From IMG/VR virus record IMGVR_UViG_3300032332_000211, positions 1-35,364 of that record: DNA of 35,364 nt, one strand, 5' to 3'. The notes beneath the pieces were generated by a model, which was given only the letters and a program-made list of their open reading frames with translations, was not told the origin of the DNA and searched no databases. Below, piece by piece: positions 1 to 35,364 of this stretch. The translations under genes and the position numbers were made by a program. The stretch is from a virus. Its lineage: Duplodnaviria > Caudoviricetes. How positions within the stretch are numbered: the first letter of the stretch is position 1; each line of letters starts with the position of its first letter.

Positions 1-1
1 A

Positions 2-214
2 TCTGCGTTATTTTCATATTCATTACTAGATGATAATTTAGCTATTGTAGCACAAGGCGGTTTGGCAATGAATGGTGATGCTTATACTGCTTGGGGTAAC
101 AATGATGAGTATGCTTGGGATTGGGCAGCATCTAAAGACCAACTTAACCTTACAATCATAGGCGATTATGTTCCACCTGTGCCTGAAGTAGTTGAGCCAA
201 CAAATAGTATTTAA
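2..214 (+). CDS. 5'-truncated tail-fibre-associated protein; diverged allele of 34305..34601
   Basis: Frame 2 reads SALFSYSLLDDNLAIVAQGG...AWGNNDEYAWDWAASKDQLNLTIIGDYVPPVPEVVEPTNSI*, which aligns to the C-terminus of ORF 34305..34601. Confidence 0.85.
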   Translation, partial: SALFSYSLLDDNLAIVAQGGLAMNGDAYTAWGNNDEYAWDWAASKDQLNLTIIGDYVPPVPEVVEPTNSI

Positions 215-217
215 TCT

Positions 218-225
218 TATATTTG
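218..225 (+). promoter_or_regulatory. Bacteroidota-type -7 promoter element TATATTTG
   Basis: Matches TAnnTTTG just upstream of the ATG at 241; conserved in the repeat copy at 34605-34612. Confidence 0.6.
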
Positions 226-240
226 TAAAAAATCAATCAA

Positions 241-627
241 ATGAAATATCAACAACTCAACACCCTAGTCGCATCAATTAATGCGGTTATTGGTTCACAG
301 GAAACAAAGACTCAAAAGAAGCTATTTAAAATCTACGAGAAGGTTAAAACCCATTACGAAGATTACCAAGCTAAAGTTGAGGAATTAAGATTAGACAATG
401 CTCAAGTAGATGACAAAGATTGTTTAGTGCTTAATGAAAAAGGTGAATATCGCTTTACTAAAGAGGCTATTAAGAAATTAACTGAACAAGTTAAGGATTT
501 AAACAACAAGGAGTTTGACTTTAAACCTATTGAAGTTTTAAATCCTAATGGTCTTGAGAATTTTACATTCCTAGAAAATTGGACAAATGGTATCACATTT
601 ATTAAAGAAGAAGAAGAAGAATTGTAA
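241..627 (+). CDS. Hypothetical phage protein (coiled coil), downstream of the tail fibre module
   Basis: ORF track; near-identical paralog/allele at 34628..35014. Confidence 0.85.
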   Translation: MKYQQLNTLVASINAVIGSQETKTQKKLFKIYEKVKTHYEDYQAKVEELRLDNAQVDDKDCLVLNEKGEYRFTKEAIKKLTEQVKDLNNKEFDFKPIEVLNPNGLENFTFLENWTNGITFIKEEEEEL

Positions 628-818
628 TGGCACAAGATAGCAGTCAGGCACTCGTTAACACAGGCATTAGCTTAACCGCAGCATCATTAACACTAACACA
701 GGTACAACCATTTGTAACATTGTTAGCAGGTTTGACTGCTATCATTTCAGGTATCTTTGCAATTCGTTATTATTACAAAGCAACTAAAAGAATTAAAAAT
801 GATGAAGTTCCTAAATAG
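627..818 (+). CDS. Putative holin / small membrane protein
   Basis: Hydrophobic helices followed by a basic C-terminal tail (RYYYKATKRIK); lies in the lysis cluster. Confidence 0.55.
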   Translation: MAQDSSQALVNTGISLTAASLTLTQVQPFVTLLAGLTAIISGIFAIRYYYKATKRIKNDEVPK

Positions 819-990
819 TATTTATGGCTCGTGGGTAAAAATATTCATATCTGCTATCCTAACTATGATTATGAGCAAGGGGGATATTTATTTTATAACA
901 TTAAAAGATTGCCTGAATGCAGGAATAATCTCACTTTTGCCTATCATTATAAACTATCTAAATCCACACGATACACGCTATGGCAAATAA
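799..990 (+). CDS. Putative holin (2 TM)
   Basis: Start revised to ATG 799; two hydrophobic segments and a C-terminal INYLNPHDTRYG; upstream of the endolysin. Confidence 0.6.
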   Translation: MMKFLNSIYGSWVKIFISAILTMIMSKGDIYFITLKDCLNAGIISLLPIIINYLNPHDTRYGK

Positions 991-1462
991 AATATTAATC
1001 TTGGCATTGTTTATGCTAGGGTGCAATCCAATTAAAAAGGCTGAACGCACAGTATTAAACAATATTGAAAGTAGTGAACGAGTATTTAGGCAGCTAGAAA
1101 AGACTAGACCCTGTGCTAATGACACAACAATAATTACAAAATATGACACTACATTACTTGTTGATACCATTACTAACTATCAAAGAGATACAATTACTCT
1201 TAACGACAAAGAATACATAACCATTAAAGAAGCAGGTAAAACCATAGTTAAGACTATTAAGGTTAACCAAATTCACACAGGTTATATAGTAGATACTCGT
1301 AGAGTAGGCATATTGCTTGATTCGGTGCGTTTTTACAAGGTTAATTCACAAATCAATAAAGAGACTAGCAACAAGTGGATGTGGCGATTTTGGGCATTAT
1401 TAGGCATTTTAATAGGTATAGCAATAATTAAAAGAGTTATATGCAAATTTCAGAACATTTAA
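980..1462 (+). CDS. Lipoprotein with C-terminal TM, possible unimolecular spanin
   Basis: N-terminal lipobox (LFMLG-C) plus a C-terminal TM (WALLGILIGIAII); adjacent to the endolysin. Confidence 0.55.
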   Translation: MANKILILALFMLGCNPIKKAERTVLNNIESSERVFRQLEKTRPCANDTTIITKYDTTLLVDTITNYQRDTITLNDKEYITIKEAGKTIVKTIKVNQIHTGYIVDTRRVGILLDSVRFYKVNSQINKETSNKWMWRFWALLGILIGIAIIKRVICKFQNI

Positions 1463-1932
1463 CATTAGCAGAATTAATTCGTAGTGAATCTGCAAAGCGT
1501 AATGGCATTACTAATATGCCACCACCTGAACACATAGCTAATTTAAAAGAACTAGCTGAAAACATATTTGAGCCTATTAGAGCCAATTTTAGATGCCCTA
1601 TACTTATTTCAAGTGGATATAGGTCTAAAGAATTAAATGCTAAAATAGGGGGTGCTAATACTTCGCAGCACTCGTTTGGTCAGGCAATAGATATAGATAT
1701 GGATGGCACAACCTATGGTGTAACCAATGCAGAAATATTTCATTTCATAAAAGATAAACTTCCATTTGACCAACTTATTTGGGAATTAGGCAATGATACA
1801 AACCCTGATTGGGTTCATTGTTCATATTCAAATAGGTTCAGAAAGGAGGTTTTAATAGCATATAAAACATTAGGAACTACACACTACAAAAAATATTATG
1901 CTACAAACAAAACGGAGAAGGCTATACTTTGA
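1441..1932 (+). CDS. Endolysin, peptidase M15 family
   Basis: ISSGYRS..LN..IGGA..SQH..GQAIDI and WVHCSY motifs. Confidence 0.9.
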   Translation: MQISEHLTLAELIRSESAKRNGITNMPPPEHIANLKELAENIFEPIRANFRCPILISSGYRSKELNAKIGGANTSQHSFGQAIDIDMDGTTYGVTNAEIFHFIKDKLPFDQLIWELGNDTNPDWVHCSYSNRFRKEVLIAYKTLGTTHYKKYYATNKTEKAIL

Positions 1933-2632
1933 TATTGAAGTATCTGCAAACATTGGTTTATTTTGGCAGTCAGGTTACAAATTACAAATAGGTACAGAGA
2001 ACATAATTAAAGAACGAGCAGTTATTTGTATCTGCTATAAGTGGGAAGAAGATAAAGATGTATATTATCTTCAATGGGATAAGAAGCAATGCGATAAAAA
2101 ACTATTACAGGATTTTATTAAGGTTGCAAATACTGCAGATGAATTAGTAGGACATAATGGAGATAAGTTTGATTTGTCGTGGATTAGAACGAGATGTTTA
2201 TTTCATAACATACAAATGTTCCCTACATACAATACAATAGATACTTTAAAAGTTGCTAGGTCTAAATTTAGATTTAATTCAAACAGGCTTGATTACATAG
2301 GTAAGTTTTTAGGGTTAGGACAAAAGAACCATACCAACTTTGATTTGTGGAAGGACATAATGATGAAGAATGATAAGACTGCAATGAATACAATGATAGA
2401 TTATTGCATTCAGGATGTCGTATTATTAGAAAAAGTACATAAAGCATTAAACAATCATATACCTGCTAAAACACATTATGGTGTTATCTTTGGGCAGGAT
2501 AAAGGTAGCTGTCCTGAATGTGGAAGTGATGACCTTATTATAAATAATAGAAGAACAACTGCATCAGGGGTAAAGAAGATACAATATATTTGTAAAACTT
2601 GTAATAAAATACATTCAAAAACAGATAAATAA
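1898..2632 (+). CDS. RNase H-like (DEDD) 3'-5' exonuclease with C-terminal Zn ribbon
   Basis: FDIE, GHNGDKFD and YCIQDV motifs; CPECGS...CKTC. Confidence 0.8.
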   Translation: MLQTKRRRLYFDIEVSANIGLFWQSGYKLQIGTENIIKERAVICICYKWEEDKDVYYLQWDKKQCDKKLLQDFIKVANTADELVGHNGDKFDLSWIRTRCLFHNIQMFPTYNTIDTLKVARSKFRFNSNRLDYIGKFLGLGQKNHTNFDLWKDIMMKNDKTAMNTMIDYCIQDVVLLEKVHKALNNHIPAKTHYGVIFGQDKGSCPECGSDDLIINNRRTTASGVKKIQYICKTCNKIHSKTDK

Positions 2633-2835
2633 TGAGTAAACTATTATATTCAATTATAGATGATTTGCTATATAGAGAAGAAAAGGGTCGTATGGAGTAT
2701 GGAACAACTATGGATAGAAAGGATTTGACTGAACAGGAATGGTTGCAACACGCATACGAGGAGGCATTAGATTTATCAATCTATTTAAAAAAAATTATAA
2801 AAACTAAACAAGATGAAAATGCCAAAGGGTTTTAA
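2632..2835 (+). CDS. Small all-alpha NTP pyrophosphatase-like protein
   Basis: KG..EYGTT.DR..L...EWLQHAYEEALD...Y pattern. Confidence 0.55.
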   Translation: MSKLLYSIIDDLLYREEKGRMEYGTTMDRKDLTEQEWLQHAYEEALDLSIYLKKIIKTKQDENAKGF

Positions 2836-2998
2836 CAAATGGAGTTTAACCGAACAGGAATTATGGCTAGTTAATAGACTGCAGGAATACTATGCAGTTG
2901 AAAGTCAAATCACAAAAATGTTAGCCAAGATAAGAGGCGGTGAAAGAATACAAGTTAAAGAGATTGACAGACCTGATGAAGCATTATTAAAGTCGTGA
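2813..2998 (+). CDS. Hypothetical protein
   Basis: ORF overlapping both neighbours in an operon-like arrangement. Confidence 0.65.
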   Translation: MKMPKGFNKWSLTEQELWLVNRLQEYYAVESQITKMLAKIRGGERIQVKEIDRPDEALLKS

Positions 2999-3264
2999 AG
3001 ATTACAATCATATATCGTAAACTAGGTAAAGAACAGGCTTATGGCATTTCATCAAGTGATGGGGTTATTGAGATTGATGAAAGGTTAAAGGGTAGAAAAA
3101 TGATGGAGGTTTTAATCCACGAACTGATGCACTTGACAAATCCAAAGGATAGTGAACAAACTATTATTCGTAAGAGTGTTCTTATAACCAAAGTTTTATG
3201 GAAGGAAGGTTACCGAAAGATAGATGATACTATAGATTTACCCCTTCAAGATGGTAGTATATAA
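2995..3264 (+). CDS. Small HExxH zinc metallopeptidase-like protein
   Basis: VLIHELMHL motif; GTG start overlapping the upstream stop. Confidence 0.65.
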   Translation: MKITIIYRKLGKEQAYGISSSDGVIEIDERLKGRKMMEVLIHELMHLTNPKDSEQTIIRKSVLITKVLWKEGYRKIDDTIDLPLQDGSI

Positions 3265-3289
3265 GTGCGTTAAGCAGTCGCACCCCTGC
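3265..3289 (-). ncRNA. Candidate H-type pseudoknot RNA element, copy 1
   Basis: GCAG-GG-GUGCG-A-CUGC-UUAA-CGCAC, 5 nt after the stop of ORF 3295..3531; homologous copy at 15017-15042. Confidence 0.6.
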
Positions 3290-3294
3290 ATAGT

Positions 3295-3531
3295 TTACTT
3301 ATTGTAAACTGCTACATCATAACCTAGTTTAGTGTATTTTATTTTCTGCAATTTAAGTTCATCAGGTGTAGCTAAAAAATACAGGTAGCCATTTTCAATA
3401 CCACCTTTTAATTCATTGCCTTGTTCATCGCACCACCATATATAATATACAGGGTACTTGTAACTTTCAATGTCTTTTTTAAACTTTACAATTGGGTTTG
3501 CTTTTTCAACAAATGTAAAATACTGACTCAT
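3295..3531 (-). CDS. Hypothetical early protein
   Basis: Fills the gap between + strand operons; has its own promoter and box pair upstream. Confidence 0.7.
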   Translation of the reverse strand: MSQYFTFVEKANPIVKFKKDIESYKYPVYYIWWCDEQGNELKGGIENGYLYFLATPDELKLQKIKYTKLGYDVAVYNK

Positions 3532-3610
3532 AAATAGTCTTACAGTTTTAAGTGTGTCTCACTTGTTTTTGGTTAATATCAAAGACCATAATTAATTTCT
3601 TAATTATAAT

Positions 3611-3680
3611 ACAATATACAACTTATTAACGACATATCCAAATTTATTACACAAGCGGTAATATATAAGGATAAGCGGTA
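3611..3680 (-). promoter_or_regulatory. Leftward cassette promoter with paired TACCGCTT boxes
   Basis: Boxes at 3670-3680 and 3650-3660 (20-bp period); TTTG at 3639-3642, 20-nt spacer, TATATTGT at 3611-3618. Confidence 0.6.
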
Positions 3681-3700
3681 AATACTAAATTTTTTAGTAT

Positions 3701-3739
3701 GTCCGGTTTTCTGTCCGGACAAAATATCGGACAAAATAT
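3701..3739. repeat. GC-rich repeat/palindrome between the divergent promoters
   Basis: gtccgg twice, palindrome gtccggac (3713-3720) and cggacaaaatat twice. Confidence 0.7.
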
Positions 3740-3746
3740 AGGGTAA

Positions 3747-3836
3747 TACCGTTCATCCCTGATATTTACCGTTCATCAAATAATAAAAAATAATGGGTAT
3801 AATATTAGGATAGTATGTTTAAACTCTGTAGATTTG
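3747..3836 (+). promoter_or_regulatory. Rightward early promoter with paired TACCGTTCATC boxes
   Basis: Boxes at 3747-3757 and 3767-3777; TTAG at 3805-3808, 20-nt spacer, TAGATTTG at 3829-3836. Confidence 0.75.
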
Positions 3837-3858
3837 CTATATAACAAAAACAAAAACT

Positions 3859-4110
3859 ATGAAAAGTAATGCAAAAAAATGTTTTAATGAATTAAAGAAA
3901 TTAGGATGTCCTGTTAAAGAATGGTATGATGATTCTCGTGGAGTTTTTTGGATAGATGCCGAAGAACCTAATGCAGAATTGTGGTTAAACTATTGGGATA
4001 TGAATTTAAGTTTTGGAAGTCAAAAATTAAATGACTTATTAGATAAACATAATCTATGGTGGGAATGGCAAAACTCTGCTTATGGAAATGTATATTGTAT
4101 TCCAAATTAA
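3859..4110 (+). CDS. Hypothetical early protein (Trp-rich)
   Basis: First ORF after the promoter; aaaaacaaaaact leader. Confidence 0.8.
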   Translation: MKSNAKKCFNELKKLGCPVKEWYDDSRGVFWIDAEEPNAELWLNYWDMNLSFGSQKLNDLLDKHNLWWEWQNSAYGNVYCIPN

Positions 4111-4119
4111 AAATAAACT

Positions 4120-4302
4120 ATGAAAAAATTAACACCAATAGAAAAGAAAAAATTATTAGCAAAGATGCTTGAGTTAATGGTAAATATGGGGTATGAAATA
4201 GAACCTTATATGGGTTTGCCATTAGGTAAATTTAATTTTGAAAATGTGCAAAAGCAAATTGAAAAATTAACTATTGACCTTGAATATGTTCACGCTGAAT
4301 AA
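4120..4302 (+). CDS. Hypothetical early protein
   Basis: ORF with an A-rich aaact-ATG leader. Confidence 0.7.
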   Translation: MKKLTPIEKKKLLAKMLELMVNMGYEIEPYMGLPLGKFNFENVQKQIEKLTIDLEYVHAE

Positions 4303-4323
4303 TAAAAATAAAATATAAAAACT

Positions 4324-4425
4324 ATGAAACAAAAATTAACAAAAGAAGAAAAATTAGAAATCAAAAAAACTAACAAAGCATTTGATGCTATGATTAGAAA
4401 ATTTAAACACGCATTAATTAATTAA
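4324..4425 (+). CDS. Small basic hypothetical protein (33 aa, not in ORF track)
   Basis: MKQKLTKEEKLEIKKTNKAFDAMIRKFKHALIN; same aaaact-ATG leader as neighbours. Confidence 0.55.
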   Translation: MKQKLTKEEKLEIKKTNKAFDAMIRKFKHALIN

Positions 4426-4436
4426 AAAACAAACCT

Positions 4437-4574
4437 ATGACACAGACAGAAAAATTTGAAAAGTTTATTGAGGCACTTGTAAGACAATACGAGGCTATGG
4501 AAGATAAACAATGTACAACTGCAATAACTATTAAAGCAGTAATTGATTTTGCTAACGGAATAAATCAAATATAA
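4437..4574 (+). CDS. Small hypothetical protein (45 aa, not in ORF track)
   Basis: MTQTEKFEKFIEALVRQYEAMEDKQC...; fills the gap in the operon. Confidence 0.55.
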   Translation: MTQTEKFEKFIEALVRQYEAMEDKQCTTAITIKAVIDFANGINQI

Positions 4575-4575
4575 T

Positions 4576-4821
4576 ATGAGACACGCACCTACACCTGATG
4601 AAAAATTAAATCAATTAGGATTTAATCTTGATTATTGGAGATGGAAGTATGAAAGTTGTTATCAATTTCATAATGCTGAATACTATAAAAAGTATCAAGA
4701 AGCAAGAAAAGAATTTGGTGACTATTACAGAGTAACATACCCAACTGCAAAACCAATATCGTATAATAATTATATACCATTATCAGACAGAACAGAACAA
4801 TTTGAAAACTTTGAAAATTAA
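4576..4821 (+). CDS. Hypothetical protein
   Basis: ORF track; operon position. Confidence 0.7.
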   Translation: MRHAPTPDEKLNQLGFNLDYWRWKYESCYQFHNAEYYKKYQEARKEFGDYYRVTYPTAKPISYNNYIPLSDRTEQFENFEN

Positions 4822-4840
4822 TAAATAAAAAAAACAAACT

Positions 4841-5386
4841 ATGAACCTAGTAAAAATTCAAGCAGAATTAAAAGCACCAAAGAATCAAACAAACAACTTT
4901 GGTAAGTACAAGTACAGAAGTGCTGAAGATATTATTGAAGCAGTCAAACCCATATTAAACAAATATGGTACTGCATTAGTAGTAAGTGATGAAGTAGTAC
5001 AAGTAGGAGACAGAATCTATATTAAAGCTACTGCAACACTATTAGATGCTACTGATGATGTAATAAGTGTTAATGGTTGGGCACGAGAAGAAGAAGTAAA
5101 AAAGGGAATGGATGCAGCACAGATTACAGGTAGTGCATCAAGCTACGCTAGGAAGTATGCACTCAATGGATTATTTGCTATTGATGATACAAAAGATAGT
5201 GATGCTACAAATGAGCATAAGGATGAAGTAGGTGAAGTTAAAAGAATGGAGTTAATTACTTTATTAGAAAATACTACTTGGGATGAAACTATGAAACAAA
5301 AAGTAGCAATTAAAATTAGTGCTATAACTACATTAGAGCAATATGAAAAGGCATTAAGAAGTATTAACCAAAATCAAAACAAATAA
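4841..5386 (+). CDS. erf: ERF-family ssDNA annealing recombinase
   Basis: KAPKNQ.N.FGKYKYRSAEDI..AVKP and TGSASSYARKYAL.GLF motifs. Confidence 0.9.
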   Translation: MNLVKIQAELKAPKNQTNNFGKYKYRSAEDIIEAVKPILNKYGTALVVSDEVVQVGDRIYIKATATLLDATDDVISVNGWAREEEVKKGMDAAQITGSASSYARKYALNGLFAIDDTKDSDATNEHKDEVGEVKRMELITLLENTTWDETMKQKVAIKISAITTLEQYEKALRSINQNQNK

Positions 5387-5388
5387 CT

Positions 5389-5592
5389 ATGGAAAATATT
5401 TGGGGAATAAAAATAAGCAGAATAGCTTTGCCTGAAGATAAACTAACATTAAATGAATGGTTTAAACAATTAAAGGTATCAACTAGATATAATAATAATG
5501 AACCAATTGAAAACGCAATTTCTTTAAACAAACAATACAATTTTTCTAAAATTAAAAACCGACAAAATGAGTCAACAAACTATGGTGCTTAA
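5389..5592 (+). CDS. Hypothetical protein
   Basis: ORF track; operon position. Confidence 0.6.
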   Translation: MENIWGIKISRIALPEDKLTLNEWFKQLKVSTRYNNNEPIENAISLNKQYNFSKIKNRQNESTNYGA

Positions 5593-5779
5593 CCACCTTA
5601 AAAGTCAACCGCTAACACCATTAGTAGCATTAAAAAAGTATGGTACATTAAGACTAGCTGCATTAATTTTTAACCTTCGTGATGAAGGACACAACATTAA
5701 AACAGATATAGTTAATGTAGGAACATCACGCAACACAAAATATGTTGCACAGTATTCACTTATAAAAAATAAAAAATAA
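5567..5779 (+). CDS. Small winged-HTH DNA-binding protein
   Basis: VLNHL...LTPL.AL..YG..RLAA.I..LR..GH.I pattern typical of phage HTH proteins. Confidence 0.75.
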   Translation: MSQQTMVLNHLKSQPLTPLVALKKYGTLRLAALIFNLRDEGHNIKTDIVNVGTSRNTKYVAQYSLIKNKK

Positions 5780-5967
5780 TGGAAAACGAAGTAAAAAAGA
5801 AGTATGGTGCTTGGAAAAAAACCACCGCAAAGGGTGAAGTTATTAGCTTTACTATTGAAGATAAGAAATATTCAATGTGGGTTAATACATACAAGACAGA
5901 ATCAAAGCATCCTGATTATCAAATTTATGAGGACAATTTTAAACCTAAAACGGATTTACCATTTTAA
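5779..5967 (+). CDS. DUF736-like / small ssDNA-binding-like protein
   Basis: GAWKK...HPDY motif and C-terminal DLPF tail. Confidence 0.6.
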   Translation: MENEVKKKYGAWKKTTAKGEVISFTIEDKKYSMWVNTYKTESKHPDYQIYEDNFKPKTDLPF

Positions 5968-5968
5968 T

Positions 5969-6394
5969 ATGCAAACAATAGAATCCAATATTCTTGATTA
6001 TTATTTAGCACAAAAAAGTAATTTAAAAAAATTAAAAAGTACTTTAGTTGCATATAATATTATAGAAAGAGATGAAACGAATAGAAGCAATAACAGGGTT
6101 ACAATGAAAAAGTTAGTTGGATTAGTTGAGGATGTTTTTGATACAGAAGTACTTGCAAAGAATAGAATGCAGAATACTGTATTTGCTAGGAAGGCAGCAG
6201 CCTATGTATTAAAGAAACATACTTCACTATCACTAAAGGAAATTGCTCCATATATAGGAGTTAAAGACCATACAACAGTACTTTATAATGTTTCTACTGC
6301 TAGAGATTTAATTACAACTGAAGAATGGTATAAAAATAAAATTGATGAAATTGAAAATGAAATCAAGAAATTTAATACCTTTGTTCAAAATTAA
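5969..6394 (+). CDS. Protein with DnaA domain IV-like HTH
   Basis: AR..A.Y.L...TSLSL.EI.......DHTTVLY signature; start revised to ATG 5969, right after the upstream stop. Confidence 0.8.
   Translation: MQTIESNILDYYLAQKSNLKKLKSTLVAYNIIERDETNRSNNRVTMKKLVGLVEDVFDTEVLAKNRMQNTVFARKAAAYVLKKHTSLSLKEIAPYIGVKDHTTVLYNVSTARDLITTEEWYKNKIDEIENEIKKFNTFVQN
6376..6383 (+). promoter_or_regulatory. -7 promoter element TACCTTTG for the replication operon
   Basis: Exact TAnnTTTG just before the structured leader. Confidence 0.6.
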
Positions 6395-6399
6395 CTAAC

Positions 6400-6479
6400 A
6401 ACTATGTCGCATATAGTTTAAGAACAATATTAGGGGGAGGATGAACTGCTAATGCGACTAGCAGGAATTCCAAACCCTA
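6400..6479 (+). ncRNA. Candidate cis-regulatory kissing-loop leader RNA
   Basis: Hairpins aactat-[gtcgcat]-atagtt and ctgcta-[atgcgac]-tagcag have fully complementary 7-nt loops; outer stem taggg/cccta. Confidence 0.7.
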
Positions 6480-6487
6480 TTTTTATT

Positions 6488-7174
6488 ATGAAAAACAAAT
6501 CTTATTATTTTAGCCACGATTATAATGCGGCTAATGATACAAAGGTGCTTTTTTTAAGGCATCAACTAGGGATGGAAGGTTATGGTATCTATTGGTTTAT
6601 AATTGAAAGACTAGCAGATGCAGGTGGTAAATTACCACTTGAATTAATACCTGTACTAGCTATGCAGATGCAATCTACTGACATCAAAGTCAAAGGAGTT
6701 ATAATGCAGTTTGATTTATTTAGTATTAATGAAGGTGAGTTTTGGTCTGAAAGACTTAATGACCATTTAGGATTAAGGGCAAAATTAAGTGAAAGTGGTA
6801 AGAATGGAGCAATTTCTAGATGGAAAAATGGGGAGGCTATTGGGGAGGCTATTGTGGAGGGCAATGCAAAGAAAAGAAAAGAAAAGGAAATAAAAGAAAA
6901 AGAAACTAAAGTATATAATAAAGATTTATTTTTAAATAATATAAATGAATACAAAGAAATACTAGGTGAATCTTATGATGAATTTATTGAATATTGGTGT
7001 GAACCTGATAAGAATGGTAAAACACGATATGAACTAGAAAAATTTTTTGATGTAAAACGCAGAGTAAATACTTGGATAAAAAACAAATTAAGATATGGAA
7101 ATTCAAAAACATTTAGCACAGGCACTACAAGTGAGCAACGAATGGCAACCCTTAAAGAGTGGGTACATAGTTGA
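6488..7174 (+). CDS. Replication initiator-like protein (DUF4373/Lin1244-like N-terminus)
   Basis: YFSHD.NA.ND.K...LR..LG.EGYG.YW..IE.L signature; C-terminal F..YW.E...K.R.E.EK.FD..RR..TW; start revised to 6488. Confidence 0.8.
   Translation: MKNKSYYFSHDYNAANDTKVLFLRHQLGMEGYGIYWFIIERLADAGGKLPLELIPVLAMQMQSTDIKVKGVIMQFDLFSINEGEFWSERLNDHLGLRAKLSESGKNGAISRWKNGEAIGEAIVEGNAKKRKEKEIKEKETKVYNKDLFLNNINEYKEILGESYDEFIEYWCEPDKNGKTRYELEKFFDVKRRVNTWIKNKLRYGNSKTFSTGTTSEQRMATLKEWVHS
6829..6910 (+). repeat. Iteron-like 12-bp repeats plus purine/A tract; candidate replication origin
   Basis: tggggaggctat twice, a degenerate third copy, then aaagaaaagaaaagaaaaggaaataaaagaaaaag, all inside the initiator gene. 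Confidence 0.55.
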
Positions 7175-7835
7175 TAATGAAATATTAAATTCTTTTAATG
7201 GAGATAAACTAAATCTAGTTTCACCAATTACATTAAGGGAAAATTTAGCTTACATCTTTACTTTGTTAGGGTTTAAAAACTATCCTGCTAAAGAAGAAAT
7301 GGCAATTATAGAAGATTTTATTAGAACTAGCTACCCATTGTATACAATACAAGAATTTAGGATAGCTTTTAAAATGGCAGTTCAGGGTAAATTAGATTGC
7401 AGTACAGAACACTATGAAAAGTTTTCCCCAAAGTTTATTGGTCAGGTGATGGTAGCTTATACTAAAAAAGCTAATGAAGTAAGAAAAATAGCAAAACCTA
7501 TTGTAAAAGAATTAGAGCAGCCAAAATTAACAGATGAACAGATAGTATCATTTACACAGAAAGAATGGCTAGAATCGGCTAGAAATGACTTTAACAGGGT
7601 ATTTAATGCAGAAAAGGTATTTGATATTTTAATAAAACAGGAAAAATTAAAATTTCATCCTAGCGAAATGCTTCAAATTGTTAAGATAGTTAGACAAGAT
7701 AATGCACAAAGATTACAGAAAATGTATGGTGCAGATGCTAAAGAATTTAATAAAAGAATTAAGGATGAAAATTTTGTAGATACACAATGTAAAAAATTAG
7801 CTCTTGTCAAATATTTTGAAAACCTATCAAGTTAG
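7095..7835 (+). CDS. Hypothetical replication-associated protein
   Basis: Follows the initiator; EF..AF.MA..GKLD....HY..FS pattern. Confidence 0.6.
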   Translation: MEIQKHLAQALQVSNEWQPLKSGYIVDNEILNSFNGDKLNLVSPITLRENLAYIFTLLGFKNYPAKEEMAIIEDFIRTSYPLYTIQEFRIAFKMAVQGKLDCSTEHYEKFSPKFIGQVMVAYTKKANEVRKIAKPIVKELEQPKLTDEQIVSFTQKEWLESARNDFNRVFNAEKVFDILIKQEKLKFHPSEMLQIVKIVRQDNAQRLQKMYGADAKEFNKRIKDENFVDTQCKKLALVKYFENLSS

Positions 7836-7983
7836 GTACACACATTACGGAGTTGTAAAGTGGTGCTATACAAATAATTTTAAAGACTGCTATTTATCTA
7901 TACCTGATTTAAATAATAATAAAGACAGGCTTTTATTCACAAAAGAATTTTATGAAAAATTAATTAATTTTGTAAACAAATAA
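7816..7983 (+). CDS. Hypothetical protein (55 aa, TTG start, not in ORF track)
   Basis: MKTYQVRYTHYGVVKWCYTNNF...; fills the gap between 7835 and 7986. Confidence 0.5.
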   Translation: MKTYQVRYTHYGVVKWCYTNNFKDCYLSIPDLNNNKDRLLFTKEFYEKLINFVNK

Positions 7984-7985
7984 TT

Positions 7986-8201
7986 ATGACACCAAAAGAA
8001 AAATCAAAAGAATTAATAAAAAGATACAGTGATTTAAAATTTGAAATAGGAAGTGAATATGAAGGATATATAACTATAAAAATTTTACAAGCTAAACTAT
8101 GTGCATTAATTACAGTAGATGAGATTATTGATGAATTAACAAGTAGAGGTATTTTATCAGGTTTTTGGTATGAAGTTCATCAGGAATTAAAAAAAATATA
8201 A
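7986..8201 (+). CDS. Hypothetical phage protein (MTPKEK.KEL type)
   Basis: ORF preceded by TAATTTTG at 7965-7972. Confidence 0.75.
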   Translation: MTPKEKSKELIKRYSDLKFEIGSEYEGYITIKILQAKLCALITVDEIIDELTSRGILSGFWYEVHQELKKI

Positions 8202-8515
8202 TGGATATATCGGCAAACCAACTTACAAAATGGGCAAAGTTAAATTTAGGTTATATTGGTGTAAGACTAAATAGAGTTAACAATATACCTTATGGCAGAA
8301 GAAAAGGAACGATAGAAAAGGGATGGGCAGACCTGCAAGGTTATAACGAAGAAGGTAAATATGTTATGGTAGAAGTTAAAAAACTAGGTGACAAATTAAG
8401 TAAACAACAAATTGAAAGATTTACAGATTGTTGGAAATGTGGAAGTTTAGTCTATATTTGTACTGAAGTAGATAACAAACCTGCTTTAGTTGAATGGACA
8501 AAAATAAAATTATAG
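8201..8515 (+). CDS. VRR-NUC / PD-(D/E)xK nuclease
   Basis: GWADL...VEVK..GDKLS..Q motif. Confidence 0.8.
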   Translation: MDISANQLTKWAKLNLGYIGVRLNRVNNIPYGRRKGTIEKGWADLQGYNEEGKYVMVEVKKLGDKLSKQQIERFTDCWKCGSLVYICTEVDNKPALVEWTKIKL

Positions 8516-8976
8516 AGCAATATTGGCTTAATGATGAAGTAAATCAGGCATTTGCAAAAATGCAACCTGAAGATTTGCAGTATGATTTGAAGGTAGAAGT
8601 GTTTGTGGTATTGTTGGAAATGGATGATGAAAAGTTATTTGGCTTATATAAAAGAGGGGAAATAAGATTTTATATAGTAAGAACTATGCTTAATATGATT
8701 AAATCAGACAGAAGCCAATTTTGGAAAAAGTACAGGAACTATACAGAATATGAAGATAATGAACAAGTTGAAGTGGAGCAAAATAGTATTATAGATATTA
8801 TGGAAAAAGGTATTGAAAAACTGCATTGGTATCAAAAAGAAATATTAAACCTGTACACATTTGAATTTAATAAGAACGCAAAAGAATTAAGCAGAAAGAC
8901 AGGAATACCTTATATGTCAATTATAAGAACTTTGAAACAAACTAAAAACGAACTAAAAAAACATATTAGGAAATGA
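8494..8976 (+). CDS. ECF sigma-factor-like transcription regulator
   Basis: Region 2-like DL..EVF..LL and region 4 HTH (L.WYQKEIL.LY...KELSRKTGIPYMSI). Confidence 0.75.
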   Translation: MDKNKIIEQYWLNDEVNQAFAKMQPEDLQYDLKVEVFVVLLEMDDEKLFGLYKRGEIRFYIVRTMLNMIKSDRSQFWKKYRNYTEYEDNEQVEVEQNSIIDIMEKGIEKLHWYQKEILNLYTFEFNKNAKELSRKTGIPYMSIIRTLKQTKNELKKHIRK

Positions 8977-9212
8977 TTCAAATTATTATAACAAGTGTCT
9001 GTGCATCATTATTTTTTAATTCTATACACAACCTACACCGTAAATGGAGAATCAACTTCAAGCCTTTCAGTTGCGGAAGTTGTTTGGCTGCGTGGGTTGG
9101 AGTCGTATTATATTTCTCACCTAAATTAGTTTTAGATATAACAAGTGTATTATTTATATCAGGTTATCTAGGTGCAATTATTGAAACATTAATGTATAAG
9201 ATATGGAACTAG
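8973..9212 (+). CDS. Small membrane protein with CxxC
   Basis: KPFSCGSCLAAW flanked by TM segments. Confidence 0.7.
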   Translation: MIQIIITSVCASLFFNSIHNLHRKWRINFKPFSCGSCLAAWVGVVLYFSPKLVLDITSVLFISGYLGAIIETLMYKIWN

Positions 9213-9505
9213 AACACAGGGAGTTTTTAAAGGAACACTATAACAATTACGAAACTGCTTCAAGTGGTTATGTAAGAAACCTAGATTTGCCTGTGCTTAA
9301 AATGTATGAGCATATTTATAGGTTATATCTTAATCCTACTTTTATACTTACTATTTGGTGTGGTGATTGTAGGATGCAAATGATATTAAAATTATACGCA
9401 TACTATATAGCTTTGCCAATTAGTGAAAAAAGTGAAAAAAGTGAAGTAATTGAACCTGAACAAGTTATAATTAAAAAAACTAAAAAGAAAAAGAATGGCA
9501 AATAA
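9203..9505 (+). CDS. Hypothetical protein with CxxC and basic tail
   Basis: WCGDC motif; operon overlaps on both sides. Confidence 0.65.
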   Translation: MELEHREFLKEHYNNYETASSGYVRNLDLPVLKMYEHIYRLYLNPTFILTIWCGDCRMQMILKLYAYYIALPISEKSEKSEVIEPEQVIIKKTKKKKNGK

Positions 9506-9977
9506 TATTCATCCAACTGCAATAATAGGTAAGAATGTTATACTAGGTGATAACAATTACATAGGTGCTTATAGTATTATAGGTGATATAGCAGAGCATA
9601 AGGGATTTTGGGATAAGCCAAAGGGTAAAGTTATAATTGGGAATAACAATATAATTACAGGATTAGTTACAATTGATGCAGGTACAGAACAAACTACTTA
9701 TATAGGTGACAATTGTTTTATTATGAAACACGCACACATAGGACACGATTGCACTATAAATAATAATGTTACAATAAGTTGTGGTGCTAAAATTGGTGGG
9801 CACTCTACAATAGGCGAAAAGTCTAACATAGGATTAAACGCAGTATTGCATCAATATAGCCAAATTAAAGTAGGTTGTATGATAGGAGCAAGTGCTTTTT
9901 TTAAAGGTGAATCAGAACCATATACAAAATATGCAGGTGTACCTGCTAAATCTTTAGGACAAAATATAATCAAATGA
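9495..9977 (+). CDS. Hexapeptide-repeat (LpxA-like) acyltransferase
   Basis: IHPTAII, IGDNCFIMKHAHIGHDC and GVPAK left-handed beta-helix repeats. Confidence 0.9.
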   Translation: MANNIHPTAIIGKNVILGDNNYIGAYSIIGDIAEHKGFWDKPKGKVIIGNNNIITGLVTIDAGTEQTTYIGDNCFIMKHAHIGHDCTINNNVTISCGAKIGGHSTIGEKSNIGLNAVLHQYSQIKVGCMIGASAFFKGESEPYTKYAGVPAKSLGQNIIK

Positions 9978-10561
9978 ACGCAGTAATCTATTTAAACTAT
10001 CAAAATAATAATGTTAAAACATTAGGTATTAACTTAATGAATGCAGGTATCAATGTAGAACAAGTTGTTATAGTTAATGAGAAAGGTATAGCTAATGCTA
10101 TTAATGTAGGTTTAAATAAAATAGATTTAAGCCATATTCAATATGTAACTTTATTAGCTAATGATATAATTGAACCTGATAATTGGTTAAAAGATAGAAA
10201 TGAATTTATGCAGGATAAAACAATAGGCATTTGTGCATTTCCTTTAGTTGGTGGATTTGATGATACTACAGATATAATAGGTAACTTTACAATAAGCAAA
10301 GAAGTTATAAAAAATGTAGGTGCGTTTAATACTGCACTTGACCCATACGGAGCAATTGACCTAGACTATTGTACACGAGTTAGGGCATCAGGTTTATATA
10401 CTAAATACATTCGTTCAGGTAAAGCAACTCATATAGAACAGAATGGTATAGATGCTTATGGTTATAATAAAAATGAATTAGTTAAAAGTACTTGGGAATT
10501 ACATACTAGCAATGTAGCTAACTATTCAAATGGCAGCAAAACATATTACCTTCCATTATGA
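9974..10561 (+). CDS. GT2-like glycosyltransferase
   Basis: GIANAINVGL, LANDI and VGAFN....YG..DLDY..R motifs. Confidence 0.75.
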   Translation: MNAVIYLNYQNNNVKTLGINLMNAGINVEQVVIVNEKGIANAINVGLNKIDLSHIQYVTLLANDIIEPDNWLKDRNEFMQDKTIGICAFPLVGGFDDTTDIIGNFTISKEVIKNVGAFNTALDPYGAIDLDYCTRVRASGLYTKYIRSGKATHIEQNGIDAYGYNKNELVKSTWELHTSNVANYSNGSKTYYLPL

Positions 10562-11562
10562 GAATACTAGCAATTACAAGTAAGTTTAGTGGTGTAGGTT
10601 ATCATAGAATAATGATGCCATTGGTTAATATGCAGAAAGACTATTGTATGATTACAGATACAATTAATGAAGCAGTATTTGATAACAATTATGACATAGT
10701 AATATTCAATAGATTTCTAGCACATACTGAAATAAGTATGCTTGAGGCTATGCGAAAAAGACATAACTTTAAGTTGGTAGTAGATAATGATGACTATTGG
10801 ATTTTACCACCATCACATATTTTATATGAGCGATACCAAAATAGTGATGTAACACAACGCATTATAGATTTTATTAGGATTGCAGACCTTTGTACCTGTA
10901 CACACGAAAGATTAGCAGAAGAAATAGCAATATATAATCCTAATGTAGAAATACTTCCTAACGCTTTACCTTATGGCAAAGAGCAATTCCAAGATAATAA
11001 GATTGAATCAGATATGGTTAGGTTGTTTTGGTCAGGTTCAGGAACACATACAGTTGATTTAGATATATTAAGGCAACCAATGAAAAAAATTAACTTCCCT
11101 GTAAGAACAGTTATTGCAGGATATAATCTAGGTGAAAAACATTTGTGGGATAGAATGATAGGAGTATTTACAAACGGATTAAAGTTAAACCCTACCATAT
11201 ATGACTACGCAGAAATTACAAAGTATATGGGTGCTTATGCCGATTCTGATATAAGTATAATTCCTTTAGTAGATAATAAGTTTGGTTCAATGAAATCTAA
11301 TTTAAAAGTATTAGAAACTGCTGCAAAGAAAAACCCTGCCATAGTTAGCAATGTCCATCCATATAAGAATATGCCTGTTTGCTATGTAAATAAACAAACT
11401 GATTGGTACAAATGGATTAAACTATTAACATTTGATGAAGCAGCTAGGATAGAATATGGGCAGAACCTATTTGAGTTTTGCGACAGGGAGTTTAACTTTG
11501 ACAAAATAAATAACAAGCGTTTTGCTATTTATAATAAATTGATAGGCAATGCCAATATATAA
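10558..11562 (+). CDS. GT-B (GT4-like) glycosyltransferase
   Basis: GVGYHR..MP, D.DDYW and DISIIPL....F...KS.LK.LE...P.IVS motifs. Confidence 0.85.
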   Translation: MRILAITSKFSGVGYHRIMMPLVNMQKDYCMITDTINEAVFDNNYDIVIFNRFLAHTEISMLEAMRKRHNFKLVVDNDDYWILPPSHILYERYQNSDVTQRIIDFIRIADLCTCTHERLAEEIAIYNPNVEILPNALPYGKEQFQDNKIESDMVRLFWSGSGTHTVDLDILRQPMKKINFPVRTVIAGYNLGEKHLWDRMIGVFTNGLKLNPTIYDYAEITKYMGAYADSDISIIPLVDNKFGSMKSNLKVLETAAKKNPAIVSNVHPYKNMPVCYVNKQTDWYKWIKLLTFDEAARIEYGQNLFEFCDREFNFDKINNKRFAIYNKLIGNANI

Positions 11563-12280
11563 ATGTTCAAACGGAAAATATAGAATAGGTACAGGAAGTT
11601 GTATTTATGATACACAAGAAAAGGCTGCTCAAGTATGGGCAGCTATTTTAGCAAGTGGTAAGATGGCAGGTAAAAAGGTTAGCTATGACTACGATGGTGT
11701 ATTAAGTACAGATGCAGGTAAAGAAAAAGCATTAAGAGATTATCAAGCAGGAAATATAGTTTATATAATTTCAGCTAGAAACGATAAATCAGGTATGCTT
11801 AATGTAGCTAGTCAATTACATATACCTAGTGATAGAGTTTATGCAACAGGTTCAAATAGAGAAAAGGTTAAAAAAATAGATTCACTTGGCATTGAAATAC
11901 ATACAGATAATAACCCTGATGTAATTACTCAAGTAAACGCATTACCAAAAGCAAGGGGGGTAAAGTTTGAGTTTGAAGAAACTTATAATGACTATCCTGA
12001 ATCAGCTAGTAATAATGCAAAGAGAGCATTGAAATGGGCAGAAGAAAATGGATGGGGTGATTGTGGAACTGCAGTAGGCAAAGCAAGGGCAAACCAATTA
12101 GCTAATAAAGAAAATATATCTAGGGATACTATTGCTAGGATGGCATCATTTAAAAGGCAGCAACAAAATAAAGATGTTCCATATTCAGAAGGTTGTGGCG
12201 GTTTAATGTGGGATGCGTGGGGTGGCACTTCAGGTGTTGAGTGGGCAATTAATAAGTTAAAACAAATAGATAAAAAATAA
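11549..12280 (+). CDS. Tripartite protein: short N-terminal module, HAD-like domain and a YNDYP...WGG head-associated domain
   Basis: SYDYDGVLS / IISAR / HTDNN HAD motifs; C-terminal YNDYP...CGT.VGK.RANQLA...GCG.LMWDAWGG. Confidence 0.65.
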   Translation: MPIYKCSNGKYRIGTGSCIYDTQEKAAQVWAAILASGKMAGKKVSYDYDGVLSTDAGKEKALRDYQAGNIVYIISARNDKSGMLNVASQLHIPSDRVYATGSNREKVKKIDSLGIEIHTDNNPDVITQVNALPKARGVKFEFEETYNDYPESASNNAKRALKWAEENGWGDCGTAVGKARANQLANKENISRDTIARMASFKRQQQNKDVPYSEGCGGLMWDAWGGTSGVEWAINKLKQIDKK

Positions 12281-12525
12281 AAAATCACACTAAAGTATAT
12301 CTAAACCATTTTGATTACACAGGAGAGGATTTTATACCTTGTGAAACTTGTGGAGCAAGGGCAGTTGACATTCACCACATAGAAGCAAGGGGAATGGGCG
12401 GAACAAAGAAAGCAGACACAATAGATAATCTTATGGCACTATGCAGAGAGCATCATTTACAATACGGAGACAAGAAACAATTTATAGAATTTTTAAAAGA
12501 TATACATAAACAAAAACTAGGATGA
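12277..12525 (+). CDS. HNH endonuclease with non-canonical ATA start (not in ORF track)
   Basis: (I/M)KNHTKVYL...CETCGARAVDIHHI...NLMALCREHH; in-frame stop at 12271-12273, so no upstream ATG. Confidence 0.8.
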   Translation: MKNHTKVYLNHFDYTGEDFIPCETCGARAVDIHHIEARGMGGTKKADTIDNLMALCREHHLQYGDKKQFIEFLKDIHKQKLG

Positions 12526-12875
12526 TAATACTACCTGCACAGATAGAAGGCTTAACTTCTAGGAAGGACAAAACAATTAAGGTAACATTTGGAACACAAG
12601 AACTATCACCAAACGATGCAGCACAGGTATTTCAACTTAACCAAAGATTCTGTTATATAGCCATCAAAGAAGAACCATTTCAACAGGATGAACTAGATAA
12701 CATAGATAGCATTAAGACAGACCTAGAAACAAACAAGACCCCATCACAAAGATTAAGGGGTATTTTGTATGTTACCTATCAACAAGATAACGAAGGATTC
12801 AAAGATTTTATGACATATTATGTTAGCAAGATGGATAAACTTTGTGAGCATTTTAAGTCTAAATTAGATAAATAA
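12522..12875 (+). CDS. Conserved hypothetical phage protein
   Basis: RKD.T....F.TQEL and KTPSQRLR pattern; ATGA overlap with the HNH stop. Confidence 0.75.
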   Translation: MIILPAQIEGLTSRKDKTIKVTFGTQELSPNDAAQVFQLNQRFCYIAIKEEPFQQDELDNIDSIKTDLETNKTPSQRLRGILYVTYQQDNEGFKDFMTYYVSKMDKLCEHFKSKLDK

Positions 12876-12891
12876 ACAGAACAAAAACAGA

Positions 12892-13251
12892 ATGAGCAAA
12901 GAACATTTAATACCATTTGTAAAGGGTCAGTCAGGGAATCCTAATGGCAGACCTAAAAAGTATGTTAGCTTACTTATTGAGCAGGGGTATAAGTTATCTG
13001 AAGTTAACGATACAATGCAAAATCTAATGGCAATGAATGAAGAACAACTTAAATCTATACAGGATGATGTATTAGCAACTGCATTAGAAAGAACTATTTG
13101 TAAGGCTATTTTAAATTCAATGAATAAGGGCAGTCTGTATTCAATAGAAACTTTATTGACTAGGGTATATGGTAAGCCAAAGGAACAGATGGATATTAAA
13201 TCAGATAATAAAATAGAAGTTATCTTTGTAGATGGTAAAACCATTTTATAA
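12892..13251 (+). CDS. terS: Terminase small subunit (DUF5681-like)
   Basis: PF.KGQSGNP.GRPK and R.YGKP motifs; directly upstream of TerL. Confidence 0.75.
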   Translation: MSKEHLIPFVKGQSGNPNGRPKKYVSLLIEQGYKLSEVNDTMQNLMAMNEEQLKSIQDDVLATALERTICKAILNSMNKGSLYSIETLLTRVYGKPKEQMDIKSDNKIEVIFVDGKTIL

Positions 13252-14402
13252 TGCAAATATTCTTACCTAACCCACACGCAAACCAACAGAAGATACTAGA
13301 ATGCGACAAGCGTTTTAGAGTGGTGATGTGTGGCAGAAGATTTGGTAAGTCAGAACTATCACAGATACTTTCAGTCACATACGCAGTTAAAGGCTATTCA
13401 GTGGCTTATATTACCCCTACTTATGGGTTGGCAAAGGTTTTCTTCAGTAAGCTAACAGAGAGCCTAGAATTGCCTAAAAACAAGTCAGACCTTAAAATAG
13501 ATTTCCCCAATGGTGGACAGATTGAATTCTTTACAGGTGAACGATTAGATAATTTAAGAGGTCGCAAATTTCATTTGGTTATCATAGATGAAGCATCCTT
13601 TATCCCTGACCTTGAATCAGGATGGCAGAATAGCATCAGACCAACCCTGACAGATTATAAAGGGAAGGCAATATTCCTTTCAACACCTAGAGGTAAGAAT
13701 TATTTCTATAGTCTTTTTATGAAGGCAGGTGAAAATGATTGGGCATCATTTAAGTTTACTAGCTATGATAATCCATTCATAGACCCAATGGAAATAGATG
13801 AAGCAATGATGCAACTGCCGAATGTAGTATTTGAGCAGGAATATATGGCGAATCCTAGTGAGAATAGTGCGAACCCATTTGGTAACAAATTCATTGAGAA
13901 TTGTATTAAACCTATGAGCAACCAACCTGTAGTTACATTTGGCATTGACCTTGCAAAGTCAGTTGACCATACAGTAGTCATAGGATTAGATAATGCAGGT
14001 AATGTGGCTTATTTTGACCGCTACCAAATGGATTGGCATAACACCAAAGAGAATATTAAAAGGCTGCCTAGATGTCCTATATTAGTAGATAGCACAGGTG
14101 TAGGTGACCCTATCCTAGAAGATTTACAAAGGGAGGGAATAGCCATTGATGGGTTAAAGTTTACGAGTTCAAGTAAGCAACAGATTATGGAAGGGTTAGC
14201 AAATGCAATACAACAGGGTAGAATAGGATTCCCTGATGGAGTAATAGTAAAAGAACTAGAAGTATTTGAATATCAGTTCACTGCAAATGGGGTTAAGTAC
14301 TCTGCACCTAGCGGATTTCACGATGACTGCGTTATGGCTTTGGCTTTAGCGTGGAACAATTTCAGCATCAAAAGGGGTAATGGCAGGTATACTTTTATGT
14401 AA
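13251..14402 (+). CDS. terL: Terminase large subunit
   Basis: Walker A GRRFGKS, Walker B IIDEA, STPRG.N, GIDLA and HDD.VMALALA. Confidence 0.95.
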   Translation: MQIFLPNPHANQQKILECDKRFRVVMCGRRFGKSELSQILSVTYAVKGYSVAYITPTYGLAKVFFSKLTESLELPKNKSDLKIDFPNGGQIEFFTGERLDNLRGRKFHLVIIDEASFIPDLESGWQNSIRPTLTDYKGKAIFLSTPRGKNYFYSLFMKAGENDWASFKFTSYDNPFIDPMEIDEAMMQLPNVVFEQEYMANPSENSANPFGNKFIENCIKPMSNQPVVTFGIDLAKSVDHTVVIGLDNAGNVAYFDRYQMDWHNTKENIKRLPRCPILVDSTGVGDPILEDLQREGIAIDGLKFTSSSKQQIMEGLANAIQQGRIGFPDGVIVKELEVFEYQFTANGVKYSAPSGFHDDCVMALALAWNNFSIKRGNGRYTFM

Positions 14403-14404
14403 TT

Positions 14405-14496
14405 TACCGCTTATCCTTGATAATTACCGTTCATCACAAAGTTTAAAAATAGTTGGCAATATGTTTGGAAGTAGTATATAAGTTTATATATCTTCG
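14405..14496 (+). promoter_or_regulatory. Cassette promoter with paired TACCG boxes
   Basis: taccgcttatc 14405-14415 and taccgttcatc 14425-14435; TTTG 14464-14467, 21-nt spacer, TATCTTCG 14489-14496. Confidence 0.7.
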
Positions 14497-14518
14497 CTGT
14501 ATCAAAAACAAACAAACT

Positions 14519-15001
14519 ATGAACAATCAATTTTTACAAGCGGAAAACAAATTTAGAAAGGGATTAATTAATTCAGGTGAATTTTATGAAGCAGGTAGCA
14601 AATGTACTTTAGCTGAAGTTTCTGAAGTTCGTGAATTTATCAGAAATGCAGAAAAAAGATTAAAGAAGTATTTAGATGCTAGACCAAAATTAAAGTATCC
14701 TGTTAAAAAGTACATTAGTTATTATATGTATTCTGATGTAGCGGCTTATGAAGTTGTAAGACAAGTTAGTCCTACTGTAGTTGAAGTTAGAGCATTGAAT
14801 GCTAAACAAACTGTATTTCCAAAAGAATTTCATATTGGTGGTTTTTCTGCTCATTGCTCTGATAATTACAATCAAGCATATGAATATTCTAGCAATGAAA
14901 ATGCAGGTGTAAAAAGAATACATTTATCAAGCAAAGGTTGGGGTAAAGGAAGATGGGGAATGACTGAAAAACCTTATATGCACTATGATTATAATTTCTA
15001 A
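14519..15001 (+). CDS. Hypothetical cassette protein
   Basis: Start revised to ATG 14519 (aaacaaact leader, downstream of the promoter); YSD..AYEVV...GGFSAHC...YDYNF domain. Confidence 0.8.
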   Translation: MNNQFLQAENKFRKGLINSGEFYEAGSKCTLAEVSEVREFIRNAEKRLKKYLDARPKLKYPVKKYISYYMYSDVAAYEVVRQVSPTVVEVRALNAKQTVFPKEFHIGGFSAHCSDNYNQAYEYSSNENAGVKRIHLSSKGWGKGRWGMTEKPYMHYDYNF

Positions 15002-15016
15002 ATACTAACCCCCGAA

Positions 15017-15042
15017 GTCAGGGGTGCGGCTGACCAACGCAC
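15017..15042 (+). ncRNA. Candidate H-type pseudoknot RNA element, copy 2
   Basis: GUCAG-GG-GUGCG-G-CUGAC-CAA-CGCAC; compensatory stem-1 changes relative to copy 1. Confidence 0.6.
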
Positions 15043-15068
15043 AATTTTAAAAACCAAAAACAAACAAT

Positions 15069-15260
15069 ATGAAAAAGCCAATGCAACAAGGAATCAATAT
15101 GAAAAACTTAACTGAAAACGAATGGAATCAATTTAAAATTTACTTTGATTTTATGATGAAGTCAGGTTATTCAGAGCAACAAGCAAAAGAAGAAGCCTAT
15201 AATAAATCAATTAAAAATAGAAAGATAGGAATGTTTGCATCTAAATATTATAATCATTAA
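15069..15260 (+). CDS. Hypothetical protein
   Basis: ORF with an A/C-rich leader. Confidence 0.65.
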   Translation: MKKPMQQGINMKNLTENEWNQFKIYFDFMMKSGYSEQQAKEEAYNKSIKNRKIGMFASKYYNH

Positions 15261-15264
15261 TTTT

Positions 15265-15348
15265 ATGAAACAGAAAAACCACAATACAGAAGCAGTAATT
15301 ATCCTTATCTTTGCATTCTTAATAACTGCATACCTACAAAATATTTAA
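15265..15348 (+). CDS. Small single-TM peptide (27 aa, not in ORF track)
   Basis: MKQKNHNTEAVIILIFAFLITAYLQNI. Confidence 0.5.
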   Translation: MKQKNHNTEAVIILIFAFLITAYLQNI

Positions 15349-15354
15349 ACTTAC

Positions 15355-15417
15355 TATCCCTGCTTAATTAAATTAATAATCGTTAGTGGGTTATCCCAAT
15401 GGGGGCAGGGATATTTT
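15355..15417 (+). terminator. Large stem-loop, terminator-like or structured RNA
   Basis: tatccctgc pairs with gcagggata; inner tggg-ttat-ccca hairpin; followed by tttt. Confidence 0.45.
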
Positions 15418-15429
15418 AAAAACAAACAA

Positions 15430-15549
15430 ATGGAAATACTTATTGGATTAATTGTTGTAGCTTTGATATGGCTATGGATAGGTTATAAATTGCTTGATGA
15501 AGATACTAGCATTGACCTAGATGATAACGAACACGATAATATATTTTAA
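15430..15549 (+). CDS. Small single-TM peptide with acidic tail (39 aa, not in ORF track)
   Basis: MEILIGLIVVALIWLWIGYKLLDEDTSIDLDDNEHDNIF; aaacaaacaa leader. Confidence 0.55.
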   Translation: MEILIGLIVVALIWLWIGYKLLDEDTSIDLDDNEHDNIF

Positions 15550-15551
15550 CT

Positions 15552-16232
15552 ATGTGGCAAAAAATAAGCGTTTGGCAATACCAACAGATTTATAATGTTC
15601 TTAACTCAAAGGATAAGAATGATACTGACCTAGACATAAATGTACGATTAGTGGCAATAGTCAATAACCTTACAGAAATGCAGGTAGATAGCCTTCCTTT
15701 GGATGAATATGCGAAGTTGAGTAAAAGTATTGCTTTCTTAAATGAGCCTATTAATGGGAAGCCTGTGAAGTATATACGCACTTCTAATAGCAAAAGGTAT
15801 AGAATAAACTATGATGTCAGTAAGATGCCATTCGCTAGATATATTGAGAGCAAGGTATTTAGTCAGGATTTATATGGCAACCTTCACAAGTTAGCAGCGA
15901 CAATGGTCATTCCACAAAAGAAAAAGCTAGGATTTTGGGTTGACTTACCATACGATGCGAGTAGCCATCAGGAATATGCCAATGATATGTTAGAAGCAAA
16001 GTTTATAGATGTTTATCATTCATTGGTTTTTTTTTATCAAGTATACAGAAATTGGATAGAAGTTTCGCAGGATTATATGGCGAACAAATTGACAAAGGCA
16101 GGGATGAAGGAGCAAGAAGCGACAGAGGTGGTAGTAAGTTTATTGAGTATTTTGGATGGCAATATAGTACCAAACTTATTGCCGAGTACGAAAATTGCAC
16201 AGTTACGGAAGCGTATGAACTCACAACAATAG
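15552..16232 (+). CDS. Putative tail assembly chaperone (0-frame product)
   Basis: First gene of the tail block; contains slippery GTT TTT TTT TAT at 16026-16037. Confidence 0.6.
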   Translation: MWQKISVWQYQQIYNVLNSKDKNDTDLDINVRLVAIVNNLTEMQVDSLPLDEYAKLSKSIAFLNEPINGKPVKYIRTSNSKRYRINYDVSKMPFARYIESKVFSQDLYGNLHKLAATMVIPQKKKLGFWVDLPYDASSHQEYANDMLEAKFIDVYHSLVFFYQVYRNWIEVSQDYMANKLTKAGMKEQEATEVVVSLLSILDGNIVPNLLPSTKIAQLRKRMNSQQ

Positions 16233-16306
16233 AATGTCTTAATATCCTGTCTTATCTAAAAGCAAAGACAGATTATGACAATGAGCAAATAAAGAAGGTT
16301 AGATAG
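16031..16306 (+). CDS. -1 frame extension (frameshift product C-terminus)
   Basis: The -1 frame is open from the T9 run: FLSSIQKLDRSFAGLY...FIEYFGWQY...LSYLKAK. Confidence 0.65.
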   Translation, partial: FLSSIQKLDRSFAGLYGEQIDKGRDEGARSDRGGSKFIEYFGWQYSTKLIAEYENCTVTEAYELTTIECLNILSYLKAKTDYDNEQIKKVR

Positions 16307-16322
16307 TTTTTTAGTTTTTGGT

Positions 16323-16362
16323 TAATGACCCCATCCCTAAAAAGGTGGGGTTAGTTATTTTT
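16323..16362 (+). terminator. Rho-independent terminator
   Basis: accccatc/ggtggggt stem followed by a T-rich tract. Confidence 0.65.
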
Positions 16363-16385
16363 ATACCTTTGTCCTATTTATTGGT

Positions 16386-17054
16386 ATGAGCATTAGCAGA
16401 GCACAAGCACAAGCAATAGCAGATGGATTCCTAAATACGATAGGTGAGCAGCGTATGAAGGAAGGAGAATTGCCTGTGATTGAACGATTATTAAAAGACT
16501 TTGGTGCTGACTTCATACTAACTGCTCAAAAGAATTTAAGGGATAATAACTCAATAGCATCAGGTAAGATTAACGATATAAGGCTGCAGTTCACAAAGTT
16601 TAATACAAGTTATACATTATCATTAGGTTACCCAAAAAGTGAACCTGCTTCAAAGTATTTTGACTTTGTAAACAAAGGGGTAAAAGGAACTAAAAACATT
16701 AATGCAGATAGCAAAACCCCTTATAAATTTAACCCATCAAAAAAGAGCATCCCAATTTCAGCAGTAGAAGGTTGGTTAGGTTATAACAAACTAAAGGCAG
16801 TATCTGTAAAACCATATAGAAAACTAGGAGTAGAATCAAAGGCAATAGATACTAAAAAGTCATTGGCTTATGTAATAGCTAGGTCTATTCATAGAAAAGG
16901 TATTAGGTCAACACATTATTTTGATAATGCTGCAAAGGAAACATTTGGTAAGAACTTCTATGAGATAATGGAAGCAGCATTAGGTAAAGACATTCAAATT
17001 AAGATAAAACAAATAGGTAAAGAAATAAGCAATGGCAATAACAATACAAAGTAG
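16386..17054 (+). CDS. Neck/tail-completion protein (HK97 gp10-like)
   Basis: ASG.I, Y..FV.KGVKG and IARSI..KGI..T.YF patterns. Confidence 0.6.
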   Translation: MSISRAQAQAIADGFLNTIGEQRMKEGELPVIERLLKDFGADFILTAQKNLRDNNSIASGKINDIRLQFTKFNTSYTLSLGYPKSEPASKYFDFVNKGVKGTKNINADSKTPYKFNPSKKSIPISAVEGWLGYNKLKAVSVKPYRKLGVESKAIDTKKSLAYVIARSIHRKGIRSTHYFDNAAKETFGKNFYEIMEAALGKDIQIKIKQIGKEISNGNNNTK

Positions 17055-18258
17055 TCCTGCACCTTATAGCAGTATGCACGATGACTTATGGTTCGTTTCA
17101 AGTTCAACTAAAGTAGGCGAACTAGCATTTAAATTCGTGTATGATGTTTATGTAAACGGAGCACAGGTAAGTAGGACAAAAGTATATCCATCACCTTCAG
17201 CAGAAGGTAGATATGGAATATTTAACGCATCTCCAATGGTTCGTTCTTATGTAACAAATTACTTTGAGCCTTCAGGTTCATCAATATTAGTAGCATCAAA
17301 TGACAAGATAAAAGTAGCATCACAAATAAAAATAGGTGAGGAGTATATAAGCGGTGGTAATTTAGTTACAAGTTTAAACCTTGCATCAGGTGCATTAAGT
17401 TCTTATAATTACTATCCACCATTATTTGCAGATATTCTATTTACTAATAATAATACCCCATTAGTATTGTCTGATTATTATGACAATTTATTAATAGAAA
17501 ACTTTACAGATGATTGGATTACGGAAAGAGACAATGACAATATTACGATTGAATATGGGGATAATTTTTATGCAACTTATTTTAAGATTACTGCAGGTTC
17601 TTATTCGGCTTTCATTGATGTTATAAATGAATCAGGGTCTGTAATAGATACTGCAAGTGGTGGCATTACATTTAGTGGTGAAATGAACTTATTTAATTTA
17701 CAGGCAGGTCATATAAATACTTTTGCAGGTAGAACTTTAATTAGTGAATCTACTTATGGGTATAATGTTTATTTAAAAAGAGGTGTGGCAATATCTAGGA
17801 AGTTACAATTTATACAAAAGTGTTATCCTAAATATCAACAATACAATCTTCATTTTCTTAATCGTTTAGGCGGTTGGGATACTATGAAGTTTGCTTTGGT
17901 TAATAAACGAAGTACAGAATTACAACGAGCATCATATAGAAGAAATGATTGGCAGTTAAGTGGAAACACTATGACTAACATAGATAGCTATAACAAGTAT
18001 AACGAAACAACTTTAAACTATGCTATTCAGCACAAGGATAAGTTTCATCTTATATCTGATTGGGTGAGCCAACAAGACTACGAATGGTTAGCACAACTAT
18101 TTGCAAGTACTATTACATATATGGAAGTGCAAGGTGCATACTTCCCTGTTACAATTAGCAGCACAAATTATGAGTACAAGTTAGAAAGTAGTGATAAGTT
18201 ATTTAACTTTGAAATTGACATAGAAGTAGGTAAATATTTAACAAGCCAATTTAGATAA
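17032..18258 (+). CDS. Tail structural protein
   Basis: Beta-rich; F.N..GGWD...F and SDW....Y.WL..LF.S pattern; in the tail block. Confidence 0.7.
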   Translation: MAITIQSSPAPYSSMHDDLWFVSSSTKVGELAFKFVYDVYVNGAQVSRTKVYPSPSAEGRYGIFNASPMVRSYVTNYFEPSGSSILVASNDKIKVASQIKIGEEYISGGNLVTSLNLASGALSSYNYYPPLFADILFTNNNTPLVLSDYYDNLLIENFTDDWITERDNDNITIEYGDNFYATYFKITAGSYSAFIDVINESGSVIDTASGGITFSGEMNLFNLQAGHINTFAGRTLISESTYGYNVYLKRGVAISRKLQFIQKCYPKYQQYNLHFLNRLGGWDTMKFALVNKRSTELQRASYRRNDWQLSGNTMTNIDSYNKYNETTLNYAIQHKDKFHLISDWVSQQDYEWLAQLFASTITYMEVQGAYFPVTISSTNYEYKLESSDKLFNFEIDIEVGKYLTSQFR

Positions 18259-20327
18259 TGATTAGTACAGAGATATATGTAGAAGATTATAAGCTAGATT
18301 TATTGCAAGATATAAGTACAGAGTTTACTTATGCCATTGATGATATTACAGACTTTGGTAGTAAAAATACTTCCTTTAGCAAAACAATATCATTATCAGG
18401 TACTGCTATAAATAATCAAATCTTTGGCTTTGTATTTGACTTGGGTAATGCTAACTTTTTTGATAATACCTTACCTAATGTTAACTATAACTTCAATGCA
18501 AGTAAGGGAGCACAATGCAAGATATTTATTGACAAGGTACAGATATTTAAAGGCACATTAAGAATACTTGAAATAGTTGTTGATGGTAAAATAATAGAAT
18601 ATCAATGTTCTGTGTTTGGTGAGTTAGGCGGATTTATAACTGCATTAGGAAATTCAAGACTAGAGGATTTAGATTTTAGTGCATACGACCATACTTATAA
18701 TGTTTCAAATATTACAAGCAGTTGGAATAGCATAACAGGGGTAGGATATTATTATCCATTGATTGACTTTGGTAATGTTAGCACAGGAACTTATGGTGTT
18801 TTAAAAAAGGATTTTCAAGTAAGCACATTTAGACCTGCTTTATTTGTTAAAGAATATATAGATAAAATATTTGCAGCAACAGATTACACATATGATTTAG
18901 ATTTAGAATCACCTGATTTAAATTTATTTAATAGACTTATAATACCACATAATCAAAAGGTTTTATCTAGTTCAAGTAATGTTCAATTAAAAGCATATCC
19001 ATTAGACCAAGTATATAGTGGAACTGCAGTTGAATTATATTTGCAATTTGGAACATTTACATTAGGTAATTTTACTTTAACAGAAAGTAATACTAAATTT
19101 ACTTTTGCAGGTGCTACTTCAAAAGTAGTTAATATAGATTTTAATGTAAACGCAGAATGGGCAATAGGTCAAAATGCTACAATGTCTTTAAAGAAAAATG
19201 GAACTGCTATTGCTTCTTATAGTATGGGTAGCGGATTTAGTGGTAATTTTTTCCAAGTAAACTTTAATTTAACAGGTGTAACAATTAATCCAACTGATTA
19301 TTTTCAATTGCATATTACTTGGTCATTAGGAAGTCAACCTTATGAGTTTAATAGTTTAAGTTCTTCAGGATTTAATATTACAACTACTTCAGTAGAAATA
19401 GTTCCTATTAATTATGGAGAAACTATAAAAATTAATAATGTAATTCCTAAAGGTATCTTTCAAAGAGATTTCTTTTTGAGTATATGTAAGATGTTTAACT
19501 TATATGTTTATGATGATAAGTGGGATGATAAAAAGATATTAATAAAACCTTATATAAATTTCTATCCTTCAGTTAGTGATAACGCAGATGATTGGTCTAA
19601 TAAAATAGATAGGTCAAAGCCATTAAGTATAAAGCCAATGAGTGAACTTAATGCGAGATACTTTCAATATAAATATAAGACAGATAACGATTTTTATAAT
19701 GAAAACTACACGAAGAAATATACTGAAGGATACGCAGATAGGATTTATGATACAGAGTTTGACTTTGCAAAAGATACAGAAACAACAGATATAATATTTG
19801 CACCTAGCGTTTTATTCCAACAAACAGGAACTGATAAAATATATCCTGCTATTTATAAATTATCTAACAACAATACAAAAGAGGATGTTATGGATAGTGT
19901 TATAAGGATTATGCAAGTTAAAAAGAAAACAGGTGTAGCAAGTTGGAACATAATGAATGCAGCTACTGTATTAAGTAGTCAAACAACTTATGGTTATGCA
20001 GGTCATTTAGATGACCCTAATACACCTAATAACGATATTAACTTTGGAGTACCTAAAGAGTTATCATTTACTCCAACAACATACCCAACTACAAATCTAT
20101 TTAACGCATATCATAGTGATTACATAGCCGAGATTACAGACAAGAATAGTAAACTATTAACTTGTTCTGCTTTGCTTAATACAATTGATATATTGAATTT
20201 AGACTTTAGCAAATATATTTGGATAGATGGTGTACTATTCAGGTTAAATAAAGTTGATGGATTTAATCCAATGGAATACAACACTACCAAAATAAGTTTA
20301 TTAAAAGTAATTGAAACAACATACTAA
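18258..20327 (+). CDS. Tail tip/baseplate structural protein
   Basis: SFSKT..L.G...N..IF, YYYPLID.G, RPA and DWS.KID motifs; directly before the tape measure gene. Confidence 0.7.
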   Translation: MISTEIYVEDYKLDLLQDISTEFTYAIDDITDFGSKNTSFSKTISLSGTAINNQIFGFVFDLGNANFFDNTLPNVNYNFNASKGAQCKIFIDKVQIFKGTLRILEIVVDGKIIEYQCSVFGELGGFITALGNSRLEDLDFSAYDHTYNVSNITSSWNSITGVGYYYPLIDFGNVSTGTYGVLKKDFQVSTFRPALFVKEYIDKIFAATDYTYDLDLESPDLNLFNRLIIPHNQKVLSSSSNVQLKAYPLDQVYSGTAVELYLQFGTFTLGNFTLTESNTKFTFAGATSKVVNIDFNVNAEWAIGQNATMSLKKNGTAIASYSMGSGFSGNFFQVNFNLTGVTINPTDYFQLHITWSLGSQPYEFNSLSSSGFNITTTSVEIVPINYGETIKINNVIPKGIFQRDFFLSICKMFNLYVYDDKWDDKKILIKPYINFYPSVSDNADDWSNKIDRSKPLSIKPMSELNARYFQYKYKTDNDFYNENYTKKYTEGYADRIYDTEFDFAKDTETTDIIFAPSVLFQQTGTDKIYPAIYKLSNNNTKEDVMDSVIRIMQVKKKTGVASWNIMNAATVLSSQTTYGYAGHLDDPNTPNNDINFGVPKELSFTPTTYPTTNLFNAYHSDYIAEITDKNSKLLTCSALLNTIDILNLDFSKYIWIDGVLFRLNKVDGFNPMEYNTTKISLLKVIETTY

Positions 20328-22009
20328 TGGCACAAGAAAATTTAGATTTTAATATTAATGTGAAAACTTCAGGTGCTGAAGGTTCAATAGGTTCACTTAA
20401 AAAGCAACTTCGTGAAGCACAGAATGAAGTATTATCATTATCTGAAAAGTTTGGTGCTACTTCAAAAGAAGCAGTAAACGCAGCAAAGAAGGCAGCAGAG
20501 TTAAGAGATAGGATAGGTGATGCAAAAGCATTAACAGATGCTTTTAATCCTGATGCAAAGTTTAAAGCATTAACTGCATCTTTATCAGGTGTTGCAGGTG
20601 GATTTGGTGCAGTTCAAGGTGCAATGGCTTTGTTTGGTTCTGAAAGTGAGAATGTACAAAAGACTTTATTAAAGGTTCAGTCAGCAATGGCTTTGTCTCA
20701 AGGATTACAAGCAGTTGGAGAAAGTGTAGATGCTTTTAAAAATTTAGGTACAGTTATTAGGACACAGGTAGTTGGTGCATTTAGTACATTAAGAGGTGCA
20801 ATAATTGCAACAGGTGTAGGTGCATTAGCAGTTGGATTAGGTTTATTAATTGCTAATTTTGAACAAGTTAAAACAACTTTACTTAATCTATTCCCATCAC
20901 TAGCTGAATTTGGTAATAAAATAAAAGGTATTATTCAAGGTATTACTGATTGGGCAGGTATAACAAGTCAAGCCAAAAGAGATACAGAAGATTTAACTAA
21001 AGGAACTAATGCTTATATTAAATCATTAGACAGGGCAATTAAAGAATTAGAAGCACAAGGTGGTAAAGAAGATGAAATATATAAACTCAAAAAAGATAGA
21101 ATTGAAAAACAAATAAGTTTAATAAAAGGTTCTAGTGATGAAGAATTGCAAAAGAAAGCAGATTTATATTCTGAATTAAAAATTTTAGAAACTAATTATT
21201 ATAATGATAAAGAAAACGCTGCTATACAAGCAGAACTTGAAAGAGTAGAATCTGAAATAAAAATTGCTTATGATGGTGAAATTGAAAAATATGAAGTATT
21301 AAAAAAGATTAGAGAAAAGTTAGGTAAGCAAGAATATATAGATAATAAAAAATTAAAAGAAGGGCAAAAGGAACAACAAAAAGAAGATGAAAAAAATGAA
21401 CAAGACCAAATAGAAGAAAACCAAAAAAGTGTATTAGGTAAGTTTTTAATAGCTAAAACTGAATCAATACAAAAAGGGTATGAATTAGACAAAGCTAATG
21501 CTGATGCTGCAAAAATATTAGAAGATGAAAAGGTTAAATATAAAGAAGATTCAGCTAATGCTATTGCAGATATTACTGCAGGTTTATCTAGTATTATAGG
21601 TCAAGAAACTGCAGTAGGTAAAGCCATAGCTATTTCTTCTGCTACAATTGATACATACTTAAGTGCATCAACAATATTCAAACAAGCAGCTAAAAACCCT
21701 ATATCTATTGCAAATCCTGCATATCCTTATTTAATGGCAGCACCTGCAGTATTAGCAGGTATAGCTAGGGTAAAACAAATATCATCAGTAAATGTTCCTA
21801 AAGGTGGTGGAGCAGGTGGTGGTATACCTTCAATGTCAGGACAAGCACCTATGATGCCACAAATACCAACTGCACAGGTAACGCAATTAAATCAACAATC
21901 AATTAACGATATAGGCAATCAAGCAGTAAGAGCATATGTAATTGAGAGTGATGTAACTAGCAACCAACAAAGAATAGCTGCAATAAGACAGAGAGCAAGA
22001 TTTAGTTAA
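20327..22009 (+). CDS. Tail tape measure protein
   Basis: Ala/Gly-rich helices, long charged coiled coil, C-terminal RAYV.E.DVT..Q. Confidence 0.8.
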   Translation: MAQENLDFNINVKTSGAEGSIGSLKKQLREAQNEVLSLSEKFGATSKEAVNAAKKAAELRDRIGDAKALTDAFNPDAKFKALTASLSGVAGGFGAVQGAMALFGSESENVQKTLLKVQSAMALSQGLQAVGESVDAFKNLGTVIRTQVVGAFSTLRGAIIATGVGALAVGLGLLIANFEQVKTTLLNLFPSLAEFGNKIKGIIQGITDWAGITSQAKRDTEDLTKGTNAYIKSLDRAIKELEAQGGKEDEIYKLKKDRIEKQISLIKGSSDEELQKKADLYSELKILETNYYNDKENAAIQAELERVESEIKIAYDGEIEKYEVLKKIREKLGKQEYIDNKKLKEGQKEQQKEDEKNEQDQIEENQKSVLGKFLIAKTESIQKGYELDKANADAAKILEDEKVKYKEDSANAIADITAGLSSIIGQETAVGKAIAISSATIDTYLSASTIFKQAAKNPISIANPAYPYLMAAPAVLAGIARVKQISSVNVPKGGGAGGGIPSMSGQAPMMPQIPTAQVTQLNQQSINDIGNQAVRAYVIESDVTSNQQRIAAIRQRARFS

Positions 22010-22029
22010 TATTTTAAAATTAGATATTT

Positions 22030-23298
22030 ATGAGTATGGAATTACCATTATATATGTTGGAAATATCAGATGACTTAAACGATGATGCTGAAGTTCAGTT
22101 TGTCGCTTTAGTTGATAGACCTGCTATTCAAAAGAATTGGAATGCTTTTAAAAATGAACAAAAGTTTCAAATCATTAGTGAAGATAAGCACATCATTAGT
22201 GGTTGTGCTATGTTGGCTGACACTCCTATTTTTAGAAGTGATGCTAATTTCGGTGATTATTATGTGGCATTCTCAAAGGATACTATTGTTAAGATTGTAC
22301 AAAAGTACTTTAAAAAGGGTTACCAAAACAATGTAAACTTAATGCACGACCCTAATCAAATTGAAACAGGAGTAACAATGTTTGAAAGTTTTATTAGTGA
22401 TAAGTCTAGGGGAATTGAACCAATGAAAGGATTTGAAGATGCACCTGATGGAAGTTGGTTTGTATCTATGCTAGTAGAAAATGATGCAGTATGGCAGCAA
22501 GTTAAGGAAGGTAAGATTAATGGATTCTCTATTGAAGGTATATTTAACTATACTCCAAAGATACCTAAAGAACAACAGGTAATGAGTGAGATATATAAAA
22601 TATTAAATGAAGTAGAATTAGGTGGACCGGGAAGTGGTAGGAGACCTGAAGGCGGTGGTAGTAAAGAATCAACAGGTTCAGTAAAAATTGTATCCGTACA
22701 AGATAAAGAAGTAAAAGATTTAGTTTCTAAAGCACAGGCAGCAGCACCTGAAGTGGATAAATTAGGCAAAGATTTAGCAAATAAATATGGTGCAGTTGTT
22801 ACTCCTATTAATATGAAATCAGCAGATTCTATTGTAAGAAAAACAAATACAGAAGAAGGTGGTAATTTAGGTAATATAAAAGATGCAGTTAGAAATACTA
22901 TAATTACCGATGACCCAATTGCAATGCAAAATATTATTAAAGATTTAAGCAATGACCCTAGAGTAGCTAATGGTAATGGTAGAGTTAAAACTCAAACCCA
23001 CGAATCTAATCCATTGGGATATAGTGGTAATTTGGTCAATATAAAGACATCTAATGGCTTAACTGCAGAAATACAGGTAAATACACCTAAAATGATTTAT
23101 GCCAAAGAAAAGCCTGAAAATGCTAAATTAATACTAGGTGAAAAGAAATATAATGAAATTGCTAAACAAGTAGGTGTAGAAGGTGGTAAGGGTCACGACC
23201 TATACGAAAAATATCGTAATTTAGATAATGTAAAGGATGTTAAACAAAGAAGTCAAATAGAAAAAGAATCTAAAAAATATTACAGTAAATTTTTGTAA
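22030..23298 (+). CDS. Prohead serine protease fused to a C-terminal RelA/SpoT-like alarmone synthetase domain
   Basis: aa 1-197: ALVDRPAI, N.MHD, GSWF and GFSIEG protease motifs. Linker GGPGSGRRP at 22621. Then KSADSIVRK, IKDAVR, GYSG, EIQVNT and H.LYEKYR. Confidence 0.85.
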   Translation: MSMELPLYMLEISDDLNDDAEVQFVALVDRPAIQKNWNAFKNEQKFQIISEDKHIISGCAMLADTPIFRSDANFGDYYVAFSKDTIVKIVQKYFKKGYQNNVNLMHDPNQIETGVTMFESFISDKSRGIEPMKGFEDAPDGSWFVSMLVENDAVWQQVKEGKINGFSIEGIFNYTPKIPKEQQVMSEIYKILNEVELGGPGSGRRPEGGGSKESTGSVKIVSVQDKEVKDLVSKAQAAAPEVDKLGKDLANKYGAVVTPINMKSADSIVRKTNTEEGGNLGNIKDAVRNTIITDDPIAMQNIIKDLSNDPRVANGNGRVKTQTHESNPLGYSGNLVNIKTSNGLTAEIQVNTPKMIYAKEKPENAKLILGEKKYNEIAKQVGVEGGKGHDLYEKYRNLDNVKDVKQRSQIEKESKKYYSKFL

Positions 23299-23326
23299 TA
23301 TAAAATAAAATTAGTAAATTGTGTAT

Positions 23327-23545
23327 ATGAGAAATGAGAACTTACTAGAAGAAATTGTTAGTGGAAAACAAGTTTTCTTTGAGAATTCTTTTGAAGAAAC
23401 TGCGTTTAAAAATCTTCTCAAAGGTGGCTATGAAGCCAAGCAAAAAGGTGGTAAACCTTATTTGGTGGTAGGTAAGCCAAACAAATTGGTTGATGCGTGG
23501 TTAGAAGGGAAAATGATTAGTAAAGCAGAATACGAAAAGTACTAA
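23327..23545 (+). CDS. Small protein, candidate immunity factor
   Basis: 72 aa from ATG 23327, immediately downstream of the toxin-like domain. Confidence 0.6.
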   Translation: MRNENLLEEIVSGKQVFFENSFEETAFKNLLKGGYEAKQKGGKPYLVVGKPNKLVDAWLEGKMISKAEYEKY

Positions 23546-24041
23546 TTAATCTACCTTTTAAATAAAGCATTTCTAATTTATTAGATAATGGTTTATTAAT
23601 TTTAGAGTATATAATCTTGAATTTATTTGATTCAGATATATACTTTTTTAATTTGTGGTAGTTTCTATTTCTTATACATTCCCTGACATTACATATCCTA
23701 TCAGATAGTTTTACTATTGAAGCTATTTCACTTTTAGATATTTCTATATAGTATTTATCTAATGGCGGTTTTTTAGTAAGCAGTTTTACATTACTATAAA
23801 CTTTATTACTTATCTGTTTAAGTTTACTTTCATATAATGTAGTATCTTCTAATATATCGTGCAATGCACATACAGAAAGGATTATATCCATTTTTATACC
23901 TTTGATATTATTTTGATTACAAAATCTTTCTGCTTCAAACCATACATCTAATAAATGGTATAGATAAGGTTTAACCCCATACTGCTGATACTTGTGGTAT
24001 TCAGCAGCAAGGGCAAGTGAGTTATATTTTATTTTATTCAT
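23517..24041 (-). CDS. HD-domain small alarmone hydrolase (Mesh1/SpoT-HD/Aph1-like)
   Basis: H..Q....PY..H...V, LHDILEDT, V.LLTK and VKLSDRI.N motifs. Confidence 0.9.
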   Translation of the reverse strand: MNKIKYNSLALAAEYHKYQQYGVKPYLYHLLDVWFEAERFCNQNNIKGIKMDIILSVCALHDILEDTTLYESKLKQISNKVYSNVKLLTKKPPLDKYYIEISKSEIASIVKLSDRICNVRECIRNRNYHKLKKYISESNKFKIIYSKINKPLSNKLEMLYLKGRLISTFRILLY

Positions 24042-24047
24042 ATTTAA

Positions 24048-24626
24048 TTAAGCATACCAACTAGAGTAAACTCCTTTTTCTTCTTTGCTTTCAATGAAAT
24101 TGCAGAAACAACCGTGTTTTGCTGATATGTGATAACTTATGTTTCCGCTATAATTAACTGAAGTTACGATTTTTTTAAGAATCGGTTCACCTACAAAATA
24201 ATCTTTAATAGGCTTAACATTTGCAGACATAAAACCTTCAGAACCTTTAATATAACTACTAGCAATTGCTCTCAAAATTACTGACTTTGCTTTAACTTCT
24301 ACGATTTGATAGAAGTCAATATTAGTTTGGTCATATCCCCAAGAATTGTAAATGATTGAACCTTCTACATAATTGTGGTTCATATTCTTTTGTGCTTCCT
24401 TCTTAATAGCCTTTCTTTCATTTTCACTATTAATATTCTTTTCAACTCTTTCAATCCATTCAGAACAATATTCAGCCATTCTTTCAGGACTTTTGAACCT
24501 GTAATTAAATAATGCTTTAGGGAATCTAGCTTTACTTTTAGCTTTCATACACAGGGCAATGTTTAATTCTTCTTTAACGGTTAGTACATAACCTAGACTT
24601 TCATACTTTTCAATTAAATTTTTCAT
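24048..24626 (-). CDS. Hypothetical cassette protein with SWGYDQTNIDFYQ domain
   Basis: Long ORF with an aaact-ATG leader; motif typical of phage/mobile-element early proteins. Confidence 0.8.
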   Translation of the reverse strand: MKNLIEKYESLGYVLTVKEELNIALCMKAKSKARFPKALFNYRFKSPERMAEYCSEWIERVEKNINSENERKAIKKEAQKNMNHNYVEGSIIYNSWGYDQTNIDFYQIVEVKAKSVILRAIASSYIKGSEGFMSANVKPIKDYFVGEPILKKIVTSVNYSGNISYHISAKHGCFCNFIESKEEKGVYSSWYA

Positions 24627-24645
24627 AGTTTTTAGTTTTTATAAT

Positions 24646-24921
24646 TTAGATAATTTGTTTATATAATTCAGAATTTTTAATTTTCTCACCAATAAAGAAC
24701 CATTTTAATTTTCTCATTAAAACTTGATTAAAATGAGTTTCATTTTCAAAAGCATTAGTATAGGCTATAACTCCCATATTTACTGCTCTATCAGTAATGT
24801 TTGCAAACTCTAAAAAAGTTCCATACTGATTTGGTTCTTTTGAATACTCTTTAAATAATTCTTGAAATAATTCGGCTTGATGACCATAATAACCTAGTTC
24901 AATTGAAATTGTCTTTTCCAT
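24646..24921 (-). CDS. Hypothetical cassette protein
   Basis: ORF in the minus-strand operon; aaacact-ATG leader. Confidence 0.75.
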   Translation of the reverse strand: MEKTISIELGYYGHQAELFQELFKEYSKEPNQYGTFLEFANITDRAVNMGVIAYTNAFENETHFNQVLMRKLKWFFIGEKIKNSELYKQII

Positions 24922-24931
24922 AGTGTTTATT

Positions 24932-25033
24932 TTATTTGATTAAAAATTGAATTAAAACTGAAGCAATAGCTGAAATAATTAAAGTAAGGAATAACTTAAC
25001 TTCAATTGGAGCAGGGAGTGTTTTGTGTTTCAT
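24932..25033 (-). CDS. Small single-TM peptide (33 aa, not in ORF track)
   Basis: MKHKTLPAPIEVKLFLTLIISAIASVLIQFLIK; aaacaaacact leader; first ORF after the promoter. Confidence 0.6.
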   Translation of the reverse strand: MKHKTLPAPIEVKLFLTLIISAIASVLIQFLIK

Positions 25034-25066
25034 AGTGTTTGTTTTTGGTGTCTCTCAATGACATAG

Positions 25067-25157
25067 TAAAAGTACACAGGTTTTAAACACATTCCAAACA
25101 TTTGCCCCACTTTTTTTGATTAATTTGATGAACGGTAAATATTAGGGATGAACGGTT
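25067..25157 (-). promoter_or_regulatory. Cassette promoter with paired ACCGTTCATC boxes
   Basis: Boxes at 25147-25157 and 25127-25137; TTTG at 25095-25098, 20-nt spacer, TACTTTTA at 25067-25074. Confidence 0.7.
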
Positions 25158-25202
25158 AAGTGATAAACTATATGTTTTATTAACATTTAAAGAAAAATAA
25201 AG

Positions 25203-25799
25203 ATGAACCCAAAAGAAGCATTACAACAAATAAGAGCCTTATTTGAAGATATGCCACAAGTTGTTGAGCCACAAGCACCTGTTACTGAAGAAGTTACAAA
25301 GGTAGAAATGGCTGAATATTCTTTGGCTGATGGCACAAAGGTTATGATTTCCGCTTTGGAAATCGGTGGTAAAGTAGAGATGGCTGATGGCACTCCTGCT
25401 CCACAAGGCGAACATCAATTAATGGATGGCACTTCTATCCAAGTTGATGAAACAGGAACAATAATTGAAATAGCATCACCTAAAGAAGATGTTGTTGTTG
25501 AAGAACCTGTAGCACCTGCAGCACCTGTTGCACCTGCACAAGATACTACTGCAATGGTAGCTGAATTAAAAGCAGATTTCGCAGAGCAAAAAAGTCAATT
25601 AGAAACAAAAATTGCTGAATTAGAGAGTAAAGTAAAACAAGGTTTTGCACAAGTAGCTGAATTAGTAGAAGCACTTTCAAACACTCCAACTGCTGAACCA
25701 ACTCAAAAAGCAGCAAACGCTTTTCAATCATATGTATCTACAAATGATACTAAATATGAAAGATTAGAGAAATATAGAAACGCAATTTTAAACAAATAA
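25203..25799 (+). CDS. Capsid scaffolding protein
   Basis: Acidic; L.DGT and PAP.GEH.L.DG repeats, coiled coil; directly before the major capsid gene. Confidence 0.75.
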   Translation: MNPKEALQQIRALFEDMPQVVEPQAPVTEEVTKVEMAEYSLADGTKVMISALEIGGKVEMADGTPAPQGEHQLMDGTSIQVDETGTIIEIASPKEDVVVEEPVAPAAPVAPAQDTTAMVAELKADFAEQKSQLETKIAELESKVKQGFAQVAELVEALSNTPTAEPTQKAANAFQSYVSTNDTKYERLEKYRNAILNK

Positions 25800-25810
25800 A
25801 TTTATAAAAA

Positions 25811-26761
25811 ATGTCATTTTCAATTAGTACATTAAGCAACTATACAAAAGAAAACGAAGCACAATTAGTGACTTCATCTGTATTAGGTGCAAAAACTGCT
25901 GCCCTTATTAAAAGTGCAGGTAATGTTATGGTCGGTGTTAAATCAGCAGAGACTATCAACATTATGGATACAGATGCTTTCTTTCAAGCAGGTGGTACTT
26001 GCGGATGGAACGCATCAGGTACAACTTCTTTCACTCAAAGAACTGTAACTGTAGGTAAAATCAAAGTACAAGAAGCATTATGCCCTAAATCTTTAGAAGC
26101 TAAATACTTACAAAAGGCTTTGCCAACAGGTAGCCAATATGATTCAATTCCTTTTGAGCAAGACTATTCTGATAGAAAAGCTAAAACAATTGCTTCTCAA
26201 TTAGAGACTGCTTTATGGCAAGGTGATACTGCTTCTGCTAATGGTAACTTGAATAAGTTTGATGGTTTCATCAAATTAATAGGTGCTGCAAGTGGTGTTG
26301 TTGATGCTAACGTATCAGGATACATTTCAGGTGCTCCTTTAAGTTCTATTACTTCAGCTAATGTTATTAGCTTATTTGATGGTATCTACAAAGCAATCCC
26401 TGCTAAAGTAGTAGCTGCTGAAGATATGGTTATTGTTTGTGGTATGGATACTTTCAGAACTTACACAATTGCATTAAAGAACGCTAATATGTTCAATTAT
26501 GCTTTTGATGGTAAAGCAGATGCTGAATTTACACTTCCGGGTACTTCTATTAAAGTAGTAGCTTTACAAGGTTTAAACTCTACAAATGATGTTTACGCAA
26601 TGCGTTTAAGCAACTTGTTCTTGGGTACAGATTTATTGAACGAAGAAGAAAAGTTTGAAATTTTCTTCGCAAAAGAGGCTGATGAAGTTCGTTTTGCAGC
26701 AGAGTTCAAAATGGGTGTGAATGTGGCTTTCCCTGATGAAATCGTTAAAGTAGCAATTTAA
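25811..26761 (+). CDS. Major capsid protein
   Basis: 316 aa after the scaffold; E..LWQGD.......FDG..K and GTDL..E motifs; followed by a terminator. Confidence 0.85.
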   Translation: MSFSISTLSNYTKENEAQLVTSSVLGAKTAALIKSAGNVMVGVKSAETINIMDTDAFFQAGGTCGWNASGTTSFTQRTVTVGKIKVQEALCPKSLEAKYLQKALPTGSQYDSIPFEQDYSDRKAKTIASQLETALWQGDTASANGNLNKFDGFIKLIGAASGVVDANVSGYISGAPLSSITSANVISLFDGIYKAIPAKVVAAEDMVIVCGMDTFRTYTIALKNANMFNYAFDGKADAEFTLPGTSIKVVALQGLNSTNDVYAMRLSNLFLGTDLLNEEEKFEIFFAKEADEVRFAAEFKMGVNVAFPDEIVKVAI

Positions 26762-26767
26762 TTATAA

Positions 26768-26794
26768 GGGGGGTGAAATATCCCCCCATTTTTT
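26768..26794 (+). terminator. Rho-independent terminator
   Basis: gggggg-tgaaatat-cccccc followed by atttttt. Confidence 0.8.
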
Positions 26795-26815
26795 AATAAG
26801 ATAAAATAAACAAAA

Positions 26816-27334
26816 ATGGCGTGTGCATTAACACAGGGATATACCCTAGATTGTCGTGATTCTTTAGGTGGAATTACGGAGGTTTATTTTATTGCAAGTT
26901 CAGATGTAACTTCTACAACCGAAGCTAGTGGTGTAATTACTGCATTAGTTAAAGCAACAGGTAAGAGGTTCTATAAATATGAGTTAACCAAAGGAACTTC
27001 AATGCTTACAGAGAATATAGCATCAAATGTTCAGAATGGTACTTTATTTTATACTCCTGAATTGACAATAATTTTAAATAAATTACAAGCAAATACAAGA
27101 AATGAAATCTTGTTATTGGCACAAAATAGACTTGTCGCAGTTGCTAAAGACAACAATGGTAAGTTTTGGTATGTAGGTAAAACAAGGGCAATAGATTTAA
27201 CTGCAGGTAGTGCCGCAACAGGTACTGCTGAAGGAGACAGAAGCGGATATACTTTAACATTTACAGGTGCTGAACCTAGTTTATGTCCTGAAGTAAATAG
27301 TGCAGTTGCTGCTGCTCTTACAACTGCAGGTTAG
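26816..27334 (+). CDS. Major tail (tube) protein
   Basis: MAC.LT.G...CRD..GG...VYF, NGT.FY and D..GYTLTFTG.E motifs. Confidence 0.75.
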   Translation: MACALTQGYTLDCRDSLGGITEVYFIASSDVTSTTEASGVITALVKATGKRFYKYELTKGTSMLTENIASNVQNGTLFYTPELTIILNKLQANTRNEILLLAQNRLVAVAKDNNGKFWYVGKTRAIDLTAGSAATGTAEGDRSGYTLTFTGAEPSLCPEVNSAVAAALTTAG

Positions 27335-27358
27335 GTTTGTAGTTTTTCATAGTTAGTT

Positions 27359-27390
27359 CCCCTGCCTAGTTCTCTAGGTGGGGGTTTTTT
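27359..27390 (+). terminator. Rho-independent terminator
   Basis: cccctgcctag-ttct-ctaggtggggg followed by tttttt. Confidence 0.8.
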
Positions 27391-27409
27391 ATTATATGTT
27401 ATTTGATAT

Positions 27410-27810
27410 AAATATTCGTATTTATTCGTATTTATACGCAAAAGGATATAATTAAAACATCCACCATAATGTGTCTTAAATGACACTAATGATGGCAATA
27501 TGAGTCATTAATTGCACTTTATGATGTGCATTTGTCAATCATCTTTGAGCCGATTATCAATCATTTGCGACTCATTTGTCAAGTTATATATTTACCTTTT
27601 GATTGATAAAGTAAAATAATAGCTTTACTATTTTACTTTGAGTAAAACTACTCACTCCATTGAGTAAAGTAATCTGTTCACTTATTAGCATTGTTCAAGA
27701 TTCGTGAACACTATCAAAACTTGAACAGTTTACATTTTTATATATTTAGGTAACAATACTACCGAATTTGGCATTACTTTATTACAGATTATGTCAAATT
27801 TTACTATCAT
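27410..27810. repeat. Non-coding tract packed with unrelated short inverted and direct repeats
   Basis: gtgtc/gacac, tgcac/gtgca, tcaatcat twice, aagtaaaata/tattttactt, tgagta/tactca, tgttcac/gtgaaca interleaved with tgttcaag/cttgaaca, tattcgtatt twice. Confidence 0.7.
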
Positions 27811-27853
27811 TTTATGTTTTTGCAAACATTGACAATTTCCCTATATATTAGTA

Positions 27854-28228
27854 ATGATACATTTGACAAAAGGGGAAACAAATACTATTGTGTTAACATT
27901 AACTGAAAAGCAGTTATTGACTAACCCAAACTATTTATTTGTGTTTACTAACAGAAGTAGCAATGTAGTAGTAAGTTTTGTTAAATTAAACGCAACAGAT
28001 ACAAGTTTATATAAAGATAGATATAATGAATTTAGCATTGTAACTAATACTAATTTTAGCACCGCTTTAGAAGGGCAATACACATACGAGATATATGAAC
28101 AAGCAAGTACTTCAAACACAAATCCAAGTGGCTTAAACAAGCTAGAAACAGGGATTATGTGGCTTTCAGGTACTACTATATCATTTACAGAATACACAAC
28201 AACAGACACTTATACAATTAGACAATGA
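27854..28228 (+). CDS. Structural hypothetical protein (beta-rich)
   Basis: Upstream of the portal with an ATGA overlap; G.Y.YEIYEQ.S..N.NP motif. Confidence 0.7.
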   Translation: MIHLTKGETNTIVLTLTEKQLLTNPNYLFVFTNRSSNVVVSFVKLNATDTSLYKDRYNEFSIVTNTNFSTALEGQYTYEIYEQASTSNTNPSGLNKLETGIMWLSGTTISFTEYTTTDTYTIRQ

Positions 28229-30207
28229 TAGATTTAAGAGTATTAACATTCGCAGAAGCTAGGCAGCCTGAATTCAAAGAGAAGAAAGGTATTGATGGCG
28301 GCTACATTAAATATGGGGAAAATAATGATTACCCTGAATATATAGTTGACTTATACAACAAGTCATCAAAGCATAGTGCTATTATTAAAAGTAAAGTACA
28401 CTACATTACAGGAAATGGTTGGAGTGGTGAGGCAGATGCACAAGGCTTTATTGATTACGCAAATAGAGTTGAATCTTTAAATGATTTAACAAGAAAGGTA
28501 TCTTTAGATATTGAGATATTTGGCGGTGCTTATATGGAAGTTATTTGGGATTTAGCAGGTAACCTTGCAGAGATTTGGCATTGTGATTATGTTAAGATAC
28601 GCACGAATAAAGATAATACGCAGTATTGGTATAAAGAGGATTGGAAGGATAACAAAGTTAAACCTGATGTTATTGCTGCATTTAATCCTAAACTACCAAC
28701 AGGCAAACAAATTTTGTATGTAAAAGAGTATAGACCAAATATAGGAATCTATGGATTGCCTAGTTATTTTGCTGCATTAAATTATATTGAATCAGACATT
28801 GAAGTTTCTAAACATATTTTAGGTAATGCACAAACAGGGTTTTCTGCTAGTAAACTTATTACCTTACCAAATGGTGAGCCTAATGATGAAGAAAAAAGAA
28901 ATGTAGATAATAGATTACGCAAGACTTATAGCGGTGCAGATGGCAAAAAGTATATGATTGCTTTTGTTAATGACATATCTAGGAAGCCTGTCGTAGATGA
29001 TTTAGGAACGAGTGATTTAACCAAAGAAGATTTTGGCAGAGTAGATGCTTTGATACAAACTAATATATTTAGTGGGCATCAGGTTACTACTCCATCCATT
29101 ATGGGTATTGCAGAAGCAGGTAAGTTAGGAAGCAGAACAGAGATGCGTGATGGTTACGAGATATTTAAAAACACTTATGTTAATGCTAAACAGATGCACC
29201 TAGAAAGTGTATTTAATATGTTAGCTAAATTAAAAGGTGTTACAAGTGAGATTAAAATTATACCAACAGAACCAATAGGAATAGAATTTAGTGAAGCAAC
29301 AATAGTTCAAGTTGCTCCTAAAGAATGGGTATTAGAAAAGATAGGTATTGATATGACTAAATATGCACCTGTACAAGATGCAAGTGTACCTGCACAAACC
29401 TTATCTGTTAACGAACATATTAAAGGTTTAAAAGGTCGTGAGTGGCAAAATATGCAGCGTATAATTCGTGAGTACACTAAAGGTAAGATTAACAGAGAAC
29501 AAGCAGGAGCAATGCTTAAAACAGGATATGCGTTAAGTGATGAAGAAGTTAATACTTGGCTAGGTTCGGAAGAACTAGATGCACAATTTGCTGAACAAGA
29601 TTTTGGAGTATTCTTTGAGTTTGGTGAAACAAAAGAAAGTTATAACATTTGGAAGTCTAAAAAGCGTTTTAGTGATGAAGCAGACTTTTATATGTTTGCT
29701 GATGTTAATCAATTAGAATCAGACATATTAGACCAAATAGCTAAACAAAAGGATATTACACCTGAAGTATTAGCAGAGGTTTTAGATGAAAGTGTAGAAA
29801 CTATTAATACAGTTATAAAGGATTTAGAAGACAGAAAGATATTAAAGACTACTGAAACTAAAATAGGTAAGGGAATAAATAGTAACATTATAATTTCAAG
29901 GGAGTTAACACAACCATTGAGCAAGGCAGTTGGTGAAACAAAGCCACAAACAACTGAAATTTTAGTTCGCTATTCTTATGATTGGATTGCAGGATTTAAT
30001 AATAGTGATATAACTAATAGCAGACCTTTTTGCAAGGCTTTACTAGGTGCTAACAAACTATATAGCAGAAGTGATATTGAATCTATGAGTGCAAGATTAG
30101 GATATTCAGTTTGGGATAGAAGGGGCGGATGGTGGAATGATAATGGAACAATAAGTGAATCCTGTCGCCACGAGTGGAAAACAAATGTAGTAACAAGAAA
30201 AAAATAA
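28225..30207 (+). CDS. Portal protein with C-terminal wHTH-like and MuF-like extensions
   Basis: YGENNDYP, S..H.AII..K and Y.LPSY portal motifs; LDQI....IT.E.LAE.L......I...I.DL HTH pattern; SRPFC...CRHEW. Confidence 0.8.
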   Translation: MIDLRVLTFAEARQPEFKEKKGIDGGYIKYGENNDYPEYIVDLYNKSSKHSAIIKSKVHYITGNGWSGEADAQGFIDYANRVESLNDLTRKVSLDIEIFGGAYMEVIWDLAGNLAEIWHCDYVKIRTNKDNTQYWYKEDWKDNKVKPDVIAAFNPKLPTGKQILYVKEYRPNIGIYGLPSYFAALNYIESDIEVSKHILGNAQTGFSASKLITLPNGEPNDEEKRNVDNRLRKTYSGADGKKYMIAFVNDISRKPVVDDLGTSDLTKEDFGRVDALIQTNIFSGHQVTTPSIMGIAEAGKLGSRTEMRDGYEIFKNTYVNAKQMHLESVFNMLAKLKGVTSEIKIIPTEPIGIEFSEATIVQVAPKEWVLEKIGIDMTKYAPVQDASVPAQTLSVNEHIKGLKGREWQNMQRIIREYTKGKINREQAGAMLKTGYALSDEEVNTWLGSEELDAQFAEQDFGVFFEFGETKESYNIWKSKKRFSDEADFYMFADVNQLESDILDQIAKQKDITPEVLAEVLDESVETINTVIKDLEDRKILKTTETKIGKGINSNIIISRELTQPLSKAVGETKPQTTEILVRYSYDWIAGFNNSDITNSRPFCKALLGANKLYSRSDIESMSARLGYSVWDRRGGWWNDNGTISESCRHEWKTNVVTRKK

Positions 30208-30210
30208 GAA

Positions 30211-30783
30211 ATGTCATTAAATACATTATTCATATCTGTACAAGGTATAAAAGATAGAACAGGATTACACGCTAATGTAGATGAGAAGCTAGTATTGCCT
30301 GAAATAAAGACTGCACAGGATATGTATATACTTCCTACTTTGGGTAGCACACTTTATAATAGATTACAAGCAGGAATAACTGCATCTAATTTAACCGCTA
30401 ATGAAGTAATACTTTTAAATAATTACATAGCTGATTGTTTGATTTATTATGTTATGAGTGAATTACCTATGGGGTTATCATATCAGTTTTATAACAAAGG
30501 TCTATTAAGAAAGTCAGGTGATAACACAGAGAACCCATCAATGCAAGATATGATTGATGTAGCAAACAGATATAGAACACGAGCAGAATTTTACAAGCAA
30601 AGAGTAATTAAATATTTAAGACAAAATAATACTTTGTTTCCTGAATATTTAAACTTTACAAGTGGTATAGATACCATAATACCTGATTTAGAAGGATACA
30701 CTACATCTTTATATTTAGAGGATGATAATGTTTATGAGAATAAAAACCTAGCTGAAAAGTATCAAGGTAAAATAGGATGCTAA
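30211..30783 (+). CDS. Head-tail adaptor-like protein
   Basis: I..AQD.YI.P.LG..LY..L and FPEY motifs; follows the portal. Confidence 0.7.
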   Translation: MSLNTLFISVQGIKDRTGLHANVDEKLVLPEIKTAQDMYILPTLGSTLYNRLQAGITASNLTANEVILLNNYIADCLIYYVMSELPMGLSYQFYNKGLLRKSGDNTENPSMQDMIDVANRYRTRAEFYKQRVIKYLRQNNTLFPEYLNFTSGIDTIIPDLEGYTTSLYLEDDNVYENKNLAEKYQGKIGC

Positions 30784-30784
30784 T

Positions 30785-30919
30785 ATGAGCAAAGAAGCGA
30801 ACATTAAGAATCAAAATAAGCTAAAAGTTTATTTAGAAAAAACAAAAAAGAATGGCATTAACACTGAATCAAATAGTAAATCAAATAACAACATTCGGAA
30901 ACAATCACGAGCAAATTAA
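30785..30919 (+). CDS. Small basic protein (44 aa, not in ORF track)
   Basis: MSKEANIKNQNKLKVYLEKTKK...; starts 1 nt after the upstream stop. Confidence 0.45.
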   Translation: MSKEANIKNQNKLKVYLEKTKKNGINTESNSKSNNNIRKQSRAN

Positions 30920-31280
30920 ATTTGTTTATTTCGGTGATGTTTGGGAACGATTAAGCAATGGTGAGGTAACTTACCCTGCTATGTTTTTTACTTTAACTGA
31001 TGCACAAATATTAGCAAAGCAAATACAATACAATTTCTCTATCTATGTAATGGATAGAATGCTAATGGAAGAAACAAACGAAACAGAGGTTTTAAGTGAT
31101 ATGACTTTAGTAGGTCAGGATATGGTTGCTGAATTAAGAGACCCTATTTATAATTGGATAGCAAGTGATAATATGCCAATAACCTTTTATACAGAAAGCG
31201 ACCCTGATTATTTAGCAGGTATTAAAATAGATTTTTCATTAACATTATCTTCATTAAACGACACTTGTCAAATACCTTAA
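30852..31280 (+). CDS. Tail terminator/completion-like protein
   Basis: YPAMF, MDR......E.EVLSD and C-terminal C.IP motifs. Confidence 0.6.
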   Translation: MALTLNQIVNQITTFGNNHEQIKFVYFGDVWERLSNGEVTYPAMFFTLTDAQILAKQIQYNFSIYVMDRMLMEETNETEVLSDMTLVGQDMVAELRDPIYNWIASDNMPITFYTESDPDYLAGIKIDFSLTLSSLNDTCQIP

Positions 31281-31281
31281 A

Positions 31282-34200
31282 ATGGAATCTAAAAAAATAA
31301 ATCAGTTAGCTACAAATGTAGCACCCCTATCAACAGATTTAACTATTATAGGAGACCCATCAACAGGGGTATCAAAGAAAGTAACGCTATCACAGATAGC
31401 AGCTATATTCGCAGGTGCAGTTGACTTTTATGCTAACCTAGCTGCGTTCCCTGCAAGTGGTACATTAAACACAATTTATTGTGCAAAGGATACACAGAAA
31501 CTTTATTTGTGGTCAGGCTCTGCTTATGTAGAAACTTTCCCAAGTCAAGCGGTTTTAAATACTTATCAGTTATTAAGTGCAAAGGGAGTAGCTAATGGCT
31601 ATGCAAGTTTAGATTCAGCAGGTAAAGTTCCTATTGCTCAATTACCTTCATCAATAATGGAGTACAAAGGTTTATGGTCAGCAGCAACAAATACACCAAC
31701 ATTAGCAAATGGAACAGGAGACACAGGTGATGTTTATATTTGTAGTGCAGCAGGAAGTGTAAACTTTGGAGCAGGTGCTATTACTTTTGCAATCGGTGAT
31801 TATGTAATTTATTCAGGTTCTATTTGGCAAAGGTCAAGCGGTGCGGTGGGTACAGTTACGAGTGTTGGCTTATCTTCTGCAACAAGCGGAGTTACAATTG
31901 GTTCATCACCAATAACGACAAGCGGAACAATTACCCTAGCTATTGCAACTGCAACGACTTCACAAAATGGATTATTATCTTCAACTGATTGGGCAACATT
32001 TAATGGCAAAGAAAGTGTTTTAACTTTTTCTAGTCCTTTAGTAAGAACTACAAATACAATATCAATACCTGCTGCGACAACTTCAGTTAACGGATATTTG
32101 GCTTCTGCGGATTTCACAACTTTTAACAATAAGCAAAACGCTATAACGCTAACCACAACAGGAACAAGCGGAGCAAGTACATTAGTAGGTGCGACTTTAA
32201 ATATCCCTAACTATGGTTCAGCATTAACAGGCTATGTTCCCTACACAGGAGCAACTCAAGATGTTGATTTAGGTGCGTTTAAATTGAATGCTCAATCTTT
32301 ACATATTAAGGGAACGGCAGGTAATGGTCATTTAGGATTAAAGCATCAATCAGCAAGTGCAACCGCATCGGCTAATGAGGTGTCTTTATTTGCAGATAGT
32401 CTTGGGGATTTAAGTTGGTTAAATGGTAACTTATATTTAAGCAAGTTTATTACATCAGGTAATACTGCTGCAAGGTCTTATACATTCCCTAATGCAACAG
32501 GAACAGTTGCTCTAGTTGGTGGTGCAGGAGTGGGAACAGTTACAAGCGTAGCTGCTTTAACAATAGGAACAACAGGAACGGATTTAAGTTCAACAGTTGC
32601 AACGGGTACAACAACTCCTGTAATTACTTTAAATGTACCAACTGCAAGTGCAACAAATCGGGGGGCATTATCAAGTGCGGATTGGACAACATTCAACAAT
32701 AAGCAAGCGGCATTAACTAATCCTGTAACAGGAACAGGTACTACCAACTACCTATCTAAATTTACAGGTGCAAGTACAATAGGAGAAAGTATAATTTATA
32801 ATAGCGGTTCTGTTGTGGCAATAGGTACTACTACAATAGGATTTAATGCTTATGGGTTACCTTTAGTTGTAGGTAGTGGAACAGGCAATCAAGGTATTAC
32901 TATTTTTAGTGGTTCTAATAGTTATGGAAGTTTGCATTTTGCTTACGGTACAACAGGTGGTCAAAGTTATAATGGAGGGATTGAATATTCACACTCTACT
33001 AATGAACTTAATATTTTAGCTAGTACAGGTGTAAGTGCAGTTTTTAAATATAATCAAGTTATTATACCATATAATGGCAGCCACTCTGCTGGTAGCGAAA
33101 GTTTTTATGTTCAAGAGAACGCAAAAATTAACGGACAATTATCTTTAGGTTCTACTTTAACTAATGGAACTTATACCTATACTTTACCAAGTGCAACAGG
33201 TACTTTGGCTTTAACAAGTGCTTTAAGTGCTTACCTTCCTTTAGCAGGGGGAACTTTAACAGGAAATTTAAATGGGACAACTGCAACATTTAGTGATGTG
33301 GTTACTGATAAGGCAACTAATATATCAGCAGATGGAGCGGGTGTAGTATTGCAAGGATATGTAGATAATAATTTAAGAATAGCAGTTAGAGGAAGTGGTT
33401 ATAATAGTGGTGCAAGAGGTGGGCTATATGCTTCAACAGGAGATTTTAATTCTACATTATCAGTCACCGGTGCTTTAAGTGGAACAAGTGCAACGTTTAC
33501 ATCAGGAACAACAGGTCCAAGCACAGGTATAACAAGCATAGGAGATATAACGGCAGCACGAACATCTACTACCGGTGTAATATTTTTAGGTAGTAGCGGT
33601 TCAAAGTATCTTTATTATGACGGCACAAAATATTTATTAAATGCAAGTCCTTTAGAAGTAGGAGGTAGTGTAACGGCAACGCAAGGTAACTTCTTTCAAA
33701 CTGCTGCAAGTGGTTTTGCACTTAATATGAAAAATAGAAACGCAACACAACAATGGGGATTTGTTATTGATACAGATGCAGTAGATGATAAAATTTTTGG
33801 ATTATATAGTACACAAGCTAGTATATATGCTTTAAAAATAGCATCCACAGGAGCAGCTACTTTTAGTTCAACAGTTGATGCTAGTAGATTTAATGGAAAC
33901 TTATTAGTAGGAAGTGCAACAGTTGGAGGTAGTGTTAAATTTAATTATGGTGCAAATGCTGCGTCAAGGAGTTATATAATTATTAGTGATGCTTATAATT
34001 TTGGGGATTTAGGTTTTCAGCAATCTACTACTCAAACAGGAAGTACTTATGCTAATAAAATGATTTTAGCTGCAAATGGGGATTTAACAATAGGTTCAGT
34101 TCCATCAACAGGAGTAGGAAATTTATTCGCAGGAGCAGCTACATTTAGTTCAACAATAAAAACAGGAACAACATCTTACGGAGCAGGAGCAATTAAACTA

Positions 34201-34302
34201 GGCATTAGAAACGCAGGAACTGCCGTAGGTTTAGGTGGATATATGGCAATAGAAATAGACGGAACAACTTATTTTATAAACTTATTTACAACAACTCCTT
34301 AA
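31282..34302 (+). CDS. Tail fibre / receptor-binding protein
   Basis: 1006 aa, Gly/Thr/Ser-rich; NGYASLD..GKVP..QLP; repeated GTVTSV, G.LSS.DW.TFN.K and GAATFSST. Confidence 0.85.
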   Translation: MESKKINQLATNVAPLSTDLTIIGDPSTGVSKKVTLSQIAAIFAGAVDFYANLAAFPASGTLNTIYCAKDTQKLYLWSGSAYVETFPSQAVLNTYQLLSAKGVANGYASLDSAGKVPIAQLPSSIMEYKGLWSAATNTPTLANGTGDTGDVYICSAAGSVNFGAGAITFAIGDYVIYSGSIWQRSSGAVGTVTSVGLSSATSGVTIGSSPITTSGTITLAIATATTSQNGLLSSTDWATFNGKESVLTFSSPLVRTTNTISIPAATTSVNGYLASADFTTFNNKQNAITLTTTGTSGASTLVGATLNIPNYGSALTGYVPYTGATQDVDLGAFKLNAQSLHIKGTAGNGHLGLKHQSASATASANEVSLFADSLGDLSWLNGNLYLSKFITSGNTAARSYTFPNATGTVALVGGAGVGTVTSVAALTIGTTGTDLSSTVATGTTTPVITLNVPTASATNRGALSSADWTTFNNKQAALTNPVTGTGTTNYLSKFTGASTIGESIIYNSGSVVAIGTTTIGFNAYGLPLVVGSGTGNQGITIFSGSNSYGSLHFAYGTTGGQSYNGGIEYSHSTNELNILASTGVSAVFKYNQVIIPYNGSHSAGSESFYVQENAKINGQLSLGSTLTNGTYTYTLPSATGTLALTSALSAYLPLAGGTLTGNLNGTTATFSDVVTDKATNISADGAGVVLQGYVDNNLRIAVRGSGYNSGARGGLYASTGDFNSTLSVTGALSGTSATFTSGTTGPSTGITSIGDITAARTSTTGVIFLGSSGSKYLYYDGTKYLLNASPLEVGGSVTATQGNFFQTAASGFALNMKNRNATQQWGFVIDTDAVDDKIFGLYSTQASIYALKIASTGAATFSSTVDASRFNGNLLVGSATVGGSVKFNYGANAASRSYIIISDAYNFGDLGFQQSTTQTGSTYANKMILAANGDLTIGSVPSTGVGNLFAGAATFSSTIKTGTTSYGAGAIKLGIRNAGTAVGLGGYMAIEIDGTTYFINLFTTTP

Positions 34303-34304
34303 AT

Positions 34305-34601
34305 ATGAAACAAATAGAACCTATCCAAACTTGGGTAAATGGGAAATCGGCAACTGCAACAATATTAAATCTACGACCTAATGGTGGTAATTTATTTGTA
34401 AATGCAAATTTATACTATTCGTTATTAGATGAAAATCAAATAGTATGTGCGTATGGAAATATTGATATGACAGGTGCAGATTATCAAGCGTGGGGAAACA
34501 ATGATGAATATGCTTATACTTGGGCAGCATCTAAAGACCAACTTAACCTTACAATCATAGGGGATTATGTTCCACCTGTTACACCAACAAATAGTATTTA
34601 A
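34305..34601 (+). CDS. Tail-fibre-associated protein (chaperone-like)
   Basis: Immediately follows the fibre gene; allele of 2..214. Confidence 0.7.
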   Translation: MKQIEPIQTWVNGKSATATILNLRPNGGNLFVNANLYYSLLDENQIVCAYGNIDMTGADYQAWGNNDEYAYTWAASKDQLNLTIIGDYVPPVTPTNSI

Positions 34602-35016
34602 TCATATATTTGTAAAAAATCAACCAAATGAAATATCAACAACTCAACACCCTAGTCGCATCAATTAATGCGGTTATTGGTTCACAGGAAACAAAGACTC
34701 AAAAGAAGCTATTTAAAATCTATCAAAAGGTTAAAACCCATCACGAAGATTACCAAGCTAAAGTAGAGGAATTAAGACTTGATAATGCTTCTACAAAAGA
34801 GAATGATATCCTTATCTTAAACGAGAAAGGGGAATATTCTTTTACTAAAGAGGCTATTAAGAAATTAACTGAACAAGTTAAGGAGTTAAACAACAAGGAG
34901 TTTGACTTTACACCAATTCCTGTGGTTAATCCACAAGGTTTAGAAGACTTTAGTTTCCTAGAAGATTGGACAACGGGTATCACATTTATTAAAGAAATAG
35001 AAGAAGAATTGTAATG
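34401..35016 (+). repeat. Right copy of the imperfect terminal direct repeat
   Basis: Collinear with 2..629 apart from a 12-nt indel. Confidence 0.9.
34628..35014 (+). CDS. Hypothetical protein, allele of 241..627
   Basis: Same length (128 aa), identical N-terminus. Confidence 0.85.
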   Translation: MKYQQLNTLVASINAVIGSQETKTQKKLFKIYQKVKTHHEDYQAKVEELRLDNASTKENDILILNEKGEYSFTKEAIKKLTEQVKELNNKEFDFTPIPVVNPQGLEDFSFLEDWTTGITFIKEIEEEL

Positions 35017-35226
35017 AATGCAACTTTATTTATTATTGGTCAGGCAATAGTTATTGTCATTGGACTAATCGGAATTTATGTTAAGATAAGTCTTAAACTA
35101 AAAGAACTAGAAATCCGTGTTAGTATGGTTGAAAAGCAAGATGATACCTTGAGTAAGAAGCTAGACCATATTAGCGAACAAATAAATAAGTTAGCTATTG
35201 CAATGCAAAACAAACAAGACCGATGA
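35014..35226 (+). CDS. Holin-like protein (1 TM + coiled coil)
   Basis: Occupies the slot of 627..818 but is unrelated in sequence. Confidence 0.55.
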   Translation: MNATLFIIGQAIVIVIGLIGIYVKISLKLKELEIRVSMVEKQDDTLSKKLDHISEQINKLAIAMQNKQDR

Positions 35227-35364
35227 GGGACATAATAACTGCCATATTAATAATTGCGGTTTTAGTGCTTGTTTTAGAGCCAAAGAAAGACAATAAACCG
35301 ATAGTAATAACAAAGTACGATACTATTGTAGAGGTTAAAAATATAACCAAATATCGCAAGGGGA
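35223..35364 (+). CDS. 3'-truncated membrane-anchored protein, possible spanin
   Basis: MRDIITAILIIAVLVLVLEPKKDNKPIVITKYDT...; shares ITKYDT with 980..1462. Confidence 0.55.
   Translation, partial: MRDIITAILIIAVLVLVLEPKKDNKPIVITKYDTIVEVKNITKYRKG

Follow-up and report, generated by a model that had tools for sequence, protein, structure and literature searches.

Why would a phage prohead protease end in an alarmone synthetase? The question is raised by one ORF on the plus strand (22030..23298, 422 aa) of the window, which is the whole stretch of DNA that was analysed (a viral record of 35,364 bases, linear, CheckV 100%). A sequence-only reading had described this ORF as a maturation protease running on into a toxin-like synthetase domain, with a candidate immunity ORF and an opposite-strand HD hydrolase gene next to it. 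The locus was analysed by sequence and structure searches, by structure prediction and by comparison with related loci.

The protease-synthetase fusion and its partner genes

Residues 1-197 (22030..22620, plus strand) were assigned to the XkdF/S78_2 family of prohead (maturation) proteases. They match Peptidase_S78_2 in Pfam (aa 49-171, E 6e-15) and the head maturation protease of PHROG, the predicted catalytic residues H106 and S167 are invariant (14/14 aligned relatives), and the gene sits 5' of scaffold-like, capsid and portal genes. The putative scaffold protein (25203..25799, plus strand) falls into phrog_24921, the same PHROG as the protease, and many relatives carry it as a fusion with the protease. 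Numerous inserts were seen in the family, either C-terminal or behind residue ~40 (150 representatives at 50% identity). The median dN/dS of the protease domain is 0.03. An Erf recombinase is also encoded by the phage.

The reading frame is open across 22621, with no stop there, and continues in frame from the Peptidase_S78_2 N-terminus into a domain matched by Tas1 (PDB 6OX6_A); the proposal that the protease itself is the carrier was thus borne out. All of the motifs named from the sequence were found again: GGPGSG (aa 198), KSADSIVRK (263), IKDAVR (283), GYSG (330), EIQVNT (347) and GHDLYEKYR (388). No contig from the sequencing runs examined spans the protease-synthetase junction of this exact genome, and support for the fusion therefore rests on relatives. 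Full protease-synthetase fusions were present in 103 of 121 proteins among the matches listed (1067 proteins passed E 0.001), and a synthetase tail in 20 of 80 independent viral loci (the best 80 of 598 for the protease domain). Since at least 103 database proteins share the same fusion, a misassembly or read-through artefact was ruled out; the fusion is real and widespread within its phage group. The fusion was not found in any cultured phage, as none of the six matching records covered 80% of the protein.

The C-terminal part (aa ~228-422; 22711..23298, plus strand) is a predicted (p)ppApp synthetase toxin of the Tas1/Apk2 type. Residues 229-419 match Tas1 (6OX6_A) at E 2.2e-28, the sole PDB match at E<=1. 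When an AlphaFold model of the domain (pLDDT 92.8) was searched with Foldseek, Tas1 came first (E 4e-15, TM 0.81), with RelP, RelQ and SaEAS next and far behind (E about 1e-5). Sequence and fold agree here with the domain type first called from motifs, and structure prediction returned the nucleotidyltransferase fold of Tas1. Apk-type and RSH-type synthetases contrast in the syn2, syn3 and syn4 motifs (PMC12226406). The syn2 and syn4 positions are as in Tas1 (D-x-x-R-N-T and EIQVN) and no His follows GY; syn3 reads GYSGNL, without SxH. The strict Apk GxN occurs in 0/103 fusion proteins, and GYSGNI is found in the MuF-Apk2 domain of locus L119 (an Apk2-IapK-Aph1 locus), to which the synthetase domain is 47% identical. 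The synthetase motifs are kept in 101-103 of the 103 fusion proteins.

Directly 3' of the synthetase lies a 72-aa ORF (23327..23545, plus strand), predicted to encode a Tis1/IapK-like immunity protein that binds the synthetase. The single 72-aa protein of the window did not match Tis1_ImmP in Pfam. A profile of 13 small ORFs found 3' of such synthetases matched one PDB chain, Tis1 (6OX6_B, E 2.5e-6), which places the earlier immunity candidate in a family; with a profile of the 8 protease-linked small ORFs alone, Tis1 was still the top match (E 0.034). The Tis1-like ORF is present in 19/19 complete synthetase loci and in 0/11 loci with a zeta-like kinase tail (see below).

The convergent HD ORF (23517..24041, minus strand) overlaps the 72-aa ORF by 29 nt, at the coordinates first reported, and is predicted to encode a small alarmone hydrolase acting as a second antidote. 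Its product is closest to PaSAH of P. aeruginosa (6YVC, E 2.8e-5), and the HDxxED motif is invariant in 10/10 aligned HD proteins. The gene has a GC content of 25% (vs 32%) and, like the Tis1-like ORF, occurs in 19/19 complete synthetase loci and 0/11 zeta loci; both genes are likewise absent from the loci with no tail or another tail. An identity with Aph1 was rejected: the Aph1 structure 7SMG was not matched at E<=1, and only K133 and Y134 are retained of the six signature residues (D24, R96, D116, R119, K133 and Y134; PMC10083569, in part). The hydrolase of the MuF locus L119 is a true Aph1 (7SMG, E 8e-56). The hydrolase expected next door is therefore an alarmone hydrolase by its match, of PaSAH-like type and not Aph1.

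The synthetase, immunity and HD genes are under purifying selection (median dN/dS 0.15-0.17; 11 relatives). Homology argues strongly for the predicted enzyme activity and for the predicted roles of the two antidotes.

An optional cassette with exchangeable contents

The toxin tail belongs to an optional cassette of ~2.5 kb (22621-25156). The cassette, its limits and the zeta alternative were not part of the sequence-only reading. Both edges were placed by junction comparison. On the left, the cassette begins with the GGPGSG tag and a Gly-rich linker (22621..22677, plus strand); the protease of tail-less relatives stops at or a few residues from 22621. On the right, position 25156 is followed by the stop codon and spacer sequence (25157..25202, plus strand) that come directly after the protease in tail-less relatives. 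Among the best 80 of 598 viral loci, 48 had no tail, 20 had a synthetase, 11 a zeta-like kinase and 1 another domain, so that the variable C-termini looked for after GGPGSG were indeed found. In the 48 tail-less loci the scaffold gene is reached after 40-50 nt, and the cassette is dispensable in that these 48 of 80 relatives lack it.

The zeta-like kinase tail was recognized by Pfam (E 5e-24) and by its match to 1GVN (E 1e-6). Zeta loci carry a 56-57-aa minus-strand ORF at the place of the HD gene (18/18 zeta entries, from partly overlapping contigs). The 56-aa partner matched no family or structure, and its position makes it a candidate antidote. The exchanged toxin-antidote module corresponds to 22678-24046. 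In a zeta-bearing relative the sequences to either side of this module are 97.8% and 93.8% identical to those here, with identity ending at 22677, and contigs from two further runs pass from 22677 to 24047 across 1014 different bases, with the same swap points. Synthetase and zeta tails were found on proteases that are 98-99% identical. On a protease tree of 75 distinct core sequences the tail states are interleaved; the four states could not be explained by fewer than 22 changes (minimum possible 3; mean after shuffling 30.4), a count in which gains and losses look alike because recombination inside the protease blurs the tree. The zeta state was not more clustered than by chance. A conserved N-terminal carrier is thus combined with exchangeable C-terminal toxins, and the partner genes co-vary with the toxin, as in polymorphic toxins.

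The minus-strand genes of the cassette form a counter-oriented operon in the order 33-aa peptide, variable ORF, 192-aa ORF and antidote. The right swap point (24047) adjoins the 192-aa ORF (24048..24626, minus strand; phrog_37844), which encodes a conserved phage protein and is a constant member of the cassette (30/30 complete synthetase or zeta loci, 0/48 tail-less loci). A model of this protein (pLDDT 88.9) had no PDB match at E<=0.001 and only 4 uncharacterised viral matches, and it falls into no named Atlas family. The 192-aa gene was also found apart from the cassette in related phages. A variable 91-aa ORF (24646..24921, minus strand) is present in only some cassette loci. The first ORF of the operon (24932..25033, minus strand), seen in 28/34 distinct cassette loci, encodes a hydrophobic 33-aa peptide (19-residue hydropathy 2.6).

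A third tail of about 177 aa (P0124, L312) looks ADP-ribosyltransferase-like by eye; it matched nothing in Pfam, NCBIfam, PHROG or the PDB and was left unclassified. Neither this tail nor that of L074 is accompanied by the antidote operon.

Promoter-like sites were scored against the Bacteroidota consensus (-33/-7). One motif heads the minus-strand operon at a fixed position (25067..25098, minus strand), with the full consensus in 14/34 distinct loci and a last-base mismatch in 12/34. A second site lies directly before the 72-aa ORF (23292..23322, plus strand); the exact -7 box is found in 8/20 distinct loci and the full -33/-7 pattern in 5/20, against a chance expectation of about 0.1 per 90 nt. 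Both motifs have a mismatch in this genome, in the -7 box for the second site. A generic sigma-70 scan gave chance-level counts (16 vs 19). With both antidote candidates behind Bacteroidota-type motifs, they could be transcribed by the host polymerase independently of the late operon. A single metatranscriptome gave two 151-nt contigs that fall on 23258-23529, which is too little for a claim of expression.

The GGxGSG tag, predicted cleavage and proposed delivery

A synthetase domain was found in 57 new loci, of which 29 are protease-borne, 26 have a long N-terminal part (MuF in those checked) and 2 are short. The protease-borne loci carry the GGxGSG tag in 28/29 cases and the others in 0/28; a second linker type, with RDxxGRF, occurs in 8 proteins. 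The protease-borne synthetases fall as low as 42% in identity and are placed apart from most of the MuF-borne ones (weakly supported, SH-aLRT 85). The tag was also detected in a Mu-type protease; inspection showed it, in addition, ahead of an HNH domain at a portal-like C-terminus. A MuF-like reading of that portal C-terminus was rejected, as no family match was obtained.

The residue before GG[PVE]GSG is F, L or M in 33/33 distinct contexts, vs 5.6% before 268 other GG pairs; the contexts are mostly homologous, and only 5/33 lie outside the protease C-terminal helix. Among the non-homologous ones, 2-3 are inside N-terminal inserts of the protease and two are in stand-alone synthetases with short leaders. 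A motif DNA scan that fixed two residues before the tag was excluded from this P1 count; several of its 56 matches are GC-rich, off-frame chance matches. The constant F/L/M before the tag suggests a self-cleavage site, predicted after L197. The start of the scaffold module is preceded by M or F in 8/8 cases and in 17/30 among distant representatives (other distant modules, 13/16 and 4/9), and residue 3 of the capsid protein is F in 21/21 distinct N-termini; tail-less proteases end in F or L in only 6/17. A Phe before the protease core (52/60) may be structural and was left out of the cleavage evidence. These motif statistics make self-cleavage moderately likely. No cleavage specificity for the XkdF/S78_2 family was found in the literature searched.

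The reading favoured here, with a probability of about 0.5 for the whole chain, is a polymorphic toxin loaded into heads on a protease carrier: packaged, cut free and ejected. The domain would very probably make (p)ppApp from ATP/ADP. In the producing cell the Tis1-like protein is expected, with good confidence, to block the synthetase, whose product the HD enzyme would remove. Entry of the fusion into proheads, with self-cleavage behind F/L/M (Leu197/GGPGSG), seems reasonably probable. Ejection is the weakest step of the mechanism: at odds a little below even, the freed domain would be ejected with the DNA and drain ATP in the new host, and antidotes made from the incoming DNA through host-type promoters would neutralise it. 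The phage might gain from this by briefly stalling host defences that depend on ATP or, alternatively, by harming cells or co-infecting phages wherever no antidotes are produced. HK97-type proteases undergo self-digestion and exit from the head, and therefore the cargo could be degraded or become trapped. Even for MuF toxins, packaging and injection are described as open questions (PMC10083569, in part; PMC12226406).

Conceivably, the cassette has its effect entirely within the producing cell and ejection never takes place, the fusion to the protease providing late timing and cleavage or antidote decay freeing the toxin for host shut-off or for aborting co-infecting phages. The late-operon position of the fusion is in keeping with this, separate promoters for the antidotes would suit an ordinary toxin-antitoxin system, the tag is not associated with any known ejection signal, and delivery is unproven even for MuF toxins (PMC10083569, in part). 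However, ATP depletion during DNA packaging would be expected to hurt the phage, the synthetase lineage is nearly always on head proteins (29 protease-borne and 26 long carriers of 57 loci), and the same tag recurs in the Mu-type protease and at the portal-like C-terminus before HNH; action confined to the producing cell was judged unlikely on these grounds. The cassette could also be a selfish or neutral hitch-hiker, a toxin-antitoxin-like moron spread by recombination in the flanking head genes with no benefit to the phage. Against this stand the fusion, in frame and always at the same residue after a conserved tag, and the long divergence of protease-borne synthetases (to 42% identity) under purifying selection. 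Addiction would, moreover, require persistence in a cell lineage, and no integrase was found. Such a moron would account for the patchy presence and frequent swaps, for the location of the 192-aa gene elsewhere in related phages, for the encoded Erf recombinase and for the lower GC of the HD gene (25% vs 32%); overall we consider it improbable.

The product itself could also differ, the domain making (p)ppGpp or modifying another acceptor such as tRNA and so steering the stringent response, not draining ATP; a broad PaSAH-like hydrolase would then tune the synthetase product. Tas1 is by far the closest structure (E 4e-15 vs about 1e-5), the nearest relatives adjoin a true Aph1 and a Tis1-like neighbour is present, all of which makes a different product quite improbable. 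Returning to head delivery, a bolder and rather doubtful version is that a lytic phage injects a protease-released poison and has its antidotes encoded solely by the DNA that enters, under host promoters, as an infection-level poison-antidote switch. If so, ATP depletion would kill any cell in which the phage genome is destroyed or silenced (by restriction, CRISPR or superinfection exclusion) and a permissive cell would be rescued, and interchangeable warheads ((p)ppApp synthetase, zeta-like kinase) would be loaded through the GGxGSG-tagged protease slot.

Known systems, hosts and lifestyle

Apk1 synthetases are described on PAAR and Apk2 synthetases on MuF proteins (literature including PMC12226406 and, in part, PMC10083569, PMC12691689, PMC7824862 and PMC11699363). 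The present locus resembles the Apk2-IapK(BcTis1)-Aph1 MuF loci (PMC10083569, in part; PMC12226406) in the synthetase family (47% identity to L119), in the small Tis1-like gene directly downstream, in the HD hydrolase as second antidote, and in its head-module location with a variable C-terminal toxin. It differs in that the carrier is an S78_2 protease and the N-terminal MuF domain is absent, that the hydrolase is PaSAH-like and its gene belongs to a separate operon, headed by a promoter motif, on the other strand, and that a GGxGSG tag is present and the whole cassette is optional. MuF toxins were reported from no virulent phage in the portions of PMC5576092 available, whereas no integrase was found here. 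The locus is therefore Apk2-like in its working and not a member of Apk2, as MuF and Aph1 are missing and nothing points to lysogeny. Tas1(Apk1)-Tis1 of Pseudomonas aeruginosa (PDB 6OX6) gave the best sequence and fold match for the toxin, and Tis1 the top sequence match for the immunity protein; Tas1 acts as a type VI secretion effector linked to PAAR, whereas the present domain is encoded by a phage and lacks PAAR.

T4 Alt and internal proteins carry a capsid-targeting sequence that is cut by gp21. Alt is injected into the host (PMC5512222, in part). The proposed toxin would likewise be a head-loaded, protease-processed enzyme acting on the next host; it differs from these proteins in being fused to the protease itself and in having dedicated, predicted antidote genes. 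RelA/SpoT and zeta-like kinase domains on MuF were predicted to be packaged and injected (PMC5512222 and PMC3482391, both in part), as were Nudix domains fused to a capsid-processing serine peptidase (PMC9503650, in part). The Nudix fusions give the idea of a protease carrier a precedent in print. In polyvalent proteins an assemblin-like peptidase is C-terminal (PMC5512222, in part), in contrast to the N-terminal protease (aa 1-197) found here. The parts of PMC5512222, PMC9503650 and PMC3482391 available describe no protease-borne synthetase or zeta domain, immunity pair or swappable cassette. A protease-borne (p)ppApp synthetase was not found in the literature searched, and the supplementary architecture lists of Aravind-group papers could hold one. 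The earlier impression that no protease-borne version had been described thus stands, in the literature searched, for the synthetase and not for the carrier idea. The maturation protease is added to PAAR and MuF as a carrier of (p)ppApp synthetases, which suggests that an essential head protein has a slot for cargo. Proteases that are almost identical and end either in a synthetase, in a zeta domain or without any tail offer a natural experiment on the packaging and injection of head toxins; the candidate cleavage site is defined and could be tested in vitro without a host, and the phages appear not to integrate.

Tyrosine integrase (PF00589) was absent from the record itself (1/1) and from 5/5 complete cassette-bearing relatives, and no recombinase or repressor family was detected among the window ORFs scanned. 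By PF00589 and these family scans the phage does not appear temperate; a non-integrating temperate life is still conceivable. The cassette was present in 0/38 genome-contig loci with a related protease. Bacteroidota, mostly Chitinophagaceae and Sphingobacteriaceae, are named in 31/38 genome records with a related protease, and relatives were present in lake-water runs.

Further cargo and settings of the GGxGSG tag

A third type of cargo, of about 177 aa, was found with the GGxGSG tag (viral locus L312, positions 4001-5131; proteins P0124 and P0161), either forming a tail at the C-terminus or inserted within the protein. By eye, its sequence appears ADP-ribosyltransferase-like, and no antidote genes accompany it. 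In two synthetases that stand alone (P0169 and P0187), the tag is preceded by a leader of 15-24 residues whose last residue is F or L; this segment resembles a capsid-targeting leader. The tag was also detected within a Mu-type protease, ahead of an HNH domain and, in unrelated phages, within small ORFs (loci L154:997-2247, L181:3-1124, L176, L157, L183 and L188).

Inserts and ends of the protease

Small recurring modules, arranged in arrays and starting mostly after a Phe, are inserted past residue ~40 in members of the protease family (P0125-P0229 set). The protease gene of viral locus L033 is cut short at its 3' end: a TAG stands two codons ahead of the usual stop and masks a terminal Phe codon. 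Since the protease ends similarly short in kin of this locus (L034, L039 and others), its C-terminus may be free to erode where no cargo follows.

Other genes of the cassette and the window

An unannotated hydrophobic peptide of 33 aa (24932-25033, minus strand) is kept in 28 of the 34 cassette loci and could, as a guess, be a superinfection-exclusion or membrane factor. Patterns of the 192-aa gene matched in ~1100 viral stretches. In related phages without the cassette (L253, L255, L258 and L259), its homologue (4001-4576; 63-65% identical) lies directly 3' of the terminase large subunit gene, on the same strand.

The portal (660 aa; 28225-30207) carries a C-terminal extension of ~320 aa, for which family searches returned only weak HTH matches. 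The end of the extension contains Cys/His and looks MuF-like by eye, a reading confirmed by no match in family searches of the portal C-terminus. Upstream of the terminase, a hexapeptide-repeat transferase, a glycosyltransferase and a nucleotidase-like gene (9495-12280) possibly form a surface or virion glycosylation module.
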